The notes under the pieces: model-generated
Databases searched by the model: none
Told to the model about the DNA's origin: nothing
Seen by the model: the letters and a program-made list of their open reading frames with translations, nothing else
Made by a program: the position numbers and the translations under genes
Sequence record: MK310183
DNA: 64,000 nt
DNA from: Phage NC-B
Strand: one strand, 5' to 3'
Part shown: piece after piece, positions 1-64,000 of the stretch
Position numbering within the stretch: position 1 is the stretch's first letter
Layout of the letters: the number at the start of each line of letters is the position of its first letter

Positions 1-35
1 AGCCTTTCATCCCTTCTCAACATGAGTAAGAGAAA

Positions 36-160
36 TACGGGTAGGAAATCACTGGTTAGATATACATGGGTAGATAATCAATGTCTAATATTAATGGGTA
101 GGGTATTTATGGGTAGGCGTACCACTGAACGCAGGTAGGGCAGGGCTTAGGGCTTAAAGG
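36..160. repeat. cluster of short direct repeats, core GGGTAG(G), plus tandem GGGCTTA x2
   Basis: GGGTAG at 39-44, 68-73, 96-101, 111-116; AGGTAGGG 133-140; GGGCTTA at 143-149 and 150-156. Confidence 0.5.
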
Positions 161-310
161 CTGATTGATTTCCTAAAGGCAATTGCATTGGTAATAACCC
201 TTTTTTAAATGAGGACTCCCCCCCTTTTAGGAAACGCGCTCGGAGAGGCTAGGTCCATCCGGTCAAATTGAAATTTTAAACTGTTATATATAAGCATAAG
301 GAATAACTTA

Positions 311-475
311 ATGTGGAAATTGAAGATGATTATTCGTCAACTTAAATGTCAACATGAATACTACCCGATACGAATATCGAGAGGTGATGAACGGTTACAC
401 GCTTATTACAAGAGTACATGGAGATGCGCAGACTGTGGTAAGGTTAGGAATAGTAAATGGGTGGACAAGCCTTAA
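311..475 (+). CDS. hypothetical small Cys-rich protein (54 aa), not in ORF track
   Basis: ATG at 311 with AAGGA 9 nt upstream; open to TAA 473-475; KCQHE...CADCGK cysteine pattern. Confidence 0.25.
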   Translation: MWKLKMIIRQLKCQHEYYPIRISRGDERLHAYYKSTWRCADCGKVRNSKWVDKP

Positions 476-600
476 CATGATATGGCCTTAATGGGTATGC
501 CTTAATGTGGGGTAGCCTTTATGAAGTCCCCTTTACATCAGCGTACATGGGTTAGTACACGGGTGGGCCTTTAGATGAGTACGCCTTTATGGGTTGATCA
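455..600. repeat. degenerate tandem repeats, unit about 14-16 bp, core GCCTT(A/T)A followed by TGGGT-like
   Basis: GCCTT(A/T)A at 469, 485, 499, 515, 567, 583 with 14-16 bp spacing, interleaved with ATGGGT/GGGTAG-like cores. Confidence 0.5.
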
Positions 601-626
601 CTCTCGTTTATCAGAGGAGAACAAAT

Positions 627-887
627 ATGTTTCTAGACTTTTTATCAGAGGTACTTCCCTACTTCCGTACTGAGAAATGTGCATTTGTATTTGATGAAGG
701 GGAGGAGTCAATGACTTGTTTGGGTAGATTAGTAGACCTAGACGACGATGAAGATTTTGATGCTACGATGGACATTAGTTCATTGGGCTGGTTGTACATG
801 CGCTGCTTTGTAAGTTACAAGGCTGAAACGTTTAAAGATTATCGTTATGGTGATAACGTAAATACTGAAGGAGAGAATGATGAATAA
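627..887 (+). CDS. hypothetical acidic protein
   Basis: ORF 594..887 trimmed to internal ATG 627 with GAGGAGA SD 7 nt upstream. Confidence 0.5.
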   Translation: MFLDFLSEVLPYFRTEKCAFVFDEGEESMTCLGRLVDLDDDEDFDATMDISSLGWLYMRCFVSYKAETFKDYRYGDNVNTEGENDE

Positions 888-1536
888 CAATATGACAGGA
901 ACTAATACACTGAATGCAATCTATGAGAACATGGGATGTAAAGGCGAGGTTGTTTACAATGGTTCACTCCGTCCTTTATCAGAGGACACTTTTTATCTGA
1001 ATCGTGTTCATGAAACTACTGGAGGTAAATCCCAAGTTGAGATGGTAAAACAACTGGCTCATGGTTCTGTGTATGGTTATGCTCCTTCAACCCGTGAACT
1101 ATGGGAAGGTTTGATTCCTCGTACAGAAGCTAAAGATGTGAAAGACTATTTCACTGTAGCAAAAGAAGTTAAACGTAAGTGTCCATCCAATTTAGAAGTT
1201 GTTCCGTATGTAGCTGACAAACATGCACACCTACCGGATTATGCCCGTGAAATGATTGAGATGATTGAAGAAGCCGAGTATGAAGCTCTGAATAATTATT
1301 TAAATTCAAAAGATCAATGGTCACGTAATGTAGTAATTGATGAAGAAGGTAATGAAGTAGTTACGTGGGTACATGCTAGTGAACAAGCTCTGGACCCCGA
1401 GCTTGAAGAATACAAAAAATTTTTGGCGTCCTCTTCTTTTGATGTAGAGAATGACAAATCTGTTCCAGTTAGCTGGGAAGGTGAAACTGTAGCTCTCCAG
1501 ACTTTGTTCAACCTACACGTAGGTGATGTAGATTAA
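877..1536 (+). CDS. hypothetical protein (219 aa)
   Basis: ATGATG start after AGGAGAGA SD; followed by terminator hairpin. Confidence 0.6.
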   Translation: MMNNNMTGTNTLNAIYENMGCKGEVVYNGSLRPLSEDTFYLNRVHETTGGKSQVEMVKQLAHGSVYGYAPSTRELWEGLIPRTEAKDVKDYFTVAKEVKRKCPSNLEVVPYVADKHAHLPDYAREMIEMIEEAEYEALNNYLNSKDQWSRNVVIDEEGNEVVTWVHASEQALDPELEEYKKFLASSSFDVENDKSVPVSWEGETVALQTLFNLHVGDVD

Positions 1537-1545
1537 TAAAAGGTG

Positions 1546-1573
1546 TTGCCTCCTCTCGTGGGAGGCTTTTTGT
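1546..1573 (+). terminator. rho-independent terminator
   Basis: GCCTCC(1548-1553)-loop-GGAGGC(1561-1566) then TTTTTGTT. Confidence 0.65.
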
Positions 1574-1601
1574 TATAACGATAATGTAGAAGGAGTATAA
1601 G

Positions 1602-2069
1602 ATGTTTGGAGAAAAAGGAGAACTCACGCCTGCACAGGTAGCTGAGATTACAGGAAGACTGCCCGGAGTAACGGAAGAACTTGAATCCAAGGGCATGGAA
1701 CCAAGCACAGGGAAGTTCACTAAAGGTAATAAATTTGGACGTCCCAAAGGTAGTAGAGGTAAATTGACACAGCTCATGCTCGATCGTGTTGCTGCTAGTC
1801 ATCTGTCTCCTGATGAAGTGTTGATTCAGATTTATGAAGATCCAAATATTCCACCCGATCTTAGATTCAAGGCTGCAAGTAAAGTCGCTGATCTGGTATA
1901 TCCTAAGGCAGCTTCTGTTGAGGTTAAGATTGAGGAAGAGAATGTAATCAATGAAGAGTCACTGAACGCACAGATTCGAGACTTCTTGACTGGTGCACTG
2001 AAAGTGGATGTGCTACCTCCAGAGGACTCTGAGGACGCTGAAAAGGGGGAGGAAGCGGACGAGAGTTAA
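1602..2069 (+). CDS. putative terminase small subunit
   Basis: 155 aa ORF immediately upstream of large terminase; HTH-like segment LTPAQVAEITG; basic KGNKFGRPKGSRGK stretch. Confidence 0.45.
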   Translation: MFGEKGELTPAQVAEITGRLPGVTEELESKGMEPSTGKFTKGNKFGRPKGSRGKLTQLMLDRVAASHLSPDEVLIQIYEDPNIPPDLRFKAASKVADLVYPKAASVEVKIEEENVINEESLNAQIRDFLTGALKVDVLPPEDSEDAEKGEEADES

Positions 2070-2123
2070 TAGGAATAAAGGGGAGGGTTCTTTTCGCGAG
2101 GGATCTCTCCCTTTCTTATTTTA

Positions 2124-3677
2124 TTGGAGGAATATATGTCGTTAGATAAAGAAATCTATGAAGCTCTAACTGGAGACAAGTTGAGTATAGAGGAAAAGAA
2201 AGCTTTGCTCAATATGTTAAAAGAAAGGGACCAGTGGAGAAAATATAACAAGATGTTGGCTTTTAAAGCTTACGACTTTCAGAAGAAATTCTATGCAGCA
2301 GGGTTGAAGCATCGCTTTCGATTCCTGTGCGCAGCTAACCGTGTTGGTAAATCTTACAGCGAGGCATATGAGTTTGCTTGTCATGTCACAGGTCGCTATC
2401 CAACTTGGTGGACAGGTTACAGATTTAATCGACCCATATTGGCTTGGGCAGTAGGGATTACAGGGGACTCTACAAGAAAGGTATTGCAAAAGGAGTTGTT
2501 TGGAACACCTATCGGAAAGGATATGAATCTAATAGGAACAGGTGTTATTCCTCGTGATGCTATCGTATTGGACACGATAGAACGAGATGGGAATAAATTA
2601 CAGATTGTACAAATTAAGCATCAAAACGCGAGAGGCGAGTTTGACGGTTTAAGTACATTAGAGTTCCGTTCTACCCAACAGGGTGAACATACATTGATGG
2701 GTGCTACAGTTGATTATATTTGGCTGGACGAAGAAGATCCATATGAATCTATGGCAATCTTCTCTCAGTGCGTAACACGTACACTTACAACTAAAGGTTT
2801 AGTTACAATTACAGCTACACCAGAGAACGGTTTAACAGAGCTGGTGGATAAGTTTATGAAAGGTGAAGGAGATGAGAACACAGGTTCTCTGTATTTCCAG
2901 AATGCTTCTTGGTGGGATGCTCATGTAGATTTAGGTGGACATATCACTGACCAAGATATTAAAGACATGACTGAAGGTATTCCAACATGGCAGTTAGAGA
3001 TGCGTTCAAAAGGTATGCCGTTGCTTGGTTCTGGTTTGATTTATGACGTATCAGATGACATGATTAAGTGTGATCCCTTTGAGATACCTGATACGTGGAA
3101 ACGTGTTTGTGCTATTGATATTGGTATCGATCACCCGACAGCCGCTGTTTGGACAGCATATGATGCTAACACTGATACGATTTATGTTTATGACTGCTAT
3201 AAAGAAGGTGGGTTTACTCCGGTGTACCATGCACCAGCTATTAATGGTCGTGGTCAGTGGATTCCAGTTATTCTTCCTCACGATGCCGATAATATTGAGA
3301 AGGGAAGTGGTTCGTCTGTTGCTCAATTCTATAAGAATGCAGGAGTTAATGTACAGAGTGAGACCTTCTACAACAAGATTGGAATGGATGGTAAGAAGAA
3401 CTTCTTTGTAGAGCCGGGAATTACTGATATTCGTGAACGTATGATGTCGGGTCGTTTTAAAATCTTTAACATTGCATCTTGTGCTAAACTCTTTGAAGAG
3501 AAAGCTCGCTATCACCGTAAGGTTGGCAAGATTGTTAAGGAACATGATGACTTGATGGATGCTATGCGATATTCAGCTTGTTCTGTAACACATCGTGGAC
3601 GTAGTAAGCATGATGCTAGTTATGGTAGTTCATCGCTTTATCAAGACAATATTAACAGATGGAATCAGACCTACTAA
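2124..3677 (+). CDS. terminase large subunit
   Basis: Walker A-like CAANRVGKS, Walker B-like DYIWLDEED, C-terminal nuclease-like region; 517 aa. Confidence 0.9.
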   Translation: MEEYMSLDKEIYEALTGDKLSIEEKKALLNMLKERDQWRKYNKMLAFKAYDFQKKFYAAGLKHRFRFLCAANRVGKSYSEAYEFACHVTGRYPTWWTGYRFNRPILAWAVGITGDSTRKVLQKELFGTPIGKDMNLIGTGVIPRDAIVLDTIERDGNKLQIVQIKHQNARGEFDGLSTLEFRSTQQGEHTLMGATVDYIWLDEEDPYESMAIFSQCVTRTLTTKGLVTITATPENGLTELVDKFMKGEGDENTGSLYFQNASWWDAHVDLGGHITDQDIKDMTEGIPTWQLEMRSKGMPLLGSGLIYDVSDDMIKCDPFEIPDTWKRVCAIDIGIDHPTAAVWTAYDANTDTIYVYDCYKEGGFTPVYHAPAINGRGQWIPVILPHDADNIEKGSGSSVAQFYKNAGVNVQSETFYNKIGMDGKKNFFVEPGITDIRERMMSGRFKIFNIASCAKLFEEKARYHRKVGKIVKEHDDLMDAMRYSACSVTHRGRSKHDASYGSSSLYQDNINRWNQTY

Positions 3678-3682
3678 AAATA

Positions 3683-3706
3683 GGGGAGGCTTTGTCCTCC
3701 CTTTAG
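3683..3706 (+). terminator. weak hairpin, possible attenuator after terminase
   Basis: GGGAGG-CTTTGT-CCTCCC then TTT only. Confidence 0.3.
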
Positions 3707-3742
3707 TAGTTCCTTCCAAGCTATCACCGAGGGAGAGATTAG

Positions 3743-5986
3743 ATGGCTAAGAAGAAATTTAGTGAAGATGTTTTGGATGAATTACGCGTTGACCTTCAAC
3801 GTCGATTCAATTATGCTCAAGGTTATGTAGACTTAGCTGTAAAAGGCTATGCTCGTGAGGCTTGGGAATACTTCTATGGGAACCTTCCTGCTCCAGTTAC
3901 TGCTGGTAGCTCTAGTTGGGTAGACCGTACGGTATGGGAATCAGTGAATGGTACGCTCCAAGATATCATTAATGTGTTCTGTTCTGGTGACGAAGCGGTA
4001 ACTTTCGTAGCCGATAACCAAGAAGATAGTGATGCTGCTGACGTAGCCACTAAACTTGTCAACCAAATTTTGTTACGTGATAATCCGGGATACAATATTA
4101 TCTCTTCAGCGGCACAAGAGTGTCTGGTTACACGTAACTCTTTTATTAAATATTATTGGGATGAACAGACTTCTACTCAAACAGAAGAAGCAGAGGGCGT
4201 TCCTCCGGAAGCTTTGGCTGCATATGTCCAAGGTTTAGAAGCTGGTGGGCTTCAAGATTTAGAAATCTTTACCACTGACAACGAAGATGGTACAGTGGAT
4301 GTTAAAGTAACTTACAAACAAACAGTAAAACGCGTTAAAGTAGAATATGTTCCTTCAGAACAGATTTTTGTTGACGAACATGCTACCTCTTTTGCAGATG
4401 CTCAGTATTTCTGTCATCGCACACGTAAATCTAAAGAAGATCTGGTTGCTATGGGCTTCCCTAAAGACGAAATTGAAGCTTTTAATGACTGGACTGATAC
4501 AATGGACACCACTCAATCTACTGTTGCATGGTCACGTACTGACTGGAGACAGGATACAGATGCTGATATTGGTGTTGACACTGAAGATATCGCAAGTATG
4601 GTATGGGTTTACGAGCATTACATTCGTACTGGTACGCTCGATAAGAACAAAGAATCAAAACTCTACCAAGTTATTCAAGCAGGTGAGCATATTCTCTCTT
4701 GTGAAGAAGTAACTAGCATTCCTTTTGTAACATTCTGCCCCTATCCTATTCCGGGTTCATTCTATGGACAATCTGTTTATGATATCACCAAAGATATTCA
4801 GGATTTGCGTACCGCTTTGGTTCGTGGTTATATCGATAACGTAAACAATGCTAACTATGGTCGTTATAAGGCTCTTGTAGGTGCTTATGACCGTCGTTCT
4901 CTACTGGATAACCGTCCGGGTGGTGTAGTAGAAATGGAGCGTCAGGATGCGATTGATCTCTTTCCTTACCACAATCTACCTCAGGGTATTGATGGCTTAC
5001 TAGGAATGTCAGATGAGTTGAAAGAGACTCGTACTGGTGTTACTAAGCTTGGTATGGGCATTAACCCTGATGTGTTTAAGAATGATAACGCATATGCAAC
5101 TGTTGGATTGATGATGAATGCTGCTCAGAACCGTCTCCGTATGGTCTGTCGTAACATTGCTCACAACGGTATGGTTGAATTGATGCGTGGTATTTATAAT
5201 TTAGTCCGAGAAAATGGTGAGGTTCCTTTACAAGTACAAACCCCTCGTGGTATGGTTCAGGTTCATCCTAAACAACTGCCTGCTCGTCACAATCTACAAG
5301 TTGTTGTAGCTATCTCTCCTAGCGAGAAATCAGAACGTGCCCAGAAACTAATCAGCCTGAAGCAATTGATTGCTGCTGATGCTCAGTTAGCACCTCTGTT
5401 TACTCTGGAGCAAGATCGTTACATGACTGCACAGATCTTCGAGTTGATGGGAATTAAAGATACTCACAAATACTTAATGCCTCTGGAACAATATCAACCG
5501 CCAGAACCTTCTCCGATGGAAATCCTCCAGCTTGAGATGACTAAAGCACAGGTTGAGAACGTACAGGCTTCTTCTCAGAAGATGATTGCTGATGCATTCG
5601 ACCAGCGTGAACGCACTACGTTTGAACAGCAGAAAGCTGCGGACGAGTTCAGCTTACGTCAAGAAGAACTGCAATTTAAGCAAGAGAATGCTGCTGATCA
5701 GATGACTTTGGAGAATCGTAAAGAAGACAACAGTGCTACACTTGAACAAGCTAAGCATAAGTTGGCTCTGCTCCAGCAACAGGTCCGTCAGTATGAATCT
5801 GTACTTAAAGAATTGCAGATGACTCTTAATCACCAGGTCGATGTTGAGAAAGTTGCAAATCAGGCTAAGATTCAAGATAAGACTTTGGAACTCCAAAAGA
5901 AAGAAGCAAATGAAACTAAGAAAGAACAGCAGAGTTCAATCAAAGATTCACGGATTCCTAACCGTCGTCTTGGTAGTAGAAAATAA
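3743..5986 (+). CDS. portal protein
   Basis: 747 aa gene directly after terminase; charged coiled-coil C-terminal tail; synteny. Confidence 0.75.
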   Translation: MAKKKFSEDVLDELRVDLQRRFNYAQGYVDLAVKGYAREAWEYFYGNLPAPVTAGSSSWVDRTVWESVNGTLQDIINVFCSGDEAVTFVADNQEDSDAADVATKLVNQILLRDNPGYNIISSAAQECLVTRNSFIKYYWDEQTSTQTEEAEGVPPEALAAYVQGLEAGGLQDLEIFTTDNEDGTVDVKVTYKQTVKRVKVEYVPSEQIFVDEHATSFADAQYFCHRTRKSKEDLVAMGFPKDEIEAFNDWTDTMDTTQSTVAWSRTDWRQDTDADIGVDTEDIASMVWVYEHYIRTGTLDKNKESKLYQVIQAGEHILSCEEVTSIPFVTFCPYPIPGSFYGQSVYDITKDIQDLRTALVRGYIDNVNNANYGRYKALVGAYDRRSLLDNRPGGVVEMERQDAIDLFPYHNLPQGIDGLLGMSDELKETRTGVTKLGMGINPDVFKNDNAYATVGLMMNAAQNRLRMVCRNIAHNGMVELMRGIYNLVRENGEVPLQVQTPRGMVQVHPKQLPARHNLQVVVAISPSEKSERAQKLISLKQLIAADAQLAPLFTLEQDRYMTAQIFELMGIKDTHKYLMPLEQYQPPEPSPMEILQLEMTKAQVENVQASSQKMIADAFDQRERTTFEQQKAADEFSLRQEELQFKQENAADQMTLENRKEDNSATLEQAKHKLALLQQQVRQYESVLKELQMTLNHQVDVEKVANQAKIQDKTLELQKKEANETKKEQQSSIKDSRIPNRRLGSRK

Positions 5987-5995
5987 GGATACTGA

Positions 5996-6232
5996 ATGAA
6001 TACAAGACAGCAATTCAATAAAGAGCACGCCGCCGCTTTGGCGGCTCTCAATCACAACGGCATTCTTGACGCAGCATTAGAGGCATTAAAAGAAACCCTC
6101 ATGAGAGATATCGTATTAACCGAGGCTCATGAGAATAAGAAACGCGAAGAGTGTTATCAAAAGTATAAAATGGTTGGTAGCTTAAAAGAGGTCATAAAAG
6201 CTGCTATCAATAATGCAGGAGATATTTCCTAA
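5996..6232 (+). CDS. hypothetical protein
   Basis: 78 aa ORF between portal and scaffold; stop overlaps next start. Confidence 0.45.
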   Translation: MNTRQQFNKEHAAALAALNHNGILDAALEALKETLMRDIVLTEAHENKKREECYQKYKMVGSLKEVIKAAINNAGDIS

Positions 6233-7314
6233 TGGCAAATGATTATATTGACCCGAACGATTTTAAATCTTTCCTCCAACTAGACGACTTAAAAGGCTCC
6301 TTCAAAGAAGAGCTTAGTCAATTAGAATCAGAACGTGAACCAGAAGTGAACATTGATGATGAATTCCCAGAACAGTCTGAGACTTTTGATCTTGATGCTT
6401 CCGACCTTCTCGGTGATGACGATACGTTAGCGTTCGAAGATGAAGATGGTTGGGAAGATCGTGAAGAGGAAGGCGAAGAAGAAGAGGAAGAGTCGGAGTT
6501 CTCTGATGAAGACGATGAAGAAGATGATTCCGGTGAAGCAGATCACGATGAAGCTGCTAACAGTGATGAAGATGGCGAAGAAGGTGAAGTCTTTGACGTA
6601 GATTATGAAACTGTTATCACCCTTCCTGATGGTCGTGAGATGACTATTGAAGAGTTGTCTAATGGCTATTTGACTGGTGCAGAAATGTCCGAACGTGAGA
6701 CTACTTTGCAGCGTCATGTTGAAGCTTTTGAAGAACGTGTTGCTGGCTTGGGGGATGTATTAGAACTAGCTGCCCTAGAAGCAGACCGAGTAATTGAAGA
6801 TTACAACGGTTTTGATTGGGACAAACTCGCACAAGAAGATCCTCAAGCTTATGTAGAAAATAAACGTTTCTTAGAAAAATATACAGCTCGTCGCCAACAG
6901 CTTGAACAAGCTCAGCTTAAAATCAAGCAAGAAGCACTAGCAAAAGAACAACAGCTCTTCCAAGCTAAATGTACTGAGTGTGTAAGCGTACTTAAACGTG
7001 AGATTCCTAATTGGGATGACAACTTGTATCAGAACCTGATGCAGTATGCAATCGACTTAGGTGCTACAGAAGAAGAAGTGCTGAAAGAGAACCGTCCGTC
7101 AATCTTCCTAGCTCTACACAAAGCATACCAGTTTGATAAAGGTAAGCAGCAGGTGATGGCTAAGATTAAACGTCCCGGCTCTCCACGCAAGGTTGTGAAG
7201 TCCGATGCTTCTAAGTCTCGTTCTTCCAATACGCCAGACAACGCTAAGGTTGCCAAGGCATTCTCAGAGGGTCGTATTCGTCACGAAGACGCATTTAAGT
7301 ATCTCGTAGATTAA
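6232..7314 (+). CDS. scaffolding protein
   Basis: extremely acidic N-terminal half (D/E runs), helical coiled-coil C-terminal half, sits between portal and capsid. Confidence 0.7.
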   Translation: MANDYIDPNDFKSFLQLDDLKGSFKEELSQLESEREPEVNIDDEFPEQSETFDLDASDLLGDDDTLAFEDEDGWEDREEEGEEEEEESEFSDEDDEEDDSGEADHDEAANSDEDGEEGEVFDVDYETVITLPDGREMTIEELSNGYLTGAEMSERETTLQRHVEAFEERVAGLGDVLELAALEADRVIEDYNGFDWDKLAQEDPQAYVENKRFLEKYTARRQQLEQAQLKIKQEALAKEQQLFQAKCTECVSVLKREIPNWDDNLYQNLMQYAIDLGATEEEVLKENRPSIFLALHKAYQFDKGKQQVMAKIKRPGSPRKVVKSDASKSRSSNTPDNAKVAKAFSEGRIRHEDAFKYLVD

Positions 7315-7354
7315 TCGACAAATTTATTTTTAATAGTATAGGAGCTAATATAAC

Positions 7355-8413
7355 ATGGCAAATCCAACTTTATTTGTATCTTACGACCAGAATGGTAAAA
7401 AACTTTCTTTTGCTAACTGGATTTCTGTCCTGTCTCCGCAAGACACTCCGTTTGTGTCTATGACTGGTAAAGAGTCTATCAATCAGACTATTTTCAGCTG
7501 GCAGACCGATGCTCTGGCGAGCGTAGATGCTAACAACGCCCACGTCGAAGGTTCTCGTGCTGAAGACGGCGAAATGAAACCGACTGTAATCAAGTCCAAC
7601 GTTACCCAAATTCTGCGTAAAGTTGTTCGTGTTTCTGATACTGCTAACACCACCGCTAACTACGGTCGTGGTCGTGAACTTATGTATCAGCTGGAGAAGA
7701 AAGGTAAAGAGATTAAACGTGACCTCGAGAAAATCTTGCTGTCCGGTCAGGCTCGTACCGATATTCTGGCAGACCAGTATCTGACCAACTCTGCAACTGA
7801 TCCTGCTGTTGTAGGTCAGAATGATACCTCAGCTGCTCGTAAGACTGGTGCTTTCCAGTTCCTGTGTGCACACAACGGTGTTGCTGGTGGTGTTGTTAAG
7901 AAAGAAGATGGTCCTGCTGACCCGGATACTGGTGCAGTAACTGTTAAAGTTGCACAGAATGCTTCTAACCCGACTACGAACATCGGTTTTGATGAAGCTG
8001 ATATCTTTGATATGACTCTGCAACTGTATACCGCCGGTTCTGAAGCAGACATCATCATGATTAACCCTGCTCACGCTAGTATCTTTGCTAAGCTTCAGGA
8101 AAACTCTGTTGGTTCTCGTCAGCGTATCTTTGAGAACACCAAACAGTTCATCTATGAAGTTAACAGCATCACTGACCCACTGGGCCAGAGCTATAAAATC
8201 ATCGTTAACCGTTGGATGCCTGCTGATGCAGTTTACTTCTTCCGCAGCTCTGACTGGACTCAGATGGTTCTTCGTGCTCCGAAACGTACTGAACTGGCGA
8301 AAGATGGTTCTTACGAGAAATGGATGATCGAAATGGAAGTTGGTCTGCGTCACCGCAACCCATATGCTTCCGGTGTACTGTTCACTGCTGCGGGAAAGGT
8401 GGAAGCGGCGTAA
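7355..8413 (+). CDS. major capsid protein (short form)
   Basis: 352 aa ORF after scaffold, strong AGGAG SD, stop TAA 8411-8413. Confidence 0.85.
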   Translation: MANPTLFVSYDQNGKKLSFANWISVLSPQDTPFVSMTGKESINQTIFSWQTDALASVDANNAHVEGSRAEDGEMKPTVIKSNVTQILRKVVRVSDTANTTANYGRGRELMYQLEKKGKEIKRDLEKILLSGQARTDILADQYLTNSATDPAVVGQNDTSAARKTGAFQFLCAHNGVAGGVVKKEDGPADPDTGAVTVKVAQNASNPTTNIGFDEADIFDMTLQLYTAGSEADIIMINPAHASIFAKLQENSVGSRQRIFENTKQFIYEVNSITDPLGQSYKIIVNRWMPADAVYFFRSSDWTQMVLRAPKRTELAKDGSYEKWMIEMEVGLRHRNPYASGVLFTAAGKVEAA

Positions 8414-9192
8414 CAGTAGATTCCGTAACTGTTAGTCCTTCGTCGGTTGCAAGCCTTCCGACGGGGGCTACTCAGCAGTTTACAGCTACAGCAGAAATGA
8501 GCGACGGCTCCACAAGCACAACCGGATTTAATTGGTCCGTTGAGGGCGGTGGGGCTGTTTCTGTTTCTGGGCTATATACTGCACCGAGTACGTCGCAAGA
8601 AACCCCAGCAACTATTACGGCTATTAAAGGTGGTAAGTCAGGTACTGCTACAGTTCTATCTGTTTTTGAACCTGCTACTATTGAAGCCAAAGCTAACATC
8701 TCGGGTAAAGTAGGTGGAAGCACCACAGCTTTTACTACAATGTTTACAGCAACTAACTCTTCAGCAGAAGATTATTCTTTTGTTGTATCTCCGACGTCAG
8801 CAGGAACCGTTAGTGCCGCAGGAGTTTTAACTTTAAGTAATGATGCAACTGGCACAGTTACTGTTAAAGCAACTCATAAAACTCAGTCAGGTGTTGAAGC
8901 TACTATAACCTTTACAGGTGTTGTTGCTAAAGCAGCTATTACTGGAAAAACCGTCACTGGTAAGGTTGGTGGTGATACTATTACGTTTGCTGAGTTATTT
9001 ACAGCAACTAACTCTTCAGCAGAAGATTACAACTTCGTATCAAGTCCTCCTGAAATGACTTCATCTATCGATGAGAGCACTGGTCTTGTTACCTTGGCTG
9101 CTGGCGCTACAGGTGATATCACAATTACTGCTACTCACAAAACACAAACGTCTGTGACAGCAACTGCTACGATTACGGTGGTATCAGAGTAA
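7355..9192 (+). CDS. major capsid protein long form (capsid fused to three Ig-like Big_2-type domains via -1 frameshift at 8392-8398)
   Basis: -1 frame ORF 8320..9192 has no independent SD; contains tandem repeats ...FTATNSSAEDY...TVKATHKTQ... Confidence 0.55.
8392..8398 (+). other. -1 programmed ribosomal frameshift slippery heptamer G_GGA_AAG
   Basis: X_XXY_YYZ heptamer 5 codons before the capsid stop; the -1 frame is open from here to 9192 and encodes Ig-like domains. Confidence 0.6.
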
Positions 9193-9295
9193 CTGTTATT
9201 CTACTAGCACTTATTATCAGTGCAGGTGTGAAAATTACATTTAGAAAGAGTTCTGGTGTTTTCTGTAATCACTGTTAAATCTAGTACATAAGAAT

Positions 9296-9326
9296 AAAGC
9301 CGCCTTCGGGCGGCTTTTCTCATTTT
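9296..9326 (+). terminator. rho-independent terminator
   Basis: GCCGCC-TTCG-GGCGGC then TTTTCTCATTTT. Confidence 0.8.
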
Positions 9327-9390
9327 AAGACCCTTATAAGGAGATATGTAATGTATTCTCTTTGTCTATACACAACTAGGAGGACAAGTT

Positions 9391-10137
9391 ATGGCAATGC
9401 CTGACGTTCAATATCCCATCAATACCTACGGATGGCTTAAGAAAGCTGTGTCCCTCTGGGCTGACAGGGATGATGATGAATTTGTTAATCAGATTCCAAA
9501 CTTTATTAATTTTGCAGAGAAAGAAATCTATCGTAACTTACGAATTCCTCCTCTGGAAAAAGAAGTATACTTAGATATTAAAGATGGTGTGGCTTTTATT
9601 CCACCAGACTATTTAGAAGCTCAGTGGATGATGAGAGCAAGTAATGGACATATGTTCCGAGTAACTTCTCCAGAAGAATTAGATTGGTTGAAAAGAAATA
9701 ACTCAGTAAACCCAACTAACTGGAATCAGGGAGAAGTAAATTTTACTAGGTTGGGAAGTCGGTTCCTGTTCTACCCAGCTATCAACGCTGATACTCCAGT
9801 CTATCCTGATGATGGAAGTCCAATTATTCCGGCAGAAAACTCTGTTATCCTAAGCTATTATGCTGACCCTCCGGAATTTCATGAGGATTCTGATACAAGT
9901 GCAATTTTAACAATAGCTCCAGAGCTTCTTTTGTACTTTACTCTGCGTCATGCAAGCTTGTTTGTCCAAGATGATAATGGGGTTCAGAAATGGTCTGCTT
10001 TAGGGAAAGCTATTCTAGATGAGGTAGTTGAACAGAGTAAGAAAGCTGAATACTCAGGCTCTCCTCTAGTTATTCCTAGAACTATTGACCGTCTTCACAG
10101 CTCTCGTGAGTTGTATGGAATCAAACACTACAGTTAA
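9391..10137 (+). CDS. virion structural protein (possible head-tail adaptor)
   Basis: 248 aa ORF with AGGAGGA SD, first gene after capsid terminator. Confidence 0.45.
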   Translation: MAMPDVQYPINTYGWLKKAVSLWADRDDDEFVNQIPNFINFAEKEIYRNLRIPPLEKEVYLDIKDGVAFIPPDYLEAQWMMRASNGHMFRVTSPEELDWLKRNNSVNPTNWNQGEVNFTRLGSRFLFYPAINADTPVYPDDGSPIIPAENSVILSYYADPPEFHEDSDTSAILTIAPELLLYFTLRHASLFVQDDNGVQKWSALGKAILDEVVEQSKKAEYSGSPLVIPRTIDRLHSSRELYGIKHYS

Positions 10138-10146
10138 GGAGAGATT

Positions 10147-12924
10147 ATGATCGTTTATAACAACCAAGCACCAGCTAATCCTAATAATGTTGGTCAGTTT
10201 GGTGCTACAGAAGGTTCTATTGGAGCCTATAAACAAGCAGCGGAATATGCTGCTGATTCTAAATATTGGGCACTTTTAGCAGAATCTAAATTTGGGACAA
10301 CTGATGACCTGATTGCACAGGTGGAGCGTTTATACCAACAAGGTGTTTTACTCCGAGAAGATATTGAAGATCTGAAGCAGGATTTTGCTGCTCAAGACAT
10401 TCGCTTAATGAATTTGATTGCTCAAACAAATGCTGCTGTTGCAGATGCCAATAACTCAGTTGCACTTATTGATCAAAAGATTGTAGAAGTCCAGAAGCAA
10501 TTGGATATTCTAATGGATATGAAGGTTACTGTCACTACTCTGCCTCCGGGTTCTCAAGCTACTGGCTCTTTTGATAACCAAACTGGTGAGATTAAGCTGG
10601 GAATTCCTGAGGGTGAAAAAGGTGCAGATGGCTCTGTAACAGATCTGTCAACTGTATCTTCTGGGACTCCAGAGCTTGGGGATTTAGGTTTTTATGTAGA
10701 CAAAGATGACAATACTGTACACAAAACCACTCTAGAAAACATTGCTAACCTGATTCCTTCTGTTCGCTCTATCTCTGTCAATGGTGGAGAGGCTCAGGAT
10801 GGTGACGTTGCTTTGGATATTAATAAAACCACAGTGGGTTTAGGTAATGTTCTTAACGTGGCTCAATATAGTCGTCAAGAGATTAATGACAAGTTTGACA
10901 AACCTGTTAAGATTTATCAATCTAAAGCAGAAGCCGATGCAAATGCTCAATATCGTCAAGCCGGAGAATCTGTTTTAGTTTGGGAAGATACTCAGTATGT
11001 ATTCTACACTGTTGCTGCTAATAAAACCTTAACTCCAGTTAAATCTGAAAGTCGTATATTGACAGTAAACTCAAGATCTCCCGACTCTACAGGTAATATT
11101 GATATTACAATACCTACAGGGAACCCTTCTCTGTATTTAGGTGAAATGGTGATGTTTCCTTATGACCCTAATAAAACTGTATCGTATCCCGGTGTGTTGC
11201 CTGCTGATGGTAGATTAGTTTCTAAAGAAAACGCCTCTGATTTAGGTCCATCTCTTGTTAGTGGACAGCTTCCTGTGGTCTCTGAAACAGAATGGCAGGC
11301 CGGTGCTAGACAATACTTCTCTTGGGGTAAATTGGCAGATGGGGTTACTGATGCAGATTCTACTAACTTTATAAGTATCCGACTTCCTGACTGGACTGGT
11401 GGTGAGGCTATCAGGTCTCCTGATTCAGATAAAGATGCTAATTACAAAGGTCGTGTTCAATCTCAGATTCCTTACATTGTAACCGTAAACGGAAAAGCCC
11501 CTGATGATGCTAATGGTAATGTAGTCCTCACAGCTGCTAATGTTGGTGCAGCGGCATCTGGGGCAAATTCAGATATTACCTCTCTTAGTGGACTGACTAC
11601 TCCTCTCTCTGTTGCTCAGGGTGGTACGGGTGTCACCGATATTGGCTCGCTTCGTAGAGCGGCGTTGGTTCAGGGGGTTCTGTGTAATGATCAGGCCGGA
11701 CCTCAATCTTATAACAGTTATAGATCTCCTAACGGGGAATATGCTTTCAAAGTGGATAACTCGGGACTTGTTGCTTCTATTAATGCAGGGACGGAAAATG
11801 TCGTACCTTTTGCTATAGAATCGGGTGGTACAGGAGCCACTTCTGCTTATGATGCCCGTATTTCTTTGGGTTTAGGGAGATTCAGGGAAGAGGGTGTAGA
11901 AACTAAAATCTTCTCCCCAGATTTCGGAACGTATGTATATGTCAACGATACCTCTTGGGGTTGCTATAATACAGAAAGAGGGACTGTACCTTTAGGTATT
12001 GTTCAAGGAGGTACGGGAGCGATAACTGAGGCCGCTGCTCGCGTCAACCTGAAAGTTGATAAACTTATCCAGAGTTCAACTGACACTAAGCTCTTAGATG
12101 GTTCTGGAGAACATACCTTCTTTATTACAGATGCAGATTGGGGGTATTTCAATAACTCTGATTCTTCTCGAGTAGCATTACCGATTATAAGTGGTGGTAC
12201 AGGAGGGAAGACTCCAGCCGAGGGTTCTGAAAAACTAGGAGCTATGCACTGTCAGTATGGTCAATCGACTTTTTATGGTAGCGAAGATTTGCCAACAGGT
12301 ATTGGCTTCTACAATCAAGATGTTTCCCCGTTCCCCGGGGGTAGTGGAGCACCCTACTCCTATGCAGAGATTATGACCATCTCTGAAGGAGGTCGTGGTG
12401 GGAATTGGTCTCAGATTGGTTTCTCTACCATCACCAACCAAGCTCCTCGGTATCGTCAAAGAACTAATGACCCAGCTTTAATTACAAACTGGAGAGATTT
12501 CTTAATCCGAGATTTAAACACAACAGTAGATGTTAATGGTTTTGTCAAAATAGCGTCGCCTATTGTGAAAGTTAAGTCTGACGGCTCTTTTGAAGTTAAC
12601 GATGCAGCGGTTGGTGCGACAGTAGAGAAGCTGGGGGTTGGTATTTATAAGGTTTCTGGTGTCTTAGGTTTTAACTCTGACCCTTCTTGGGGAGGGACTT
12701 CTGGTGGATTCTCAGTTCCTTACAACTCTAACGGATTGGCTCTGCTCTGGGTCGACTATGAGATTGAAGAAACTGGTGATATTATCCTGAAAACCTACCA
12801 TCGTGTCCATGCTGATGCTCCTGTTTTTGCTAGAAATGAAATAGATGGATTAGCGGATGGGGATCCTGTAGATATTCCAGAAGGTCGGTGGATTGATCTT
12901 CGTGTCGAAATGCCATCCAAGTAA
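10147..12924 (+). CDS. tail fibre protein
   Basis: 925 aa; four copies of the tail-fibre repeat GGTG...(A/S)..AR..L(G/K) e.g. SVAQGGTGVTD, IESGGTGATSAYDARISLGL, IVQGGTGAITEAAARVNLKV, IISGGTGGKTPAEGSEKLGA. Confidence 0.7.
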   Translation: MIVYNNQAPANPNNVGQFGATEGSIGAYKQAAEYAADSKYWALLAESKFGTTDDLIAQVERLYQQGVLLREDIEDLKQDFAAQDIRLMNLIAQTNAAVADANNSVALIDQKIVEVQKQLDILMDMKVTVTTLPPGSQATGSFDNQTGEIKLGIPEGEKGADGSVTDLSTVSSGTPELGDLGFYVDKDDNTVHKTTLENIANLIPSVRSISVNGGEAQDGDVALDINKTTVGLGNVLNVAQYSRQEINDKFDKPVKIYQSKAEADANAQYRQAGESVLVWEDTQYVFYTVAANKTLTPVKSESRILTVNSRSPDSTGNIDITIPTGNPSLYLGEMVMFPYDPNKTVSYPGVLPADGRLVSKENASDLGPSLVSGQLPVVSETEWQAGARQYFSWGKLADGVTDADSTNFISIRLPDWTGGEAIRSPDSDKDANYKGRVQSQIPYIVTVNGKAPDDANGNVVLTAANVGAAASGANSDITSLSGLTTPLSVAQGGTGVTDIGSLRRAALVQGVLCNDQAGPQSYNSYRSPNGEYAFKVDNSGLVASINAGTENVVPFAIESGGTGATSAYDARISLGLGRFREEGVETKIFSPDFGTYVYVNDTSWGCYNTERGTVPLGIVQGGTGAITEAAARVNLKVDKLIQSSTDTKLLDGSGEHTFFITDADWGYFNNSDSSRVALPIISGGTGGKTPAEGSEKLGAMHCQYGQSTFYGSEDLPTGIGFYNQDVSPFPGGSGAPYSYAEIMTISEGGRGGNWSQIGFSTITNQAPRYRQRTNDPALITNWRDFLIRDLNTTVDVNGFVKIASPIVKVKSDGSFEVNDAAVGATVEKLGVGIYKVSGVLGFNSDPSWGGTSGGFSVPYNSNGLALLWVDYEIEETGDIILKTYHRVHADAPVFARNEIDGLADGDPVDIPEGRWIDLRVEMPSK

Positions 12925-12932
12925 ATTTAAGA

Positions 12933-12954
12933 ATGCCCTCTTCGGAGGGCTTTA
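12933..12954 (+). terminator. terminator-like hairpin
   Basis: GCCCTC-TTCG-GAGGGC then TTTA. Confidence 0.5.
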
Positions 12955-12967
12955 TGGAGGATTATAA

Positions 12968-15199
12968 ATGTCTAGAGAGTTAATGCCCAAATCTGGGATA
13001 ATGATGCCTCACGTGGTAGTTACTAGAGATGCCGCAGTAGTGGGTGTATCTACTGTAGATGGGGCCGCTGGTGCTATCAACTTAACAGAAAAATACCTTC
13101 AGAAGTCTGACGCTGAAGCAACCTATCAAACGAAAGCAGAAGGGGCTACTAAGCAATATGTAACCGACGCTATCAACCCCATTATGACAAATGCTCTTTT
13201 TAAAGATGACCCCTTTGTTAATAATGACACACCTATTCGCTCTGGCGGTGGTAATGGTGTTGAATCGGTAGATATGATTAAAGTCACCCCTGAGAACACC
13301 ATCAAACTAGGGAGCTATGCTTCTTCTGTTCAGGGGGTTGAGATTCATTCTGCTGGTCGTCTTCAGGTTGTTGATCAGAACGATTCTGGAGTCGAAACTA
13401 AATATCCGGTATACTCCAAAAGATATCGCCCAGAAGTTGAGGATTTACCTTTCGCTTCAATTGGCTCCTATGTTAAAGACTCCAAAGGACGCACTATTGG
13501 TGTAACTCGTACTGGTATCAACTCTGATATCAAACAGCTCACACAGAAAGTTACTTTCACTCAACCAGTAACTGTCCCTGATGCAGTTGGTGATTATGAT
13601 GCGGTTACTTTGAGACAGCTTCGAAACAGTGGTGGCGGTTCTGGTGGTCCTACCATGAGCGGTATCTCTAACTTCGGAATTGGCGACTTTCATTTACGTG
13701 ACAGCCGTGCTTTCATCCCAGCTTTTGAGGTAGTGTCTGATGGGCAGCTTTTGAATCGTGCTGACTACCCAGATTTATGGGCTTATGCACAACTGCTATC
13801 TCCAATCGAAGACTCTCTTTGGTTGAGCGATTGGTCGCAGCGAGGTAGATATTCCAAAGGAGACGGAACAACAACTTTCCGTGTTCCCGATAGGAACGGG
13901 GTTCAGAGTGGTTCTATTAAGTCTTTATTTGCTAGAGGTGACGGTGGCAACTCAGCTAACAACGGAGAGGTTAGACAATCTTCCATTCCTAATATTACTG
14001 GTAAGATTGGTTTTCATGGAAGTGGTGGTGATAACTCGGGTACAGTTTTGGCGAATGGTAGCGGTGCTTTTTCAGTGTCTCAGACAATACCTAGATATTT
14101 AAGCGGTGCAACAATAGTAGCCGCTGGGGCTAGTTCATACGGAGAAGCTAACCTTAATGCGTCTACTGTTAACCCTGTTTATGGTAGGTATCCTGAACTG
14201 GCTGATGAAGTCTTACCTCGCAATTTTACAGGTGTCTGGACTATTCGAGCACACGGTGGATTTACTGCTGCTAACACTTCTTGGTCTGTTATTAACAGTG
14301 ATGCTACAGTGACACCTGACGTGTATGCGAAAGGTGGTTTAATATCATCTGAATATAAAGTATCAGGGGTTGTTAGAGGGTCTGCTACTTTCCAATCGTC
14401 ATACAGGTTAATGAATGATGGAAAGTCTGAAGCATTTGGTGATATCGATGTTAAGACTTCCGAAGGTGGTCTTGGTCATTACTCTTTTAATGAAAAAGGA
14501 AGGCTACAGATAACTAACAGTGGTCCTGATGCTGCTGGTACTTCAGTTTCACTGAAGGGGGTTAATCGAGGCTGGAATGACATACAATTAGACCCCGGAT
14601 ACTCAAGAGAGACCACAGGAGGTGGGATTAACGTTATTAGTGATAATCAGGTTCGAGATAAAATCACAACTGGTATTAACATCTTCTCCTCAATAGACAC
14701 CGGATATCCTACCAAGACTGGTTTTGGGGCATACTCTCCTGGTTCAGATGATTTCGCCAAAGGTTTAATTTATGTCAGTGGGGATGGTGGATTTTTCTCT
14801 CGTTACTTCTTCGACCACTTTGGACAGATTAATGGTACAAATAGAGATGGTCAATTTAGTTATACGAAAAATGGACCATCAGACGAAAGAATAAAACGTG
14901 AGATTAGAGATATTTCCCCAGAGAAAGCCATTAGTGTTATTAAGGGTTTAAATTTCAAATCTTTTATATACACTAATGATGAACAAGAAAGAGTTCGCCG
15001 TGGGGTTATTGCCCAACAGGCAGAGAAAGTGGAACCTCTTTATGTTAAAACTCGAAAATACCCAGGAATGAAGGAAGGTGATCCAGAGATCGAGCAGAAA
15101 GAGCTAGACACTACTCCAATGCTTTTAGATACCATGCAGGTTGTTCAAGATCTGCTGAAGCGTATTGAAGTTCTAGAAGCGAAGTTAGCAGAGAAGTGA
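12968..15199 (+). CDS. tail fibre/tailspike with C-terminal intramolecular chaperone (peptidase S74-like) domain
   Basis: C-terminus PSDERIKREIRDISPEKAISVIKGL...RGVIAQQAEKVEPLY then coiled coil, matching auto-cleaving chaperone domains of phage fibres. Confidence 0.75.
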   Translation: MSRELMPKSGIMMPHVVVTRDAAVVGVSTVDGAAGAINLTEKYLQKSDAEATYQTKAEGATKQYVTDAINPIMTNALFKDDPFVNNDTPIRSGGGNGVESVDMIKVTPENTIKLGSYASSVQGVEIHSAGRLQVVDQNDSGVETKYPVYSKRYRPEVEDLPFASIGSYVKDSKGRTIGVTRTGINSDIKQLTQKVTFTQPVTVPDAVGDYDAVTLRQLRNSGGGSGGPTMSGISNFGIGDFHLRDSRAFIPAFEVVSDGQLLNRADYPDLWAYAQLLSPIEDSLWLSDWSQRGRYSKGDGTTTFRVPDRNGVQSGSIKSLFARGDGGNSANNGEVRQSSIPNITGKIGFHGSGGDNSGTVLANGSGAFSVSQTIPRYLSGATIVAAGASSYGEANLNASTVNPVYGRYPELADEVLPRNFTGVWTIRAHGGFTAANTSWSVINSDATVTPDVYAKGGLISSEYKVSGVVRGSATFQSSYRLMNDGKSEAFGDIDVKTSEGGLGHYSFNEKGRLQITNSGPDAAGTSVSLKGVNRGWNDIQLDPGYSRETTGGGINVISDNQVRDKITTGINIFSSIDTGYPTKTGFGAYSPGSDDFAKGLIYVSGDGGFFSRYFFDHFGQINGTNRDGQFSYTKNGPSDERIKREIRDISPEKAISVIKGLNFKSFIYTNDEQERVRRGVIAQQAEKVEPLYVKTRKYPGMKEGDPEIEQKELDTTPMLLDTMQVVQDLLKRIEVLEAKLAEK

Positions 15200-15202
15200 G
15201 AT

Positions 15203-15225
15203 AAGCCCCTTCGGGGGCTTTTAGG
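15203..15225 (+). terminator. rho-independent terminator
   Basis: AGCCCC-TTCG-GGGGCT then TTTTA. Confidence 0.7.
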
Positions 15226-15288
15226 AGTGAAACTGGTGAATAAGTAATGAAACTACTATATCCAAAAGGAAAATGAAAGGAGAAGAAA

Positions 15289-15507
15289 ATGAAAATGATG
15301 AAACAGGTAACTTATGGTCTAGCTTGCTTAGGGACAGGTTTTGTGATTTCCACAGCAGTACCTGTAAATGCAGTAGGCTCTCATTCTATTATAGAAGCTC
15401 CTGTAGAGAAGCTTAGTTCTCAATGTAAACAAAGGACCATTCAAAATAATTTGGTTGTTATTTGCCCAGACGCTCAATCTTCAGCTCTGAGAAAAATTCT
15501 TCCTTAA
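15289..15507 (+). CDS. small membrane/secreted protein, holin candidate
   Basis: 72 aa, N-terminal hydrophobic segment VTYGLACLGTGFVISTAVPV, strong AAAGGAG SD, immediately upstream of lysozyme. Confidence 0.35.
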   Translation: MKMMKQVTYGLACLGTGFVISTAVPVNAVGSHSIIEAPVEKLSSQCKQRTIQNNLVVICPDAQSSALRKILP

Positions 15508-15540
15508 TTGACCTAAAATAACAACAAAAGGAGGTCAAAG

Positions 15541-16032
15541 ATGGACGCTATCGCATTGCCGCCTGTACAGATGAGCCTAAGTCCGGCTGGTATGGAGTTT
15601 ATCATGAAGCATGAAGGCATGAGAACTAAAGCCTATAAAGACTCCGCTGGAATCTGGACTATATGTGTAGGGGCTACGCGCGATATGAATGGGTATCCAG
15701 TAAGACAAGGATTAACGTATTCTATAGAGGATTGTCTAGCTCTGCTAGATAGAGACACACAAGACTCTGTTCGTGCTACTCAGAAAAACATAAGAGTTCC
15801 TATGCTAGCTCATGAATTTGATGCTGTCACTTCTTTCAACTTTAATGTTGGTGGTGGTGCTTTGTCAACTTCAAAACTTAGGAAAGTGATCAACGGAGAT
15901 GTGAAGGGTGATGTTTACTCAGAGTTCTTACGTTGGGATAAGATAACTGTTAAAGGTGTAAAACAGCAGAGTCCGGGGCTTCACAATCGTAGGGTTGCAG
16001 AAGCAGACCTATACACCACAGGAAAATATTAA
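15541..16032 (+). CDS. lysozyme (glycoside hydrolase family 24, T4-lysozyme-like), likely endolysin
   Basis: catalytic-region motif HEGMRTKAYKDSAGIWTICVGAT. Confidence 0.85.
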   Translation: MDAIALPPVQMSLSPAGMEFIMKHEGMRTKAYKDSAGIWTICVGATRDMNGYPVRQGLTYSIEDCLALLDRDTQDSVRATQKNIRVPMLAHEFDAVTSFNFNVGGGALSTSKLRKVINGDVKGDVYSEFLRWDKITVKGVKQQSPGLHNRRVAEADLYTTGKY

Positions 16033-16044
16033 TGGAGGTGCCTT

Positions 16045-16848
16045 TTGGCTATCGAAACAACTGCGGTAGTAACTACCGACTTAAACCCTCTGTACCCACG
16101 GGACAGGGATTATCTTTATGAAGGGGCTGCCCAGATACGACTGGTCAAACAAGTATTAATTAACACCTTTCCTAACATCACAGAGCCAGTTCAACTTGAC
16201 TCAGATTCTTTCAACATTCTAGCAAACAAGGTCTCCTTTACTGGAGATTCTATGGATGTTGGAGGTTTGATGATCAAAAACTTAACTCCGGGAACAGGAG
16301 ACAAAGACGCTGTAACCAAAGGTCAGATGGAAGCTTTCATGTTGAATTGGATGCAGAATAAACTATACCGTATTGGTGCTTACTACATCACTGAAGAAGA
16401 TATCAACCCCGGAGATTCTAGCTCTCTTGGTTTTGGTTCTTGGGCTAAAGTAACTGGTGTTATTATGGGTACTGGTGTTGTTAACCCTGATGGATCTGTT
16501 CCTAATGCTCAGCGTGTTGAATTCCAAGCAGGTGGCACAGGAGGTCGAGTATTCAACACAATCCGTGCTGACAATATGCCTCTTACTACAATCAATGGTT
16601 CCAGTTTTCAAGTTAGTTCTTATTCTCACTCACATAATATCACGATGGGTCGTGGAGATGCTAGCGGTCACAACAGCAGTCCTAATTGGTATAGTCCGGG
16701 TGGTGGTTATACTCAGGTAACTGATACTAACACTCACTCTCACTCGATTACAGGTTCTGTTAGTTTTGGACGTGATGATGTATCGAGACAACCTATCAAC
16801 ACTTTGCCGCCTTTCAGAGCAGCGCATATCTGGAGACGTATTAGCTAA
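16045..16848 (+). CDS. tail fibre protein (short)
   Basis: DAVTKGQ motif, Gly-rich, paired His motifs HSHNIT / HSHSIT typical of fibre tips. Confidence 0.55.
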   Translation: MAIETTAVVTTDLNPLYPRDRDYLYEGAAQIRLVKQVLINTFPNITEPVQLDSDSFNILANKVSFTGDSMDVGGLMIKNLTPGTGDKDAVTKGQMEAFMLNWMQNKLYRIGAYYITEEDINPGDSSSLGFGSWAKVTGVIMGTGVVNPDGSVPNAQRVEFQAGGTGGRVFNTIRADNMPLTTINGSSFQVSSYSHSHNITMGRGDASGHNSSPNWYSPGGGYTQVTDTNTHSHSITGSVSFGRDDVSRQPINTLPPFRAAHIWRRIS

Positions 16849-16857
16849 GGAGGAACT

Positions 16858-19800
16858 ATGGCGCTTTATCCAATAAAATCTTTAGGGGCTGTAGGGGTTA
16901 TTGCTGACCAAGCTCCGACTGATTTAGCACCTAATGCTTTCACTAATGCTATCAATGCCCGCTTTGTAGAGCAAAGAGTTTTTAAGACGGGGGGCAATGC
17001 CCCTCTTTCTTATGTAGAAGAAGATAAAGAGATTACACCACTTTCTTTTATATCAATGCCTTTTGACTACTATAGTGCAGGTAATAGCTTTCTGATTGTT
17101 GGTACAGACAAAAAGCTATACAAGCTAACAGATGAAAGTTTGACAGATATTAGCCGAAAGGTTGCTACTGTCACAAAAAGAGCTTCCGCTTCTATTAAGA
17201 TATATCCGGTTGTTTCTCAGATTGTTCCTAAAGAAACTTCTATTTCAATGAATTTCAATCAAACTAAAGCCTTGGAAGTTTCTATTCTTCCTGAAGATGC
17301 TAATAACACAGCTTTAGTTTGGGAGGTTAGTAATTCTTCTTATGGTAAAGTAGAAGCTGACACCGAGAACCCTAAAACTGCAACTTTGACGTCTTATGAA
17401 AAAGAAGGGAATTTAGTAGTTACTGTATCAACAGCTGATAAATCTATTAGTGCTCAGATTGCAGTAAACATCATAGATGGTGATTCTGGTATCTTCTTAA
17501 GTCAGGATACAATAACTGTCCGCAAAGGTGGTAACACAACGCTAACTGCTGTTACTGGAAAAACTCCTGTAACTTGGGTCTCTAGTAATGCTTCTGTTGT
17601 GTCTGTAACACCTAATGCTAATACACTGACAGCTACTTTGTCTGCTAATGGTGAGGGTACTGTAACAATAACTGCTGATAACGGAACTAAGAGTGCTTCT
17701 TGTCAAGTTACTGTTATACCTCAGATAGACAGTATCACTCTGAGTCAGACAAGCGTTCAAATGAGCAGGGGTACTCAGTATGTTTTAACTGCTACGGTTA
17801 ATCCTTCAGATGCTCCCAATAAAAGCATAACTTGGACTTCCTCTAATCCTACCATTGCCACAGTTTCTGGAAATAGTACAGAAGCGGTAATAACAGGGTT
17901 ACTAGCTGGGTTTACTGAAATCACAGCTGTTACTCAAGAGGGTGATAGATCAGCAACCTGTACAGTGAGAGTTGATTTAGCTGGGAGAATGATGCGAACT
18001 TCTGCAATGGCTTTATCAGAACCTGTTGTAGATTCTATACAAGAAGAAGAAACCAATAATACTCCTATCGAATCAGAAGAGGTTTTATATTTTGTTAATG
18101 AGCCATCTGGAGTTGATACCTCAGGAATGTATGAAGGTAACAACTTCTATGATTACTCAAACGTCAACGATATGGAAGGTTTTGCACGAGCTGCACTCAT
18201 GTCCAGCGATACTCCGTTGCAATCTTTATCACTAGATATCATCGATGCCTCTCTTGATGTTGGGGAAGATATTGTAATTACAGCCAATGCTTTGCCTGAG
18301 GGAGAGTATTTCTATCAGTGGACAGTGGACAAAGCAGGATATGTTTCAACCACATCTACTACCGGGAAATCTCTAAAACTGACAGCTATTCGTAAAGGTG
18401 AGATCAAAGTTACTTGTACTGCTAGTCAAATGACTCAGAAAGATTATGATGCTTTTGACGACTATCCTTGGTATCACACCATAATCTCTAACTGTGCAGT
18501 GGCTACCACTCACTATGAAACACCACAGGTCAAAGAGTTTGAATCTGAGTATTTCGTAGATCTTCCGGGATGGGGTGAGCAAACAGTCGTTGATAATGAT
18601 GGCAACCCTTCTGTTAAGAAATTTAACTGGAAGTGTGAGCGTATTCGTGCATTCAACAACAGACTTTTTGCTCTGAATATGAGGGAATCTAATGCATCTG
18701 GTGTAACTACTCACTACCCTCTAAGACTTCGGTGGTCGAATTTCGCTAACGAAAACAAAGCTCCATCTCTTTGGGATGATTATGCTTATGATCGTTTAAC
18801 AACTTCAGACCTATCAGCAAACATCGTTGGTCAAACTGAGGCTTTGGAAAATGGGTACGCTGGGTATATAGATTTAGCAGATTCTAACGGAAGCTTGATT
18901 GATGTACTTCCTCTGAAAGATTACCTTTTTGTTTACACGGAGTTCGAAACCTACATTGGCTCTCCAACCAATAACACATATCAGCCCCTTATGTTTAAGA
19001 AGCTGTTTAATGACTCTGGCATACTTGCTCCTGAGTGTGCAGTTGAAGTCGAAGGTGGACACTTCGTAGTAACTCAAAATGATGTGATCTTACATAATGG
19101 TGCATCTAAAAAATCTATAGCATCTAACCGAGTCAAGAATCTTCTCATTAATGAGATCTGTCTAGTAAACCCTCTAGCTACTAGAGTTCACCTACACCAA
19201 GACAAGAAAGAGGTTTGGGTTTTATATGTAGGTCCGGGAGAGCCTAAAGAGAGTTTTGCTTGTAATAAAGCCGCTGTTTGGAATTATGAGTTTGACACTT
19301 GGTCTTTCCGTACAATACCATATGCTCAGTGTATTGGGTTAGTCGATCCACCAGTTCTTGAGAGAGGTCCAATCTGGGCAGATTTTCAAGAGATCACTTG
19401 GGATGATCCCTCTATTAACCAATTAGTCTGGAGAAAGGATGCTAATAACTTCCGTCAAAGGATTACAATAGTTGGCTCTTTCCTGAAGGGATTCTATCAA
19501 GTGGATGTTGGTGCTCTGGACTACATCTATGATAGAACCAATGATAGGATTATAGAAAAACCTTTAGAAATGAGGCTAGAAAGAACTGGTATTGATTTTG
19601 ATAATGTCACTAATGAGTGGAATCAAAAACATATTAATAGATTTAGACCTCAAGTTACTGGTACAGGTACTTATACTTTTGAAGTCGGTGGAAGTCAATT
19701 CTCAAACGAGTATGGACACAATCACTCAACTAAAGAGTTTAGGGTAGGCTCAGATCGTCATGTATCCGTGAGACTGAACCATCCATACCTATTCTATAAT

Positions 19801-19878
19801 GTTATAGATAATGATGTTAACAGTAATGCTTCTATGAATGGTTTAACCATAGAGTTTAGTGTTGGCGGTCGAAGATAA
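16858..19878 (+). CDS. large tail protein with tandem Ig-like (Big_2-type) domains
   Basis: 1006 aa; N-terminal third has repeated approx 85 aa Ig-like units (…TLTA…VSS/TSSN…VTV…). Confidence 0.55.
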   Translation: MALYPIKSLGAVGVIADQAPTDLAPNAFTNAINARFVEQRVFKTGGNAPLSYVEEDKEITPLSFISMPFDYYSAGNSFLIVGTDKKLYKLTDESLTDISRKVATVTKRASASIKIYPVVSQIVPKETSISMNFNQTKALEVSILPEDANNTALVWEVSNSSYGKVEADTENPKTATLTSYEKEGNLVVTVSTADKSISAQIAVNIIDGDSGIFLSQDTITVRKGGNTTLTAVTGKTPVTWVSSNASVVSVTPNANTLTATLSANGEGTVTITADNGTKSASCQVTVIPQIDSITLSQTSVQMSRGTQYVLTATVNPSDAPNKSITWTSSNPTIATVSGNSTEAVITGLLAGFTEITAVTQEGDRSATCTVRVDLAGRMMRTSAMALSEPVVDSIQEEETNNTPIESEEVLYFVNEPSGVDTSGMYEGNNFYDYSNVNDMEGFARAALMSSDTPLQSLSLDIIDASLDVGEDIVITANALPEGEYFYQWTVDKAGYVSTTSTTGKSLKLTAIRKGEIKVTCTASQMTQKDYDAFDDYPWYHTIISNCAVATTHYETPQVKEFESEYFVDLPGWGEQTVVDNDGNPSVKKFNWKCERIRAFNNRLFALNMRESNASGVTTHYPLRLRWSNFANENKAPSLWDDYAYDRLTTSDLSANIVGQTEALENGYAGYIDLADSNGSLIDVLPLKDYLFVYTEFETYIGSPTNNTYQPLMFKKLFNDSGILAPECAVEVEGGHFVVTQNDVILHNGASKKSIASNRVKNLLINEICLVNPLATRVHLHQDKKEVWVLYVGPGEPKESFACNKAAVWNYEFDTWSFRTIPYAQCIGLVDPPVLERGPIWADFQEITWDDPSINQLVWRKDANNFRQRITIVGSFLKGFYQVDVGALDYIYDRTNDRIIEKPLEMRLERTGIDFDNVTNEWNQKHINRFRPQVTGTGTYTFEVGGSQFSNEYGHNHSTKEFRVGSDRHVSVRLNHPYLFYNVIDNDVNSNASMNGLTIEFSVGGRR

Positions 19879-19883
19879 CAAAT

Positions 19884-19912
19884 AGGGGCTTCGGCCCCTT
19901 TTATTGTTTTTA
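19884..19912 (+). terminator. rho-independent terminator
   Basis: GGGGC-TTCG-GCCCC then TTTTATTGTTTTT. Confidence 0.7.
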
Positions 19913-19913
19913 A

Positions 19914-20894
19914 TTGGAGGTACTTATGGGTGCTGGAGGTTTTCGAAAGAATACTGGTAGAAACAACACCACACTTCCGTACAATGTTGGTTTTCTAAAC
20001 AATGTGCAGGATACAGAAACTTACAACGTTGCCGTCTATGATGAACTACAAAAAGTTAGTACAGCAACTAATCAGATGTTTCAAGCTATTGATGAAATAC
20101 ATGAAGAAATTGATGTTAGGATTAAAGCTCTTAATGCAATGAATCTTCAATTTGATGAACTTGAAAACAGAATTACTACAGAGATCGAAACAGCTATTGC
20201 TGATATTCAAACACAGATGGGCAATCTGTCCACTGAAGATATTTGGGATAATTCAGTACAACCGCCAGTTAAGCTAGAAAGTTCTATGGCAGGGTTTAAA
20301 ACTTCTATAGAAGGTAATGAGGTTAAGATACAGTCTGTTGAGGGAATCGTAAACCAGCAGGGAGAGGAAATTGGCTTAGTTCAAACAGAGATCTCCAACA
20401 TTAACAGCAGTCTATCTTCTTATATGAAGCTATCTGACTACGAAGCTACGTGGGGAATTAACTCAAACGTCAACGGCAGGTATGCTGGTGTCAAACTAAC
20501 TAACAACGGCACGAATAGTCAGTTCCAAGTTACAGCTGATAAGTTTGTTGTAGGTGATGGTAACTCAGGTAATACACCTTTTGTGTTTGAAGGAGGTCGA
20601 GCTAAGATAGAGTTTGCTGATATTAAGAATGTCAATATCACAACTGCTCAGATTGCTAATGCTCGTATCCAGTTTGCTCAGATAGATAACGTGTGGATTA
20701 CTGATGGTCAGATTGCCAATCTTACAGCTAACAAGATCACTGCTGGCTCTATGAGTGGTTCAAACTGGAGACTTACTGTTGGCGGGGATTTTGTGATGGG
20801 TGGTACAGGTGGAGCACAGCTCTGGATGAATGGGAATAGAATCGATTTCTATGACGGGAGTGGTGCACTGAGAATCAGGATAGGGAGTTGGTAA
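19914..20894 (+). CDS. tail fibre-like virion protein
   Basis: N-terminal coiled coil; C-terminal repeats AQIANARIQFAQIDNVWITDGQIANLTANKITAG. Confidence 0.45.
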   Translation: MEVLMGAGGFRKNTGRNNTTLPYNVGFLNNVQDTETYNVAVYDELQKVSTATNQMFQAIDEIHEEIDVRIKALNAMNLQFDELENRITTEIETAIADIQTQMGNLSTEDIWDNSVQPPVKLESSMAGFKTSIEGNEVKIQSVEGIVNQQGEEIGLVQTEISNINSSLSSYMKLSDYEATWGINSNVNGRYAGVKLTNNGTNSQFQVTADKFVVGDGNSGNTPFVFEGGRAKIEFADIKNVNITTAQIANARIQFAQIDNVWITDGQIANLTANKITAGSMSGSNWRLTVGGDFVMGGTGGAQLWMNGNRIDFYDGSGALRIRIGSW

Positions 20895-20895
20895 T

Positions 20896-21927
20896 ATGGC
20901 TTATGGAATATGGTGTCAACCTGTAGGACCGGGACCAGCTTCCCCGGCTCCTCTCTTTATTGATAGCGGAAGTACTTTTCCTCAAATAAAAAATTCAATA
21001 AGTGGGAGTTTTAACTTTAATGGGGCTGGAAGGTCTTTTCCTATTAGCGGGTGGGATGGGAGTGGTCAGATAGTGATTGTACCAACAGGCTCTCTTTGTT
21101 GGCAATGGGAGGTTCCTCCTAACTTAATTCCTGATGTATATTGTGTCAACAATATTTATGTAGAGAATAACACATCGTTCAGGGTTACATTAAATCAAAA
21201 TCCGGGAAGCAACCCTTTGTTTGACTGTGGTTTCAATGTATATCAAATCTACCCAAGAGCTGATAGGAACTATGGAATAACCTTCTCTAATACAGCTGAT
21301 TATTTCTCTATCTCAGATGCTGGGATTGTGGGTCAATGCATCTGGGCTTGGCAAGGAACTATAAACAACGCTCTACAGATACCTGATATTGGTGGTTTCT
21401 ATATGCCTAATGCTGTAGTTTTTGCTAACTGGTCTGATGGTGGTGTTGGTTTATCTTATACATCAGGAGATAGGGTGATTCGAGTTTATCAAAACAGGTC
21501 TTATAACAATGGCAACACTAATGAAGGTGGTTCTGTGTTTGCTAGGGTTGCTGTATTTTGTAATGGTGCTGGGGTTCCTGAACACAACGGCGGTTTAAAT
21601 ATATATTCTCCCGGAACTACTCAGTGCGTATTCTCTACTTATAGGTCTCCTTTTACAGTAGACACTTTCGTAGGCTCAGCAGGTGGAAATACTGGCTTAG
21701 CTTATCCTATGATTCCTCTGTCTTCTGGAGTTGGAGCTATCAGAGGAAGTGGGAGTGGTTGGTATTATCAACAAATGCGTTCTCATACCATGTCAGGGTC
21801 TTCAATAGGAACTGGATATGGTAGATATATGTTCCAATGGTCTAACAGTTATGACTTAGGTTCTAATGCTGCTGTTAATATCTCCATCCCTGTAATCAAC
21901 GCTGCTAAGATTTTTGCAGGTTTATGA
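20896..21927 (+). CDS. virion protein (hypothetical)
   Basis: 343 aa, Gly/Asn/Ser-rich, in structural operon. Confidence 0.45.
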   Translation: MAYGIWCQPVGPGPASPAPLFIDSGSTFPQIKNSISGSFNFNGAGRSFPISGWDGSGQIVIVPTGSLCWQWEVPPNLIPDVYCVNNIYVENNTSFRVTLNQNPGSNPLFDCGFNVYQIYPRADRNYGITFSNTADYFSISDAGIVGQCIWAWQGTINNALQIPDIGGFYMPNAVVFANWSDGGVGLSYTSGDRVIRVYQNRSYNNGNTNEGGSVFARVAVFCNGAGVPEHNGGLNIYSPGTTQCVFSTYRSPFTVDTFVGSAGGNTGLAYPMIPLSSGVGAIRGSGSGWYYQQMRSHTMSGSSIGTGYGRYMFQWSNSYDLGSNAAVNISIPVINAAKIFAGL

Positions 21928-21939
21928 TAAGGAGTTTTT

Positions 21940-22737
21940 ATGACAAAAATAATGGGAGTGTCAGAGCTTGACCCTTTGGTCCAACAAGCTTCTAAGAAAT
22001 ATGGCATTCCTGCTGCTCTTATACATGCAGTGATTCAGAGAGAGTCTAATGGAAGACCTTCTGTTGAATCTGGTACAGGACCAGTAGGTTTAATGCAAAT
22101 CAGTAAGGGGTTGGCTAAAGATTATGGATATAAACTTGAAGATAGGTTAGACCCTGCAAAGAATATTGACATGGGTGCTAGATATTTAAGAGATAACCTG
22201 AAAGCTTTTGATGGTGATGTGAGGAAGGCTTTGGTGGGGTATTCAGAAGGAACTGGTGGTGCTAAGCAAATGTTTGCTGGTAAGAGAGGGTTTACACCTC
22301 AAGCTTTAGATTCAATGAATAATAAGCTGTTCCTACCATTCTTTGATAAGAATACAGCAGCGGCACAAGTGGCTAATCCTGTAGGTGCTTTGAAAGCAGT
22401 TCAGCCTGTGGACCAGTTTGATTCTAATACACTGACTAGAGAAGGTGCTGCAAACGCTCCTACTCAAGCAGAGATAGCTGCAAGCAAGGCTGGAGCTTTA
22501 GGTGGTCGTCCTGTAGAGTTTTACTCTGATGAACAATCTACTGGGGAAAATCAAAAACCTCAACAGAACTTTGGAAATGCTGTATTGGCAGCTGCTTCTA
22601 TGCTTGCAGGAAAACAGCCTAACTCTCAAACCGTACAGAGAGCACATGCCCCTACTCAAGCAGGTTCTCGATACAGTCCACAAACACAAGCCGTGCTGAG
22701 ACGTTTGTCTAGCATAGGTACTGATATTTACAGATAA
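21940..22737 (+). CDS. virion-associated lytic transglycosylase (SLT domain) protein
   Basis: SLT signature AVIQRESNGRP...GPVGLMQI with catalytic Glu. Confidence 0.8.
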   Translation: MTKIMGVSELDPLVQQASKKYGIPAALIHAVIQRESNGRPSVESGTGPVGLMQISKGLAKDYGYKLEDRLDPAKNIDMGARYLRDNLKAFDGDVRKALVGYSEGTGGAKQMFAGKRGFTPQALDSMNNKLFLPFFDKNTAAAQVANPVGALKAVQPVDQFDSNTLTREGAANAPTQAEIAASKAGALGGRPVEFYSDEQSTGENQKPQQNFGNAVLAAASMLAGKQPNSQTVQRAHAPTQAGSRYSPQTQAVLRRLSSIGTDIYR

Positions 22738-22746
22738 GGAGGACGT

Positions 22747-23799
22747 ATGTCTCTTTTCGGTTCTGCTCCTAAATCTAAGACTACGGTAGCTCCGTCTTCT
22801 CAGGTTGATGCTCTTCTGAAACAGATTGTAGCAAATGCTCAGGCTATGAATCAAAACGATCAAGGTTTTATTGGTCGTAACGTAGCGGGTTTTAATGAAA
22901 ACCAAACAGCAGCTCTTTCTAATTTAGCAAATTCTAACACACTCAACCAACTCAGTCAGATGTACACCCCTAGAACTCAACAAGGGTTGGACCAGATGAA
23001 TGAGTTGGCTCAGAAATATCAAAACCTAGTTAATAAAGGTGGTATCACTGCTCAGGATGTTAATAATTTTAGCTCTGGATTGAATAGCTCTGCTTTAGCT
23101 AAGTCTACAGGTAAAGCTGCTGCTAATGTATCTCTTGGTAATGGTTCTGATTCAGGTTCTCTTAGACGTGCTGCTGCTCAAGGTGCTGCTCTCTCTTCAG
23201 CGAATACAAACCTTTCTCGTTCTATTCAAGGTAAAAACATGGGTGTTAGCAATCTTATGAATAACAACTCCTATCAGCAAGGTTTGCTCAATGCTCAATC
23301 GGGTCTAGCAAATCAGAATCTGAATCTAGGAGCTGCTGGGGTACAAGCTGGTCAACAGGCAATACAGAATCAGCTCACTGCTGGGAATCTTCAACAACAG
23401 CAAGATCAACTCCAAGCTAACAACAATTGGGAGAATGCTATTGGCAATCAGCAGTATGGTTGGAATCGGCTTAACAACCAGCTTAATGTATTAAACTCAG
23501 TAAGCCCAATGGCTGGGTACACCATTACTAACAAAGGTGCTGCCCCTAATGTTTCACAACAAATCCTTGGTGCTGGGGTTACTGGTCTTGGTATTGCTGG
23601 ACGTCTAGGTGCTTTTACCCCTAATCAGCAAACTACTAATGCTTGGAACTCATACAATGCTTCTGGAGGTCAAGCTGGGATGGCTGGTCCTATGATTGGT
23701 GGCTCAAACCTGTCTCAACAGAATGGTCAGAGCAACTGGTTATCTACCGCAGGAAGTAATATCTTAGGTGGTGTTCTAGGAGCCTTTGGAGCAAATTAA
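22747..23799 (+). CDS. Gln/Asn/Gly-rich internal virion protein (paralog A)
   Basis: starts MSLFGSAPKSKTT; low-complexity Q/N/S/G; paralogous to next gene. Confidence 0.55.
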   Translation: MSLFGSAPKSKTTVAPSSQVDALLKQIVANAQAMNQNDQGFIGRNVAGFNENQTAALSNLANSNTLNQLSQMYTPRTQQGLDQMNELAQKYQNLVNKGGITAQDVNNFSSGLNSSALAKSTGKAAANVSLGNGSDSGSLRRAAAQGAALSSANTNLSRSIQGKNMGVSNLMNNNSYQQGLLNAQSGLANQNLNLGAAGVQAGQQAIQNQLTAGNLQQQQDQLQANNNWENAIGNQQYGWNRLNNQLNVLNSVSPMAGYTITNKGAAPNVSQQILGAGVTGLGIAGRLGAFTPNQQTTNAWNSYNASGGQAGMAGPMIGGSNLSQQNGQSNWLSTAGSNILGGVLGAFGAN

Positions 23800-23808
23800 G
23801 GAGGAGCT

Positions 23809-24777
23809 ATGGCTTTATTTGGTGGTGGGAGTAGCAAGACTACTTCTAAAATGACAAGACCTGACTACATTCAATCCTATATTGACCAGTTGGTCAATCA
23901 GGTTAATAACACTAGTTCAGGTGATTATGTGTATCGAGAAAATGTTGGACTTAATCAAAACCAACAAGAAGCTCTGAACAATCTATCACAATCTGGTGCA
24001 TTAGGTGCACTTTCTTCTCAATACATGGATGCTGCTCAATCTGGCTTAGGTTATCTAGATAACGCATACTCTGGATATAACAACCTATCTAACTCTGGTC
24101 AAATCACTGGGGAACAGATTGGTGCTCTTGCAGGCCAGCTCTATGACGATGAGGCTGTGCAAGCAGCTATTGCAGCGAATAATGAACAAACCCAACAGAG
24201 TTTGGCTAGGAATGCACTTCCTCAAATCTCTCAGCAGTTTGCTGGTCAGCAAGGTTCTGGTGCACGTATGGCTAAATCTTTTGCTCAAGGTGATGCTCTG
24301 AACCAGATGCAGAACACAGCAACCAATATTACTAATAGTGCTTATGACTCCGCTCTAACTCAAGCACAGAACATTCTTTCTGGTAATAGACAAACACAAG
24401 CATCTGCTTTGGGTGGTTTATCTAACATTGGCTCCAATCTTGCTAATCTAGGAAACCAAGCTGGTCAGTTATCACAACAGCAAATGATGAATCAGTGGAA
24501 TGCAGGACTGCAACAGCAGCAACAACAGCAGTCTGATTTGAACAATGCTTATGAGAATGCTCAGAATGCCGCTAATTGGGGTTGGCAGGATATTAACAAT
24601 CAACTAGGTGCTGCCGGGGTTCTTAATGGAGCTTTAGGGACAACCACAACTACTAAAACATCTGGTGGTAGTGGAGGCTTCCTAGGTGGTGCTGCTAGCG
24701 GTGCTGCTGCTGGCTCAGCTTTTGGCCCTTGGGGTGCTTTAGCTGGCGGTGTTATCGGTGGCTTAGCTAGCTCTTAA
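23809..24777 (+). CDS. Gln/Asn/Gly-rich internal virion protein (paralog B)
   Basis: starts MALFGGGSSKTTS; poly-Q stretch; Gly-rich C-terminus. Confidence 0.55.
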   Translation: MALFGGGSSKTTSKMTRPDYIQSYIDQLVNQVNNTSSGDYVYRENVGLNQNQQEALNNLSQSGALGALSSQYMDAAQSGLGYLDNAYSGYNNLSNSGQITGEQIGALAGQLYDDEAVQAAIAANNEQTQQSLARNALPQISQQFAGQQGSGARMAKSFAQGDALNQMQNTATNITNSAYDSALTQAQNILSGNRQTQASALGGLSNIGSNLANLGNQAGQLSQQQMMNQWNAGLQQQQQQQSDLNNAYENAQNAANWGWQDINNQLGAAGVLNGALGTTTTTKTSGGSGGFLGGAASGAAAGSAFGPWGALAGGVIGGLASS

Positions 24778-24791
24778 TTAGGAGAATAATT

Positions 24792-26459
24792 ATGCAACAA
24801 ACTTCTTATGCGTATCTTCGCAGTCAAGACCCAAGAAATCAGATTTATGGTGTTAAACAAGGGGCCGCTTCGGCCTCTCCATACATGGCAAGACCTGCTT
24901 ACCCAGCTGCTGATGTTTCAATGTATAGTCAGAGACCTCCTGCCTCTCCTGTAGGTTTATCCTCTCTTGTTGCTACTGCTCAAGAAGACCAAGAAGCTAT
25001 GTTAAATCCGGGATTTAGGCAGCGCCTTATGGAAGCAGAGAATCAAGGGACTCCTACAAGCCTTCAGGGTATTGATATTGGCGAACCAGCTCCTGCTATG
25101 AATAACCCAGATCTATCCTCTGATGAGGGTCTACAAGCTGCTGGGTTGATGCCTAGTGACCCACTTCCTGTTACTCCTCCTCGTAAACCTCTGGAAGAAA
25201 CAGATAAAGAGTTCTCTCCAGTTCAGGTGGAACAGGCTCAGAATGTTATTAACACTTTAGCTAATAGTAATCCAGCTCCTGAAGGTATGGCTGGTGCAAC
25301 TCGTGCTAAAGACCAAGAACGTATTAATAATGATATTATGGAAGTAGCTAAAGCTAAAGATCCAGCGCAAGCTTGGAATGAGCTTCAGAAGCAACCGTTC
25401 TACCAGAAGTCTAGTTTCTATACTGGCTTAATGGGTGTTGGTCTTTCTATCATGTCAGGTAAATCTCCTATTGAAGCTTTCCAGATTGGTTCTGGCTTAG
25501 CTGCTCAGGATGAAACTAAACAACAACTAGAAGCCAATCGCGATGCTCTGTTAGAACAAGGCTACTCTCAAGATTCAGTTGCTGCTGCAATTGCTTCGGG
25601 AGATCCTTCTCTTCTCAAGATGCGTCAGATGAGTCCTCAGGAGAAAATGGCTCTTGCTGCTCAGGATGAAGAACGTGCTAATCGTGAGTGGGATAGACGT
25701 CAACAGATTCAGGATCAATCAGTTCGTGAACGTGCTGCTGAGACTCGTCGTGCTGCTGAAGAACGTGCTGATGCACAATTTGCTAAACAGAAAGAGCTTA
25801 TTGAATATCGTGATAAGGTTAAAGCAGACCGCGCTGAACAAGCTGCTCAGAGCTTCAACTTCAGTACGAAAGAGCTTCGTAACGTTCAGAATACTGCTGA
25901 AGGTTCTGTTGCTAAGCAGTGGGCAGAAAAAGCTGCTCTGTTTAAACAGTCTCATAAGGACTTGGATTTGGCAGATCAGGCTATTAAAGATAAAGACTAC
26001 CAATCCGCTCGTACCGCTTACATGCAGGCTATTATGAACTCCGCAAGGGCAGAAATTGGTGCTAACCGTTCTCTCCAAGCTGATGACTTGGCCCACTTTG
26101 CAGAAGACCCATCAATCTTTGTTAAGGTTGGTAACACTTGGTCCCTTAAAGCAGGCTATCGTCCTTCTGATGCTGCTCTGTCATACGCTCGTAAGCAGGC
26201 AACTGTTGGTGCTTCTTCGGCTGACAAAGGTGTTCTGGAGTCTAAGAAATCAACTATTGATGCTTATGTGGGTTCTGGCATGAATAAGAAACGTGCAACA
26301 GCTTTGGTTAACCGTGGTATACCTTCTGGCGGTTTCTATGACCCATACAAGACTTTTGATGCAGAAGCTGAAGAATCTGTTGGTGGAGATGCAACCAATC
26401 CTCGCTTAACAGGTGCTCTTTCTTCTTCAGCGGCAGATACGAGTTGGATGTTCCAGTAA
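24792..26459 (+). CDS. internal virion protein (putative)
   Basis: 555 aa in structural operon, charged helical central region. Confidence 0.5.
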   Translation: MQQTSYAYLRSQDPRNQIYGVKQGAASASPYMARPAYPAADVSMYSQRPPASPVGLSSLVATAQEDQEAMLNPGFRQRLMEAENQGTPTSLQGIDIGEPAPAMNNPDLSSDEGLQAAGLMPSDPLPVTPPRKPLEETDKEFSPVQVEQAQNVINTLANSNPAPEGMAGATRAKDQERINNDIMEVAKAKDPAQAWNELQKQPFYQKSSFYTGLMGVGLSIMSGKSPIEAFQIGSGLAAQDETKQQLEANRDALLEQGYSQDSVAAAIASGDPSLLKMRQMSPQEKMALAAQDEERANREWDRRQQIQDQSVRERAAETRRAAEERADAQFAKQKELIEYRDKVKADRAEQAAQSFNFSTKELRNVQNTAEGSVAKQWAEKAALFKQSHKDLDLADQAIKDKDYQSARTAYMQAIMNSARAEIGANRSLQADDLAHFAEDPSIFVKVGNTWSLKAGYRPSDAALSYARKQATVGASSADKGVLESKKSTIDAYVGSGMNKKRATALVNRGIPSGGFYDPYKTFDAEAEESVGGDATNPRLTGALSSSAADTSWMFQ

Positions 26460-26529
26460 TCTAAGACCTAAGTCCTATCTCTTATAATGTATATAGGAGG
26501 TAGGACATTTTTATTTATAAGGAGACGTT

Positions 26530-29500
26530 ATGGCTAATTTAAAATCGTGGGAAGAAGCTTCCAAAGCTCCTGCGTATCTGAACGCCTCTCCAGAGCAACA
26601 GGCTCAAATGAGAGAACAATACAAGGCAGCAGGGGGCACTATTCCTGAGACTCAACCACAAGAGCAACCACAACAAGAAGAACGAGGTGCTATTGGGGAG
26701 TTTGCTCAAGGTGTGTCTAACGCTCTTCAATCAGGTGGTGCTAACATTGCAGCTAGTGCTGCTAAAGGTTTAGGTGGGCTGGTAGAGATTGGTGAAAACT
26801 TAACTGGTTCAGAAACAAGCTATGGTAAGCGCATTCAAGAGAACTCTAAGCAATTGCTGGAAGAACGCTTATCCAAGATAGAAGACGGTTTTGGTAAAAC
26901 AGCTGGTCAGTATGCTGGTGTTGCTGCTGATATTGGTTTGACAGTTGCAAACCCTGCTGTTGCTGCTGCTGTTATCGCAGCTCGTGAAACAGGTCGTGCT
27001 TATGCTGATCAAACTCCTAAAGAAGATGAAGATAAGTCAGTCTTAGATGCTGCTCTTGTTGGTGGTGCTAACTACGCTGCTCAGAAGATACTTCCGGGCA
27101 TGACTGGTACAGCTTCTACTACTCTTGGTCGTGTAGGACAAAGCGTAGCCTCTAACGCAGTTGCTGGTGCTAAGGGTGGTGCTATTGTTGGTGCTGCTGA
27201 AGCTCAGAACAAATATGGGGATGACACTACTCTAGCTAACGTATTAGAAGGGGCTATTGAAGAGGGTGCACTCGGTGCTGCTTATGGTGGGGCGATTGGT
27301 GGGGTTCATGGGTTAATAAGCCGTCCTAGCCCTCAAGTGTTTGATCGTACTCCTGAGCATGTTAAGACTGACATTGCTGCTGAAGATGAGGCTATTCGTA
27401 AAGCTGCTAACGCTGATGAACTTCGTGAAGCCTATGCTAAAGCTGAGAACGCTAATGCTGCCTCTGCTTTAAACCTTCTGGATGAAAATGGTTTCCGAAT
27501 CACAGATGCAGTTGCTATGGACTCTCCTGCTGTTCAGCGTATTTTAAATACAGACCAAAGCCGCGCTGAGAAGGCTGCTACGGTTCAGAAAGATAGCTCT
27601 AATGTTCCCGGTCTTAATCCTCTCGCTTCTCCTAAGAAGACTCAAGGTAAAGCTTTTGCTGACAATGAGTACAACCAGAAACAAGCTGTGGCAATGAAAG
27701 ATGCAATGGCTGACTACACTAAAGATAACACCAAAGCCCTTACTGATGTTCTAGACAATCTAGACCGAGAGTTAGTAGCTCTGAGAGCAAGTGGTGATTT
27801 TACTGGTAGTACTATTGACATTAAAAACCGTACTCAAGCTGATCGTGATTTTATTGATGCTTATAAAACTTTCTACAGCGAAGCTAATCGTTTCAAAGCT
27901 CGTGATGGTGAAGATCTAAACAACTTCATTGATAAAGCTACTCAGTTGCAGAAGCTATCTGAGAATGTTTCTCCAGAGATGAAGAAGGCCATTGGTGGAT
28001 TAAAGAAACTGAAAGGTATGCCTGAAGGTTTTAACCCTATTCAAGATGCTTTCACTCTGAATAATACAGCTAAGTTCATGAGTAACCAAGACCGTGGTTG
28101 GACCTCTCTGACTGATGATGGTTTTCGTGAAGCTCCGGCTCCTGTGCTAGTTAAGAACCCTCTCGGTGCAGCCAAGTATGTGCTTAATCGCTTTACTTCT
28201 GACCGTGCTCGTGCTCAACGTGAGAAGCAACAGTCAGCTAATAGTGAAGCTATCCGCTCTTTGGCTAGGGCTGATTTAGAAGTACAACGAGCTAGGACTC
28301 AGGCTGAAGAAGCAAGAGCAAAAATGGAAGAAGAACCAACCACAGAAGACATCAAATTCCGTACTCAAAATGATGCACCTTCCGAACCGGTTCGTGAGGA
28401 GCCTTCTGCTACTACTGTGACGGAAGAAATTCCTTCCTCTCCAGCTCCAACTGAAACACCTCTTACTGCGAGGGATTTAGTTGCTCAAAGACGTGCTATC
28501 CAACAAGCAGAGCTTAGACGTCAAGAAGCTGAAGCTGCTCAGGCTCAAGAAAGTGCTACACCAGAACCTGAACCACAGCAAGAAGCTCTTACAGCTAGAG
28601 AATTAGTAGCTCAGCGTAGGGCTGTAGCAGAGGCTAAGAAACGTCAAGAGGCAGAGGAAGCAGAACGTGCTAAAGAAGCTCCTGAGGAAGCCGTAGAAGA
28701 GCCTAAAGAGAAACCTGAGCCATTACCTGCTCGTGCTCCTAAAGCTCCTGAGAAGGCTCCTGAGCCTGTTAAACCGTCCCTTGGTGTAGAACGTCTAGCT
28801 TCTATGTCAACTGCTGCTCGTCAAGCAACAAAAGACCGTGCTGATCGATTTGCTCGTTCTTTGTATTCGGCTGCTGCTAAAGCTAAAGCCACTGCGGAAA
28901 ACTTCCTTTCTTACAAGGGAGATCCTAAAGAGCTTATGCGTCGTATCCGTCAGGAAGACCAAGCAAACAACACACAGCGTCATGAAGAGATGGCTAGAAA
29001 CCAACTAGCTTCCCAGCAAGGCATTGCTTCTGCTAAATCTCAACATGTTCGTGCTTCTTTTGCTGATTGGGTGAAAGAACGTGGGTTGCCTTCTGATATT
29101 GCTACTAAGGCTTTACGGGCTGAAGAGAAAGGTTTAGGTGGGAACGTCACAAGTCTAGATTCACTGAAGCGAAGAGCTGAGCGTTTATATCAGAAACAAA
29201 GAGATGATGAGTTTGACCGTCTCTATCGAGAGGCTCTGGAAGAGAATAAAGCTTTTGATAAGAGAGATGCTCCTAAACTGGTAGACCAGAAGAAAGAGCT
29301 TCAGGATGAAATTGGTGCGTTGCTTGATGCTGAACCGTTACGTCCTGCTCAGAAAGATGCTATGCGTAGGATTATGGAAGACTTCGTGGAGAGTAAGTTT
29401 AAATCTTCAGAGAAAGCTGGAAGGGTTGAGGCTTTGGAAGTTGGTCAGATGAAGGATGTGTGGGATGGGTTTATTAATACCTATAACCGAGAAGTTAACA

Positions 29501-30975
29501 TGTTCAACAAGGCTAACAAGAATTCTCAATACGAAGCAGCAGCTAAACACTTGCAAGCACGTCAAGAACGTCTTGAGACGCTCCGTAACAGAGCTAAGGC
29601 TCGCAGTGATGCTAAGGCAGCCATGGAGGCTGAGAAGCAGTCCTTGGAGGCTATAGCGGCTCAGAAATCAGAGATAGAGAAGATGTTCAAAGAATTGCCT
29701 GAAAGTGTCAGAGAGGCTCAGGAAGGGCGTACTTTGAAACAGCTTGCTGCTCACCATGATAAGAACTCTCCAGTACCACCAGAGCGTTTCCGTAGTATCA
29801 TTGAACGTATTCACAACGCTGAGAGTGATTACCTCGATCGAAAACGCCGTTTGACCGAAGCAGAGGAAGATGCTCGTGAAGCTAAGTGGAATAGGATGTA
29901 TGAACAGGCTGAGGAAATGAACCGTAAGTTTGATATCGATGCTAGAGTGAAGAGAGATAAAGCTCTAAAGGAAGCTCAAGAACGAGAGAATGACTTAATG
30001 GCAGTTCAACGTCAGCGTGATGACATTCATAAGCGTTTAGTCAATACTCTGGAAGAGAAGGGAGTTTCTAGGGAAGATGCTGAAGCGTATGCTGGGTCTT
30101 ACATGGATAATCGGTATGCTTTGTTAGAGAAACCAATGACTCCAGTGGAACATCAGAATGCTCGTGCTCGTATCGAATCTGACGTAGAGAAGTTTGTTAA
30201 GAAATACGAAACAGCTACTCCAATCGAAAGAGAGATTGCTAAGGCAACTGGTGATGCAGATGGGAAGGCTTCTGATCTGGATGCAGAAACAGCAAAAGCT
30301 ATTGAAGATGCTCGTAAAGTGGATTCTGACTTTAAGAAACTTTTAGATGAAGAGAAGGAAATGGAGAAGATTCGTTCGGCTCTACCTGAAGATGAAAGAT
30401 CTCAGGCGAACTCTGATATTCTGGAAAGTATCAAGAAACAGGAAGATGATTTTGCTAGCAAAGCAGAGAAAGCTTTTATTGAAGGGAAGGACTTGCAGGA
30501 GTTAGCGAGTGTTGCAGAAGTTCTAGATAGGGTTCATGGTGCAGACAAGGCTGGTAACAACCGTCGATTTGTACGTGCTCTACAGACTGCTGCCGAGAAC
30601 AAGAAACGTTATGGGGATAATCCAGTGGCTTGGTTTAGTGCTGATGATTATTCTGCTATTGCGAAACTTGGTGCTGCTTCGGCAGGTGGTAACAAATCTC
30701 GAGCACTTGAGAAGATCTTTGGTTCTACAGCAGAACAAGCTAAAGGGAAACTTTTAGGGCGGGATGATGTAGCTAAGATTAGGCGTGTGATTGAAGCGAA
30801 TCCTAATGTTAAGATTCCTTCTTACAAGACAACTACTAGACAAGAGTACATGCAGTTCTTGGAGAAGTATAATGACGAGGGAGAGTTGAAAGTCAAACGT
30901 GGTTCTCTGTCTGACAAGTTGGAGAGAGGTAAGCGTCAAGCCAAACTCCGTGTTAGAGTTCGAGCTAAGGAGTAA
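26530..30975 (+). CDS. large internal virion/ejection protein (1481 aa)
   Basis: A/E/K-rich coiled-coil protein, last gene of structural arm; no polymerase motifs. Confidence 0.5.
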   Translation: MANLKSWEEASKAPAYLNASPEQQAQMREQYKAAGGTIPETQPQEQPQQEERGAIGEFAQGVSNALQSGGANIAASAAKGLGGLVEIGENLTGSETSYGKRIQENSKQLLEERLSKIEDGFGKTAGQYAGVAADIGLTVANPAVAAAVIAARETGRAYADQTPKEDEDKSVLDAALVGGANYAAQKILPGMTGTASTTLGRVGQSVASNAVAGAKGGAIVGAAEAQNKYGDDTTLANVLEGAIEEGALGAAYGGAIGGVHGLISRPSPQVFDRTPEHVKTDIAAEDEAIRKAANADELREAYAKAENANAASALNLLDENGFRITDAVAMDSPAVQRILNTDQSRAEKAATVQKDSSNVPGLNPLASPKKTQGKAFADNEYNQKQAVAMKDAMADYTKDNTKALTDVLDNLDRELVALRASGDFTGSTIDIKNRTQADRDFIDAYKTFYSEANRFKARDGEDLNNFIDKATQLQKLSENVSPEMKKAIGGLKKLKGMPEGFNPIQDAFTLNNTAKFMSNQDRGWTSLTDDGFREAPAPVLVKNPLGAAKYVLNRFTSDRARAQREKQQSANSEAIRSLARADLEVQRARTQAEEARAKMEEEPTTEDIKFRTQNDAPSEPVREEPSATTVTEEIPSSPAPTETPLTARDLVAQRRAIQQAELRRQEAEAAQAQESATPEPEPQQEALTARELVAQRRAVAEAKKRQEAEEAERAKEAPEEAVEEPKEKPEPLPARAPKAPEKAPEPVKPSLGVERLASMSTAARQATKDRADRFARSLYSAAAKAKATAENFLSYKGDPKELMRRIRQEDQANNTQRHEEMARNQLASQQGIASAKSQHVRASFADWVKERGLPSDIATKALRAEEKGLGGNVTSLDSLKRRAERLYQKQRDDEFDRLYREALEENKAFDKRDAPKLVDQKKELQDEIGALLDAEPLRPAQKDAMRRIMEDFVESKFKSSEKAGRVEALEVGQMKDVWDGFINTYNREVNMFNKANKNSQYEAAAKHLQARQERLETLRNRAKARSDAKAAMEAEKQSLEAIAAQKSEIEKMFKELPESVREAQEGRTLKQLAAHHDKNSPVPPERFRSIIERIHNAESDYLDRKRRLTEAEEDAREAKWNRMYEQAEEMNRKFDIDARVKRDKALKEAQERENDLMAVQRQRDDIHKRLVNTLEEKGVSREDAEAYAGSYMDNRYALLEKPMTPVEHQNARARIESDVEKFVKKYETATPIEREIAKATGDADGKASDLDAETAKAIEDARKVDSDFKKLLDEEKEMEKIRSALPEDERSQANSDILESIKKQEDDFASKAEKAFIEGKDLQELASVAEVLDRVHGADKAGNNRRFVRALQTAAENKKRYGDNPVAWFSADDYSAIAKLGAASAGGNKSRALEKIFGSTAEQAKGKLLGRDDVAKIRRVIEANPNVKIPSYKTTTRQEYMQFLEKYNDEGELKVKRGSLSDKLERGKRQAKLRVRVRAKE

Positions 30976-30981
30976 ACAAGA

Positions 30982-31022
30982 AAAGCCCCCAACCTGTAAA
31001 AAGGAAGGGGGCTTCTTTATTT
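30982..31022. terminator. bidirectional terminator at convergence of the two arms
   Basis: GCCCCC(30985-30990)-16 nt loop-GGGGGC(31007-31012), T-rich on both flanks. Confidence 0.7.
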
Positions 31023-31080
31023 CTAGATGTTAGAATCCATCAAATTCATCATACATCCCAATTTTCTTCTTCAAAGTCAA

Positions 31081-31347
31081 TCATAAAACCTCCCAATCAT
31101 CTGCAAATAGATCACCTTGAGATGGAACCCATCCGGGCTGTACAATACCTTGAGCATTCTTTAAAACCAGATGAGGGGCAATATAGAACTGACCTACAAT
31201 ATCAGCTTTTTCGTAAAGAGAACCCGGTAGAGCTTCTTCTACTTCATAACCACCTGCTTTAAAGACAAACTGGTTTGCACCATTCCAACCAGAGCGAGTG
31301 ACCTTTTTCCCTTCTTTTACTTTAATAAGCGCTGAACTAAAATCCAT
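31081..31347 (-). CDS. hypothetical protein (possible DUF2829-like)
   Basis: 88 aa; N-terminal ALIKVKEGKKVTRSGWNG resembles a motif I associate with DUF2829 phage proteins (memory only). Confidence 0.5.
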   Translation of the reverse strand: MDFSSALIKVKEGKKVTRSGWNGANQFVFKAGGYEVEEALPGSLYEKADIVGQFYIAPHLVLKNAQGIVQPGWVPSQGDLFADDWEVL

Positions 31348-31355
31348 TTGTTCTC

Positions 31356-31655
31356 CTAGATTAAATCATAATACTTAATAATATCGGAGAGCTTAAACTC
31401 TCGAATGTCATTCTTGTCGTTGTCCCAAGCGGTCATTATCCAACAAGGTTTGCCCCCATTATGATAACGGGAAGAAGCAACTGAGGTTCGTAAAGGAATA
31501 ACGGAGCGGTCTGCAATTTCACCTCTCCAATTACGATAGCTAAAACGAAGAGTTTGTGTCGTAGATACTTGATCATTTGTGCTTTCCTTGTTCATGGATT
31601 CAAAGACTTCCTTTTCTTCAGGAGTCTCTAGATTTTTTAAATTCACGTCTTGCAT
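31356..31655 (-). CDS. hypothetical protein
   Basis: 99 aa ORF. Confidence 0.5.
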   Translation of the reverse strand: MQDVNLKNLETPEEKEVFESMNKESTNDQVSTTQTLRFSYRNWRGEIADRSVIPLRTSVASSRYHNGGKPCWIMTAWDNDKNDIREFKLSDIIKYYDLI

Positions 31656-32022
31656 CGTTTTCCTCTTTAGTTTTTATCTTATGGCAAGGCTCTTTGCATA
31701 AGACTTGAAAACCATCTTTCTCAACTAAAGCCCTCTCGATGATTTCATCCCAAGTAGCTTCATGGTCCACTGGAACAATAGGCTTTATATGGTCTACTGC
31801 TACGTCTTTAAGAGGAGAATCATTACCACACATGGCGCACTTGTAATGCATTGCCAGTTTGCCAGTTTTAGGGTTGATTTTACGTTCTGTCTGAGCCTCT
31901 TTGAGAGAATCAAACATAGGTTTCCATTTCCTAGTCAGAGAACGAATCCCTGACTTAATGAAGGAGTTATAACGTGCTTCAGTCCACTGACCAGAGCATC
32001 TTGTCTTCTCAGCTTTCGCCAT
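31618..32022 (-). CDS. HNH endonuclease
   Basis: HYKCAMCG...VDHIKP...LCKEPCHKIK HNH/zinc-finger pattern. Confidence 0.75.
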   Translation of the reverse strand: MAKAEKTRCSGQWTEARYNSFIKSGIRSLTRKWKPMFDSLKEAQTERKINPKTGKLAMHYKCAMCGNDSPLKDVAVDHIKPIVPVDHEATWDEIIERALVEKDGFQVLCKEPCHKIKTKEENDARREFKKSRDS

Positions 32023-32200
32023 AACCTACATCCATATCAGCATCTTCCCAAATGCGTTTATTGACTCGGTGTGATTCTTTATCAGCACGAGGGATACGAC
32101 CTGTGCGACGATCAAATGCTTGGTGCTTAATCTTTTGATCTTTACGAGATTCACGAGTAGAGAAGTTTTCATCATACGAACGATAGTCAAATTTACCCAT
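32009..32200 (-). CDS. hypothetical basic protein
   Basis: 63 aa ORF. Confidence 0.35.
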   Translation of the reverse strand: MGKFDYRSYDENFSTRESRKDQKIKHQAFDRRTGRIPRADKESHRVNKRIWEDADMDVGYGES

Positions 32201-32210
32201 TATAATATCC

Positions 32211-33032
32211 TTATTCCCAAGTTTTATCTAACCATGACCAATCAAAGAGGTCACCTTCAGCTTGTCCAACGAAGAGCAATCGAGCGTTTTCTAACATCTT
32301 ATCTTCTGCTTCTTCCTCGAACCTCTTATAGTATTCCATTCGTATAATATGATAAAGAGTCCACTTATCGAATACCTTCTCAATAAGTTTGATTGCAGCC
32401 TTGCTACCAATGCCTTTACGACGCATTACTAGATTGCCACCCCATATCATTTCAACCTTCTCACCACATCCGGGAATGTTATCTGTGCTATCCCCGATCA
32501 GCATCTGGTAGAAGAAGTTCTGCCATGCTACTTCCTCTGGTACATAGTGAGGAGGTACTTCTTTCTGTCTCTCCCCGCAAGCCCAACGGTAATGCCATCC
32601 GGGGGTGATTAACAAATCTTTATCACGGGTGCAAATGATAGTGTTCTTATCACGTCTCTGTCTTTCAGCTAAGGCATCATCTGCCTCTCTCCCAAAAACT
32701 TCAACGAATTCATAATTCTCTTTAATGTAATCGCTGACATTTTGCCAGTGGTGAGGTCTTTCTCCCGGTGGTCGATTAGCTTTATAACCTTGCTGCTTAG
32801 CAATATCAAACCGAAAATTACCACCTTCGCTGAAGTAAAAGATTGTTTTCTCGCAACCAGACCTTGCAATGATTACATCTATTTTATGTTGAAGTCGTTC
32901 AATCAAGAATCCATAATCAACTGGAACACGACCTGTGTCTAGAAAAGGATGCTCTTGTGTAAGAGCACCGACTTCATATCGCAGAACATCTGCATCTACA
33001 ATTGCTACTTCCGGATAGATTACATCAGACAT
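32211..33032 (-). CDS. 5'-3' exonuclease / flap endonuclease
   Basis: motifs IVDADVLRYE, GREADDALA, TRDKDLL, GDSTDNIPG; start moved to internal ATG 33032 (overlaps upstream stop by 8 nt). Confidence 0.85.
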   Translation of the reverse strand: MSDVIYPEVAIVDADVLRYEVGALTQEHPFLDTGRVPVDYGFLIERLQHKIDVIIARSGCEKTIFYFSEGGNFRFDIAKQQGYKANRPPGERPHHWQNVSDYIKENYEFVEVFGREADDALAERQRRDKNTIICTRDKDLLITPGWHYRWACGERQKEVPPHYVPEEVAWQNFFYQMLIGDSTDNIPGCGEKVEMIWGGNLVMRRKGIGSKAAIKLIEKVFDKWTLYHIIRMEYYKRFEEEAEDKMLENARLLFVGQAEGDLFDWSWLDKTWE

Positions 33033-33621
33033 AGAGACCTCTCCGTGTCCCTTCAATAATCCACTCCAAATCCTCCACTGCCTCTTCTACAGAACGGTCG
33101 TTAAAGAGGAGATAGGTTGGTAGATTTGTTCCTTCAATATAAGAACGAGAGTCCCCTTCAAAGGAGCAGCCATCTCGGAGAATCTGAACTACTCGAACAT
33201 GGAAGTGTTTCTCTAGTTCTTCAACTTCTGCTTTAAATCCACCATCAGAGAAGACGATAACATCATTCTGTGATGGGATACGTTGTTGAATATTGCTAAC
33301 AGCAAGTTTACCCATGCAGGTCTCACCAAACATGGGCTTCAGATAGTTCTCACTAGTTGCAATCATCAAGTCTCGAACTGACTTACCGTCCCATTCAGGA
33401 CGGCTATGTTCTTTCCACTCACGATCGTTGTACAGCTCCATGAACTCATAAAGAGGTAGACCTAATGCAGCAGCAGCCACTCGATACATAGGCTCCTTAA
33501 AAGCCTTTACATGCGGCCTAAACTCGGTGTTACCAAGTGTTTTCTCTAACCAAGAATTAGCGATTGTGTCTTTACCACAACCCGGTGGTCCATTCAGAAT
33601 TACTACTAATGGTTTACTCAT
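33025..33621 (-). CDS. P-loop kinase, putative (d)NMP kinase
   Basis: Walker A LNGPPGCGKDT. Confidence 0.55.
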   Translation of the reverse strand: MSKPLVVILNGPPGCGKDTIANSWLEKTLGNTEFRPHVKAFKEPMYRVAAAALGLPLYEFMELYNDREWKEHSRPEWDGKSVRDLMIATSENYLKPMFGETCMGKLAVSNIQQRIPSQNDVIVFSDGGFKAEVEELEKHFHVRVVQILRDGCSFEGDSRSYIEGTNLPTYLLFNDRSVEEAVEDLEWIIEGTRRGLYV

Positions 33622-34271
33622 TATTGAATCATCCCTTGAAGATCTTCTTTATCAAAGTGCTTCTCTACTACCGCTTCATACAGATCACGATTCTCTGAAT
33701 AACGACGATAGAAGGTTCCGTGTGAAATTCCCAACTCTTGCTGGATGTGATCATGTGGGATGCCGAGAAAGAGCATTGAGAACATGCTTGCCATCTTACG
33801 GTTTTCCATAATGTCACTCAGGTCTTGGAAGAAGAAAAAGATTCTAGATTCCAAGAACGGATCTCCAGTAGAATCATGCTTATCCATCGCAATCTCTAAA
33901 GGACTTTCCCATGAATTCATCTCAGGAGGTCTAAACATATCAGCCTCTGGAATAGAGTAGATACGTCGGTCTCCAACTGTCTGACGATTAGAACGAATCG
34001 ACCAGATGATATTCTTGACACGATAAGTCATGTGCTCAATATCTTTTTCATCAGTGAGCAGAAGTTCTTCTTGCTTTGCAAACACAAAACGCCAAGCGTT
34101 CAGTAATACTTCCTGAGCAACATCCTCTGCCTCGTGATAGTCTTTAATGTCATACATAAAATACTTATGCACAACTTTCCAGTTCTCTCGATAAAATTCA
34201 TCGAAGGTTGGATAATATTTAATAGGTATGCCATGAATACGATAGCGTGTGGGTGTTGTCTTTTTCTTCAT
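33621..34271 (-). CDS. phage-encoded sigma factor (sigma-70/ECF-like)
   Basis: region-2-like [18 protein letters not shown] and C-terminal [24 protein letters not shown]. Confidence 0.7.
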
Positions 34272-34295
34272 AAGTCGTCCTTAACTTACTTTACA

Positions 34296-34520
34296 TTAAA
34301 CTACACAGAATAAATACATTGCTGTATCAGGACAAGGGATGGCTGTCTGAATGCCACTTACTTTAATCCACATATCCTCTTCAGAGTCATAATAAGCCCA
34401 ATAGGACTGATCTCCATCTACAAAGAATTTAAAGGTTCGTCCCCAAACCTGATTATTGTATTCCCATACTGCATGAAGCTGAGTAACACCTTCTGGTATT
34501 GTAAGTTCCGCTCTGATCAT
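34296..34520 (-). CDS. hypothetical protein
   Basis: 74 aa ORF; start overlaps upstream stop (ATGA). Confidence 0.45.
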   Translation of the reverse strand: MIRAELTIPEGVTQLHAVWEYNNQVWGRTFKFFVDGDQSYWAYYDSEEDMWIKVSGIQTAIPCPDTAMYLFCVV

Positions 34521-34777
34521 TGTATTCCTCTCTCCTTGAGAGCTTTAAGCAAACCGTTGTGGTTAGCGGCACAGGTTGTATAATTGTCCTGATACCACTC
34601 GAGTGTTGTTGCAAGTGCTACTCCCTGTCCACTCTGAAGTAAAGGGAGGTCTACATCACATTCAGCTTTTAGGTTTGTTGGTAAGGGCATTAGCTGCCTG
34701 CTGTTGTCGCTCGTTGAACAAGCTGACATACTCATCACTAGCACACACATTGTAAAAAACTGGCTTAGTCTTTTCAT
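34517..34777 (-). CDS. o-spanin (Rz1-like outer-membrane lipoprotein)
   Basis: signal peptide with lipobox ...VMSMSAC; Pro-rich mature part; gene overlaps i-spanin 3' end in another frame. Confidence 0.6.
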   Translation of the reverse strand: MKRLSQFFTMCVLVMSMSACSTSDNSRQLMPLPTNLKAECDVDLPLLQSGQGVALATTLEWYQDNYTTCAANHNGLLKALKERGIQ

Positions 34778-35009
34778 AATGCATCTCTTTGTAAATAGTT
34801 TCCGTGTTCTTCTTCCAGTTTGATAAACCAGTCAGAACTTTCTGAGCCACTTCATCAGCAGCCTTAGCTCTCTCAATCTCAATCTCTTGCTGTTTCTTCT
34901 CTTGGTCAAGAGCATTGCTGTCATTTCGATATTGCTCAAACTTGACACCACCAAAGAAAATCAGAGCTGTGAAGATTAAAAAACCTATATTGTTTTGAAG
35001 CTTTTCCAT
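34662..35009 (-). CDS. i-spanin (Rz-like)
   Basis: N-terminal TM (IGFLIFTALIFFGG) then coiled-coil periplasmic domain; start set to ATG 35009 (GGAG SD) because GTG 35033 lies inside the upstream terminator. Confidence 0.6.
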   Translation of the reverse strand: MEKLQNNIGFLIFTALIFFGGVKFEQYRNDSNALDQEKKQQEIEIERAKAADEVAQKVLTGLSNWKKNTETIYKEMHYEKTKPVFYNVCASDEYVSLFNERQQQAANALTNKPKS

Positions 35010-35021
35010 TTTAACTCCAAC

Positions 35022-35049
35022 GAAAAAAGCCACCCGAAGGTGGCTAAGC
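35022..35049 (-). terminator. rho-independent terminator
   Basis: minus-strand AGCCACC-UUCG-GGUGGCU then UUUUUUCG. Confidence 0.75.
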
Positions 35050-35067
35050 TATTACAAGGAGAGATTC

Positions 35068-35808
35068 TTAGAATGGAGAGTCATCCTCTTCAAAGGTTGA
35101 TTGCGGCTCTTCATTAATGGTAGGGATGCTTGGAGTAGCATCTTTCTGTTCAGTGTCAGAAGCTTTAGTAACTTCACGACCAGCCAGAGGGATATTCTTA
35201 GCATCGTTAGCTTGAGTCAAGAGGTTACGTTGGAATGGGAAGATTGCTTGATAAGCAGCTAAGTTAGCGTCAGTCTCAGCATACGGTTCGAAGAAGATCA
35301 ACTCACTACGAGGAGCACCTACCGCGTCACGATATTTAGTCGGGATTGGAGTGATGCTTTTAATGGAGTTTTTCTTCTCACCAGCTTTGTTTACATAGGA
35401 ATTAACCAGAATGTTAACAGGCTGACCTAACAGCATATCTTTAAACCAACCCAAATCACCTTTCAGTGCTTGAACACTTGGGTCGATCATTTTAATCAGA
35501 TTTAGAATACCAGAGTTCTTAGCTCGTGGATTTACATCGAAAGATTTAAACTGGCAAGCAGGACGAGGGTCCAGAGGTTTGCCTTCATTATCAGTCCCTG
35601 TTGCATCTACGCCAATCAGCTCAAAAGCTAAGTCCATACGGAAAGCTGGATTCTTAGGAGTAACTGCTTTGGTTTTAGGGTCAATCCAAGGGTCACGATT
35701 GTGAACACCCAAACCTACAACACGAACAATACGTGCTTCGTACTCACCATCAGGGATTACATTGTAGTTGGATTTACGGGATACAGACAGTTCAGGGATC
35801 ATAGACAT
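35068..35808 (-). CDS. putative single-stranded DNA-binding protein
   Basis: 246 aa; acidic C-terminal tail ending ...FEEDDSPF (SSB-like terminal Phe); first gene after AT-rich intergenic region. Confidence 0.5.
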   Translation of the reverse strand: MSMIPELSVSRKSNYNVIPDGEYEARIVRVVGLGVHNRDPWIDPKTKAVTPKNPAFRMDLAFELIGVDATGTDNEGKPLDPRPACQFKSFDVNPRAKNSGILNLIKMIDPSVQALKGDLGWFKDMLLGQPVNILVNSYVNKAGEKKNSIKSITPIPTKYRDAVGAPRSELIFFEPYAETDANLAAYQAIFPFQRNLLTQANDAKNIPLAGREVTKASDTEQKDATPSIPTINEEPQSTFEEDDSPF

Positions 35809-36141
35809 ATTAATATTTCCTTATATAGATTTAAGATTGTTGCTCTCTTTGAGCGGTTTGTATACTATATACATTACACTTATACAGATAAGGTTCTATT
35901 ATACTATAACCTTTTTGGTAGTAGATAATGACAAGTAGTAATGTATATATGGTATAGCTAGTAAAGCTATTGCAGGCTTGTATATTGGGCAATCATTGTA
36001 ACCCTTGCAAGTACCGAAGGGCAGGAGACACCTGCGAGATAAAAATAGAGAATTAAGGAAATCCTTGATTTAGGTTGAGGACTCCTAGGACTTTGATTCT
36101 CTATTAAAATCAAAAGAAAACTTAACTTAAAACAATAACTT
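35809..36141. promoter_or_regulatory. long AT-rich intergenic region, candidate promoter cluster or origin
   Basis: 333 bp non-coding; repeated TATAC/TATACT motifs; inverted repeat AGAGAAT...ATTCTCT around a CCTAGG palindrome. Confidence 0.35.
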
Positions 36142-36780
36142 CTACCATTCTAAAAGACCTTTAAAACTAGTTTGTTCTACTGTTCTCTGATAAGGTAAGT
36201 TAGATTCTGCTTGTTTGCTTAACATCTCTTGTACTTTATCAGTAATTGGATAATCTTTTTGTAATAAAGAAGCTATCCACTCTTTCCTACTTTCCAGTTC
36301 TTTTCTAATCTCTTGCAGAGACACAGCTTTGTAATCAATTTGTTCCATAGAGGTACAAAAATATCTCCAATCTTTGATAGTAGAGTTATGAGTATGAGCA
36401 TAGATATTATACTTTCCTCTCATTTCATCAGAGTGAATAGGAATATGAGTTACCCAAAATTCTTTGTATTTATAATCACCACTGATGTGTCTAAAGACTT
36501 TCATCATATCAGGGAGAAGTTCTAATCTGTCATGATTTCCTAAGACAAGATGTTTCTCTCCCTTTACTTCAGCGATAATATCAAGTGCATATTTCTCAAA
36601 CACCCAATCACCTGTAAAGAAAGTTTTATCACGTTTAGTAACATGGTCGAACGCTGCTAAGATAGCTTTGTCATGTTCTTCAATACTACTAAACTTCTTT
36701 CTAAAATTACAGATGTTACGATGGCCTAGGTGACCATCACCTGCAAAATAAACTTCAGCCATTCTCGTATGTGTCCTCAT
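36142..36780 (-). CDS. calcineurin-like metallophosphoesterase
   Basis: motifs GDGHLGHRN (GDxHG), GDWVF, LVLGNHD (GNHD). Confidence 0.75.
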   Translation of the reverse strand: MRTHTRMAEVYFAGDGHLGHRNICNFRKKFSSIEEHDKAILAAFDHVTKRDKTFFTGDWVFEKYALDIIAEVKGEKHLVLGNHDRLELLPDMMKVFRHISGDYKYKEFWVTHIPIHSDEMRGKYNIYAHTHNSTIKDWRYFCTSMEQIDYKAVSLQEIRKELESRKEWIASLLQKDYPITDKVQEMLSKQAESNLPYQRTVEQTSFKGLLEW

Positions 36781-36922
36781 AATATGAGTAGTTGAAGGAT
36801 TCAGCTTTCGTTTCAGCCTCCTCCATATCGTCTGTTTCCAGAATCACTTTCCAGCCAGAACCTTCAGGATACTCAGCCCCTTCGTCTAGCCAGACTTTAT
36901 ACCGTTTAGATAGTGCAACCAT
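36755..36922 (-). CDS. small acidic protein (paralog of 37490..37669)
   Basis: shares K(R/K)YxVW...GxGGWxxILxTDxxEEAExxAxxxNxxYYE with 37490..37669; start set to ATG 36922. Confidence 0.45.
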   Translation of the reverse strand: MVALSKRYKVWLDEGAEYPEGSGWKVILETDDMEEAETKAESFNYSYYEDTYENG

Positions 36923-37109
36923 CGCAGATATAATCTCCACTCAAGGATTCTTGTAAGAGACGAGATTGCTCATCGGCATACAAAGCATCAATTTCTTCCT
37001 TGAGCTTTGCAAGCTCTACAAAGTTGATAAGTTGCCCATAATCTGTCGCATCTGTGATAAATTGAAACAAACCTGTCGCATCATTTTTAATAATATATTC
37101 ATTAGACAT
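36906..37109 (-). CDS. hypothetical protein
   Basis: 67 aa ORF. Confidence 0.4.
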   Translation of the reverse strand: MSNEYIIKNDATGLFQFITDATDYGQLINFVELAKLKEEIDALYADEQSRLLQESLSGDYICDGCTI

Positions 37110-37333
37110 TATAGCAACTCCCTTTGTTTACTGTTGATAACAGTCATCGCTGTTACTGGGTTGTTTGTTCCAAGATATTCTAGAACAGAGACACCCTTAG
37201 TCGGTTTATCAGCCTCTATGTAATTCTTAACCTTGCCACCAAGAACCGCTAGAGAAGCCTGAGCTTCTGCTTCATCAGTATGAACTCGGTCAACTGTTTT
37301 CTTTCCAATCGTGTAAGTGTGAACGTAAATCAT
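37109..37333 (-). CDS. hypothetical protein
   Basis: 74 aa ORF. Confidence 0.4.
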   Translation of the reverse strand: MIYVHTYTIGKKTVDRVHTDEAEAQASLAVLGGKVKNYIEADKPTKGVSVLEYLGTNNPVTAMTVINSKQRELL

Positions 37334-37536
37334 TTAACTTCCTCAATATCGACTAATTCAAAACTTCCTATTTCTTCAAGTTTGATAATCTCTTTAACCT
37401 TCTCAACAGCTTTAATAGGGTTTTCTTCTTCTACAACTTTACACCCTGACACTTCAAGACTTCCTGTTCCACGAAGGTATAAATTTAACTTATAAACTAC
37501 TTTGTAGTATTTCATCGTGCTCCCAATTTCTTTCAT
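37330..37536 (-). CDS. hypothetical protein
   Basis: 68 aa ORF. Confidence 0.4.
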   Translation of the reverse strand: MKEIGSTMKYYKVVYKLNLYLRGTGSLEVSGCKVVEEENPIKAVEKVKEIIKLEEIGSFELVDIEEVK

Positions 37537-37669
37537 AATATCCAGAGTTGTAGTTTAGGGCGCATTTCTCGGCCTCTTCTATGTTGTCTGTGTTTAGGAT
37601 ATTAACCCAACCACCAACTTCATCAAAACCCTCTTCTTCTTCATTAAACCATACGCTGTATTTCTTCAT
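37490..37669 (-). CDS. small acidic protein (paralog of 36755..36922)
   Basis: start set to ATG 37669 (MKKYSVWF...). Confidence 0.45.
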   Translation of the reverse strand: MKKYSVWFNEEEEGFDEVGGWVNILNTDNIEEAEKCALNYNSGYYERNWEHDEILQSSL

Positions 37670-37841
37670 CTTGATAAGACTCTCCCCCAATCCTTGATGT
37701 AACAGCGACCGTCAACCCACTTGGTCTCTGATTTAAACTCTTTTGAGATTCGAGTCTCGCAATCTTCTTTACTGTAATCTCCAAGAGCATCCATCGCCCA
37801 AAGAAACAGAGCAATTACAATAGACCAGATTAGAAACTTCT

Positions 37842-38234
37842 TCATCGTATCACCAGAGGCTCTTCAGAGTATACAGGAGAGGCTATTTCTACCGGAGGTG
37901 CTGCTCTAAGGTCATTAAGCCTTACGCCCTTCAGCATACCATCTAGGTGGTCCATTTTAGGGATACCTACAGGGAAGTCATCAATCCAAACATCCACAAA
38001 GAAACCCAAGCTCTGGGTGACGGAATCCTTCTGAACACCGTTGCAAAAGATAACAGGAATATCTAGACTTGCTGCATCTGCTAGAAGCTCCTCATTTGAA
38101 TACCCATTGGGTTGAGCAAAACGATAGGTGACAATACGTACATCATGTCCACGAGATTTCATAAGACCTACAATGTGGGTCCACATCTCTTTGTCCACTG
38201 TAAAAGTATCATCATAATCTAAACCAATATTCAT
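37842..38234 (-). CDS. HAD-superfamily phosphatase (putative nucleotidase)
   Basis: N-terminal MNIGLDYDDTFT contains the DxDxT motif. Confidence 0.55.
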   Translation of the reverse strand: MNIGLDYDDTFTVDKEMWTHIVGLMKSRGHDVRIVTYRFAQPNGYSNEELLADAASLDIPVIFCNGVQKDSVTQSLGFFVDVWIDDFPVGIPKMDHLDGMLKGVRLNDLRAAPPVEIASPVYSEEPLVIR

Positions 38235-38244
38235 ATTAGCCTCT

Positions 38245-38272
38245 TAGACAAGAAAAGCCACCCGAAGGTAGC
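38245..38272 (-). terminator. rho-independent terminator
   Basis: minus-strand GCUACC-UUCG-GGUGGC then UUUUCUUGUC, right after stop of 38273..38518. Confidence 0.7.
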
Positions 38273-38518
38273 TTATTTATTCTGTGTTTCCAGTTCGCTG
38301 ATACGAACTTTCAAACCGTTAATCTCAGCCTGAGCAGCTTCTAGTTTAATTAGAGCTTCTTCAGCGTCAGCTTCTGTTTGAAGAACCGCAGTGGTTAGTT
38401 CGTATAAAGCTTGGCGGAGAGAGTCTTTGCCCATAGCATGAATCTGTGCAACAAAGAATTGCTTACCTTCCGTGGTTTCCAAAGTCTCTTTTAATTCTTT
38501 AGATGTTAAAGTCATCAT
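38273..38518 (-). CDS. hypothetical coiled-coil protein
   Basis: 81 aa helical protein; start shares a base with upstream stop (TAATG). Confidence 0.5.
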   Translation of the reverse strand: MMTLTSKELKETLETTEGKQFFVAQIHAMGKDSLRQALYELTTAVLQTEADAEEALIKLEAAQAEINGLKVRISELETQNK

Positions 38519-38685
38519 TACTCCCTTTCATAAATTTTAAGAACTGTACCGCCATCTGCTTCAATCTGAGCAACTACTTCATCGCGCTCTTCATCAGAAT
38601 AAACCAGTTGGTTGTGAAATTTGCCTGTACTATCTTGGAAATATACATTCCATTTTGGAGCAGGTTTACGAATCAAATCCATCAT
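38518..38685 (-). CDS. hypothetical small protein (55 aa), not in ORF track
   Basis: ATGATG start with GAGGAGA SD 7 nt upstream; stop TAA overlaps next gene start. Confidence 0.35.
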   Translation of the reverse strand: MMDLIRKPAPKWNVYFQDSTGKFHNQLVYSDEERDEVVAQIEADGGTVLKIYERE

Positions 38686-38873
38686 TGATCTTTCTCCTCT
38701 CGTTCAACCCATGTACGGAAAAGCTCCCCATACACTTTGGCATCATCAAAACGTCCTTCTTCCTGTGCGAGTTTTTGTTGCTTCAAGCACCATTCAGAAC
38801 TTTTTACTTCTTCCACTTCCTTGTCTCCTTAAAAAGAACTAATCAATAAGACTAGTTCATTTCGTAATACGAT

Positions 38874-39065
38874 TCAGCTCTTCCACGGGAGGTTGATGGT
38901 TAAATTCTTAATGGAGAAATCTTTATCAGGAAACTCTTCCATTAACTCAGCCGCTTCTTGAATAGCTTTTCTTTCTGTGTTATAGATGCAGAAATGTCCA
39001 TTACAGCAAACAATTGCATCTTTTGCTCCCGTAATGGCCCATGTTTCATGTACATGTCTAGTCAC
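38874..39065 (-). CDS. hypothetical protein
   Basis: 63 aa ORF. Confidence 0.45.
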   Translation of the reverse strand: MTRHVHETWAITGAKDAIVCCNGHFCIYNTERKAIQEAAELMEEFPDKDFSIKNLTINLPWKS

Positions 39066-39082
39066 TATTCCTCCACTACAAA

Positions 39083-40930
39083 TTAGTGAGTGTGATTCCA
39101 GTTTAACCCAATCTTACAGTCAGATGCCAGAGGGCATTCCATTTTGAGATACTCACCTGCTTTACGAACACACTCTTCAGTGAGGGTACGAAGTTTGTTA
39201 ACATCGTCACGATGTACAGTGAACTGGCCTTCATCATGCATGTCAATAACCTTCGCACAACGAACACCATCACGCTCAATCCATTTATTAAGGAATAGCA
39301 TTGCATACTTCATAACAATCGCCCCAGCGCTCTGTAAGAGAGTATTTAAGGCTTTATGAACCATAACCTTTCCAGTTGCATCTCTTCTCATTGTAATACG
39401 ACGTCCATCCACACCGTAGATGTATCCACTTTGTGCTTTCTCTGTCATACGTTCAATAAGAATTGCAATACAAGGATTCTCTGCTAAGAATCTTGCCCTC
39501 ATGACAGCTCCTTCATCAGAGCCACCGCCTACGATGCTTCCTAACTTAGCGTCACCAGCTCCGTAGTTGAATGCGTAGATAAATGTTTTAGCATTATCAC
39601 GAGTAGGAAGGCCAGCAAGTTTTTGGTTATGTGAGTGAATATCTCCTTCTAAAAGAATATCTCTGTACATAACAGCAGAAGCTAGACCGCGTTCAGCTTC
39701 TCGTTTCTTAGCCGGGTTGTTTTCTCGCTCTGCTTCAGCGAGCATCTCACGACATTCTTTAATAAGGTAGTGAGCTAGCATCCTCAGCTCAAGACCAGAG
39801 CCATCGTAACCTAAGAAGATTTCACGACCAGCAGGAACATAGAACTTATAGGCACCTACAGGTTTGTCTTTCTTGCCCGGTTTTCCCACTTCGTAGATAA
39901 TGTTAGTACCCTTTCGTACGTAACACCCATCAGGGATATGGTTGGTAATGATGAAAGGATGGTTATGACTATCGTCTGAGGAATAGTCAGATTGAAAAAG
40001 ACTGCGGCACTCGTGACCAAACAAACCGCGAGAAGGAATATTAACAACAATGCGATGTTTAAAACGAAATGTCGGAGTAGCGCAGCTATTAGCTTCGGCG
40101 GACAACTTACCATCTTTACGTTCCTTGTCGATAAGCCCGCTAATCAAACCTAGCCTGTGAGCCGCTACAACGCGTCTCTTAAGCAAACTTCCTACACCCC
40201 CTAGCTCACCCCCAAGCCCTTCTTCAAGAGTCTCCTCAAGGTTTGTAGGGGCTGTAGGCCACTTGTTTGATGTAGCCAAAGCTTTTTTGATTTCATCAAA
40301 GGTTACAGGCTTCTTCCTATTAGGGTTAAGACCTAAACCGCTGACATAAGCTTTCATATAATTGACAGTGTGATAACGGAAGTGCTTATCCAAAAACCTT
40401 CGGATATCAGCATCTATCATCTCTGCTGTCTGTTTCTCTTTAGCGTTACCTCGAATCCAAGCAGAATACCATGCAGAGTATGTACCATACTTCTTCATAG
40501 CTTTACGAATTTCAAAAGTATTCCAAGGTTTCTTAGAATAATTCCACTCTGGAGGTATAAAACCTTCATCCATCAAGGCTTCTTTAATACGTGCATCTTT
40601 TGATGGGTCAAAATCTACATACTCAACGCAAGTAAACGCCCCACCGATATCTTCTCTTTTAAGACCAACCCTATCGCAATAGAGCTGAGGCCACTTCTGT
40701 AAAGCACCTGACTTCTTAAAAGGCTTAGCATAAGTTGAACCATCCACCCGCATTTTAGGGAGGAGAGGAATCAGTTCTTTATCAATATTGACAATAATCT
40801 CTTTGAGAAGGTGAACAAACCACCGAGCGTTTCTTCTGTTGAAGTTGACTCCATGCTTCGCTTGTTTTGAGATTATATCAGCGACTGTCATCTCCGTTAT
40901 GAAAGGTAACTTATCAGGGTTATCCATCAC
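39083..40930 (-). CDS. DNA polymerase, family A (polymerase domain only)
   Basis: motif A DGSGLELRMLAHY, motif B RDNAKTFIYAFNYGAG, motif C VIDMHDE; no exonuclease motifs in this ORF. Confidence 0.85.
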   Translation of the reverse strand: MMDNPDKLPFITEMTVADIISKQAKHGVNFNRRNARWFVHLLKEIIVNIDKELIPLLPKMRVDGSTYAKPFKKSGALQKWPQLYCDRVGLKREDIGGAFTCVEYVDFDPSKDARIKEALMDEGFIPPEWNYSKKPWNTFEIRKAMKKYGTYSAWYSAWIRGNAKEKQTAEMIDADIRRFLDKHFRYHTVNYMKAYVSGLGLNPNRKKPVTFDEIKKALATSNKWPTAPTNLEETLEEGLGGELGGVGSLLKRRVVAAHRLGLISGLIDKERKDGKLSAEANSCATPTFRFKHRIVVNIPSRGLFGHECRSLFQSDYSSDDSHNHPFIITNHIPDGCYVRKGTNIIYEVGKPGKKDKPVGAYKFYVPAGREIFLGYDGSGLELRMLAHYLIKECREMLAEAERENNPAKKREAERGLASAVMYRDILLEGDIHSHNQKLAGLPTRDNAKTFIYAFNYGAGDAKLGSIVGGGSDEGAVMRARFLAENPCIAILIERMTEKAQSGYIYGVDGRRITMRRDATGKVMVHKALNTLLQSAGAIVMKYAMLFLNKWIERDGVRCAKVIDMHDEGQFTVHRDDVNKLRTLTEECVRKAGEYLKMECPLASDCKIGLNWNHTH

Positions 40931-40943
40931 CCACTCCTTATAG

Positions 40944-41297
40944 TTATTGGTATATTAAATCTGTGAATGCTTGGTTGTCTTCAACAATATCTAAAGCTTC
41001 ATATGAATCAGCCAATTCATCCACATAAAAGACTGCTGGAATATCTTCTGCTCGTTGTCTACGAGCTTCTCTCTGTTCGTTGCTGTTTCTCTGAACCTGT
41101 GCAAGTTTCATACCCCACACCTGCTCATATAACTCTGGATACTTGTCACTAACCACTACATAGTTTCGAGCTGATTGGTTTCTATTAATCTTCGCTGTCA
41201 ACTCAATAAACTGGCGAAACTCTTGAATAGAGAGGTTGTCATGAATATTATCCCACTTGAGAACGCAGTGACGTTCTAGGCGTTGAGGTACTGGCAT
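40944..41297 (-). CDS. hypothetical protein
   Basis: 117 aa ORF. Confidence 0.5.
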   Translation of the reverse strand: MPVPQRLERHCVLKWDNIHDNLSIQEFRQFIELTAKINRNQSARNYVVVSDKYPELYEQVWGMKLAQVQRNSNEQREARRQRAEDIPAVFYVDELADSYEALDIVEDNQAFTDLIYQ

Positions 41298-41300
41298 AAC

Positions 41301-41558
41301 TTACTCCACTGTAGGGAATGGTTTTAGGTTGTTCATGGCTGTACGAACATCAGCACAGATTTCAGGGTCACGATAAGAGAGGAATTTACCATCCTTACCA
41401 CGAATCATTACATTAGTCCGTGCTGTTTTATTAGGCAATAAAGAAATCCCTTCAATAAGATGGTTGGTAGGGTGTTGTCCTTGATTAACCTTGTAGTCAT
41501 GAGTCTGAGCGTCACCATTAAAGAGATGATCACGAATTTGGATTAAGCTAATCTTCAT
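41301..41558 (-). CDS. hypothetical protein, TARTNV-motif family (paralog 1)
   Basis: …NKTARTNVMIRGKDGKFLSYRD…NLKPFP; start set to ATG 41558. Confidence 0.5.
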   Translation of the reverse strand: MKISLIQIRDHLFNGDAQTHDYKVNQGQHPTNHLIEGISLLPNKTARTNVMIRGKDGKFLSYRDPEICADVRTAMNNLKPFPTVE

Positions 41559-41559
41559 A

Positions 41560-41811
41560 TTATGCACCAAAGTTAGGGAAAGGTTTCAGATTTTCAATAG
41601 ACTTAGCAATACGCTTAGGAACATCCTTATCACGGAAGGAGATGAACTTTCCATCAGGACCACGAAGGGCTACATTAGTACGAGCTGTTGTTTTGTTAAA
41701 CTGAATCATCTCAACAGAGCTTGTAACATTTTCTACAGGAAAAGTATAGCTCTCAGTTGTGTTCAGAGAAGGGAGGAAATCAGTTACAGTGATGTAAGTT
41801 ACTTTAGACAT
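41560..41811 (-). CDS. hypothetical protein, TARTNV-motif family (paralog 2)
   Basis: …NKTTARTNVALRGPDGKFISFRD…NLKPFP; start set to ATG 41811 because GTG 41847 lies inside the terminator. Confidence 0.5.
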   Translation of the reverse strand: MSKVTYITVTDFLPSLNTTESYTFPVENVTSSVEMIQFNKTTARTNVALRGPDGKFISFRDKDVPKRIAKSIENLKPFPNFGA

Positions 41812-41829
41812 ATTTATTACCTTAGGTTC

Positions 41830-41862
41830 TATAAAAGAAAAGGCCACCCGAAATGGGTAGCC
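41830..41862 (-). terminator. rho-independent terminator
   Basis: minus-strand GGCUACCC-AUUUC-GGGUGGCC then UUUUCUUUUAU. Confidence 0.75.
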
Positions 41863-41867
41863 TTATA

Positions 41868-42185
41868 TCAACTTGAGCTTAAAGCTCCTTTGCGACCGCC
41901 TGCTGATTTTCCAGCACGATCTCCACTTTTGCCGCCGTTCGAGCGATTTCGAGAGACTGATTCAACACGTAAGTTACTTGACGCATTAGAACCTCCCGAC
42001 TTGATTGATCGTTTGTGTCCAACATCTTTACCTCGGACAGCAGCTTTTCCATCGCGCTTTTCAACGATGCGACGTGCACGGTGGCGCTGAGCATCTCCGC
42101 TCTTGCTACCAACGCCGGTCTCACCCCTTGCGATTGCAGTTCTTCGTTCTTGTGCATAATCACGTTTCGCCTTATCGGTCATCAT
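41868..42185 (-). CDS. basic Gly/Ser/Arg/Lys-rich low-complexity protein (KGG-repeat-like?)
   Basis: 105 aa ORF with strong TAAGGAG SD; locally GC-rich; a second long ORF (41879..42163) overlaps in another frame. Confidence 0.4.
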   Translation of the reverse strand: MMTDKAKRDYAQERRTAIARGETGVGSKSGDAQRHRARRIVEKRDGKAAVRGKDVGHKRSIKSGGSNASSNLRVESVSRNRSNGGKSGDRAGKSAGGRKGALSSS

Positions 42186-42187
42186 AA

Positions 42188-42217
42188 CTCCTTAATATAT
42201 CAGTGTACACTAAGGAG
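42188..42217 (-). promoter_or_regulatory. SD-sequestering hairpin upstream of 41868..42185
   Basis: inverted repeat CTCCTTA (42188-42194) / TAAGGAG (42211-42217); in the mRNA the anti-SD arm pairs with the SD. Confidence 0.4.
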
Positions 42218-42229
42218 TATACATTATGT

Positions 42230-42967
42230 TTATGATTTTTCAGATTCCATTGCTTTAACAATAGCTTTACAGAAACCTGAACGAACAATATCATCCGATT
42301 CGCCATCTACTAGAGCGGCAAATTCAAATAACTGGTGACGGTAGATGAAATCAGTAGCCCAATCAAGACCGCTCTCACCACGCATGTCGTGCTGGTTAGT
42401 GTCCCCCATACAGAACATCTGAGAGGTTTCACCAAGACGTGTCATGATTGAATATGCTTCATCAGGAGTAGTGTTCTGGAACTCATCAACAATCACGATA
42501 GCATCGTTGAACGAGCGACCACGTAGATATTCCAGAGGTACGAACTCAATATTACCATTACCTACTTGACATTCGTAGAAACCTTTACCGTAGCGCTGAG
42601 TAATAACATCAACGATTGGCATTAGGTATGGTTCAAACTTCTCACGAAGCCCACCGGGAAGTAATCCAAGACTATTACCCATACCAACAGCAGGTCGGCT
42701 TAGGATAATCTTCTCAATCTTCCCACTCTTCAGAGCATCAATCACTGTAGAAGTGATTACGAAGGTCTTACCACAACCAGCAGGAGCATCTGTGAATACA
42801 ACCTGTTTGGTTTTAATTGCATCAAGCAGCTCACTCTGGAATTGGTTCTGAGGTACTACCGGCTTAGCAAGAACTACTTCTTCAAATTCCCGCTTTCCTT
42901 TCTTGGTGACGAGAGCTTCACGACGTAATTCTCTCCGTGATGCTTTCCGAGATTCTCTACGACTCAT
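42230..42967 (-). CDS. phoH: PhoH-like ATPase
   Basis: DAPAGCGKTF Walker A, ILSRPAVGMGNSLGLLPGGLREKFEPY PhoH signature. Confidence 0.85.
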   Translation of the reverse strand: MSRRESRKASRRELRREALVTKKGKREFEEVVLAKPVVPQNQFQSELLDAIKTKQVVFTDAPAGCGKTFVITSTVIDALKSGKIEKIILSRPAVGMGNSLGLLPGGLREKFEPYLMPIVDVITQRYGKGFYECQVGNGNIEFVPLEYLRGRSFNDAIVIVDEFQNTTPDEAYSIMTRLGETSQMFCMGDTNQHDMRGESGLDWATDFIYRHQLFEFAALVDGESDDIVRSGFCKAIVKAMESEKS

Positions 42968-43145
42968 TTCCTACCTCCGTGTTCTTCATATAAGAAGCTA
43001 CAGGATTTACACTCTGAGCAATGGATACCTATAACCTTAATTTCGACAAACTTCTTATTCTTCCCTTTAGTCGGGGAGCCTTTGGCAAGCTCCCGTATTA
43101 CTTTCGAGTCCAAATGGAGAAGAGTTGATTCACATTTAAAACATT

Positions 43146-43466
43146 TCAGATTGATTTGTCCTTATGTAAACGGTATACTTCAGTAGCCATACAAGCTATA
43201 CGCTCGTCATGAGGAAGATGCATACCAGTGGAGCCATTCCATCCATTGAACTCTGAATCAAAGAATCCGATAGGCTCAGGATACATCTCTTGCAAAGTGG
43301 TTAAGTCATCGGCCACTTGTTGCCATTTGTCATCAGACCAGATTGGGTCATCCAACCAATAATACAAATAGGAGTGGATAAGCATCTGTGTTCTGTATCG
43401 TTTAATCACTTCAGCAGGACTAATCTCGTTTCCGTTACCAGTCCTAAATGTATTATCGTTGATCAT
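43146..43466 (-). CDS. hypothetical protein
   Basis: 106 aa ORF. Confidence 0.5.
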   Translation of the reverse strand: MINDNTFRTGNGNEISPAEVIKRYRTQMLIHSYLYYWLDDPIWSDDKWQQVADDLTTLQEMYPEPIGFFDSEFNGWNGSTGMHLPHDERIACMATEVYRLHKDKSI

Positions 43467-43775
43467 TTAGATAACCTTGTGCTCGTAGATGCTGGGGTTG
43501 AAATAATGCAACCAGTTTATATATTGTTTCTGTTCAAGGTAGTGTCTGCAATCATGACAAAAAGCATGACCCAAACCTGTTTCCTCGTTCAGCTTGAAGT
43601 TGATAAGAAGCTTCTGCTTTTGACAGAAGCTACATGCTTTAGTGGGCTTCACGTAGTGCATCCCATGAGATTGGGAAAAGTTTACGAAGCTCTTCATCAA
43701 CAGTTGATGCGAACACTCGTACTTCATACTGAGCATGGTCTGACAGCCGCTGACGACATAACTCTGACCAACCAT
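43467..43775 (-). CDS. hypothetical Zn-ribbon protein (start uncertain)
   Basis: Cys pairs CSFC...CHDC; 5' part overlaps the 3' end of thyX, true start probably internal (ATG at 43697 or 43661). Confidence 0.4.
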   Translation of the reverse strand: MVGQSYVVSGCQTMLSMKYECSHQLLMKSFVNFSQSHGMHYVKPTKACSFCQKQKLLINFKLNEETGLGHAFCHDCRHYLEQKQYINWLHYFNPSIYEHKVI

Positions 43776-44289
43776 ACAAAGAGCCTGTCCACACCCATTC
43801 AGTGATCATGCCCTGAGGCAATACAAATCGAGCTTGCTCTGGAGCAATAAACTTAATTAATTCATCATACGACTCAAGAGCTGTTTCATATGCCCGATTA
43901 ATCAGAACTAGTGCAGAGTTTTGTGCTCCTGTGGTGAGGAGATTCCCCGCACCTGCATGGAGGTCCGAAGGTCTTTCAAAAATCTCTTTAGGGATGAAGA
44001 GTTCAACTGCTCCATCTTTATACCGCCGGGACATTTCGTTCCACGAGAATCCAACTTGATGCTTGCCCAGCTGTCTCGCAATTGCGATTGGCGCTTTGCA
44101 TCGGAAGCTAATTGTCGGATGACGGAATGGTGTGACATGCTTTTCTCTGGCAAGGAACTTGATAAGGCGTTCATCTCGTTCATTTAACTCTCCTTCACGA
44201 GTAACCCCAAAAGAAACTCGAGCTGCATTAACAACAGATTTATCAGAACCCATTGCTTCGATTAGTGTTGCTTGTAATTGTTCATTCAT
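43639..44289 (-). CDS. thyX: flavin-dependent thymidylate synthase ThyX-like (divergent)
   Basis: AARVSFG..., HVTPFRHP, RLSDHAQYEV match ThyX; canonical RHR motif replaced by KHQ (LGKHQVGFSWNEMSRRY). Confidence 0.75.
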   Translation of the reverse strand: MNEQLQATLIEAMGSDKSVVNAARVSFGVTREGELNERDERLIKFLAREKHVTPFRHPTISFRCKAPIAIARQLGKHQVGFSWNEMSRRYKDGAVELFIPKEIFERPSDLHAGAGNLLTTGAQNSALVLINRAYETALESYDELIKFIAPEQARFVLPQGMITEWVWTGSLYGWSELCRQRLSDHAQYEVRVFASTVDEELRKLFPISWDALREAH

Positions 44290-44303
44290 CCTTGAACTCT
44301 TCC

Positions 44304-44519
44304 TTAATAATGAATCTTTTTATAAACCATATTGCTTCCGCCTTCTGTTTCAATCCCTTTCTGAATTGTAATCTTAGAAGCGCCAGTGTTAGCAATTTTC
44401 AAAGCTCGCTTAAATCTGCGAGCCTCTTTCCGTGTGGAGTATGTTGAGAAGCTAGGGATTGTACTATCAAAATTAAACCACTTAACTACCCAAAAAGTAA
44501 TCCAAGGTTTCTTTGCCAT
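44304..44519 (-). CDS. small basic protein, TRKEAR-motif family (paralog 3)
   Basis: 71 aa; shares W.V..W...F.TRKEAR..K and C-terminal Tyr with 46386..46598 and 46598..46813. Confidence 0.5.
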   Translation of the reverse strand: MAKKPWITFWVVKWFNFDSTIPSFSTYSTRKEARRFKRALKIANTGASKITIQKGIETEGGSNMVYKKIHY

Positions 44520-44520
44520 A

Positions 44521-44796
44521 TTACTTACCTTTCAGAGCCGTGTCTAAAAATGCACGGAGATTAGATTCAGTTTGCATACCTGACAAGCTGTAGTGAGCAC
44601 CACTATTCTTATCAGGGACTACAAAGGCTGGGATACTGCGAACACCGTATTCAATAGCTCGCTCTCGACCATCACCTTCAGAGATGTTTACCTCTTCAAC
44701 TTCAACGTTGTAATCAGCCACAACCTTCTTAAACACAGGAGCCATAGCTGCACACGGAGCACATGAATTACTATAAAACTTAATTACTTTACTCAT
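44521..44796 (-). CDS. thioredoxin-like protein
   Basis: VIKFYSNSCAPCAAMAP (CxxC), YGVRSIPAFVV, NLRAFLDTAL; start set to ATG 44796 (AAGGA SD). Confidence 0.7.
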   Translation of the reverse strand: MSKVIKFYSNSCAPCAAMAPVFKKVVADYNVEVEEVNISEGDGRERAIEYGVRSIPAFVVPDKNSGAHYSLSGMQTESNLRAFLDTALKGK

Positions 44797-44986
44797 TCTA
44801 TTCCTTGTTAATAAACAGGTTGATATGACGCTGGGTAGCAGGAACAACAATAAAAGATTTATACTGACCTTTTGCTAAGTCATGAGCAATCTTCTTTGTC
44901 TGACCAAGACCCATCACACAGCCACTAACGATAATGGCATGTGCTTGTAATTCTTCAGGTAGGTTTAGTTTCACTCTTTGGATTCC

Positions 44987-45172
44987 TTATAGCATACAAA
45001 GAATAATAACAAGAGGTAGTGTTATAGCAAAATGTACCAGAACAACACTACCTAGCTTGATAGCTTTAACATCCTCTTCTGCTGGGTTTTCTTTAATTGC
45101 TAAATTTCGAGCTTTATATATAACAGTACCAACTATTAACGACCACACGGCCCACACAATCAGTGAAATCAT
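44987..45172 (-). CDS. small two-TM membrane protein (paralog 1)
   Basis: MISLIVWAVWSLIVGTVIY...KENP...LGSVVLVHFAITLPLVIIL. Confidence 0.5.
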   Translation of the reverse strand: MISLIVWAVWSLIVGTVIYKARNLAIKENPAEEDVKAIKLGSVVLVHFAITLPLVIILCML

Positions 45173-45181
45173 GTCAAACCC

Positions 45182-45361
45182 TTATGCAGTCAACAGGTGG
45201 AGAAGGAAAGGAATGACAACAGAGAAAACTACCAGAGCAATGCTACCATGTTTAATAGGTTTGGCATCATTTGGATTTTCTTTAAGCATCTGTTTCTGAG
45301 CCAGATAAACGATACCACCAACAAGAATTGCCCATACAGACCACACGATTGCTGAAAACAT
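45182..45361 (-). CDS. small two-TM membrane protein (paralog 2)
   Basis: MFSAIVWSVWAILVGGIVY...KENP...HGSIALVVFSVVIPFLLHL; start set to ATG 45361. Confidence 0.5.
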   Translation of the reverse strand: MFSAIVWSVWAILVGGIVYLAQKQMLKENPNDAKPIKHGSIALVVFSVVIPFLLHLLTA

Positions 45362-45424
45362 ATTCATATCCTTATAAAGAAGTTCGCCCCACCTCTTAAA
45401 CAAAGAGACAGGGCGGAGGTTTGA

Positions 45425-46000
45425 TTAGTAAGACACGTCACCACTGGAGTGGGACATGTTGCTCTTGACGAAGTAACAGAACTTGCCAAGACCTTCATTA
45501 ATTTCTTGAAGCATACTCTGATCAACTGGATAGGTGCACAAGTCTGAATCAAACTCGTCCATCTTCTCAATGATACACATAAGAGTCATGCACATGTCGG
45601 AAAGCATACCGTCCATGTCGAGATCAGCGTTACCTTCTCGGAACCAAGCATGACCTAAATAGTTACTAGCAGTAGCATCCACTTTAACACAGTGAAAGCG
45701 CATACGCTCTGCTATTCGGTCGCCTGCCTCACGAGCATAATCTTCTAGTTCATCGAACATACCATGAACACCTTGGAAACCAGCTCCAGAGACGTTCCAG
45801 TGGTAGTTCTTTGCTTTGATGTGTAGAAGTTCAAGGTTAGCTTGCACACCACACAAGATGTGTTCTAAGCTGTTACCACTAATCAGTTTATTCATTCCCT
45901 CAAGACGAGAAATAGAAGAGTCAGTAGTAGAGAATGGGTTGCTAGGACCCACTCTTGTTAGCTCTGGTAAATCGAAGACATTATTATGCATTAGGTGCAT
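45425..46000 (-). CDS. dps: Dps-like ferritin-fold protein
   Basis: LELLHIKAKNYHWNVSGAGFQGVHGMFDELEDYAREAGDRIAERMR closely matches the Dps ferroxidase-centre region (H, H, D, E positions conserved). Confidence 0.8.
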   Translation of the reverse strand: MHLMHNNVFDLPELTRVGPSNPFSTTDSSISRLEGMNKLISGNSLEHILCGVQANLELLHIKAKNYHWNVSGAGFQGVHGMFDELEDYAREAGDRIAERMRFHCVKVDATASNYLGHAWFREGNADLDMDGMLSDMCMTLMCIIEKMDEFDSDLCTYPVDQSMLQEINEGLGKFCYFVKSNMSHSSGDVSY

Positions 46001-46313
46001 CCCCTTCTAAGTTAGTTGAATTAGCTACATTACGAGCAATGTTATCCATGACCTGCTGTGTGATAACAATGCAATTCTGAGGGTCTACTGATTTAGAACG
46101 CCCCATTTCAGGGTCATAGACTTTGACTCGCTTGGCTGTTGAGCCAGTAACTTGCAACACTTTGAGAAGATAACCTTGATTTCCAATAGACCATGCAACA
46201 ACATCACGATTCTTGATATAACGACCAAGCATATCCCGATGATAGAACTGCTGCATAACTTTAGCTTTGCTAATCTCTTCAGATGGCGGAGCCACTTTAC
46301 TCAAATCTAACAT
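45984..46313 (-). CDS. hypothetical protein
   Basis: 109 aa ORF. Confidence 0.5.
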   Translation of the reverse strand: MLDLSKVAPPSEEISKAKVMQQFYHRDMLGRYIKNRDVVAWSIGNQGYLLKVLQVTGSTAKRVKVYDPEMGRSKSVDPQNCIVITQQVMDNIARNVANSTNLEGDAPNA

Positions 46314-46385
46314 TTCACTCTCTCCTGTTTAACACAATATTCTTATACTGTATATACATTTGAGAGTGATCATATCTACTACCAA

Positions 46386-46598
46386 TCAGTAGTAAACATA
46401 TCCAGAGATATATGAGCCTTTATCCCCACTAAACTCAAACCATCGATGCATGTCAGCACGTTTAACCGTACCGACTAGAGCTTTCATATTCTTCTTAGCA
46501 ATACGAGCCTCTTTACGAGTGTTAAACAGTTTGATACTATCTTTACCTAGATGGACACCATCTTCCCAAACAACACGAACAGCCCACATCTTTTTCAT
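46386..46598 (-). CDS. small basic protein, TRKEAR-motif family (paralog 2)
   Basis: MKKMWAVRVVWEDG...FNTRKEARIAKK...SGYVYY. Confidence 0.5.
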   Translation of the reverse strand: MKKMWAVRVVWEDGVHLGKDSIKLFNTRKEARIAKKNMKALVGTVKRADMHRWFEFSGDKGSYISGYVYY

Positions 46599-46813
46599 TA
46601 GTAATGTACCTTTCCGCTGATATAAATACGGCCTGAGGTATACTCATAGCCCTTGAGAATCTTAACAGAGATAAGATATCCAGTGTGTAATTCACTGAAT
46701 GATTTCTTAAGCCTACGTGCATCTTCTCGTGTTTTCTGGTAGGTCATGGTCACACCCCCACTTGTCCACTCTGTCTTAACTAACCAAATTCTTTTCATAA
46801 GACCTGCTCTCAT
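46598..46813 (-). CDS. small basic protein, TRKEAR-motif family (paralog 1)
   Basis: ...WLVKTEW...YQKTREDARRLKK...SGKVHY; stop/start overlap with paralog 2. Confidence 0.5.
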   Translation of the reverse strand: MRAGLMKRIWLVKTEWTSGGVTMTYQKTREDARRLKKSFSELHTGYLISVKILKGYEYTSGRIYISGKVHY

Positions 46814-47347
46814 TTAGACACCCTTAGAAGCAACTACACCTTCGCTACCATTATAGCGACCCTTAACTGCATAGGAATGTTCACCAGCATGTGAATGCTC
46901 AAACATCACCATCTGACCAACACGCATACCAGCACGAACTCGTAAGCTGTGGTGCTTGGTTACGTTATGAAATTCGAATGTCAGCTTGCTGTTGTTAAAC
47001 CCAGCGTCTGCCCAACCAGCATGTAAATGGTTCAGGCCACAACGAGCCATCGAAGATCGCAAAACAAACAAACTGGAGATGTTATCTGGAAGGTTGAACT
47101 CTTCCATTGAGTGAGCCAAGAAGAATTGTCCCGGAGTGATGATAATACCATCTTCAGGGATTTTTACTTCTTTCCACTTGAGGTTTTCTTTAGCATCAAT
47201 GTCAACAATACCATCAGCCTGTTCTTCAACAAGGATAGTATCACCAATGCGGATATCCACGCTAGCAGCGTTAACATATTTATGCTCCGCATCTAAAAAG
47301 CCATTATCAATAACGCTGTGTAATTCTTGAGAACCTAAAAGACTCAT
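46814..47347 (-). CDS. dcd: dCTP deaminase (Dcd/dUTPase superfamily)
   Basis: AASVDIRIGD, RSSMARCGLNHLHAGWADAGF, LRVRAGMRVGQMVMFE match Dcd. Confidence 0.8.
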   Translation of the reverse strand: MSLLGSQELHSVIDNGFLDAEHKYVNAASVDIRIGDTILVEEQADGIVDIDAKENLKWKEVKIPEDGIIITPGQFFLAHSMEEFNLPDNISSLFVLRSSMARCGLNHLHAGWADAGFNNSKLTFEFHNVTKHHSLRVRAGMRVGQMVMFEHSHAGEHSYAVKGRYNGSEGVVASKGV

Positions 47348-48789
47348 GAGTTTCTGTTTCCTTGTACGGATGATGCCAAATTATTAATCATGTTGCGAGC
47401 TGTTTCACGAGATAGTGTAACACCTGCTAAGTTGTTACGAAGCTCACCAGATAGTTCACGAGCAGTAGCTCGAAGTTCTGCACCAAGTGCAGTGTCAGAG
47501 TGAGCCAGACCGTTACGACGACCAACAGGTCGAGGAGCTTCGTTAGCGTCATTAGCTAATGATGCAAAACCAATATGAGCAGCTTCACGAGCCGCTATAG
47601 CTGATACTCGATCTTCTGTAGGGGTTGGTAAATCACCAACGTCTACACGTTCGATATCACTAGCACGAATTCCACCAACAACAGATCTTACTGTTTCCCA
47701 TGAACGACGAGAACGCTGCAAATCATCCATTGATGGAGAAGAAACAGGACGAGCAGTTCCCCCTGAGACATGCCATGTATGGTTGTGGGTGTCCGTCCCG
47801 GAAGAGCGTGAACTAACACGTAAGTCACCGGTAAAAGTTTCACGAGGTGCCACTGTAGAAGGAGCTGCGAATCTTGCCTGTTGCCAAGAATCACGTCTGT
47901 TGGTTCCCGGAGTCCAAGGCTGCGTGATTGCTTCAGCACCTATAGTGGTTAATCCGCTAGACCATTCTGTCTGTAGATTAACTTCCTCGTCCAGATAACT
48001 ACGACCCCTTTCCTGAGGAATGTTTAATATAGTTTCCATCATCTTCAGGGTATAATGACGACGCTGATTCTGATATAAATTTACACCAGCCATAGGTCCA
48101 ACTAAATCACTAATCAGGTGAACTTCTGGCTCACCGAAAGCTCCCATTGCAAGGTGCATATATTCAGTAGAACTGCTATAAACTGCAACAGTTGCTTCAG
48201 GCCACTTCTTGTGAACATACTTCATTTCACGACTAGATACCACAGGAATGTCACGAGTGTATGACATTGCAAACAAACCTTCGTTTGACACATACAGATT
48301 ACCAAGAGTCATAAACCCTTGACAGATCATAGGGAAGCGACGGCTTAAAGTGTCCATATCCAAAGGTAGATTAATCATCATCTGGATTTTAACTTGATCA
48401 ATCTCAATTTCCAGAATCTCTTGGAAAGTGAAAAGCGCTTCAGCATAAGTTGTCCCGTTAACAGGTTGAACTAGTCGAGATGTTACTTGAAGTCCCTTAC
48501 TCTCTGTCCAAGACAAGAAGTTGTCGAGGAACAGTGCAGCATTGCCTACGTTAGCAGGGCTATTTTCCTGACGAGTGTTCCAACGAAGACCGCCTTGAAC
48601 TAGGAAGATATCAACATCATTCGGAGTTCTATTTTGGAAGAACGTATCACGGATAGCACCACCTGCAATAACAGGATAGATGCCATCAGGGACTACGTTA
48701 TCTCTGATCAAATTACGAATCAGGTCAAGCCCTACACTGAGGGCTTCTCCTTCTTGAAGGTTCAATTCAGACAATGGAATCTTAATCAT
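47344..48789 (-). CDS. nucleotidyltransferase (CCA-adding / poly(A) polymerase head-domain type) with disordered Arg/Ser-rich C-terminal half
   Basis: VIAGGAIRDTFFQNRTPNDVDIFLV matches the GGxxRD...DxD head-domain signature; C-terminal about 230 aa are R/S/T/A/G-rich low complexity. Confidence 0.6.
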   Translation of the reverse strand: MIKIPLSELNLQEGEALSVGLDLIRNLIRDNVVPDGIYPVIAGGAIRDTFFQNRTPNDVDIFLVQGGLRWNTRQENSPANVGNAALFLDNFLSWTESKGLQVTSRLVQPVNGTTYAEALFTFQEILEIEIDQVKIQMMINLPLDMDTLSRRFPMICQGFMTLGNLYVSNEGLFAMSYTRDIPVVSSREMKYVHKKWPEATVAVYSSSTEYMHLAMGAFGEPEVHLISDLVGPMAGVNLYQNQRRHYTLKMMETILNIPQERGRSYLDEEVNLQTEWSSGLTTIGAEAITQPWTPGTNRRDSWQQARFAAPSTVAPRETFTGDLRVSSRSSGTDTHNHTWHVSGGTARPVSSPSMDDLQRSRRSWETVRSVVGGIRASDIERVDVGDLPTPTEDRVSAIAAREAAHIGFASLANDANEAPRPVGRRNGLAHSDTALGAELRATARELSGELRNNLAGVTLSRETARNMINNLASSVQGNRNS

Positions 48790-48791
48790 TT

Positions 48792-49340
48792 CTACATTTT
48801 CCAGTTGAGAGATGGGGGATTTCTATAATCAAATCCTGCCATTTGGCAAAGACACATGTAAACCTTAACTGTTAAGTTAACGTCTTGCTCACAATACGTG
48901 AACATGTCTTCAGTGAAAGCATCCCATGCTTCTTCCTGTTCACCATAGTCACCCTTCAGCTCTCCCAGAAATTCGCCCCATTGCTTGAGGCCATGACCGC
49001 GAGGGCCATGTCTAGGGTCGCCTTTGGGGTATTCTGGACTGTCACCAATACGGTCAGGCTTGAGGTATCGACTCAGGCACAGGGTATCAAAGACATTAAA
49101 ACGAAAAGGTATCACATGAGAGTAGAATTTAAAGAGAGCACATAAATCATAATCAATGATGTTATGTCCAATCACAACATCAGCCTCTTTGAGTTTATAA
49201 AGAGCATCCTCAATCTCATGTGGTCTAAACCCCCAACGCTCTCCTGAGAGAACATCAAAAATCCAAACACACCAGATATCAGAGACTTCTTCATACAACC
49301 CGTTGGCTTCTATGTCAAAAGCGTAAAGTTTCTTATCCAT
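48792..49340 (-). CDS. 3'-5' exonuclease (DnaQ/DEDD, Pol I proofreading type), separate gene
   Basis: Exo I FDIEANGL, Exo [10 protein letters not shown], Exo [11 protein letters not shown]; start set to ATG 49340. Confidence 0.8.
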
Positions 49341-49776
49341 AAGATTTTTCCAGATACCGCAAGGCGGAGCGTATAATCTCAAGGTCATCTTTTAAATAAC
49401 CTATCCCTGAATTGCACGATCTGCATAGGATTCCTCTAACAACACCTGTTTCGTGACAATGGTCCACACAAGCAATTTTACTTATGTTTTTCATTTCATC
49501 CGAGATGCTTAACTCTTTGCCGCAAATAGCACAAGAGTTATCCTGAGAACCCAATAGAGCTTTGACGTCATCAAGACTTAAACCATATTGCTTCAGTGAG
49601 TTTTTCCTAGAAGCTTTTCGGTGAATCTCTTTAACACCCTCTATATTGTGATATCTGAACATAGTCCTGTCATTCATGCAGACTTTACAAGAAGACCTAT
49701 ACCTGCCAGACTCAGACCTCTTATAGAAAGCGTCTAGGGGTTTTTCAACCCCACACTTACTACAGGTTTTTACCAA
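49333..49776 (-). CDS. endonuclease VII-like Holliday-junction resolvase
   Basis: [24 protein letters not shown] matches the T4 endo VII core; N-terminal zinc-ribbon cysteines. Confidence 0.8.
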
Positions 49777-51560
49777 GGCCGTGCCTCCCCATCTTGTGTT
49801 AGAAGGGAAGCTGCATCTTCTCCGTTGGTGACTGTAAACGGATTATCTTCATCAACTTCATGATCTTCTCGTTCCACAAGACGACCTGTTTCGTTGATGT
49901 ATTTGGTATAGCAAACCCCTGTCTGTCCATAGTTACGCTCTTTGAGCAGACGTATGATTGACAAGTTTTTACCTAACCCATCCGCTTGCTTATTACGTTC
50001 GAAACCGATAATACATTGACACCAGCGCATTAATGAACGTGAGCCAGTAAACTGTACTTCTTTAACCTGACCACCTTCTTCGTGAGGGGCACCGCCCGCC
50101 GGAGCATTCAAGTGAGATAACACAAAAGCAGTGAAGTCTAATTCCTTACACATACCAGCAAGCTCTGAAGCAATCTTACTGATTTCTGTATTCACTTCGG
50201 ATGGAGTTAAGTGAGATACCAATGCAGTGATGTTATCAAGGATGATAAACTTACACTGATTCTCAACTACCCAAAAGCGAATACACTGCTTAATGTCTTC
50301 CCACTCATTCTGTCCAAAGTTGTCGTATAAGAAAAACTTATCAGCGTATCGAAGTGCTTCATCTCGTAGCTGACTTTCTTCATACTCAACATCTGGTCGG
50401 TGAAATGGAACAGATGCAGACTTACCAGCAATGTTCTTAACAGACATGCCTACCTTCTCTTCCAAGAAGAAGCCACCACCATTAAAACCATGCTCAAGGC
50501 AAAGCCATGCTACCAGTTCGTGTGCGATTAAGGTTTTACCTGAACCAACACCACCTCCGATTGCAACCATCTCTCCCCAACGAATACCAAAGGTCATGTC
50601 ATTGAGAGTTTTCCACGGATAAGGGATACCCCATTCCGCTTTCTTCAGAGCGTCTTCAAGGCAGTCAAAAACTGTAACAGCTCCAGCAGGAGATTCCCGC
50701 TTAGCTGAATACTTCAGATTATTGAAAAGCTCTTGACCTCTCCCTGCCAGTAACATGTCGTTTGCATCTTTGATTTCCTTTTCCTGTCCGTTGTAAGTAA
50801 ACGTACCTTTTGGAATTCTTGCAAACTTGACATGTGGGTACAGAGAACGACCTTTAGTCAATGCAATCTCACCTGCATCATCATTGTCCATGCAGAGTAC
50901 AATCTCCTCGAAACCGTTAATAAAATCACGATTTCTTGATAACACAGAAGAGATTGAACCTGCACCGAACGGAAGAGAGACACAAGCAGGTTTGATATTA
51001 GTTGCGTTTGTGAACGCAGTAAGTACGTGGAATCCAGACATACAAGAGAGTGGGTCTTCAAAGATGAAGAGCTTCTTATTGTAAACATCGCCACGTTGTG
51101 CTTGAGCCATACCAAATAAGTCGGCTTCTTTCACATTACCTACATAATAGAACTTCTTGCTGTCTAGAAGTTTTACTTCATATCCAACAATATTCCCATC
51201 ACGTTCACGAGGGAAGAAGTAGCTGTCAGGAGTTTGACCGTCTGTTTGACTTAAACCAATACGGCATCCATAACGTTCAGATACAGCTTTAGGAATTAAG
51301 CGACGAGTCAATTCTCCCTGAGGAAGCTCTAAGCAATCGTCTAAGACTTCTCGGAGTTCTTCAGGGGACAGCTCTTTCTTTTCATTAGGAGTGGGCGTCG
51401 TTCCTTTCTCGAAGATTTCATACGCACCACATCTGTTACATGAACCCCACTCCTCACCGGACTCTTCATTTCGGAAGAGAATCATGTGATTGCGGGTCTT
51501 ATCACGACCATGAGAGATACACTCTTTACAGCCCGTGTCTCCCAAAATGATCTTTGACAT
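49770..51560 (-). CDS. DNA primase/helicase (T7 gp4-like)
   Basis: N-terminal zinc ribbon CKECISHG...CNRCGAY; helicase Walker A GGGVGSGKT, Walker B FIILDNIT. Confidence 0.85.
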   Translation of the reverse strand: MSKIILGDTGCKECISHGRDKTRNHMILFRNEESGEEWGSCNRCGAYEIFEKGTTPTPNEKKELSPEELREVLDDCLELPQGELTRRLIPKAVSERYGCRIGLSQTDGQTPDSYFFPRERDGNIVGYEVKLLDSKKFYYVGNVKEADLFGMAQAQRGDVYNKKLFIFEDPLSCMSGFHVLTAFTNATNIKPACVSLPFGAGSISSVLSRNRDFINGFEEIVLCMDNDDAGEIALTKGRSLYPHVKFARIPKGTFTYNGQEKEIKDANDMLLAGRGQELFNNLKYSAKRESPAGAVTVFDCLEDALKKAEWGIPYPWKTLNDMTFGIRWGEMVAIGGGVGSGKTLIAHELVAWLCLEHGFNGGGFFLEEKVGMSVKNIAGKSASVPFHRPDVEYEESQLRDEALRYADKFFLYDNFGQNEWEDIKQCIRFWVVENQCKFIILDNITALVSHLTPSEVNTEISKIASELAGMCKELDFTAFVLSHLNAPAGGAPHEEGGQVKEVQFTGSRSLMRWCQCIIGFERNKQADGLGKNLSIIRLLKERNYGQTGVCYTKYINETGRLVEREDHEVDEDNPFTVTNGEDAASLLTQDGEARPW

Positions 51561-51595
51561 GCTCTATCCTCCTTGGAATTCCTTGAGCAATCTTC

Positions 51596-51802
51596 TTAGT
51601 AAAACGATCGTATTTCTTCCCACACATCATCTTGCAAGTTTCTAAAACCCTGCAAGGTTTGCTTTGTTCTGTGAATAAATTCTTCAGAGTGCTTATCAGG
51701 TGTGAGCATACTGACAAACTTTTCATAGCGATTAATCTTCCACCGCATCTTCAAGTAGTCAGATTCCAGCTTTCTTAACTTCTGCCTGTCAGTTACTGTC
51801 AT
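51596..51802 (-). CDS. hypothetical protein
   Basis: ORF 51596..51898 trimmed to ATG 51802 to limit overlap with upstream gene. Confidence 0.4.
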   Translation of the reverse strand: MTVTDRQKLRKLESDYLKMRWKINRYEKFVSMLTPDKHSEEFIHRTKQTLQGFRNLQDDVWEEIRSFY

Positions 51803-52220
51803 CCTTCTCACCTGCCAGATATGCTGTCCAGTCACCAGATTCAACCAGAACATCTTGTTCTTCGTCGATGTGATAAATCCACGCTTCCACAGTTTCACCG
51901 CTGTCCAATAATACTGGAATCAGCGTACGCTTGTAAAAGGTGTATGGGTTATCATTACCACGATGACCTTCCAGACCGTCATACGGACCTTCCAGACCAG
52001 CTTGGGTTGTTTCAAAGACCTCTACACGAACAGGCTTACCGTTGCTGTCATGCTCCAGAGATACACTTGGGAAGTATGCTGTGCAATACTGATACAGGTT
52101 ACAGTTGTTTACTGTCCACCCTTCACCAATAGACACACCACCTGCGCGAGCATTGATAGCGTGGTTGTGTTGACCTTTACGAAGAGAACCATACGTTGCA
52201 ACTAATACTTTATCAGACAT
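51789..52220 (-). CDS. gamma-glutamyl cyclotransferase-like (AIG2/GGCT family) protein
   Basis: N-terminal VATYGSLRKGQHNH (YGSL motif). Confidence 0.7.
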   Translation of the reverse strand: MSDKVLVATYGSLRKGQHNHAINARAGGVSIGEGWTVNNCNLYQYCTAYFPSVSLEHDSNGKPVRVEVFETTQAGLEGPYDGLEGHRGNDNPYTFYKRTLIPVLLDSGETVEAWIYHIDEEQDVLVESGDWTAYLAGEKDDSN

Positions 52221-52224
52221 TACA

Positions 52225-52422
52225 TTACCTTTTGTTTAAAATTTCTTTTGTACAAGAAGTCCCGTTACACACGAGAACTGTTTGAGTTATAGAATCGACA
52301 ACTGTTACATGGCTGCCGCATTGAGTTATGATTTGACCTCTCCCTGAATCTTTAGAGATGCATTCATCAGCGGCGATTGCTGACACACTGAATAAGGAGA
52401 GGAAAAATAGAATCTTTTTCAT
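52225..52422 (-). CDS. small secreted Cys-containing protein
   Basis: signal peptide MKKILFFLSLFSVSAIAADE; 5 Cys in mature part. Confidence 0.45.
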   Translation of the reverse strand: MKKILFFLSLFSVSAIAADECISKDSGRGQIITQCGSHVTVVDSITQTVLVCNGTSCTKEILNKR

Positions 52423-52428
52423 TGCTGC

Positions 52429-52845
52429 TTACCAATCATGTTGGAAACCAGAATATCCAGAGAAGATGATTGATCGGATTGGCTTTTCAGGGAATTCTTC
52501 AAAACATCCCTTAATGGCTTTCTTGGTTTCATCAGACATTGACTCTTTTTCGCCAAACCAGTATTCTTCAAAAATATCAGAGAAGATATAAGTTCGGTAT
52601 CTTTCCAAGTCATAAAAACCTTCCACTGCACCTGTAACAGCTCGACTGATCGTACTAGAAGCTACAGGAAATAAATCACTGTGCTCCATAAATAAACACC
52701 AACGATCAAAGAGTGGAATCTCTTCATCTTTCAGAAGACTCTCTAATTCTTCCTTTGCCTCTTTCTTATTCTTCTCAAAGAGGTTTTTGGAATATTCTAC
52801 ATCTAAGATACGACTCTTAAACATATCCAGTTTATTGTCAACCAT
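52429..52845 (-). CDS. hypothetical protein
   Basis: 138 aa ORF. Confidence 0.5.
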   Translation of the reverse strand: MVDNKLDMFKSRILDVEYSKNLFEKNKKEAKEELESLLKDEEIPLFDRWCLFMEHSDLFPVASSTISRAVTGAVEGFYDLERYRTYIFSDIFEEYWFGEKESMSDETKKAIKGCFEEFPEKPIRSIIFSGYSGFQHDW

Positions 52846-52901
52846 TTACAACCTCCAGTTAAATTCGAACTAGCCTCCTCTTTCGAAGAGGCTAAAGCAA
52901 A

Positions 52902-53087
52902 TTATTCTACTTCGAAGTGTTTGATCACACCAGTTAGTACATCAGATTGGAATGTACCCACTAGCTCTGCGCCTCGGAAGAAATTGACATTTGTTCCTAG
53001 TGTTTCAAAGCGCTCTGCTTGAATGTCCAGAGATTGAATATTCCCTTCTGATGTTACTGTACGAAACATGATTGTATATTTATTCAT
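52902..53087 (-). CDS. hypothetical protein
   Basis: 61 aa ORF. Confidence 0.4.
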   Translation of the reverse strand: MNKYTIMFRTVTSEGNIQSLDIQAERFETLGTNVNFFRGAELVGTFQSDVLTGVIKHFEVE

Positions 53088-53326
53088 AGACTTGTTACTC
53101 CCTTATCTGCTTGTGCAATAGCAAAAATTCGCTCTACACATTCCATTGAGTCTTTATCACCACGCTTTAAGAAGGTGACGATAGCAGAGAATTGATTACC
53201 AATCATTCTCTTATTGGTGATACCAAACTCTTCACAGAGTTGGTTAATCATTTTACGAGAGCCTACAATCAGAGGCTCTTTTTCTTCAGTCATTCCACGG
53301 CTGATCAAATCTTCGATAGACAACAT
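53084..53326 (-). CDS. hypothetical protein
   Basis: 80 aa ORF; ATGA overlap with downstream gene. Confidence 0.45.
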   Translation of the reverse strand: MLSIEDLISRGMTEEKEPLIVGSRKMINQLCEEFGITNKRMIGNQFSAIVTFLKRGDKDSMECVERIFAIAQADKGVTSL

Positions 53327-53352
53327 TACAAATTCCTTTTTGTTTAATTTAA

Positions 53353-54588
53353 TTATAGAGTTACTGCTACTTCGCTACCTTCAACATTGACAGACTCTAA
53401 CTTGCGAGGGTTATGAATCTGGACTGGATTGACCGGAACGTTCCAACCACTGCGGTAGAAGTTACGACCATCACAGAACAGGATGACATTGGCAGACATT
53501 GCATTCGGTTGCAGGTTGTTGTGGACATGACGGATATTTGCAATCCAGTAGCCACGAGACAAAGTGTAGCCAGTAGGTGCATTACGAATAGTTTGAGTAT
53601 TCATCTGACCTTCCAGTTGCATTTCTTCAGGAACCATATCAACTGAATCAATCGGCTGTGCTACTTGTCCTTCCAGTGCAAAGTTTTCATCATCAGCACT
53701 TTCACTGTCATCAACCAACTCACCATCTCCGTCTTCAATCGGAGTCTGGTAAACCACTTTATACTGAGGAGTATAGAGAGGGTTCTGAGCTTTAACAAAC
53801 TCAAGAATGTTATGACGGTAGGTATCCAGAGTTGTACCAGTCAGGCCCGGTGCTGTATTAACTTCCAGTACCCACGCTTCTTGACCTTTGGTGATAATAT
53901 CAACTGCACCGAAATCCAGACCCATTGATTCAACAGCTTTCACTGCATTGATCAGAGAGGCGTCATTCGGAGCATCTGTGAAGGAGCTTGAGTAAACCCA
54001 GCCAGTGTGGTGATTACGAATATCTTCACGATAGTTAGGGTCTTCGCGATAACCATTGCGACGAATCTTCTTCTGAACATAGGTGATTACACCTTTGAAC
54101 ACATGGACACGCCACTCACGACGTGGGCCTTGAATGCCTTTAGTGTACAGTTCAGCTCGACCAAGACCATCACCCGGTTCTACAACAACAATGCCCGAAC
54201 CAGAGTGACCAGTCAGCTCATGGCGCTCATACACAATATTACCAGTGTTTGACCACTCTTGAGCAGTCTCTTGAGCATCTGTGTATTCCACAGTTTTAAC
54301 ACCTGCTTGGTCCATCACGCTGAAAGCACGACGTTTGTTCGCTGCCATATGTAAGGCTGCGGTACGGTTAAGGACGGTTGAAGAACCAAAGAATGATTCA
54401 GGATAGCGACGGTTCCCGTAGTTAACAACCACATCACCTTCACGAGAACGCCAGCGGCTATTCTCTGAAAGAAGACCCATCACGTTAGCATTGATGCGTT
54501 CATCACGGATAGTATCACTGATAGCAGATACTAGAGCGTTAACAGAATCAGACGGGCCATACGGAAGAACACGGATACGAGTAGTCAT
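53353..54588 (-). CDS. ATP-grasp ligase (RimK/glutathione-synthetase-like)
   Basis: C-terminal GLDFGAVDIITKGQEAWVLEVNTAPGLTG matches the ATP-grasp Mg/ATP-binding signature; HSGSGIVVVEPG. Confidence 0.7.
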   Translation of the reverse strand: MTTRIRVLPYGPSDSVNALVSAISDTIRDERINANVMGLLSENSRWRSREGDVVVNYGNRRYPESFFGSSTVLNRTAALHMAANKRRAFSVMDQAGVKTVEYTDAQETAQEWSNTGNIVYERHELTGHSGSGIVVVEPGDGLGRAELYTKGIQGPRREWRVHVFKGVITYVQKKIRRNGYREDPNYREDIRNHHTGWVYSSSFTDAPNDASLINAVKAVESMGLDFGAVDIITKGQEAWVLEVNTAPGLTGTTLDTYRHNILEFVKAQNPLYTPQYKVVYQTPIEDGDGELVDDSESADDENFALEGQVAQPIDSVDMVPEEMQLEGQMNTQTIRNAPTGYTLSRGYWIANIRHVHNNLQPNAMSANVILFCDGRNFYRSGWNVPVNPVQIHNPRKLESVNVEGSEVAVTL

Positions 54589-54591
54589 TTT

Positions 54592-54813
54592 TTAGATACC
54601 TTTTAGTTTAAGAATTTCGTTACGACAGGATTGAATTTTAGCTTCGATTGCCCAATACTCAGCGAACATTTCGTCTTCTTGGGCATCGCTTGGAGAGTCG
54701 ATTAAGTTAAAAGCAAACGGATACAGCTTTCGCTGCTCCGTTACCAGTTGTTGAAGTCGGAGTTGTTGATACTCCAGCATTGTCAGGTGAGGCTTAGCTC
54801 CCCTGTTTGACAT
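54592..54813 (-). CDS. hypothetical protein
   Basis: ORF 54592..54822 trimmed to ATG 54813. Confidence 0.4.
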   Translation of the reverse strand: MSNRGAKPHLTMLEYQQLRLQQLVTEQRKLYPFAFNLIDSPSDAQEDEMFAEYWAIEAKIQSCRNEILKLKGI

Positions 54814-55027
54814 GAGGCTCAACTTTAATCCCCTTCATTTTAACATAGTCAGCCAACACGTTATTAATAACGGTTGGAAAAGGGATTTCTACTGGAGAGT
54901 CAACCAGCTTCCCAATACCTTCTTGCATCCACTTCTGGATTGCTCGGAGGTTATCACATCCTGTGCTTGTCATCGGAATACGGCGGGTAGTTACCACGTT
55001 ATCCAACATCAGTTTACGAACTTCCAT
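54794..55027 (-). CDS. hypothetical protein
   Basis: 77 aa ORF. Confidence 0.45.
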   Translation of the reverse strand: MEVRKLMLDNVVTTRRIPMTSTGCDNLRAIQKWMQEGIGKLVDSPVEIPFPTVINNVLADYVKMKGIKVEPHVKQGS

Positions 55028-55038
55028 AACTATACCTC

Positions 55039-57072
55039 TTAGTGTTTACCTTTACAGTAATCTGAATTACAGATCACCCTGTTTTCTTTGTTCAGTGAGC
55101 AAGTTTCTGCATCACGCCACGGAATTTGTTTATAACAGACTGCACAAAACCCAATTGAAGTCCAGAGGGCTTTTGTAAACTCAGCTGTTCGTTGTCCATC
55201 GTAACTGACAACTGTTTTTCGGAGAGAGGTTGACTTTTCTGGAAATGTCTCCGCTTTCTCAGCGGGTACCTCCTTTGGGGCATTCTTTGGACCATAAACA
55301 GAGATGGCATAGGTATCACCACCACGTTTTTCCAAATACGAATTAGGAACATCTGCAAGTGTGATATCCCCTGAACGTTTTGCTGAGCTAACCATTACAA
55401 TCATACGGCTAAGCATACGTTCATCAACACGAACAGCTACTTCAGGACGACGTGGGTTGGTTGTGTCCACTGCTTTAGTCCAAATATAACCCTCAGACAG
55501 CGTAACATTCTTTACTTTGTCTTTGATTTCTTTGGAGCAGATATAACAAACGTCTTCACCACGAAGTTTACTCATTTCGTTGTCAAACTCGAAATCAGTC
55601 TTGACTTCACCACAGATAGCACATACACCCAAAGGCACATCTTCTTCCTCTTCAGAGGTTTTAGATAACGCTTCGAAGCATTCTGGATGCCAGTATGCCT
55701 GATAAGCAAACACAGCCTTACGAGCATCTTTCCAGTCAATGTGCTTATCACAACCACCACAGTCACCATGAGAGTGAGACTCCCAGAACTTACGAGTGAC
55801 TTCTACACCATTCTTAGTGATGAAGGAGTCCTCTGCATCAAAAGGGATATCATCATCAAAATCAGCAGTAGTGCTTTGAGGCTCCTTATCTGTAGCATCA
55901 ACAAACAGCCCTGAAGTTAGTACGAGGCGAATCATACTGTCCACTTCGGAGATACAAGCAATCGTCCCGCGATATACTACCTTTGGGTTTTCAAGAGCCT
56001 TAAGATATTCATCTTTGGCTACGTTGTGAACATCCCCTTCGACATACTCTTGGGCTTTATCATCGTAGATGTAACCAACCATCTTACCACGATCTGTGTT
56101 GTTATAAGCATGGAACTCGTGAGGAATAATATCCACACGACCATCACGACGATAAGGAAGACCACGATCGGCAGCCAGTTTGTTCTGGTCTTCAATCGCT
56201 TTACGACGACGAATGTCTCCGCTTGTCACGCCGGGCTTGTCGTCTTTGTTTCCGTAAATGTCGCTTGTGCTGCTGCTTGATTTGTTTGTCTGTTGGTTCT
56301 GATATAGAGAGGAGTTCGAGTAATAGCCGCCCCAGCGACTCGTTATCGTAAAAACCGGAAGCTTGTGCTCCACCTCTTGAACCAGAGTCATACGACTGTT
56401 AGACACATCAAAGATATACTCAGTTCCCACTTTACACTCGAAGTGGTCATTGATACGGTTCTTATGGGACTTAGAACGCTCTAAAATCCACATAAGCATA
56501 GCTTCTTCAGAAGCCCCAAACCAATCTAAACCACAACGGGCTAGGTGGAAAGGACGCTCATCATTACGGATAATGTGAAGCGTGTTGTCTTTAGCATCAT
56601 GCCAAATCAAAGTGAATGCACCATCCAGTTTTTGGATAGTCTCTGCTGCTCCAATGGTGTTAATTGAGTGGCAGATGTTTTCACTATCAACTTCGAAACG
56701 TTTACTGTCAGGAAGGAGATCTTGATCTAACAGGGTTCCATTATGAACCAGAGTGATATCACCGTGAGTAAATGGGTGAGCGTTTCGAGCATTGACAGCC
56801 CCACGAGTGGCATGTCGGCTATGACCAACAATCCACGAAGGAGGAACTACGTAGTTCGTAAGTCCTTTGGTAATATTCTTATATTCTGTCTGGAGCATAA
56901 AAGCGTAAGAAGGAAGAGCTTCTTTGTAAGAGAAGACTTGCTTTTCACCTTTACGCTGACCAAACACACCAGTTGAGTGCTGTCCACGGAAAACACCAGC
57001 ATACAGAAGTTGGTTGAAAATATCCAAATCTGTTGAGGTCATGTTGCCGCCAGCTAATACGATACCACAAAT
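55039..57072 (-). CDS. class-II glutamine amidotransferase (Ntn-hydrolase) domain protein with Cys-rich C-terminal extension; predicted non-AUG (ATT) start
   Basis: GVFRGQHSTGVF, GHSRHATRGAVNARNAHPF, LVHNGTL match the GlmS/PurF-type GATase domain; in-frame codons just upstream of the ATG read K-I-C-G-I-V-L-A-G-G-N, i.e. the conserved (M)CGIV N-terminus, bounded by a stop two codons further up. Confidence 0.75.
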   Translation of the reverse strand: MCGIVLAGGNMTSTDLDIFNQLLYAGVFRGQHSTGVFGQRKGEKQVFSYKEALPSYAFMLQTEYKNITKGLTNYVVPPSWIVGHSRHATRGAVNARNAHPFTHGDITLVHNGTLLDQDLLPDSKRFEVDSENICHSINTIGAAETIQKLDGAFTLIWHDAKDNTLHIIRNDERPFHLARCGLDWFGASEEAMLMWILERSKSHKNRINDHFECKVGTEYIFDVSNSRMTLVQEVEHKLPVFTITSRWGGYYSNSSLYQNQQTNKSSSSTSDIYGNKDDKPGVTSGDIRRRKAIEDQNKLAADRGLPYRRDGRVDIIPHEFHAYNNTDRGKMVGYIYDDKAQEYVEGDVHNVAKDEYLKALENPKVVYRGTIACISEVDSMIRLVLTSGLFVDATDKEPQSTTADFDDDIPFDAEDSFITKNGVEVTRKFWESHSHGDCGGCDKHIDWKDARKAVFAYQAYWHPECFEALSKTSEEEEDVPLGVCAICGEVKTDFEFDNEMSKLRGEDVCYICSKEIKDKVKNVTLSEGYIWTKAVDTTNPRRPEVAVRVDERMLSRMIVMVSSAKRSGDITLADVPNSYLEKRGGDTYAISVYGPKNAPKEVPAEKAETFPEKSTSLRKTVVSYDGQRTAEFTKALWTSIGFCAVCYKQIPWRDAETCSLNKENRVICNSDYCKGKH

Positions 57073-57149
57073 TTTCTAATCCACCTGAAGGGTAAACCCT
57101 TTCATCTAATTAACCTTTAAATGCGCCCTTTATCAGAGCGCCCATTGTG

Positions 57150-58250
57150 TTACAGCAGTCGTTCTAACTGCATTTCCAGATGATCTGGAATATAACCAGT
57201 GACATTATCATCACTACTGCCTGATTCACGCATCAATGCAAACATGTGACGAATCTCACCAACCGTTGCGGTTCGTGTATTCTCAATCTGGTTAGAGTAA
57301 TGAGATAAGATTTCTTCATAGACACGGTTAGCATTACCACGAACATATCCCAAGAAACCATAGAAGTCATTCATGTCACGAAGATTAATCAAGATTTCTC
57401 CATCAGAACCTGTCTGATGTACACGAACTCGACCGACCAAAGTTACAGATCGCTCACGACAGAACAGAATATCTCGAGCAAGACGATACCCTTCAGTGAG
57501 ATCACTATCTCTTGGGGTGTAGTCTAGAGGTAGATGTTGAATCATAGGAGCGAAGCGCAGCTCATTCAACTTCTCAACATAAGCTTCATTGTCTAAATCT
57601 GCATATTCAACAGCCAGTTTCTTGAGAACCAAGAAACGATTGACCAGATTTAGCAGCTGACTCTTTTTCCACTTCGGCTCTGAGATACGGAACTCAACAG
57701 AACCAAACTGAGAGAGAGGTAACAGATTAAGGGAGGTGTACTTGTCCCAGCTATTAACAAGAGTACGGAAGAAATCTTCCCCATCTCGGTTGAACGCTGA
57801 TGAAGCATTCATAACTTGAGCTTGAACAACAGCAAAAGCTGGGCAGAAGTTACTACGGTAACGATGATATCCAGAACATTTGAACATCATCTTTTCATAG
57901 AACGTCCACCCAAGAATAACTTTCTTAAGGATATTACTATCAGCGTCCCGCATATCCATATGAACGTGAGTGGAGCAGCGCCAAGTTCCCTCGGCTCCAG
58001 AATCCTGTACCGCTTCACTCAGATTGTTAATAGCACGAAGTAATTCTTCACCGTTGTAAGGTCGTGAACAAACTAACTCACAACCATCACGAAGAGAGCC
58101 GTCTTCAGTACAAACCCACATATCGACGTCAATGTCAGTCGTACCTTCAACCTCTAACTCAATACCAACACCACACTGAAAGGCAATACTTGGATGCGGT
58201 TCAGATAAGCGAGGGTTACGGTATCCAAAAACTTGTGCTACGGTTGTCAT
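57150..58250 (-). CDS. amidoligase-like protein (glutamine-synthetase-like fold)
   Basis: GVGIELEVEG and STHVHMD motifs; sits next to the GATase and near a GGCT gene, the neighbourhood I recall being described for this family. Confidence 0.6.
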   Translation of the reverse strand: MTTVAQVFGYRNPRLSEPHPSIAFQCGVGIELEVEGTTDIDVDMWVCTEDGSLRDGCELVCSRPYNGEELLRAINNLSEAVQDSGAEGTWRCSTHVHMDMRDADSNILKKVILGWTFYEKMMFKCSGYHRYRSNFCPAFAVVQAQVMNASSAFNRDGEDFFRTLVNSWDKYTSLNLLPLSQFGSVEFRISEPKWKKSQLLNLVNRFLVLKKLAVEYADLDNEAYVEKLNELRFAPMIQHLPLDYTPRDSDLTEGYRLARDILFCRERSVTLVGRVRVHQTGSDGEILINLRDMNDFYGFLGYVRGNANRVYEEILSHYSNQIENTRTATVGEIRHMFALMRESGSSDDNVTGYIPDHLEMQLERLL

Positions 58251-58873
58251 AATGATTCCACCAACTCTACATTATATGATGACAGGTCTGAAGAAATATG
58301 CTTGAACTTCTCCAGAAGGTTTAAAGATTGACGACCATTGTCGCCATAACCAGCTTCAAGAAGCACGTTTCCAACGTAAGCCCCTTTGTAATAAACTTTT
58401 CCATCGACAGGATTGATATAGATGAAACGAGTAACCAACCCTTCAAACTCTGGATTAAACAGGTTGTACACCAAATCACCCGGAATCGAACGTCCGAGAG
58501 AAGGTGGAGCACCACGAAGTTTATTCCCCATCAAGCCTTTAGCTCGCTGACGAACAGGGTTAATATGGGTCCAGCTCACCATGTTATTACCATGCTGAAG
58601 GTATCCTACATCTGGAGACTCCAGAATGAGGTTGTGATCAAACACTGGGATATTACTAACAATCTGACGTTCAAACTGACCTTCAGAGTTTTTAGTCCAG
58701 CGTTCCGCCTCAAACACTAAAGACATTTCAGCGTCGTGTGAGTAGTCGTCGATATCAAAGTTACCTTGCTGACGAACATCAAGCACATATAGAGGGAGGT
58801 TTTTACCATCAGGTGATCGCTGAGCAATCCATGTTCCACAATAATAGTGTTGAAAATCTCTTAACAGGCTCAC
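58247..58873 (-). CDS. hypothetical protein
   Basis: 208 aa ORF, ATGA overlap. Confidence 0.5.
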   Translation of the reverse strand: MSLLRDFQHYYCGTWIAQRSPDGKNLPLYVLDVRQQGNFDIDDYSHDAEMSLVFEAERWTKNSEGQFERQIVSNIPVFDHNLILESPDVGYLQHGNNMVSWTHINPVRQRAKGLMGNKLRGAPPSLGRSIPGDLVYNLFNPEFEGLVTRFIYINPVDGKVYYKGAYVGNVLLEAGYGDNGRQSLNLLEKFKHISSDLSSYNVELVESL

Positions 58874-58882
58874 AATATCACC

Positions 58883-59689
58883 TTATACAATCTGGAGTTT
58901 AGAGGAGAATTTATCCGCTTCTTTAACATCGTTACTGTTGATGATGTTGTGAAGCTTTTCAATTGGAAGGCGAGAGTGAAGTGACATCAATACTTCTATA
59001 TCACAACCCTGAACAACCTTATCCACTTGCTCATAAACAAACTTGCGAGTGGACTTATCACCAATCCAGAAGTTAGAAAGAGAACGATATTCAATACCGT
59101 AATCTTTGTAGCGAATGGCAGAAGCCTTTCCGTACAACTCTTTACGACGAGTGTCTTTATCCATGATCACAGCTGGCAAGGACAGGAAGTAATCACACAA
59201 CACACCCAACATCATTTGAGTTTGTCGAGTAATCTCTAAAGTCCCGGAGACACCAAGGTGCACATGACCCCCAGCAGTACGCAAACCTTTATCAGTTGCG
59301 ACCGGTGAAGGGTTCTTTTGTCCAGTGAAGGCATTGAAATCAGGAGTACAACCAAATACAAAGGCTGACGGATGGAAAGATTCAAGCTCTTCTGAAGTGA
59401 ACACATGAGAGCTAATCCCAAGTGCTGCCTCCATGCCACGTTCATTGAGAACTTTGTTAGTCAGATCAATACCGCGCTGAATGTTATCATCAAACGCTTC
59501 AAACCCTTTCTGTGGGTTAATATCAAACTCGGCCAGAACGTTGTCTTCTTGAAGACGAACATCAGGAGCCAGATCAATTTTATTATCTTTAGAACAGCCC
59601 AGCTTACCAGCCACAGAGGTGATAATACCGGAAGCAGTACGAACAAACATTTCAGGGTCAGAGCCAATAAGGAAAGCGCGCTTAGTCAT
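58883..59689 (-). CDS. hypothetical protein (possible second ligase-fold protein)
   Basis: AFLIGSDPEMFV and GGHVHLGV resemble the acidic-strand plus HVH pattern of 57150..58250; start set to ATG 59689. Confidence 0.45.
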   Translation of the reverse strand: MTKRAFLIGSDPEMFVRTASGIITSVAGKLGCSKDNKIDLAPDVRLQEDNVLAEFDINPQKGFEAFDDNIQRGIDLTNKVLNERGMEAALGISSHVFTSEELESFHPSAFVFGCTPDFNAFTGQKNPSPVATDKGLRTAGGHVHLGVSGTLEITRQTQMMLGVLCDYFLSLPAVIMDKDTRRKELYGKASAIRYKDYGIEYRSLSNFWIGDKSTRKFVYEQVDKVVQGCDIEVLMSLHSRLPIEKLHNIINSNDVKEADKFSSKLQIV

Positions 59690-60632
59690 TGTAATACTCC
59701 ACGAGTTCATCAAAAAGGGAAACAACACGAGCACCAGCTTCTTCTGGTGTCATTGAGGAAGGTACTGCTTGCATCAGACGTTCGATAAAACTTCGAACAG
59801 TAATTCTGTCCATACGCTGATCTAATACTTCTCGCTTGTGACCTGCACAAGTTGACCAGAGACGTAACCACTCACTCATACTCTCATAATGGTCAGGGTC
59901 TTGGTCACGACGACGTGCCATACGACGGAGAACTCCATCATTATGGTTTCGTACATAACCATCTCGGTTGTCATCAACACCGAATACATTCTGAACCCAT
60001 ACGTTTTCAGAAAATTCATCAGTGGTGCAAATTAATGGCAGAAATGCAATTGCACTCATGTCGCCATCAAAATAAGTCGCTGCTGACTCATCGGTTGAGT
60101 CTACGTCATTACTATAACACCAGCGACCAAAGAAGTTACGACTTAAACCAGCTAAGCGTAGAGCTAAACCGATTCGTTGTCGCTTAAGCAACTCTTCCTT
60201 GTCTTGTACGCCTTCCTGAAGGAACTCCATTCCATTAAAATCACCATCCAAATAGCTACGGATGGTCATTAGTCCAGTAAACACCTTGTCTGCTGGATGG
60301 TTTCGAAGGTTCACGGCAATGGAGTTCACCGAAGTGACAGAGAACATATCTTTATAGCAAGACATTGAGTTAAAAATATCTGTTGCTTCAACTAAAGCTC
60401 TTTCGATATCTTTAGCTGGCACGCCATAAAAATTGTGAGGCCAGAAGTTAATAACTTCAATTTCTGAAGTTCTATCACGAAGGCTTGTTCGGTTACGACT
60501 TTCACCGTTAATGTCTGTAACAGAATACATGTGCATGCAGTTAAAAGTACCAAAGCAAGCTCTTCCTTTGAACACTGACTCACCGAAATCCTCTGCCGGT
60601 GTTACCGGAGCAATCGATGCGGAGATTGACAT
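59682..60632 (-). CDS. hypothetical protein
   Basis: 316 aa ORF. Confidence 0.5.
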   Translation of the reverse strand: MSISASIAPVTPAEDFGESVFKGRACFGTFNCMHMYSVTDINGESRNRTSLRDRTSEIEVINFWPHNFYGVPAKDIERALVEATDIFNSMSCYKDMFSVTSVNSIAVNLRNHPADKVFTGLMTIRSYLDGDFNGMEFLQEGVQDKEELLKRQRIGLALRLAGLSRNFFGRWCYSNDVDSTDESAATYFDGDMSAIAFLPLICTTDEFSENVWVQNVFGVDDNRDGYVRNHNDGVLRRMARRRDQDPDHYESMSEWLRLWSTCAGHKREVLDQRMDRITVRSFIERLMQAVPSSMTPEEAGARVVSLFDELVEYYND

Positions 60633-60640
60633 ATTCGCCT

Positions 60641-61858
60641 CTATTTATTAAAGAATAGTTTTTCCATAATGGTTTCCCACTCTTCTGAGGGGAGGGTTGA
60701 GAACCCGTTTCCGTGAAGCCTGTTTGTCATGCAACTAATAATATTGTACATGTTGTAGCTTCGGGTGGATTCTGTTCCATTGTTCCAGTTATAACCGAAA
60801 ACAATTTTATCGAAGGAGGTTTTATCCGTAGTTACTTCTCGGATAAACTCAACCAAGAGCGATTTCTCTGTGATGACCGCACGTTCACCATCTGGCAGAT
60901 TGCAATACTGAGGAAGAAGGATTGGTAAGAACATCGAATTGTTCACTCGACAATCACGAACACCTTCACTGCGATAGATTAGGCTTGAGAAGTCTTCATC
61001 ACGCAGGTGTCCTTCACCTTCAGTGTATTCACACTGTCGCCACTTGGTCTGGCGAGGCTCAATCATTGTACTACCAACGCCTACTGTATACAGAGACGCT
61101 TGGAAAATACATGAATCGTAATCATTCCCCGTTAAAGCAACTTGCTCGTTGCCGAACACATCCACTGAAGAGTTAATCAGTCGGCTGAATGCAAGAGAGG
61201 CTAAAGGGGACCAGCCTTTCTTATACATCTTGTTCAGCATTTCATACACAGCAGATTTTTCATCATCTGTATAGAATGTACGATTCAGCATCAGATAGAA
61301 CAGAGCGCGATCAGCAGGACAACCATCAGTACAAACACCCATGAATCCTACTTCATGCCATACCAGACATGAGTCAGAATCTTTATCCATGAATGCTTCA
61401 AAGGCTTCCATTACAGCCCTGTCAGTAACATCAGGACGGTTGTTTTCTTCTGCCCATGTTTCTACATGAGAAGGAGGACGAGGGTCTCCATTCTCCACCC
61501 CTTCGCGGAAATATTGAGTGGTAATAGGCTTTTTATCACCATAACGTTTTACACCATAAGCGGGAAGGTGTGTACCAGAGTTCCAGATGTACTTAATTTC
61601 GGACATAGGCATCATGTTTTCGAGAACGTTCTCTTCAGCAGTGCCTTGACGAACCATCATATTTTCACTCCACACCTTAATGCGGATATTCCAGCCGTAG
61701 TTGCTGTCGTATGTGCAGTAGTAGTCAGGATCACCGTCTTCATCTTCACCATAATCACCACCCTGATAGTAACCCGCTTTCAGGAAACCATAACAAGGAG
61801 GCCAAACAGTTACAACGTCTTCTGATTCTTTCCAGCTTTGAAGTGTTACAGGGAACAT
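60641..61858 (-). CDS. hypothetical protein
   Basis: ORF 60641..61957 trimmed to ATG 61858 (AGAGG SD, no overlap with upstream gene). Confidence 0.5.
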   Translation of the reverse strand: MFPVTLQSWKESEDVVTVWPPCYGFLKAGYYQGGDYGEDEDGDPDYYCTYDSNYGWNIRIKVWSENMMVRQGTAEENVLENMMPMSEIKYIWNSGTHLPAYGVKRYGDKKPITTQYFREGVENGDPRPPSHVETWAEENNRPDVTDRAVMEAFEAFMDKDSDSCLVWHEVGFMGVCTDGCPADRALFYLMLNRTFYTDDEKSAVYEMLNKMYKKGWSPLASLAFSRLINSSVDVFGNEQVALTGNDYDSCIFQASLYTVGVGSTMIEPRQTKWRQCEYTEGEGHLRDEDFSSLIYRSEGVRDCRVNNSMFLPILLPQYCNLPDGERAVITEKSLLVEFIREVTTDKTSFDKIVFGYNWNNGTESTRSYNMYNIISCMTNRLHGNGFSTLPSEEWETIMEKLFFNK

Positions 61859-61868
61859 TTTTACCTCT

Positions 61869-62231
61869 TTACTCTGATACCAGAAGGCCCAGAGATTTGC
61901 GAATGTAGTCAATACTACGGAAGTTTCGATAGTTCTCTTGGAAGCGCATCTTTTCAAACTCTGCTTCCTGAAGCTCTACCTCTGCTGCTTTATATCCCGA
62001 TAAAGCTAAACTCACCACATCCTGAGGCAAGACATTACGACGACGAATAAGATATTTATTCGCTTTTAATTTACCTTGTGCACGAGCCATTTTGGCCTTT
62101 GCCGCCTTGATTCCATGAGAAATCCAAAGCAGTTGCTGCTTCAGGTCTTCCTCGTCCATACCACCTAAATCGTTTGCTACTTTATGCAGCGTAGACAGGT
62201 TTACATGGCCTTTAATGGGGCGTAGGTTCAT
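61869..62231 (-). CDS. hypothetical protein
   Basis: 120 aa basic helical ORF. Confidence 0.5.
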   Translation of the reverse strand: MNLRPIKGHVNLSTLHKVANDLGGMDEEDLKQQLLWISHGIKAAKAKMARAQGKLKANKYLIRRRNVLPQDVVSLALSGYKAAEVELQEAEFEKMRFQENYRNFRSIDYIRKSLGLLVSE

Positions 62232-62395
62232 AACTTCTCCTGTTTGTCACATTGATTGGTTAGCCAGTTGTAAGACCCTCTGTTATTCTTGCTTAACTCA
62301 CAAGATACAAAGGAAGTCACACGGGCAAACCCCACAGTGGCTAAGCAAATAAAGATTGCTGCCAATAAGAATTTAGCTTTCAACTTATTATCCAT
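62228..62395 (-). CDS. hypothetical small secreted/membrane protein (55 aa), not in ORF track
   Basis: MDNKLKAKFLLAAIFICLATVGFA signal-like N-terminus; AGAGG SD; stop TGA overlaps next ATG (ATGA). Confidence 0.35.
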   Translation of the reverse strand: MDNKLKAKFLLAAIFICLATVGFARVTSFVSCELSKNNRGSYNWLTNQCDKQEKL

Positions 62396-62636
62396 ACAAC
62401 CTCTTCTTTGAACTTAAAAAAGGACTCTCCTAAGAGAGCCAAGCTTTAAGGCCAATTAAATAGATATCACCCAATATCTGTGGATAACCTGCTCTTAAAA
62501 TATTCTATCCGACGGATGTTCGAGGATTACTCCTCTCCCTAGCATCGGCCCCATACGGGTAAGATTAAATTAAGTTTAGGTTAGTTGAGCCAGAATAGCT
62601 CACATAGCCCTCTGATACTCACAAGGGCTATAGATG

Positions 62637-62888
62637 TTACTCTGTGGCTCCGTCGAATCGGAGGATTGCTGTTGGAACAGGAATCACCACCATGTCAATC
62701 TCTAAACGGAAGAGATGACCTGTACTTAGCTGAACTGCTGTTACAGGTTTAGCGATACCCCCAACAGAAGCTGAGGGGATTCGAATAAAGAACTCCCCCG
62801 GATATTCAGTTGCACGGAATACATCTCCCGGTGTCATGTCCTTTACTTGGACAACCAATTCAGGAGGTTGTTTATTAGCAATTTGCAT
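62637..62888 (-). CDS. hypothetical protein
   Basis: 83 aa ORF after a 240-bp non-coding region. Confidence 0.45.
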   Translation of the reverse strand: MQIANKQPPELVVQVKDMTPGDVFRATEYPGEFFIRIPSASVGGIAKPVTAVQLSTGHLFRLEIDMVVIPVPTAILRFDGATE

Positions 62889-63121
62889 TACAGACCTTTC
62901 TTAGCACGATCTTTGGCAGTTTTGCCGGTGCGAATACGGTGGGAAACATTAACCAATTCGCCGCCTTCGACGATGGTTACGCTTTTGTTTTTCGCAATAT
63001 CGAATACAGTCTTCTCTGTACCGCCCAGACGAATCTGTTTAGGTTCGCTGTGGGTCTGAGTTGATTTAGACCGGAACTGGAACGGCTGACGGATGGCATC
63101 AATTGCGCTAACTTTAGACAT
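62888..63121 (-). CDS. hypothetical protein
   Basis: 77 aa ORF. Confidence 0.45.
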   Translation of the reverse strand: MSKVSAIDAIRQPFQFRSKSTQTHSEPKQIRLGGTEKTVFDIAKNKSVTIVEGGELVNVSHRIRTGKTAKDRAKKGL

Positions 63122-63148
63122 GTTTTATTACCTTACATTAAAGAGAGA

Positions 63149-63562
63149 TTAAACAACAAATTGGAACGCTTTGTATCCAAACTTGTAAGAGAAGTCGTGC
63201 TTGAATTTCACTACACGACCACGATCACGGAAAGATTTCAGACGGCTAATAAAGCCAGCCATCGGCTCAGGGTCAATAGGGCTACGAATCTTCATAGCTA
63301 CAGAGTGCAGCTTGAAGCGTTTACCAGTGCTACAGGCCATCATCACATACTCCATACGAGTAGTCCAGATGTTGAGCACCATGCTTGTTTTCTCCGCTGA
63401 CCAACCAGTCTTGCGGGCGATTTCCTTGTGGACATTAAGCTCCAAAGGAAGAGGGAATTGCTTGTTGAATGAAGCCGGATATAGCTTGACCAGAAGGTCA
63501 ATGTTTTCTTTATACGTTAAATAAGCCAATTTCTTGCTTACGTTGGGGAATTTCCCAGCCAT
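63149..63562 (-). CDS. ProQ/FinO-domain-like RNA-binding protein (putative)
   Basis: LVKLYPASFNKQFPLPLELNVHKEI and VLNIWTTRMEYV...GKRFKLHS align with the ProQ N-terminal domain pattern; start set to ATG 63562. Confidence 0.5.
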   Translation of the reverse strand: MAGKFPNVSKKLAYLTYKENIDLLVKLYPASFNKQFPLPLELNVHKEIARKTGWSAEKTSMVLNIWTTRMEYVMMACSTGKRFKLHSVAMKIRSPIDPEPMAGFISRLKSFRDRGRVVKFKHDFSYKFGYKAFQFVV

Positions 63563-63761
63563 TTTTTGAAGCTCCAAAACAGCGCCGAAAAGAGAGGCGT
63601 CATAGTAGCTAAAGGGAGGAGAGAAGAGGGCTTATTTACTTGCCTTTTTCTGTCCGTTAATGTACCAGATAACTGAGCCATCAGGCTGTCGCTGACCAAA
63701 GCCTTTCAGGTTAACCATTTCTTCTTCAGAGTAGGCACGTTTTCTCACTGAGTTTCTCCTG

Positions 63762-63992
63762 TCAATAGAAGGTGTGTGTAGAGTCATCGTTCATACATAA
63801 CCAAACGAAGAAGACAATCACACAGAAAGCAATAACACCGAGAATTGCAAGGATTATAGTGTTAGCTAATGTGATATCTAACACGCTTTGCAGATACATA
63901 AAGAACTGTACGACACCACATATCATTAGCACGACACCAACAACAATGAGGAGCCAATATGTGCAGAGAAGGGCTGCATCCAATAGTGACAC
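63762..63992 (-). CDS. small hydrophobic membrane protein (two predicted TM segments)
   Basis: 76 aa, LLCTYWLLIVVGVVLMICGVV and IILAILGVIAFCVIVFFVWL. Confidence 0.5.
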   Translation of the reverse strand: MSLLDAALLCTYWLLIVVGVVLMICGVVQFFMYLQSVLDITLANTIILAILGVIAFCVIVFFVWLCMNDDSTHTFY

Positions 63993-64000
63993 ATATTTTG

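Follow-up and report, generated by a model that had tools for sequence, protein, structure and literature searches.

A tandem pair of paralogous, predicted two-helix membrane proteins restricted to Kuravirus-like coliphages

Two adjacent genes of phage NC-B, here called A and B, encode paralogous proteins of about 60 residues that are predicted to fold into membrane hairpins. Their sequences place both in an already catalogued, uncharacterised family, PHROG 9296, which appears to be restricted to Kuravirus-like (Gordonclarkvirinae) coliphages. They should not be labelled holins. By analogy with T4 Imm and HK97 gp15, we tentatively read them as superinfection-exclusion or membrane-conditioning factors, with a probability of about 0.3. 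In itself this is an ordinary pair of small orphan membrane proteins, of modest importance.

The window, the whole stretch of 64,000 nucleotides analysed here (sequence record MK310183), belongs by its nucleotide matches to a Kuravirus-like (phiEco32-like) podophage of E. coli. With identities of 80-95%, the 4 kb around A and B matched 98 phage records, nearly all of them from phages of Escherichia or Shigella that belong to Kuravirus and its relatives in Gordonclarkvirinae; among them are phiEco32, SU10, ECBP2, NJ01 and Bas86-93. AnnaHegner_Bas87 aligns with the window in long blocks that are 88-99% identical, mostly 96-99%. Late structural genes fill the plus strand as far as about 31 kb; the middle and early genes lie on the minus strand. 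The part most divergent from Bas87 is the tail-fibre region (about 8.6-14.9 kb), at 91-93% in blocks and with gaps (window 12968-15199, plus strand), consistent with exchange of a receptor-binding module.

Gene A (45182..45361, minus strand) encodes 59 aa, with the N-terminus MFSAIVWSVW and the loop motif LKENP. After a gap of 9 nt comes gene B (44987..45172, minus strand), whose 61 aa carry the corresponding motifs MISLIVWAVW and IKENP. Each is an open reading frame with a Shine-Dalgarno sequence 6-7 nt 5' of its ATG (AAGGAT-N6-ATG for A, AAGGG-N6-ATG for B). A is the positional orthologue of gp66 of phiEco32 and SU10, and B is a diverged paralogue of A. Both genes are annotated as coding sequences in relatives (Bas87_0062/0061; g067c/g066c in 4E8), and the A protein is 100% identical to Bas87_0062. 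The initial annotation, which had described two adjacent proteins of about 60 residues, was exact as to their coordinates.

It had also called them tandem paralogues, and this held up well. A shares 45% identity with B from end to end (BLASTP, E 2e-17), with a Smith-Waterman score of 139 against 25 +/- 4.7 for full shuffles. Because hydrophobic proteins can resemble each other by composition alone, we also made 2000 shuffles of B, each confined within TM1, the loop or TM2. These layout-keeping shuffles scored 34 +/- 8.8 on average and 77 at most, so that the real score stands above all of them (z = 12). The paralogy is far beyond chance. Among the PHROGs both proteins match only PHROG 9296, and that over their full length, A with E 3.5e-32 (residues 1-59 of 59) and B with E 2.3e-30 (residues 1-61). 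An HMM search against all 1251 stop-to-stop open reading frames of the window found no further paralogues.

Among A-type orthologues, in the fetched loci of other phages, dN/dS ranges from 0.04 to 0.39, and synonymous changes exceed non-synonymous ones in nearly all orthologue comparisons with enough substitutions to judge. Both genes are thus under purifying selection, and this synonymous excess marks them as genuine coding genes. Between A and B themselves, DNA similarity is down to one 62-nt patch of 69% identity; the duplication is therefore old. That A and B are spurious, hydrophobic frames that are never expressed is very hard to credit. Their short length and the lack of any experimental detection in the literature searched speak for it; the good Shine-Dalgarno sites, the synonymous excess, a paralogy kept in protein while the DNA decayed and the full-length family match all speak against it.

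Each protein has two strongly hydrophobic segments, at residues 1-21 and about 40-59/61 (Kyte-Doolittle 19-residue means of 1.9-2.8). On the Hessa scale, simple sums for TM2 range from about 0 to -1.4 kcal/mol, and a hand sum for TM1 of A gives about +0.2. All lysines and arginines, three to five per protein, lie inside the loop of 18-20 residues, with none at either terminus. For A, AlphaFold2, run on a six-sequence family alignment, returned helices at 2-28 and 30-58 with a one-residue break at N29 and a mean pLDDT of 89.5. Hydropathy and the predicted hairpin therefore agree with the TM-loop-TM architecture proposed initially. A conserved KENP loop, proposed along with it, stands only in part: E28 and P30 are invariant, and the K and N vary, phiEco32 gp66 having EETP. 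In the model, the conserved E28-x-P30 would form the turn of the hairpin.

Sixteen positions are invariant across the three subtypes of the family: M1, S3, I5, V6, W7, W10, G15, Y19, A21, E28, P30, I36, S40, V44, P51 and L56. By helical periodicity, most of the invariant residues of each transmembrane helix appear to lie along one helix face. Between A and the gp66 type, 13 of 21 residues are identical in TM1 and 14 of 20 in TM2, against 3 of 18 in the loop. The helices are the conserved part and the loop a fast-evolving one, a pattern that fits recognition within the membrane. Under the positive-inside rule, a positively charged loop is expected on the cytoplasmic side. The lysine-rich loop is therefore predicted to be cytoplasmic and both termini periplasmic, and we infer insertion into the inner membrane with this N-out/C-out topology.

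PHROG 9296 has no assigned function and includes phiEco32 gp66 (phi32_66), SU10 gp066 and NJ01_079/080. In a tblastn search of 50,697 phage records, the family was present in 97 records at 141 places, all Kuravirus-like, and the hosts of these phages are all E. coli or Shigella. The first-position gene is found in all 97 records and has two allelic types, which share about 50% identity: the A type in 23 records (at least 80% identity to A) and the phiEco32-gp66 type in the other 74 (about 51% identity to A). True B, again at an identity of at least 80%, occurs in 44 of the 97 and is absent from 53. B is found beside first genes of either type. A and B occur together in the window phage, Bas87, 4E8, ECBP2 and KBNP1711; gp66 is accompanied by B in NJ01 and O18-011. 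The gp66 type alone is carried by phiEco32, SU10, Paul and ShigP1, and A alone by E20-1, EK010 and MLP3. At the protein level, A is 51% and B 32% identical to gp66.

B is an optional cassette gene with clean boundaries. Relative to the window, phiEco32 lacks 45169-44792, a gene-precise indel that removes B together with ORF X (44798..44974, minus strand), which has a GTG start and encodes a soluble protein of 58 aa in PHROG 19504, likewise with no assigned function. E20-1 lacks 45181-44974, a gene-precise indel of B alone, and keeps X. B and X make up a cassette of 378 bp, missing from phiEco32, SU10, Paul and ShigP1. The B protein is 100% identical in 34 records, some with an A-type and others with a gp66-type first gene. 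Four fetched loci whose A genes differ by a dS of 0.07-0.3 have identical B DNA. Identical B genes beside diverged first genes indicate recent horizontal spread of the cassette.

Searches of larger collections added nothing outside this lineage. When 1.84 billion representatives were searched exhaustively with a profile, the only matches were the three family subtypes and two repetitive artefacts, and the family members came from kuravirus-like phages wherever the source was named. A word-indexed search of 5.8e9 clusters gave 4 close relatives and nothing beyond the family; IMG/VR gave only the genomes of ECBP2, KBNP1711 and NJ01. Neither A nor B matched Pfam-A or PADLOC at E <= 10, NCBIfam held no meaningful match, and a sequence profile search of the PDB found none (best E 0.66). 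Foldseek of the AlphaFold2 hairpin against BFVD gave significant scores only for family members, a 59-residue helical hairpin being non-discriminating as a fold-search query. In the Grimontviridae relatives taken as outgroup, the distant C3-morphotype phages SE131 (7-11-like), Privateer and ECO319P1, the thioredoxin/gp68/Dps block is kept and contains no transmembrane open reading frame.

In a row of genes that share one orientation, A and B take third and fourth place: a gene-68 homologue and a Dps/ferritin-like gene (45425-46000, minus strand; PF00210) come first, and A and B are followed by X, thioredoxin and further genes as far as ThyX. The orthologue in SU10 and phiEco32, CDS66, falls within CDS25-68, a block classed as middle (PMC4281155, text and Tables S1/S2); for gene 66, the temporal class is taken from secondary descriptions. 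SU10 has a sigma-70 and gp36-type middle promoter between CDS68 and CDS69 (PMC4281155, Table S2), and the gp36 middle/late promoter consensus of phiEco32 is tAATGTAtA (PMC8948821). A search of the window for the core of this consensus gave 8 matches where 2.7 were expected. One of them, AATGTATA at 46353..46360 (minus strand), lies upstream of the gene-68 homologue that opens the A/B operon, at the spot equivalent to the SU10 promoter. From this motif and from synteny with SU10 and phiEco32, we infer that A and B belong to a middle-class operon.

A hairpin at 45385..45415 (minus strand) separates the stop codon of the Dps-like gene from A. Its GC-rich stem of 13 bp has a folding energy of -18.6 kcal/mol (z = -2.9). 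The hairpin is conserved in other fetched kuravirus loci; O18-011 has another hairpin, with a T-tract, in its place. It is therefore a probable intrinsic terminator or attenuator, or else a 3'-end stabiliser, and it probably adjusts how strongly A and the genes downstream are expressed. The terminator list of SU10 does not include it (PMC4281155, Table S2), and no Rfam family was found in 43500-47500. Flanking A and B are three small paralogous open reading frames of about 70 aa (46386-46598, 46598-46813 and 44304-44519, all on the minus strand), 28-32% identical, which share the pattern W-x-V...TRKEAR-x-x-KK...Y-COOH and correspond to SU10 CDS69-72.

The initial annotation had likened the pair to class II holins and suggested a holin and its antiholin, at a distance from the lysozyme. 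The distance is real: the GH24 endolysin (15541-16029, plus strand; PF00959, E 5e-31) lies about 29 kb away on the opposite strand. The holin comparison fell on every hallmark that could be tested, namely the C-terminal tail, adjacency to the endolysin, operon class, dual start and family match. As a holin system, A or the gp66 type would form the hole for the soluble endolysin and B would regulate it, and the 72-aa protein encoded upstream of the endolysin would have another role. Small proteins with two predicted helices suit this, as do the small residues that form a stripe in TM1 (A4/S8/A11/G15). Read by eye, the endolysin has no evident N-terminal signal or SAR segment, so a real holin is probably needed. 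Against this, neither protein has a charged hydrophilic C-terminal domain: both stop inside TM2, A ending in PFLLHLLTA and B in LVIILCML, with no Lys, Arg, Asp or Glu after residue 37 (A) or 39 (B). Class II holins such as S21 have an N-in/C-in topology, opposite to the N-out/C-out predicted here. They have two transmembrane domains and 65-95 aa, many with dual starts (PMC3359269), and the 59 and 61 aa of A and B fall under that range. A candidate dual start of A (M-N-M) was rejected, since the upstream ATG-AAT-ATG is not conserved: relatives have GTG AAT ATG, ATG AGT ATG or ATA GAT ATA TG there. The upstream ATG would moreover add no charge, and it lies 1 nt from the Shine-Dalgarno site. Expression would by synteny be middle and not late; no holin or defence family matches (Pfam, PHROG, NCBIfam, PADLOC); and B, missing from 53 of 97 genomes, is dispensable, so the pair is not obligate.

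Published annotations put the holin beside the endolysin (PMC7881722, PMC9965538, PMC4281155). There, directly upstream, lies the 72-aa putative holin (15289-15504, plus strand; phiEco32 gp16, PHROG 11161), for which Pfam gives no holin match. Behind its MKMMK start lies a single weak hydrophobic stretch, rich in Gly, Ala and Thr (simple Hessa sum +4.6). The stretch is followed by V-N-A|V, resembling a signal peptide or SAR domain, and then by a polar C-terminal part of 43 residues with two Cys. By sequence, its holin label appears to be positional only. The lysis genes are also dispersed: the overlapping i-spanin (34662-35033) and o-spanin (34517-34777, with a lipobox-like MSAC), both on the minus strand and together spanning 34517-35033, belong to the cluster of middle genes and are remote from the endolysin. 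The Bas87 annotation gives the spanin as a joined coding sequence around an HNH endonuclease gene (locus L003 32940-33832); the window is without this insertion of about 0.5 kb (alignment break at L003 33001/33516). The positional label and the dispersed spanins keep a holin role for A and B above zero, as a quite improbable one. That they are the real kuravirus holins, acting from the middle operon, with the 72-aa protein as a secreted regulator, is the less likely alternative.

What fits best is phage-phage competition or membrane conditioning, since these are predicted membrane hairpins, made before the late phase, restricted to one lineage, present as allelic types with a mobile, optional paralogue, and conserved in their transmembrane helices. 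Superinfection exclusion, the second suggestion of the initial annotation, would be in keeping with all the observations here. In the mechanism we propose, A and B would each insert into the host inner membrane as a hairpin of about 60 residues with two transmembrane helices, the termini outside and the lysine-rich loop with its E-x-P turn in the cytoplasm. They would be transcribed with the middle operon from the gene-68 promoter and so be made well before lysis. The conserved helix faces would act within the membrane, binding the ejection-protein channel of a second, related phage and blocking its membrane insertion; the A, gp66-type and B variants may supply different or additive specificities. 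The podovirus target analogous to a tape-measure protein would be the ejection proteins, encoded at about 21.9-24.8 kb in the window. By prediction and synteny, A and B share with Imm the character of small inner-membrane proteins made before the late phase. Still, neither resembles Imm, gp15, SieA or any characterised protein in sequence or fold (Pfam, PHROG, NCBIfam, PADLOC, PDB, BFVD), and the predicted topology leaves almost nothing in the periplasm, so that any recognition would have to be intramembrane. The first gene is present in essentially all kuraviruses under purifying selection, which a housekeeping role in infection fits equally, and both genes may be expressed less because of the hairpin upstream of A. 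A search of the literature on the function, expression or phenotype of gp66 and on superinfection exclusion in Kuravirus turned up nothing relevant. It is a slightly more doubtful conjecture that A, B and the gp66 type form a new, minimal two-helix exclusion family of C3-morphotype podoviruses, blocking inner-membrane insertion of the ejection channel by intramembrane helix-helix contacts alone; which related phages are excluded would then depend on the allelic type and on the mobile B(+X) cassette.

The same hairpins could instead be turned on the host, a reading that we consider possible and hold with similar doubt. They would bind a host integral membrane protein by TM-TM contacts and change membrane physiology during replication, the candidate partners being a transporter, an envelope-synthesis or O-antigen enzyme, a protease or a division protein. 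Comparable cases are the small bacterial regulators AcrZ and MgtS and phage inhibitors of O-antigen polymerase. A middle-class position among host-takeover and metabolism genes would suit this role, as would a first-position gene universal in the group and under purifying selection, conservation seated in the helices, and hosts that are all E. coli or Shigella. On the other hand, no homology to any known modulator was found in the databases searched, and the presence or absence of B and the spread of its cassette look more like a competition gene. By sequence data alone, a host-directed regulator and an exclusion factor are inseparable. Improbable, by comparison, is a membrane anchor or organiser for the replication or nucleotide-metabolism machinery of the neighbours (Dps-like, thioredoxin, ThyX, dCTP deaminase), for which p16.7 of phi29 is a comparable case. 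In one operon, A and B do stand between the Dps-like and the thioredoxin gene, but the loop, the would-be docking surface, is the least conserved part and is only about 18 residues long. A functional tie to the Dps/thioredoxin block was rejected as well, the Grimontviridae outgroups keeping the block without the transmembrane gene. This absence and the poorly conserved loop make an anchor the less likely.

No part of phage genomes is less well understood than the small hydrophobic orphan proteins, and the window encodes others. Small open reading frames with strong hydrophobic segments lie at 63762-63992, 62228-62395, 52225-52422 and 37666-37845 (all on the minus strand) and by sequence would be further membrane or secreted phage proteins; among them, one in the early region is of 76 aa and multi-TM-looking, and several are signal-peptide-like, with Cys-rich mature parts. 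Kuraviruses are therapeutic coliphages, now in the BASEL collection. If exclusion were true, the A/gp66/B genotype would tell in advance which kuraviruses are compatible in a cocktail, and the family would serve as a minimal model of how a podovirus ejection channel can be blocked. The practical outcome is one of annotation: A and B are not to be called holins, the kuravirus holin rests on position, and the thioredoxin homologue of E20-1 (OP293233; locus L001 2691-2966) is wrongly labelled a holin. In many relatives' records the Dps/ferritin-like gene, too, is wrongly labelled, as an integrase.

Among known systems, the 72-aa putative holin of the same phage is also small, lineage-specific and membrane-targeted, but it has a single weak N-terminal segment, belongs to the late cluster and is unrelated to A and B in sequence. 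Class II holins and pinholins of the phage 21 S68 type likewise are small and combine two predicted helices with small-residue motifs; A and B are shorter, lack the charged C-terminal cytoplasmic tail and have the opposite predicted topology. The closest likeness is to gp66 and PHROG 9296, with which A and B have in common the position between the Dps-like and thioredoxin genes, the length and the full-length match; the C-terminal IPFLLHLLTA of phiEco32 gp66 is identical in A. The window differs from the gp66 phages in carrying an A-type first gene and the optional paralogue B. T4 imm sits among nucleotide-metabolism and replication genes, and the gene setting of A and B is similar. Imm, a membrane protein of 9.3 kDa whose N-terminus is periplasmic, stops genome translocation by binding the tape-measure protein at its pore-forming domain, HK97 gp15 being similar (bioRxiv 10.64898/2026.03.06.709160). 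Like these two, A and B would be small phage inner-membrane proteins made before the late phase. Imm, however, has 83 aa, a four-helix arrangement and a functional loop facing the periplasm, whereas A and B are predicted to be bare two-helix hairpins with essentially no periplasmic exposure.

Follow-up and report, generated by a model that had tools for sequence, protein, structure and literature searches.

A Dps-family mini-ferritin gene and its candidate partner in the middle operon of a phiEco32-like podophage

Gene pair, signals and neighbours at the locus

The stretch of DNA that we analysed (64,000 nucleotides of Phage NC-B, sequence record MK310183; hereafter the window) comes from a phiEco32-like podophage of the Gordonclarkvirinae (Kuravirus/Suseptimavirus). 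The DNA surrounding the locus is 96–98% identical to that of Escherichia phages 4E8, AnnaHegner_Bas87, 101114UKE3 and SU7, and about 82% identical to that of a second phiEco32-like coliphage group, e.g. 1-6bf and EcM-vB1, which also belongs to the Gordonclarkvirinae. This identity bears out the view of the first-pass annotation, made from the letters alone, that the ferritin-like gene at this locus is phage-encoded. Phages of the phiEco32-like type are virulent. The features of the locus are collected in Table 1.

The open reading frame of interest spans 45425..46000 of the window on the minus strand (191 aa) and carries both of the strings quoted in the first-pass annotation, KNYHWNVSGAGFQGVHGMFDE and DRIAERMR. 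A Shine-Dalgarno-like run, GAAGGGG, directly abuts the first ATG (46000) and lies 9 nt before the second ATG (45991), and MHN.. is the N-terminus of every homologue. Because the homologues all begin in this way and the spacing of GAAGGGG fits the second ATG, the coding sequence most likely starts there, giving a protein of 188 residues. This start overlaps the stop codon of the upstream gene within ATGCATAA. The upstream gene, which encodes a gp68-like protein, is translationally coupled to the Dps gene.

The AF2 model of the gp68-like protein is a small five-stranded β-barrel with a C-terminal helix (pLDDT 82). Its fold matches in the PDB are to PWWP, Tudor and KOW β-barrels, some of them solved with nucleic acid, and all are weak (best E = 7e-3, none at E <= 1e-3). 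From this model the general fold class alone, a small β-barrel, appears assignable. A few gp68-like homologues carry a precomputed PF23835 assignment; the Pfam search run here gave no PF23835 match. In Privateer, Aeromonas phage LAh_8 (Lahexavirus) and a metagenomic relative, a homologue (36–38% identity) immediately precedes the Dps gene; in phage 7-11 the homologue is 1.3 kb from the Dps gene. We regard the gp68-like protein as a candidate Dps partner.

Upstream of the pair we find a sigma-70-like promoter, TTTACT-N16-TATGAT, at 46396..46369 (minus strand). It is followed at 46361..46351 (minus strand) by AAATGTATATA, which matches the phiEco32 phage-sigma (gp36) motif tAATGTATAtA, and further downstream by a ribosome-binding site, AGGAGAGAG. 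The -35 element, spacer, -10 element and gp36 motif are nearly unchanged in phiEco32 and 4E8, whereas phiEco32 diverges in the stretch from the motif to the start codon. The SU10 paper (PMC4281155) likewise describes a sigma-70 promoter ahead of CDS68, as well as the gp36 motif. The hairpin downstream of the pair has a predicted RNA folding energy of -18.8 kcal/mol (z = -2.5); phiEco32 has an identical sequence over most of the two arms and differs in the loop and the uppermost part of the stem. The hairpin could terminate transcription, attenuate it or stabilise the RNA. Because conserved promoter elements stand upstream of the pair and the hairpin downstream, the gp68-like and Dps genes look like a discrete, strongly signalled bicistronic unit that opens the middle operon.

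On either side lie the small proteins that the first-pass annotation had described as duplicated membrane proteins and small basic proteins, a description that holds: there are two members of PHROG 9296 and three of PHROG 4939. The two hydrophobic copies are a tandem duplication with 45% identity and two hydrophobic stretches; the window and 4E8 have two such copies and phiEco32 has one. The three basic paralogues have in common a T-R-K/E-E/D-A-R motif and a C-terminal aromatic ..Y, and PHROG 4939 copies number three in the window, three in the phiEco32 locus and four in 4E8. The flanks are variable, as these copy numbers differ between the three phages. Thioredoxin is among the genes conserved alongside Dps in all C3 phages (PMC4281155). 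In Kuravirus, Privateer, 7-11, LAh_8 and the metagenomic relative the Dps gene is surrounded by replication and nucleotide-metabolism genes, which across these lineages comprise dCTP deaminase, thioredoxin, ThyX, PhoH, NrdD/NrdG, primase-helicase and exonuclease. By this comparison of gene content, the Dps/gp68-like pair is core and conserved across C3-morphotype phages. The earlier suggestion of an accessory region thus fits the flanking small paralogues and does not fit Dps and its upstream partner, which belong to the middle operon.

Farther upstream, a 481-aa protein (47344..48789, minus strand) sits between the dCTP deaminase and 3'-5' exonuclease genes. It matches phrog_12715, 'nucleotidyltransferase', with E = 2e-166 and has no Pfam family; its C-terminal half is low-complexity-looking and rich in Ser and Arg.

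Table 1 Features at the Dps locus (window coordinates unless a relative's locus is named)
Feature	Coordinates	Strand	Description
Third small basic paralogue	44304..44519	-	71 aa, pI 10.3, PHROG 4939
Phage thioredoxin	44521..44796	-	91 aa, CxxC
Small hydrophobic protein, copy A	44987..45172	-	61 aa, PHROG 9296
Small hydrophobic protein, copy B	45182..45364	-	about 60 aa, PHROG 9296, paralogue of copy A
G+C-rich hairpin	45385..45415	-	13 bp; begins 10 nt past the Dps stop codon, followed by a poor U-tract
Dps-family mini-ferritin CDS	45425..45991	-	188 aa from the most likely start, ATG at 45991; longest ORF reaches 46000 (191 aa)
gp68-like candidate partner gene	45984..46313	-	109 aa, pI 9.1, PHROG 10984, no Pfam family
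Promoter region of the gp68-like/Dps pair	46351..46396	-	sigma-70-like promoter and phage-sigma motif
Small basic proteins, tandem pair	46386..46598 and 46598..46813	-	70 and 71 aa, pI about 10, PHROG 4939; upstream of the promoter
gp68-like homologues in relatives' loci	L003 2639-2923; L005 2609-2962; L004 1394-1660; L009 3679-4011		

Family membership, ferroxidase site and relatives

The gene product is almost certainly a Dps-type mini-ferritin. Pfam PF00210 (Ferritin) matches the ORF with E = 7e-8 and 32.9 bits, above its gathering cut-off of 24.5, and PHROG 3636 ('DNA binding protein') matches residues 40–184 with E = 1e-52. Of the 60 best PDB sequences listed by phmmer at E <= 1, 55 belong to the Dps family, with M. 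smegmatis Dps2 on top (E about 1e-9); E. coli Dps is a weak match in the single-sequence search (E = 0.04–0.08). A profile built from the ORF and 32 database homologues (33 sequences, 26–98% identity) gives full-length matches to solved Dps proteins with E-values from 8e-27 to 1e-12, namely B. anthracis Dlp-2 (8e-27), MrgA (1e-25), L. innocua Dps (1e-21) and E. coli Dps (1e-12).

The AF2 monomer model (mean pLDDT 83) is most confident in the core, residues 45–180, where most 10-residue blocks exceed 90 (range 87–98). Helices at 45–69, 76–102, 111–116, 129–149 and 158–180 correspond to A, B, a short BC helix, C and D, so the model has a four-helix bundle with the short extra helix in the long B–C loop that is typical of Dps. 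All of the top 50 Foldseek matches of this model in the PDB are Dps proteins, with TM scores (target) of about 0.7–0.9 and mostly rmsd values of about 1.2–2.3 Å across 134–143 aligned columns. The closest solved structure is that of M. smegmatis Dps2, deposited as 'DNA-binding protein under starvation'. Pfam, profile and fold, together with ligand conservation in the 33 sequences, agree with the first-pass proposal of a Dps-like ferritin with similarity to the ferroxidase helices.

The phage protein has the same four-helix bundle and BC helix as five solved bacterial Dps proteins, M. smegmatis Dps2 (2Z90), B. anthracis Dlp-2 (1JIG), B. subtilis MrgA (2CHP), L. innocua Dps (1QGH) and E. coli Dps (1DPS), and shares with all five a common H-W...H...D / D...E ferroxidase pattern. 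It is only about 20–26% identical to solved bacterial Dps and differs from them in being Cys-rich and in its non-basic N-terminal extension. Its gene is phage-encoded and read from a phage middle promoter, whereas bacterial dps genes are under OxyR, RpoS or PerR control. The equivalog cut-offs of NCBIfam for Dps (NF006975) and DpsA (NF041388 and NF052461) are missed, with scores of 34.6 against 114 bits, 31.1 against 170 and 17.4 against 300, respectively. Because these scores fall so far under the cut-offs, the phage Dps is a divergent subfamily and not an orthologue of a named bacterial Dps.

The ferroxidase positions, in the 191-aa numbering used throughout for residues, are H67 (codon 45802..45800), W68, H79, D83, D94 and E98. 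Residues 60–99 align without gaps with E. coli Dps 44–83, which maps these six positions to E. coli H51, W52, H63, D67, D78 and E82. We take the ligands of the E. coli centre to be H51, H63 and D67 from one side and D78 and E82 across the subunit interface, with the Trp alongside. H67, W68, H79, D94 and E98 are invariant in all 33 aligned sequences and D83 is kept in 32. Every ferroxidase-centre ligand is thus intact, and the site is predicted to be ferroxidase-competent. Loss of ligands or lack of a Dps-family match had been named at the outset as grounds for rejecting the proposal; we find the ligands kept and Dps matches down to E = 8e-27. Strong purifying selection acts on the gene (dN/dS about 0.08). 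In the comparison with phiEco32 the overall ratio is 0.077, with 0.04 for the core and 0.18 for the N-terminal extension; these values are approximate because dS is near saturation.

The gene is not new. Its orthologue in phiEco32 is gp67 (ABY52868.1, 84% amino acid identity), entered in 2008 as 'DNA-binding protein; member of the Dps family'. The orthologues in Kuravirus and Suseptimavirus (phiEco32 gp67, SU10 CDS67, 4E8 g068c, SU7, IME267 and others) are the same gene, with 95–99.5% amino acid identity in SU7-like phages. They also share its place, between the gp68-like gene and the genes for the small membrane protein and thioredoxin. Nothing essential differs from phiEco32; the window has two downstream membrane-protein copies where phiEco32 has one, and the basic paralogues are arranged differently. 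The SU10 paper of 2014 lists CDS67 among the few middle genes common to all five C3 phages then sequenced (PMC4281155), and conservation of the Dps gene in C3-morphotype podophages is noted both there and in the Privateer paper of 2021 (PMC7881722). Because gp67 has been annotated since 2008 and discussed in these two papers, what we report is a rediscovery of an existing annotation, and the novelty implied by the first-pass annotation falls away. As a discovery it adds little, and the residual question, that of the role of the gene, its partner and the N-terminal extension, is a modest one. Our literature searches found no functional, assembly, iron-binding or activity study of any phage Dps.

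More distant relatives, with 33–43% identity over the Dps core, are found in Privateer (QIN94861), Salmonella phage 7-11 (gp073), Cronobacter phage GAP52 and Aeromonas phage LAh_8 (gp125). They share the replication and nucleotide-metabolism context and are shorter (about 144–156 aa), without the MHNNxFDLP extension and most of the cysteines. A tblastn search of the phage collection finds the Dps protein in 133 records. All but two of these carry Escherichia, Shigella, Salmonella, Cronobacter, Proteus, Aeromonas or unspecified 'phage' names, the remaining two being Synechococcus phages, and those records that we inspected are C3-type podophages. Distant Dps-fold proteins are present in many other phages, as judged from fold matches in BFVD. 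Searched exhaustively with phmmer, a set of 1.84 billion representatives yields only 12 clusters at E <= 1e-10, and 555 at the looser threshold of E <= 1e-3. By these searches the phage Dps clade is compact and divergent. Recent capture of a host dps gene was considered and rejected, since in the profile search the host's own Dps (E = 1e-12) is a weaker match than Firmicute and actinobacterial Dps (1e-21 to 8e-27). The nearest clearly cellular relative recovered, with 26% identity, is the most distant match of the first protein search (P0038). It is a bacterial Dps encoded on metagenomic contig SRR28327201_4591 (L008) beside AhpC, an AhpD-like CMD protein and a LysR regulator. This is a classic peroxide-stress locus, and the protein can serve well as a cellular outgroup to the phage clade.

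The 'DNA-binding protein' and 'integrase' names

Most records name the product a DNA-binding protein, and the first-pass annotation states that Dps compacts and protects DNA. According to this explanation, the protein, perhaps by way of its basic partner, would bind DNA and compact the nucleoid, coating phage or host DNA in the manner of E. coli Dps in stationary phase or hindering host replication. The family does include DNA-binding members, as the deposited title of the Dps2 structure recalls, and the adjacent partner is basic, with a model that resembles Tudor/PWWP/KOW-type barrels, to which, however, its matches are all weak. The phage Dps itself is acidic, with a pI of 4.8 and a net charge of -14. 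Its first 50 residues hold one Lys and two Arg (net charge -2) and its C-terminal 11 residues neither Lys nor Arg. A charge count over the whole protein sequence finds no Lys/Arg-rich N- or C-terminal tail of the E. coli Dps type. In E. coli-type Dps it is the Lys-rich tail that mediates DNA binding, and some Dps proteins bind no DNA. Because the protein is acidic and lacks Lys-rich tails, the claim of compaction has no support in the sequence, and 'DNA-binding protein' is an inherited name with no sequence-supported function. We consider direct DNA binding by the phage Dps alone unlikely, and a nucleoid-compacting role as a whole highly improbable.

The second name is 'integrase', given to the Dps orthologue in many GenBank and RefSeq records, including those of IME267, 101114UKE3, MLP3, ES17 and KBNP1711. 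In NC_070982.1 (RefSeq), the CDS at 45258..45824 labelled 'integrase' is exactly the Dps ORF, and the sole 'integrase' label in the phiEco32-like group falls on the Dps gene. The product name alone, in the records of IME267, 101114UKE3, MLP3 and ES17, speaks for an integrase. In the Pfam search of the ORF at E <= 1 there is no integrase or recombinase family and only Ferritin passes, the protein recorded as 'integrase [IME267]' (P0003) carries PF00210 only, and both the fold and the profile matches are those of Dps. We reject an integrase identity outright; the name is a propagated annotation error. It could get therapeutic phage candidates of the group flagged as temperate. Both current product names are therefore misleading, 'DNA-binding protein' as unsupported by the sequence and 'integrase' as plainly wrong.

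Proposed role and alternatives

We are left with a puzzle: in every C3-morphotype podophage lineage, the replication operon has kept at its start a putative ferroxidase-competent mini-ferritin along with a dedicated partner. That the protein is expressed is shown by published mass spectrometry, of SU10 (PMC4281155; CDS67, 6 peptides, 35.8% coverage) and of Privateer (PMC7881722). Iron sequestration with an anti-oxidant effect is the best-supported mechanism, with ferroxidase activity and protection as its predicted elements. By analogy with bacterial Dps, the phage protein would assemble as a hollow shell of 12 subunits. Fe2+ would bind at ferroxidase centres between two-fold-related subunits, where H67, H79 and D83 would face D94 and E98 with W68 alongside. 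The bound iron would be oxidised, preferably by H2O2, and then stored as a ferric core. The gp68-like partner gene and the Dps gene would open the middle (replication and nucleotide-metabolism) unit and be transcribed together. During replication of phage DNA, the shell would most likely rid the infected cell of free Fe2+ and H2O2. Less Fenton damage to phage DNA and to the enzymes of nucleotide metabolism would result. We give this role, the scavenging of free Fe2+ and H2O2 for the protection of replicating phage DNA and enzymes, an even chance or slightly better. A point against it is that the host already owns a Dps, which makes the added benefit to the phage less obvious.

The same shell might instead act as an iron reservoir or chaperone, feeding iron to nucleotide-metabolism enzymes (phage NrdD/NrdG in relatives, or the host ribonucleotide reductase) or withholding it from the host. 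The Dps gene always lies inside a nucleotide-metabolism module. In LAh_8 it is flanked by NrdG on one side and an NrdR-like regulator on the other, in Privateer it adjoins a fragment of a ribonucleotide reductase (RNR) and in the metagenomic relative it is near NrdD. The intact ferroxidase ligands are also consistent with this role. Neither the phiEco32 locus nor this part of the window has an RNR gene near Dps, and yet the gene is kept there. Dps proteins are, moreover, generally iron sinks rather than donors. Reservoir and protectant share the same biochemistry, so that sequence is unable to separate them; we think a reservoir unlikely.

A further explanation, which we hold to be quite unlikely, places the protein in the virion. 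Dps would then lie in or on the long prolate capsid, maybe together with the basic β-barrel partner, and would protect or organise the genome or enter the next host. In its favour, a Dps homologue, whose function the authors call unverified, was detected by mass spectrometry in Privateer particles purified by CsCl step and equilibrium gradients (PMC7881722). This hints at a role outside the cytoplasm. Dense iron-loaded shells could, however, co-band with phage in CsCl, and the Privateer protein does not have the long N-terminal extension. The conserved extension of the Kuravirus proteins, on the other hand, counts in favour of packaging. The SU10 sample was purified no further than PEG precipitation and also held polymerase, PhoH, sigma factor and other non-structural proteins (PMC4281155), so that detection there speaks for expression and does not prove packaging. 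In the phage collection the gene is almost wholly confined to C3-morphotype podophage lineages, which speaks for this explanation; its location, on the other hand, is the replication module, where a middle promoter drives it, and not the late structural module. 

Fold matches in BFVD bear on the same question. Several long proteins from uncultured Caudovirales named 'prohead protease' (A0A6J7XDU5, A0A6J7WPK9 and A0A6J7WIS1) contain Dps-fold regions, which suggests capsid-targeted Dps domains in some phages. In the long Dps-containing proteins found here (P0125, P0115, P0139, P0074 and others), Pfam recognises ferritin only and no protease domain, and PHROGs add PHROG 3636 only, plus one unknown PHROG in one protein. 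Fusions of protease and Dps are thus uncorroborated, and we set them aside. A virion-borne Dps would be loosely analogous to the ferritin-like cargo of HK97-fold encapsulins. The Privateer signal gives an unusual role in association with the capsid a small probability; that a Dps shell, perhaps with the β-barrel partner, is a true component of the C3 capsid and guards packaged or freshly ejected DNA strikes us as very improbable. If it were so, an HK97-type head would carry ferritin-like cargo as encapsulins do, and the MHNNxFDLP extension would be a targeting or partner-binding peptide.

Returning to the scavenging role, a simple ferroxidase model leaves the N-terminal extension and the 5–10 cysteines of Kuravirus-type Dps unexplained. 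The extension (residues 1–44, MHNNxFDLP ... S-x-x-R-L-E/D-x-M) is specific to the clade; at about 45 residues it is conserved in Kuravirus-type Dps and missing from Privateer/7-11-type and E. coli Dps. Inspection of the alignment by eye for a prohead-protease cleavage motif of T4 or phiKZ type within it gave one candidate, LPE, which is not conserved in the homologues and was rejected. Cysteines number 0–3 in 7-11-type Dps and are absent from E. coli Dps. The Dps of the window has them at positions 50, 104, 137, 142, 155 and 175, of which 137, 142 and 175 are conserved inside the Kuravirus-type subclade. With a conserved phage thioredoxin gene nearby, redox regulation or an extra metal site involving these cysteines is conceivable.

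Follow-up and report, generated by a model that had tools for sequence, protein, structure and literature searches.

The window analysed here, the whole 64,000-nucleotide stretch of Phage NC-B DNA (record MK310183), belongs to a Suseptimavirus (Gordonclarkvirinae, phiEco32-like) and encodes a 481-residue nucleotidyltransferase between genes for a dCTP deaminase and a PolA-type exonuclease subunit. The first-pass annotation, made from the letters alone, had given the boundaries of this ORF exactly, and both neighbors that it had named, the dCTP deaminase and a separately encoded proofreading exonuclease, were confirmed.

46814..47347, minus strand: dCTP deaminase, downstream neighbor (Pfam DCD, E 6.5e-35), in ATGA overlap with the next gene
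47344..48789, minus strand: nucleotidyltransferase, complete coding sequence from the ORF list (481 aa plus stop, ATG start)
48792..49340, minus strand: PolA-type 3'-5' exonuclease subunit, upstream neighbor (weak match to Pfam DNA_pol_A_exo1, E 1.7e-4)

The three genes are tightly packed, with 2 nt between the exonuclease stop and the nucleotidyltransferase start codon and with the TGA of the latter shared with the ATG of the dCTP deaminase gene; judging from this arrangement, translation of the nucleotidyltransferase looks coupled with that of both neighbors. The exonuclease ORF spans 48792-49388 (198 aa), with a likely start at M17 (the translation from 49340 was verified), and the SU7 and UKE3 orthologs, both of 182 aa, carry the annotation of a DNA polymerase or exonuclease subunit. 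The polymerase domain lies at 39083-40930, about 8 kb from the nucleotidyltransferase. Among distant contigs, the order primase/helicase, exonuclease, nucleotidyltransferase, dCTP deaminase was found in all five, and the dCTP deaminase is a constant neighbor in all related contigs examined. Together with the dCTP deaminase, ThyX and thioredoxin, the gene is part of a nucleotide-supply module. ThyX is encoded in the window and also in each of the four related contigs that extend as far as its locus (L003, L021, L022 and the UKE3 record); UKE3 additionally has an annotated dNMP kinase.

The PHROG 12715 'nucleotidyltransferase' profile covers residues 1-474 of the NC-B protein (E 1.8e-166), and orthologs with 85-100% identity form 22 clusters from 22 phage records. 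Orthologs in other Gordonclarkvirinae, including phiEco32 gp73, SU10 CDS74 and the RefSeq proteins of PHROG 12715, occupy the same slot between the exonuclease subunit and the dCTP deaminase; those of Suseptimavirus type are 85-93% identical to the NC-B protein, and phiEco32 gp73 is 33% identical over residues 1-283. The ortholog of Bas87, a relative that plates on K-12, shares 91.5% identity. One peptide of the SU10 ortholog was detected by mass spectrometry (PMC4281155). An exhaustive phmmer search of 1.84 billion representatives returned a family of 28 clusters/proteins, all with the same core, and no tail-only matches or fusions to other domains. A word-search with the profile of the core alignment added only four further proteins and no cellular homologs or fusions. 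The repetitive surface-type protein P0049 (3044 aa, 11 stretches) looks like a chance match and was rejected. In the literature, we found genome descriptions only and no biochemistry on any family member.

Catalytic core and probable class II descent

The AlphaFold model of the protein, which is based on only 28 sequences, is confident up to about residue 280, and the following elements were assigned to this region.

47941..48789, minus strand: folded catalytic core, aa 1-283, with a class II-type head and a short helical region
48604..48669, minus strand: motif A IAGGAIRDTFFQNRTPNDVDIF, aa 41-62, with predicted metal-binding D58 and D60 (translation verified)
48418..48420, minus strand: E124, candidate third catalytic carboxylate, on strand 122-130 of the model
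48199..48231, minus strand: family motif R-[DE]-x-x-Y-x-x-K-K-W-P (REMKYVHKKWP, aa 187-197), at the position of EDxxR in class II enzymes

The GGxxRD...DxD signature noticed in the first reading is present as G43-G44-A-I-R47-D48 ... D58-V-D60, and the pattern GG..RD.{6,14}D.D matches once in the six frames of the window, compared to 0.005 expected per shuffled window. Among 26 family members, G43, G44, R47, D48, D58, D60 and F62 are invariant. Position 124 is D or E in 26/26 members with the adjacent I125 invariant, and a catalytic role of E124 may be inferred by analogy with the pol-beta fold. In the same alignment, [DE]188, Y191 and K195 of the family motif are invariant, and this motif opens helix 186-195 of the model directly after strand 181-183. 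Collinearity with E. coli Cca and PcnB suggests that it is equivalent to motif D of class II enzymes, their amino-acid template for CTP and ATP, in which case the acid of EDxxR would be retained, and its Arg replaced by the invariant Tyr, in R187-[DE]188-x-x-Y191-x-x-K194-K195. Ten positions (G43, G44, R47, D48, D58, D60, [DE]124, [DE]188, Y191 and K195) are kept down to about 25% identity. With these residues invariant and a dN/dS of 0.09 for the core, the nucleotidyltransferase is likely an active enzyme.

Motif A is the sole stretch that can be aligned to class II enzymes by sequence. It matches class II CCA-adding enzymes with E 0.0066 in a profile search of PDB sequences, and it alone accounts for the sub-threshold matches to PolyA_pol (PF01743) in 18 of the 28 members (best E 2.5e-4). 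The first-pass annotation had proposed a profile search with the PolyA_pol head domain as a check, and here the NC-B protein itself falls short, as it neither reaches the gathering score of PF01743 (23 bits) nor matches it at E <=10. Searches of this protein against Pfam (even at E 10), NCBIfam and PADLOC, as well as by phmmer against PDB sequences, also gave no match. In the predicted model, the head-domain fold appears closest to solved class II enzymes, and every one of the nearest structures, CCA-, CC- and A-adding enzymes among them, is a transferase acting on nucleic-acid 3' ends. The motif A match and the sub-threshold PolyA_pol matches thus uphold the placement of the N-terminal domain in the class II (CCA-adding / poly(A) polymerase) branch of the pol-beta fold. 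A CD-NTase, named at first reading as the alternative that would overturn this assignment, was rejected, since there was no such profile match and the closest folds are of class II.

A more distant phage family provides the connection to the cellular enzymes. Short proteins annotated as 'nucleotidyltransferase' or 'tRNA nucleotidyltransferase' in Autographiviridae (e.g., LIMEzero ORF22, Lidtsur gp25, WRT gp21 and Pectobacterium phage PP47 gp28) aligned to the Gordonclarkvirinae core with 95.9% probability by hhalign (E 6e-9, 134 columns) and to E. coli Cca and PcnB with 85% probability (E 6e-6), and they were also matched by Foldseek in BFVD. On the evidence of these alignments, the Autographiviridae family links the Gordonclarkvirinae core to class II. 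Its members likewise match PolyA_pol only at motif A and below threshold; they are 180-230 aa long, lack the disordered tail and the adjacent dCTP deaminase, and retain a remnant of class II motif B, D-F-N-I-N-Q-F, which is lost in the Gordonclarkvirinae family.

The class II CCA enzymes of Bacillus stearothermophilus (1MIV), Thermotoga maritima (3H37), human (TRNT1, 1OU5) and E. coli (Cca) have in common with the phage protein the head fold, motif A (GGxVRD...DxD) and the two-metal pol-beta site. Unlike them, the phage protein has a 36-aa N-terminal extension, R-[DE]-x-x-Y-x-x-K-K in place of EDxxR, no conserved RRD (motif B), no HD domain, and a disordered tail where the folded tRNA-binding body and tail domains would be. 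Motif B is missing at both candidate alignments (aa 150-152 and aa 156-158); the family consensus at this place is F-P-x-x-C-[RK]-x with no conserved Asp, and NC-B has Q157-G158. When the core was aligned profile to profile with Cca and PcnB of E. coli, motif A alone was recovered. Body and tail domains, which bind the acceptor/T-arm of tRNA, were not found by Pfam, and in the model the head is followed by about 80 aa of helices and then by disorder. E. coli PcnB (3AQL) retains RRD, EDPVR and the RNA-binding body domain, whereas the phage family lacks all three, and the combination that marks bacterial poly(A) polymerase I, a class II core that has RRD, EDxxR and an RNA-binding body, was not found in it. 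A stand-alone CCA-enzyme head is known from Streptococcus pneumoniae (NP_344798.1, 2LA3), but this protein is cellular, has no disordered tail and matches the phage protein much more weakly than full class II enzymes do. With motif A as the only detectable motif, no conservation of motifs B and D, and neither a body nor a tail domain, the protein is of class II type and not demonstrably a CCA-adding enzyme; without motif B and EDxxR, its specificity for sugar (ribo or deoxy) and base is not predictable.

The lysine-free C-terminal tail

The remaining part of the protein is a long tail with the following features.

47347..47940, minus strand: tail, aa 284-481, predicted disordered, rich in Arg/Ser/Thr/Ala/Gly and lysine-free
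47740..47901, minus strand: hypervariable, indel-rich part of the tail, aa 297-350 (dN/dS 0.45)
47689..47715, minus strand: conserved tail motif RSRRSWETV, aa 359-367 (S360-V367 invariant in 13 close relatives)
47362..47424, minus strand: conserved C-terminal predicted helix GVTLSRETARNMINNLASSVQ, aa 456-476 (pLDDT 50-70)

Residues 284-481 have mostly pLDDT <50, with weak helices at 392-416, 434-454 and 461-476, in agreement with the disorder proposed in the first-pass annotation, but the tail is about 200 aa long rather than 230. The bias of its composition was also borne out (aa 297-481 comprise 13% R, 12% A and 12% S, with R+S+T+A+G at 52% and a pI of about 11; Ser and Thr make up 21% of the tail). 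Of all 185-aa stretches in 40 long ORFs of the window, only one is richer in R/S/T/A/G than this part, and an entropy of 3.79 bits indicates a biased composition and not a simple repeat. The rise in GC content over the tail is real but modest (0.476 versus 0.4225 for the window). With a GC3 of only 0.227, it stems from Arg, Ala and Gly codons and not from foreign DNA; an origin of the tail as foreign DNA or as coding sequence in another frame was dismissed on the same value and on a dN/dS below 1 in the annotated frame. Two nested ORFs inside or near the tail region, 47688-47939 (minus strand) and 47783-47998 (plus strand), call for no explanation.

A feature overlooked at first reading is the absence of lysine. 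The NC-B tail contains 24 Arg and no Lys, tails of close relatives have 0 Lys versus 494 Arg in 4471 residues, and the tails family-wide have 0 Lys versus 167 Arg in 1497 residues, giving P ~6e-15 for the family-wide exclusion at the Lys frequency of the core. The basic C-terminal end of PcnB, in contrast, contains lysines. The Lys-free tail is common to all Gordonclarkvirinae orthologs, among which the NC-B lineage has the longest (about 200 aa); across the family, tails are 8 to 207 aa long. Their net charge shows no conservation (pI 4.9 to 12 across the family), and a plain basic RNA-binding tail was rejected on this ground.

Purifying selection on the tail is weaker than on the core and differs along its length, with dN/dS of 0.45 for residues 297-350, where indels occur even between sequences >=85% identical, and 0.25 for residues 351-481. 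The C-terminal helix GVTLSRETARNMINNLASSVQ is near-invariant in 13 close relatives, with S460 alone varying (S/T), and the distant members P0026 and P0028 carry related TLEEVRIRVNNIA or TMEEVRRNVNEMA. Strings of the type R-(R)-x-S-hydrophobic-acidic, which resemble RSRRSWETV, were found in about nine distant tails. Between genera, the C-terminal residues differ with no conservation, and the NC-B and phiEco32 tails have no BLAST alignment beyond a W-S-x-G-L motif. Judging from the dN/dS at residues 351-481, the invariant segments and the family-wide exclusion of lysine, the tail is functional. Family members of 274-300 aa are almost tail-less, and the tail is thus not essential for the basic reaction.

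Candidate reactions and substrates

The reading that we favor, with a probability of about 0.45, is a minimal, catalytically competent nucleotidyltransferase of class II descent that acts on a 3'-OH. In the proposed reaction, D58, D60 and D/E124 would hold two metal ions, and NMP would be moved from NTP onto the 3'-OH in a template-free manner, most probably at an RNA end. The replacement of the nucleotide-selecting motifs and the missing tRNA-clamping domains suggest that the specificity for nucleotide and substrate differs from CCA addition. The substrate may be presented by a partner protein or by the flexible Arg-rich, Lys-free tail acting as a tether, and the enzyme would be made alongside the replication and dNTP-supply genes. 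Since these neighbors serve DNA replication and dNTP synthesis and not RNA processing, the acceptor could also be DNA, a primer, a nucleotide or a protein.

A bona fide CCA-adding enzyme that restores the CCA ends of tRNAs, from host or phage, after trimming by nucleases of the host or by defence toxins, as the first-pass annotation had suggested, is unlikely; neither RRD and EDxxR nor RNA-binding domains were found, and nothing else specific speaks for it. The type of motif A, the presence of CCA-, CC- and A-adding enzymes among the closest structures and a tRNA-Arg gene in related phages are consistent with such a role, but the motifs that select ribose and the C/A bases, B and D, show no conservation, and domains to hold the tRNA are missing. 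The possibility that the phage needs CCA addition for a tRNA of its own was rejected, as there are no tRNA genes in the window and ACCA is already encoded in the tRNA-Arg(UCU) gene of UKE3, a close relative. Moreover, E. coli supplies a Cca of its own, the 45 kb inspected of a related genome carry no annotated RNA ligase or polynucleotide kinase, and the constant partners of the gene are replication and dNTP genes rather than RNA-repair genes. The gene is already annotated, in SU10 CDS74 and O18-011 along these very lines, and the idea of CCA repair is neither new nor specifically supported.

A replication-coupled end-transferase, which would serve a T7-type replisome by acting on the 3' ends of DNA, on RNA primers or on primer ends of the tRNA-like ACCA type, with the tail as a tether to the primase/helicase, the polymerase or single-stranded nucleic acid, is a doubtful alternative. 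Its appeal lies in the invariable slot of the gene, just after the primase/helicase in all family members examined, in the apparent translational coupling, and in the Autographiviridae homologs, whose genes lie directly upstream of the DNA polymerase (LIMEzero, Lidtsur and ECBP5) or the primase/helicase (UNO-SLW1 and WRT), consistent with the genome map in PMC7693777. The loss of the ribose-sensing RRD motif would also be compatible with the use of dNTPs. T7 DNA synthesis can reportedly be primed by tRNA ACCA ends. However, adjacency is weak evidence, as DNA-metabolism genes all cluster in small phage genomes; in addition, no characterized class II enzyme is known to act on DNA, fusions to replication domains are absent from both database searches, and the C-terminal residues vary between genera. 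A broader proposal is also improbable, namely that, in Gordonclarkvirinae and Autographiviridae alike, these minimal class II-like enzymes of T7-type podophages are replisome accessory enzymes extending primer, tRNA-ACCA or nascent DNA 3' ends, that the expandable Arg-rich tail of the phiEco32 lineage is a tether to the replisome or nucleic acid, and that lysine is excluded because it would be modified there chemically or enzymatically.

There is likewise little likelihood that transcripts of the host or phage are tailed in the manner of a poly(A) polymerase, which would either speed up their decay, releasing nucleotides for phage DNA synthesis, or alter their stability. A basic, Arg-rich C-terminal stretch also ends PAP I, and the gene lies within the nucleotide-supply module, but PAP I keeps the RRD and EDxxR motifs that are missing here, the charge of the tail is not conserved, and short members have no tail.

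A route of DNA or nucleotide modification giving resistance to restriction-modification is quite improbable. Gordonclarkvirinae are remarkably resistant to restriction-modification systems, and the conserved locus of dCTP deaminase and nucleotidyltransferase has been suggested as one that may encode a modification pathway (Humolli et al. 2025, PMC11990801, BASEL-II). The overlap and constant adjacency of the two genes fit this proposal, whereas the Autographiviridae homologs lack the adjacent dCTP deaminase, and the dCTP deaminase, ThyX and the dNMP kinase of UKE3 explain an ordinary dTTP supply. To our knowledge, no known phage DNA-modification pathway uses a class II pol-beta nucleotidyltransferase.

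Still less probable, and very unlikely in our estimate, is a protein nucleotidylyltransferase that AMPylates or otherwise nucleotidylylates a protein of the host or phage, or else the Ser/Thr-rich tail of the enzyme itself, the absence of Lys then reflecting chemistry near the active site. Pol-beta-fold enzymes that nucleotidylylate proteins are known (GlnE and MntA), and the tail, which is rich in Ser and Thr and strictly free of Lys, is tethered to the active site; however, the closest structures all act on nucleic-acid 3' ends, no class II precedent is known, and tail-less members retain all catalytic residues. Finally, a non-catalytic scaffold or pseudoenzyme that keeps the fold alone would fit the loss of motifs B and D and the lack of a Pfam match for the NC-B protein, but it is the least probable reading given the metal ligands and GG-x-x-RD loop that are invariant in a family otherwise only about 25% identical.

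Implications for phage biology

For the favored class II-type 3'-end transferase, the loss of the nucleotide-selecting motifs represents a natural experiment on substrate choice in class II enzymes. The one clearly unusual feature is the lysine-free tail, with 0 Lys in about 6000 family tail residues encoded in an AT-rich genome, a hint that the protein has to escape some process directed at lysine, be it modification, conjugation or reactive chemistry. An activity, if found, would define the function of a core gene in common but poorly studied E. coli phages, the Gordonclarkvirinae, which are candidates for therapy and notably restriction-resistant, and the same would hold for the relatives of this gene, which occur in about 200 T7-like phage genomes.

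Gene order and neighboring genes

The first-pass annotation described a nucleotidyltransferase flanked by genes for a dCTP deaminase and a separate exonuclease, and both the coordinates of the ORF and its neighbors were confirmed:

47344-48789, minus strand: nucleotidyltransferase ORF, 481 aa, ATG start
Downstream of the nucleotidyltransferase: dCTP deaminase (Pfam DCD, E 6.5e-35)
Upstream of the nucleotidyltransferase: exonuclease (weak Pfam DNA_pol_A_exo1 match)

The nucleotidyltransferase start codon lies 2 nt past the stop of the exonuclease gene, and at the other end its TGA and the dCTP deaminase ATG overlap, so the three genes look translationally coupled. The DNA_pol_A domain is encoded ~8 kb from the nucleotidyltransferase (39083-40930). 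The region is ~96% identical at the DNA level to Escherichia phages 4E8, vB_EcoP-101114UKE3 (UKE3) and IME267, which are phiEco32-like podophages (Suseptimavirus, Gordonclarkvirinae). An identical protein is recorded as hypothetical in a Shigella sonnei assembly, the RefSeq name of the orthologue is "nucleotidyltransferase", and PHROG 12715 matches aa 1-474 (E 1.8e-166). One peptide of the SU10 orthologue was found by mass spectrometry (PMC4281155), and the BASEL-II paper (PMC11990801) drew attention to the conserved grouping of replication genes with dCTP deaminase and nucleotidyltransferase; our literature search found no biochemical study of the nucleotidyltransferase. The gene is already annotated and noted in the literature, and thus the finding as first described is not new.

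The phiEco32-like order (GGACT, primase/helicase, PolA exonuclease, nucleotidyltransferase, dCTP deaminase, thioredoxin, ThyX) is kept wherever the contig reaches, and the block from primase/helicase to dCTP deaminase is kept in all five distant metagenomic contigs, even with nucleotidyltransferases only 22-28% identical.

Several other genes of this region deserve mention. The family A DNA polymerase comes in two parts encoded ~8 kb apart, an exonuclease subunit (48792-49340, minus strand) and a 615-aa polymerase (39083-40930, minus strand); the latter matches Pfam DNA_pol_A only over aa 363-612, its first 360 residues lying outside the match. Between the primase/helicase and exonuclease genes lies a 147-aa Endonuclease VII/HNH-type ORF (49333-49776, minus strand; Pfam Endonuclease_7, E 7e-21), probably an inserted homing endonuclease; SU7, phiEco32 and UKE3 lack it at this position, and their primase/helicase and exonuclease genes overlap each other. 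The 5' end of the 198-aa exonuclease ORF overlaps with this insertion, and translation of the exonuclease more likely begins at M17 (49340). In the contig of a distant relative (L021, 3867-6459), an HNH endonuclease gene splits the primase/helicase gene into Toprim and DnaB_C parts, and the replication module has several further HNH genes. The GGACT (gamma-glutamyl cyclotransferase-like) gene (51789-52220, minus strand) remains linked to primase/helicase in distant relatives. In the stretch from there upstream to ~62000, genes named ATP-grasp, COOH-NH2 ligase and glutamine amidotransferase/aminotransferase in relatives make up a conserved early cluster. Three ~70-aa ORFs (44304-44519, 46386-46598 and 46598-46813, all minus strand), two of them directly downstream of the dCTP deaminase, are paralogues with 28-33% identity that share a T-R-K/E-E/D-A-R-R-x-K-K motif and a C-terminal (V/I)(H/Y)Y. 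The ORF at 45425-46000 (minus strand) is ferritin/Dps-like (Pfam Ferritin, E 7e-8), and its phiEco32 and SU7 counterparts bear the name DNA-binding Dps-family protein; the label 'integrase' at the corresponding position of NC_070982 is probably an annotation error.

Head domain and its relatives

The proposed GGxxRD...DxD signature is present as G43-G44-A-I-R47-D48 followed by D58-V-D60, and the pattern GG..RD.{6,14}D.D has a single match in the six-frame translation of the window versus a mean of 0.005 in shuffled windows. Sequence searches leave the protein nearly without relatives: Pfam, NCBIfam, PADLOC and PDB sequences gave no match, and only 28 proteins were retrieved from 1.84 billion cluster representatives, searched exhaustively with phmmer. 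Their alignment has a conserved core of about aa 1-215, and G43, G44, R47, D48, D58, D60, F62, [DE]124, I125, Q136, P153, [DE]188, Y191 and K195 are invariant in the 26 full-length members. The suggested PolyA_pol assignment appears only at the family level, as sub-threshold matches in 18 of the 28 members, and the family profile hits class II CCA-adding enzymes in PDB only over 27 residues of motif A (E 0.0066). The AlphaFold model based on the family alignment is confident over aa 1-280 (pLDDT mostly >90), and Foldseek agrees with this picture; the head domain is thus of class II type.

Beyond motif A the likeness to CCA-adding enzymes is lost. Profile-profile alignment to E. coli Cca and PcnB covers motif A only. 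Motif B of class II enzymes (RRD within RRDFTINA) has no conserved counterpart in the family under either plausible alignment; the consensus at its place reads F-P-x-x-C-[RK]-x, with Q157-G158 in the window protein. Where Cca has EDPLR and PcnB EDPVR, the family collinearly has R-[DE]-x-x-Y-x-x-K-K-W-P (aa 187-197), so that an invariant Tyr would stand in place of the templating Arg, judging by collinearity and the secondary structure of the model. Past the head domain the model predicts only ~80 residues of helices and then disorder, and the class II body and tail domains that hold tRNA are missing (Pfam, model). ARAGORN found no tRNA gene in the window, and the single tRNA-Arg(UCU) of UKE3 (record NC_070982, 65488-65563; handle L020, 34989-35064), located just outside the region covered by the window, has a genome-encoded ACCA end. 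Hence the CCA-adding-type interpretation names the correct superfamily, but the function it proposes is unsupported; the protein is not demonstrable as a CCA-adding enzyme. True CCA repair is unlikely given the unconserved motif B, the inferred Arg-to-Tyr replacement, the absent tRNA-holding domains and a UKE3 tRNA that encodes its own ACCA.

Among viral models, Foldseek retrieved short proteins (137-215 aa) with the head domain of a poly(A) polymerase; their sources are Autographiviridae (Providencia PS3, phiAS7, VEN, Ninurta, LIMEzero) and Vibrio phage ICP1. In hhalign, five Autographiviridae nucleotidyltransferases matched the Gordonclarkvirinae core with 95.9% probability (E 6e-9, 134 columns) and E. 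coli Cca and PcnB with 85% (E 6e-6). Their D-F-N-I-N-Q-F aligns to RRDLTINA, and they likewise show only sub-threshold motif A matches in Pfam. Their genes lie immediately upstream of DNA polymerase in LIMEzero, Lidtsur and ECBP5 and of primase/helicase in UNO-SLW1 and WRT, and a Pectobacterium phage map places the gene between gene 4.5 and polymerase (PMC7693777).

The C-termini of T7 gp4 and gp2.5 are acidic, end in an aromatic residue and dock on the polymerase. The T7 gp4-like primase/helicase of the window (49770-51560, minus strand) recalls them in its acidic C-terminal tail and aromatic final residue; such ends also occur in several short-tailed nucleotidyltransferase family members and in the ECBP5 nucleotidyltransferase.

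A lysine-free tail

The tail was described as low-complexity and R/S/T/A/G-rich. Its composition is indeed biased (aa 297-481: R 13%, A 12%, S 12%, R+S+T+A+G 52%, pI ~11; second in this richness per 185-aa stretch among 40 long ORFs), whereas its entropy of 3.79 bits shows that it is not a simple repeat. It is more GC-rich than the window, as claimed (0.476 versus 0.4225); with a GC3 of only 0.227, this rise reflects Arg, Ala and Gly codons and is uninformative on foreign origin. The most striking property of the tail is the absence of lysine.

Arginine and lysine in tails and cores
Window protein aa 250-481: 232 residues, 26 Arg, 0 Lys (last Lys K249)
15 family tails: 1497 residues, 167 Arg, 0 Lys
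Folded cores of the family: 7161 residues, 448 Arg, 155 Lys
Tails of 22 close relatives: 4471 residues, 494 Arg, 0 Lys

At the Lys frequency of the core, zero Lys in 1497 residues has a probability of ~6e-15. Net charge varies across the family (pI 4.9 to 12); what persists is that Arg may occur and Lys never does. A further ORF of the window with biased composition (8320-9192) has Lys and no Arg; thus Lys exclusion is not a genome-wide habit. Lys may be excluded to escape modification or conjugation directed at it, to prevent amine chemistry beside activated nucleotides or nucleic-acid ends, or in favor of Arg-specific contact with nucleic acid.

Past the conserved W276-S-S-G279 (an aromatic-x-x-G motif), family members carry tails of 8 to 207 residues, with the longest in the window's lineage.

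Selection along the protein (dN/dS, seven Suseptimavirus-type sequences)
Core, aa 1-215: 0.09
aa 216-296: 0.11
Indel-rich tail segment, aa 297-350: 0.45
aa 351-481: 0.25

Invariant among 13 close relatives are S360-V367 inside RSRRSWETV (aa 359-367), the greater part of GFASLANDAN (aa 407-416) and almost all of the final ~25 residues; distant members have related strings of the form R-(R)-x-S-hydrophobic-acidic and, at the C-terminus, a related helix. The tail is thus an appendage that is maintained and evolves fast; it is probably disordered and carries short conserved stretches.

Possible activities

Four points are new: motifs B and D and the tRNA-binding domains have been lost, the protein is homologous to replication-linked Autographiviridae nucleotidyltransferases, its family is very small, and its tail lacks lysine and varies in length among family members. 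The association with T7-type replication genes is constant; given small phage genomes, it is suggestive, not decisive. This synteny would fit a replisome-coupled transferase acting on primers or DNA ends, as would the use of tRNA ACCA ends to prime T7 DNA synthesis, reportedly found by Zhu et al. in 2012, a study that PMC3897749 cites. We regard such a role as improbable. PAP-like tailing of transcripts, in line with the RNA tailing proposed at first, is doubtful to a similar degree. Less likely again is DNA or nucleotide modification for restriction evasion; DNA modification was speculated for this locus because these phages resist restriction-modification systems (PMC11990801). Nucleotidylylation of proteins or of the enzyme itself has a slimmer chance still, and a non-catalytic scaffold is the least probable, as the acidic residues conserved in the family alignment argue for an active enzyme.

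The reading that we tentatively prefer, at a probability of about 0.45, takes the protein for an active, minimal nucleotidyltransferase of class II descent. It would extend a 3'-OH, most probably that of an RNA, by template-independent nucleotide addition, with a specificity other than CCA addition; its substrate may be brought by a partner protein or by the flexible tail, and the enzyme would be expressed alongside the replication and dNTP module of these phages.

Follow-up and report, generated by a model that had tools for sequence, protein, structure and literature searches.

Probable AUU initiation of a glutamine amidotransferase gene in phiEco32-like phages, with a hairpin adjoining the ribosome-binding site

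Organisation of the locus

The source of the DNA is a phiEco32-like (Gordonclarkvirinae) coliphage, of which a stretch of 64,000 nt, hereafter the window, was analysed. The gene under study lies on the minus strand and encodes a glutamine amidotransferase, in which a class-II (Ntn) glutaminase domain at the N-terminus is followed by a C-terminal part of ~430 aa containing CxxC pairs (Table 1). In the program-made list of open reading frames, the canonical ORF covers 55039..57042 and encodes 667 aa. The initial annotation had pointed out that the product of its ATG (57042-57040), MTSTD..., would be devoid of Cys1, and this is confirmed in the sequence. The minus strand around the start reads TAG AAA ATT TGT GGT ATC GTA TTA GCT GGC GGC AAC ATG, with the conceptual translation *-K-I-C-G-I-V-L-A-G-G-N-M-T-S-T-D across the region, and the CGIV codons indeed directly follow an ATT (57072-57070) and precede the annotated ATG, as had been proposed. 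The other elements of that proposal, an AGGTGG Shine-Dalgarno (SD) sequence (57086-57081) 8 nt 5' of the ATT and a TAG (57078-57076) closing the frame at the second codon upstream, were also found in place. The 8-nt spacer between AGGTGG and ATT is ATTAGAAA, and the AGGTGG/anti-SD duplex amounts to -5.9 kcal/mol.

Table 1. Features of the amidotransferase locus (positions in the window).
Feature	Position	Strand	Basis or remark
Glutamine amidotransferase gene, from ATT	55039..57072	-	677 codons + stop; translation; Pfam GATase_6/7/4; phiEco32 gp83 orthologue
ATT, proposed initiation codon (AUU)	57070..57072	-	same in 96/98 phage records; ATG, TTG or ATC in relatives
TGT, predicted codon of the Cys1 catalytic nucleophile	57067..57069	-	Cys-Gly invariance in 40 homologues; AF2 model
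Shine-Dalgarno sequence AGGTGG	57081..57086	-	8 nt 5' of ATT; kept in all leaders of this type
In-frame TAG	57076..57078	-	second codon 5' of ATT; TAT in relatives L031-L034
Hairpin AAGGG-TTTA-CCCTT	57088..57101	-	ends 16 nt 5' of ATT and 1 nt 5' of SD
Mini-ORF MKGFTLQVD*, in frame with the gene	57076..57105	-	ATG AAA GGG TTT ACC CTT CAG GTG GAT TAG; overlaps hairpin and SD
Upstream in-frame ATG (mini-ORF start)	57103..57105	-	sequence
Downstream ATG (codon 11)	57040..57042	-	start annotated in many records; product without Cys1
Invariant 55-nt block: leader, ATT and first 2.7 codons	57065..57119	-	8 Gordonclarkvirinae sequences, several genera
Ntn glutaminase domain, Cys1 to residue ~240	56350..57069	-	motifs GHSRHATRG, VHNG, EVDSE; AF2 + Foldseek

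The nature of the N-terminal domain was addressed by structure prediction and motif comparison. The AF2 model of this domain (pLDDT 92.4, pTM 0.91) was matched by Foldseek to GlmS (1xff, E=1.4e-12, TM 0.67) and also to the glutaminase domains of PurF (including structures 1gph and 1ao0), ASNS and EgtC. The domain is thus confidently predicted to adopt the four-layer alpha-beta-beta-alpha fold of class-II Ntn glutaminases, which uses Cys1. The GHSRHAT, VHNG and EVDSE motifs, invariant in the family, align with HTRWAT, VHNG and ETDTE of GlmS, and the counterparts of the GlmS glutamine-binding/oxyanion positions Arg73, Asn98-Gly99 and Asp123 are intact in the phage protein. Cys-Gly is unchanged across 40/40 homologues, and MCG forms the N-terminus of 93 of 120 homologues.

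Comparative evidence for initiation at AUU

It is very probable, judging from comparative sequence data, that the gene is translated from the AUU at 57072-57070. The start codon is placed at this position by four independent lines of comparative evidence, namely the missing downstream Met, the codon-position pattern of variation, the identity of the homologous start codons, and the fold described above. The exact 32-mer GGTTTACCCTTCAGGTGGATTAGAAAATTTGT, which includes the ATT, is present in 96 of the 98 matching phage records, and the remaining two records, both of Aeromonas phage BUCT695, also have ATT. Genomes of Kuravirus and Nieuwekanaalvirus (phiEco32, EP335) encode Leu (CTG/CTC) at the position of the downstream Met; beyond it, phiEco32 offers no canonical in-frame start before codon 114, which follows the catalytic GHSRHAT motif, and EP335 none before codon 46. 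Third-position (synonymous) variation begins at codon 3, and the variable sites beyond the Gly3 codon are mainly third positions, which argues that codons 2-10 are translated. Orthologues devoid of the upstream CGIV codons, named at the outset as evidence against an AUU start, were not encountered: CGIVLAG is found without change in homologues down to 54% identity, and this conservation, like that of the 32-mer, speaks against a chance pattern.

The suggestion that ATT and ATG might alternate at this codon among orthologues was likewise upheld, the homologous codon being ATG in most and TTG, ATT or ATC in others. At ~95 loci read at the DNA level, these four are the only codons that precede Cys1. 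An unselected IMG/VR sample (80 loci of roughly 246 hits) yielded about 63 ATG, 12 ATT, 4 ATC and 1 TTG starts, that is, ATT or ATC in ~20% of the family sample. Further loci begin with ATT (L031, L033, L034 and L041), ATC (L042), TTG (L032 and L035-L039) or ATG (L040). A stronger SD sequence characterises the ATT/ATC leaders (p=0.0016). In the Gordonclarkvirinae, the ATT falls within the 55-nt block listed in Table 1, outside which 55% of the columns are invariant (naive probability of such a run ~1e-12), and selection on the ATT is inseparable there from selection on the whole invariant leader block. The protein was detected with 9 peptides in a proteomic study of SU10, in which a truncated gene model of 563 aa (63.8 kDa) left the N-terminus outside the search (PMC4281155); these data show only that the protein is made.

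The ATT start is not new for this phage gene. The orthologues in phiEco32 (gp83; phi32_83; ABY52884.1 / YP_001671828.1), SU10, LAMP and Bas87 share the 55-nt leader and the ATT with the gene described here, and the curated records of these four phages (phiEco32 under an EU-series accession) already annotate the CDS from ATT, whereas the protein is annotated in truncated form in SU7, EK010, EP335, ECBP2 and most other records. Among the papers accessible to full-text search, none was found to deal with the ATT start or with hairpin-AUU coupling. Most of the public entries for this phage group present the enzyme truncated, without its catalytic cysteine or even half its catalytic domain, and in some metagenomic gene calls it is wrongly extended by 12 residues at the N-terminus. 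Both kinds of error misdirect the functional prediction of the amidoligase, ATP-grasp and amidotransferase genes in the conserved phiEco32-type cluster.

Alternative explanations for the N-terminus

ATT is one base away from ATG, and a sequencing error or a recent inactivating ATG>ATT mutation in the isolate was therefore considered. The probability of this explanation is negligible: an error or pseudogene is refuted by the 96/98 identical records, which are independent and derive from many laboratories and several genera, and ATT is also present in BUCT695 and in metagenomic contigs. It is highly improbable, too, that the downstream ATG is the true start, the CGIV codons being an untranslated relic and the domain non-catalytic or differently catalytic. 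Although this ATG opens the longest canonical ORF and many records, among them SU7 and EK010, annotate it as the start, phiEco32 and EP335 have Leu there, and their next canonical starts lie much further into the gene; codons 2-10 vary synonymously while the encoded residues are conserved, and the glutamine-hydrolysis motifs are all intact. The initial annotation had further held that AUU initiation is the only way to obtain a protein starting MCGIV. Initiation at AUU is supported, but its exclusiveness does not hold in the strict sense, as ribosomes could formally start at an in-frame upstream ATG and read through the TAG; this route was tested and rejected. Ntn enzymes with propeptides exist, and in PurF-type enzymes of Bacillus subtilis Cys1 is exposed by autocatalytic removal of a translated propeptide. 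B. subtilis PurF shares with the phage enzyme its fold and the need for a free Cys1. In the phage, a start at the ATG at 57105-57103 followed by TAG read-through would add the 12 residues MKGFTLQVD-X-KI, to be removed autocatalytically. The route was considered since homologues start with MKGFTLQVDY, and it was rejected on reading their DNA: the mini-ORF does share the frame of the gene, and in three relatives, in which TAT replaces TAG, gene callers give MKGLALQVDYKI-CGIV, MKGFTLQVDYSL-CGIV and MKEFTLQVDYKI-CGIV (P0029, P0030 and P0064), but almost every difference among leaders alters the encoded residue (G>E, F>L twice, T>A, V>A, K>S), and the lone silent change, ACC>ACT, is compensatory to GGG>GAG in the hairpin stem. 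Moreover, L034 has no leader ORF and carries an in-frame TAG right before the SD, while retaining SD, spacer and ATT; most relatives have ATG-TGT without the leader; Cys is preceded by M, I or L only (ATG, ATT, ATC, TTG); an AATGT motif in the TAT relatives is placed such that a gp36-type transcript would begin 3' of the ATG; and the in-frame TAG at 57078-57076 leaves no open frame into Cys in 96/98 records and in BUCT695. Neither a tRNA nor a suppressor is encoded in the window, by which a phage suppressor or special initiator tRNA was also ruled out. Together, these observations make a propeptide very improbable; judged from its substitutions, the leader evolves as RNA and not as propeptide, which, with the TAG closing the frame, distinguishes the phage gene from B. 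subtilis PurF. The mini-ORF MKGFTLQVD* is most likely incidental.

Translation of this 9-codon mini-ORF could also matter in another way, by termination at the UAG and restart 3 nt downstream at the AUU. The arrangement UAG AAA AUU matches UAA GGU AUU of the thrS-infC junction, and at infC reinitiation accounts for about as much translation as de novo initiation does (PMC3592434). The gene is part of a long early operon in Gordonclarkvirinae, so that the upstream ATG is present in the mRNA (PMC4281155), and an AAGG lies 8 nt 5' of the mini-ORF ATG. Reinitiation is nevertheless considered unlikely, as the mini-ORF of BUCT695 lacks an SD, TAT takes the place of the stop in L031-L033, L034 lacks the mini-ORF, and reading the remaining ATT/ATC leaders by eye revealed no evident case of an upstream ATG sharing its frame with a start-adjacent stop. 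It would be a local add-on at most and not the general mechanism.

A hairpin beside the ribosome-binding site

Leaders preceding ATT or ATC share a structural feature. A hairpin of 4-7 bp ending 14-16 nt before the start was found in 17 of 18 distinct ATT/ATC leaders, as opposed to 3 of 48 ATG leaders (Fisher p=8e-12, with leaders counted as independent and kinship ignored), whereas shuffled ATT/ATC leaders contained one in 2.3/18 cases, with a maximum of 6. On its 3' side the hairpin invariably ends at -14 to -16, and the stems covary freely, with all four Watson-Crick pair types occurring at every stem position. For example, L033 keeps the stem through a compensatory change (AAGAG/CTCTT), and L034 has a different hairpin instead, ACAAGGC-GAT-GCCTTGT. 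The ATT/ATC leaders appear to be mutually homologous, with the consensus GGWGGAT(T)AG...ATY, so that the association between hairpin and start codon may stem from a single ancestral cassette that was retained or lost and not from many independent origins. The fold of the whole leader is not unusually stable (z=+1.08); it is the local hairpin alone that matters in the leader.

An Rfam search of the leader returned no family at threshold, the leader or its motifs did not recur elsewhere in the window, and other hairpin-SD-ATY starts, sought in a crude scan of the whole window, were no more frequent than hits with control codons. In the intergenic region, a scan for sigma-70 promoters and intrinsic terminators revealed no minus-strand site, its sole hit being a terminator-like site on the plus strand (57261-57273).

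In reporter experiments, a stable hairpin just 5' of the SD can inhibit translation, whereas a weak one can stimulate it (PMC3592434). The hairpin, the SD, a spacer of 5-9 nt and AUU/AUC could conceivably constitute a dedicated cis-acting initiation module that licenses non-canonical AUY starts on bacterial ribosomes, a reading that is put forward tentatively. The hairpin would perhaps be a structure-only element, free in sequence and fixed in position at -14 to -16, and the module might have persisted over long periods in the phage Ntn-amidotransferase family, in exchange against plain SD+AUG leaders. If this were true, it would represent a natural, portable device tuning or conditioning translation via start-codon proofreading. 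The use of AUU/AUC in about a fifth of the members of one phage gene family, nearly always with a covarying hairpin adjacent to the ribosome-binding site, makes it directly testable with reporters how ribosomes accept poor start codons and why a virus would want that.

Proposed mechanism and comparison with known systems

It is proposed that the AGGUGG SD, 8 nt upstream, sets initiator fMet-tRNA on the AUU, and that the primary product would have the N-terminus fMet-Cys-Gly-Ile-Val. Deformylase and methionine aminopeptidase would then remove the Met, exposing Cys1 as the nucleophile; the specificity of methionine aminopeptidase permits Met removal when residue 2 is Cys. The AUU (AUC in relatives) may be a deliberately weak start against which IF3 discriminates, with the effect that synthesis of the enzyme would be throttled or conditioned. 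The hairpin abutting the SD may act as a structural helper that stacks on, or insulates, the SD-anti-SD helix at the 30S platform, thereby making initiation at a poor codon workable, and the in-frame TAG would halt ribosomes coming from the upstream ATG and so prevent formation of an N-terminally extended, inactive protein. The roles ascribed to the hairpin and IF3 are possible but somewhat doubtful, and much less certain than AUU initiation itself.

Bacterial genes very rarely start with AUU or AUC, infC and pcnB being the two E. coli examples named in the papers cited here; AUU initiation in E. coli reaches roughly 1/6 to 1/8 of that from AUG, and the AUU of infC is the target of IF3 autoregulation (PMC3592434; PMC5499595). 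Like the phage gene, infC and pcnB combine an AUU start (AUC in some infC genes) with a normal SD, and the non-canonical nature of the start is conserved across relatives (PMC3592434; PMC5499595); infC additionally has a stop codon 3 nt 5' of the AUU, as the phage gene does. However, the AUU of infC is explained by IF3 autoregulation, whereas the phage product is a metabolic enzyme without a known link to initiation factors, and the hairpin abutting the SD accompanies the phage AUU/AUC, a coupling that was not found reported for infC or pcnB. Another parallel is ebpA of Enterococcus faecalis, for which in silico analysis predicted a rare ATT start upstream of the annotated ATG; this is a bacterial pilus gene, the case for which was made without the argument from a catalytic N-terminal residue, and its ATT start is described as attenuating expression (PMC4447247).

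Start codon and enzyme

On the minus strand of the window, the Cys codon that follows ATT is itself followed by GGT ATC GTA TTA GCT GGC GGC AAC, so the canonical ORF call (55039..57042, 667 aa) is extended by the ATT-started reading to 677 codons with the N-terminus (M)CGIVLAGGN. Strand and codons were re-read, and the initial annotation had described the ATT, the Cys codon, the upstream TAG and the SD 8 nt away accurately; its interpretation, that the amidotransferase gene initiates at AUU, is supported, as conservation, the codons of relatives and the Ntn fold agree with it.

Sequence features around the amidotransferase start in the window
Feature	Position	Strand	Remark
Stem-loop GCGCTC-TGATAAA-GGGCGC	57123-57141	minus	just past the amidoligase stop codon (57152-57150)
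AAGGTT	57112-57117	minus	AATGTA or AATGTT in relatives L031, L032, L033, L014, L048, L052
Invariant 55-nt block	57119-57065	minus	100% identical in 8 Gordonclarkvirinae sequences of several genera
Mini-ORF ATG AAA GGG TTT ACC CTT CAG GTG GAT TAG	ATG at 57105-57103	minus	in frame, upstream
SD AGGTGG	57086-57081	minus	8 nt upstream of ATT
In-frame stop TAG	57078-57076	minus	sequence reading; separated from ATT by an AAA codon
Start ATT	57072-57070	minus	sequence reading
Cys codon TGT	57069-57067	minus	directly 3' of ATT
Downstream ATG (codon 11)	57042-57040	minus	sequence reading

Class-II GATase domains were found with Pfam, the glutamine-binding and oxyanion-hole motifs align to GlmS, and the AlphaFold model of residues 1-240 (pLDDT 92.4) has the Ntn fold, matching four glutaminase domains, those of GlmS (1xff, E=1.4e-12), PurF, asparagine synthetase and EgtC. 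An N-terminal Cys is used in all four of these families. The C-terminal two thirds of the protein (residues ~245-677; window 55039-56340, minus strand) matches no Pfam family and contains conserved CxxC...CxxC pairs (e.g. CGGC...HPEC, CAIC...CYIC and CAVC...CNSDYC) which look like zinc ribbons.

Variation and conservation of the start

ATG-TGT behind an ordinary SD is the arrangement in more distant phages (Proteus P59, Cronobacter 009 and A24, and IMG/VR contigs). When 80 IMG/VR loci were sampled without selection, Cys was preceded by ATG in ~63, ATT in 12, ATC in 4 and TTG in 1. An MCG N-terminus is found in 93 of 120 database homologues, and DNA was read for 13 of the 27 that lack it. Within this non-MCG set, ATT precedes Cys in P0001 (the window's own protein cluster), BUCT695 (P0049) and the loci L031, L033, L034 and L041, ATC in L042, TTG in L032 and L035-L039, and ATG in L040, where the start was mis-called. 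Orthologues thus vary at the start codon between ATG, ATT, ATC and TTG, a comparison the initial annotation had proposed for ATT and ATG, and none of the loci read has before Cys a codon unreadable by initiator tRNA. In a neighbour-joining tree, ATT/ATC genes branch at six or more separate points among genes with ATG. Considering all ATT/ATC loci (n=23), 18 have ATT, 5 ATC and none ATA. L064 (IMG/VR) and P0048 read ATG TGC TGY GG (MCCGIV), the N-terminal Cys codon being duplicated.

The base call at ATT, for which a check had been suggested, is borne out by a 32-mer covering hairpin, SD, TAG, AAA, ATT and TGT that is unchanged in 96 of the 98 phage records it matches; the remaining two belong to Aeromonas phage BUCT695, a member of another family (Grimontviridae), which likewise reads TAG AAA ATT TGT. 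In the eight Gordonclarkvirinae sequences only 55% of the columns in the coding DNA flanking the 55-nt block are invariant, and directly past the block, from the Gly3 codon onward, variable sites are mostly third codon positions, which argues that the stretch between ATT and the downstream ATG is translated. The BUCT695 protein is only 58% identical, yet no more than 2 of 32 bases differ around its SD; this likeness and the 55-nt block imply that the leader is either under very strong constraint or has been transferred horizontally.

The downstream ATG was ruled out as a general start, codon 11 being CTG or CTC in phiEco32 and EP335. The first in-frame ATG/GTG/TTG after ATT in phiEco32 is codon 114, which falls on the VHNG motif and thus past GHSRHAT; codons 2-113 are conserved as protein (83% identity). 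Annotated starts are inconsistent in public records (SU7 and EK010, i.e. L001 and L002; EP335, L004; P0002; P0006), falling at codon 11 (667 aa), codon 59 (627 aa, P0002-type) or codon 115 (563 aa; the cluster with this form has 211 member sequences); SU10's proteomics table gives an 'expected mass' of 63.8 kDa, which is that of the 563-aa truncation. The CDS already begins at ATT in the GenBank/RefSeq records of phiEco32, SU10, LAMP and Bas87; the start call is therefore not new, and the AUU start is a re-discovery. Most other records truncate the protein, and of 60 that were listed, just 8 have a CDS spanning the start region. In the accessible literature, which excludes phiEco32's two primary papers, no paper was found in which the start is discussed or tested or the hairpin-AUY association described. 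Interest and testability lie in the family-level start pattern with its coupled hairpin.

A hairpin beside the SD

All distinct leaders were searched for an SD-adjacent stem-loop (>=4 bp, >=2 G-C pairs, 3-6 nt loop), which is present in 17 of 18 ATT/ATC leaders (>=5 bp in 15) against 3 of 48 ATG leaders (>=5 bp in none; Fisher p=8e-12, on counts that ignore phylogeny) and in 4 of 7 TTG leaders; shuffled leaders gave 2.3/18, with a maximum of 6. On its 3' side the stem invariably ends 14-16 nt upstream of the start codon, whereas stem sequences are unrelated and covary, with all four Watson-Crick pair types at each stem position; sub-clades with identical SD and spacer (e.g. CTAGGAGATGAGAAA-ATY) have completely different stems. 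ATT/ATC leaders also have a stronger SD (p=0.0016, kinship ignored). By eye, from tree and hairpin calls, about eight hairpin-bearing ATY clades have as nearest neighbour an ATG gene without hairpin (e.g. L031/L049, L032/L052, L088/L104, L116/L120 and L014+L033/L008). A hairpin would not fit in front of many of the ATG genes, which overlap the gene preceding them. The ATT/ATC leaders are alike in sequence (GGWGGAT(T)AG...ATY), and, judged from these leaders, one old cassette that was kept, lost or transferred would be just as likely an origin as repeated invention. In most ATT/ATC leaders a stop triplet, TAG or TGA, lies 5-7 nt ahead of the start and out of frame with the gene (noted in L041, L042, L060, L083, L088, L091, L103, L109, L115 and L116); the window has its triplet in frame, at -6 to -4. 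Common descent of the spacer or a function of the triplet could account for it.

The mini-ORF and alternative routes to Cys1

Three homologues called with extended N-termini (MKGLALQVDYKI-CGIV, MKGFTLQVDYSL-CGIV and MKEFTLQVDYKI-CGIV) would accord with a propeptide of the B. subtilis PurF kind, for which the window would need read-through of TAG, but their DNA argues against it. TAT stands at the position of the window's TAG, the leader is otherwise the same, and such differences as it shows are non-synonymous or in the loop. Only one change is synonymous, ACC>ACT in L033, and it is compensatory to the stem change GGG>GAG (AAGAG/CTCTT). In L034, AGGTGGATTATAAAATT is retained, but the hairpin is another one (ACAAGGC-GAT-GCCTTGT) and TAG stands immediately 5' of the SD, so that the leader ORF is absent; in L032 TTG replaces ATT. 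On the evidence of this DNA, the leader behaves as an RNA element and the N-terminal extensions are best read as gene-caller artefacts. Termination-reinitiation after the mini-ORF possibly contributes in this phage, its UAG-AAA-AUU mirroring in layout the UAA-GGU-AUU of infC, although this arrangement with a mini-ORF is not general in the amidotransferase family.

With initiation at AUU, fMet-tRNA would start on this codon and MetAP would subsequently expose Cys1. The hairpin may aid the 30S subunit in holding the SD region: that its sequence is free speaks against an operator for a sequence-specific protein, and that its position is fixed speaks for a geometric role on the ribosome. By analogy with non-AUG starts, for which low output or sensitivity to IF3, ppGpp or growth state is documented (PMC5499595; PMC3592434), AUU/AUC might hold output low or make it sensitive to the same factors.

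Transcript and genomic setting

Relatives with TAT have an AATGT motif 6 nt upstream of the mini-ORF ATG, and phiEco32 gp36 promoters (tAATGTATAtA) lie 6-8 nt before the transcription start (PMC4281155; PMC12276001); a gp36-type transcript in these relatives would start at the hairpin and exclude the ATG. Gordonclarkvirinae have AAGGTT instead, possibly a middle promoter (gp36 sigma motif core) in degenerate or vestigial form. Their gene lies within a long sigma-70 early operon (PMC4281155), and the mini-ORF ATG is therefore in the mRNA, which fits the guarding TAG in this group.

The stem-loop past the amidoligase gene has a phiEco32 counterpart (GTGCCTC...GGGGCAC) that differs by compensatory changes, so its pairing is kept. 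With only three T downstream, it is a candidate weak terminator or RNA 3'-end protector; a consensus scan reported no terminator on the minus strand, this stem-loop included, and two public records name a 'terminator' somewhere under the region's BLAST match.

Suseptimavirus and Kuravirus coliphages (Gordonclarkvirinae, phiEco32-like C3 podophages) match the region at 93% identity, and the gene belongs to a cluster known from phiEco32, comprising COOH-NH2 ligase type 2, Amidoligase_2, the amidotransferase, a small DUF7195 gene and an ATP-grasp enzyme. The DUF7195 gene lies 3' of the amidotransferase in all 14 related contigs for which gene tables were returned.
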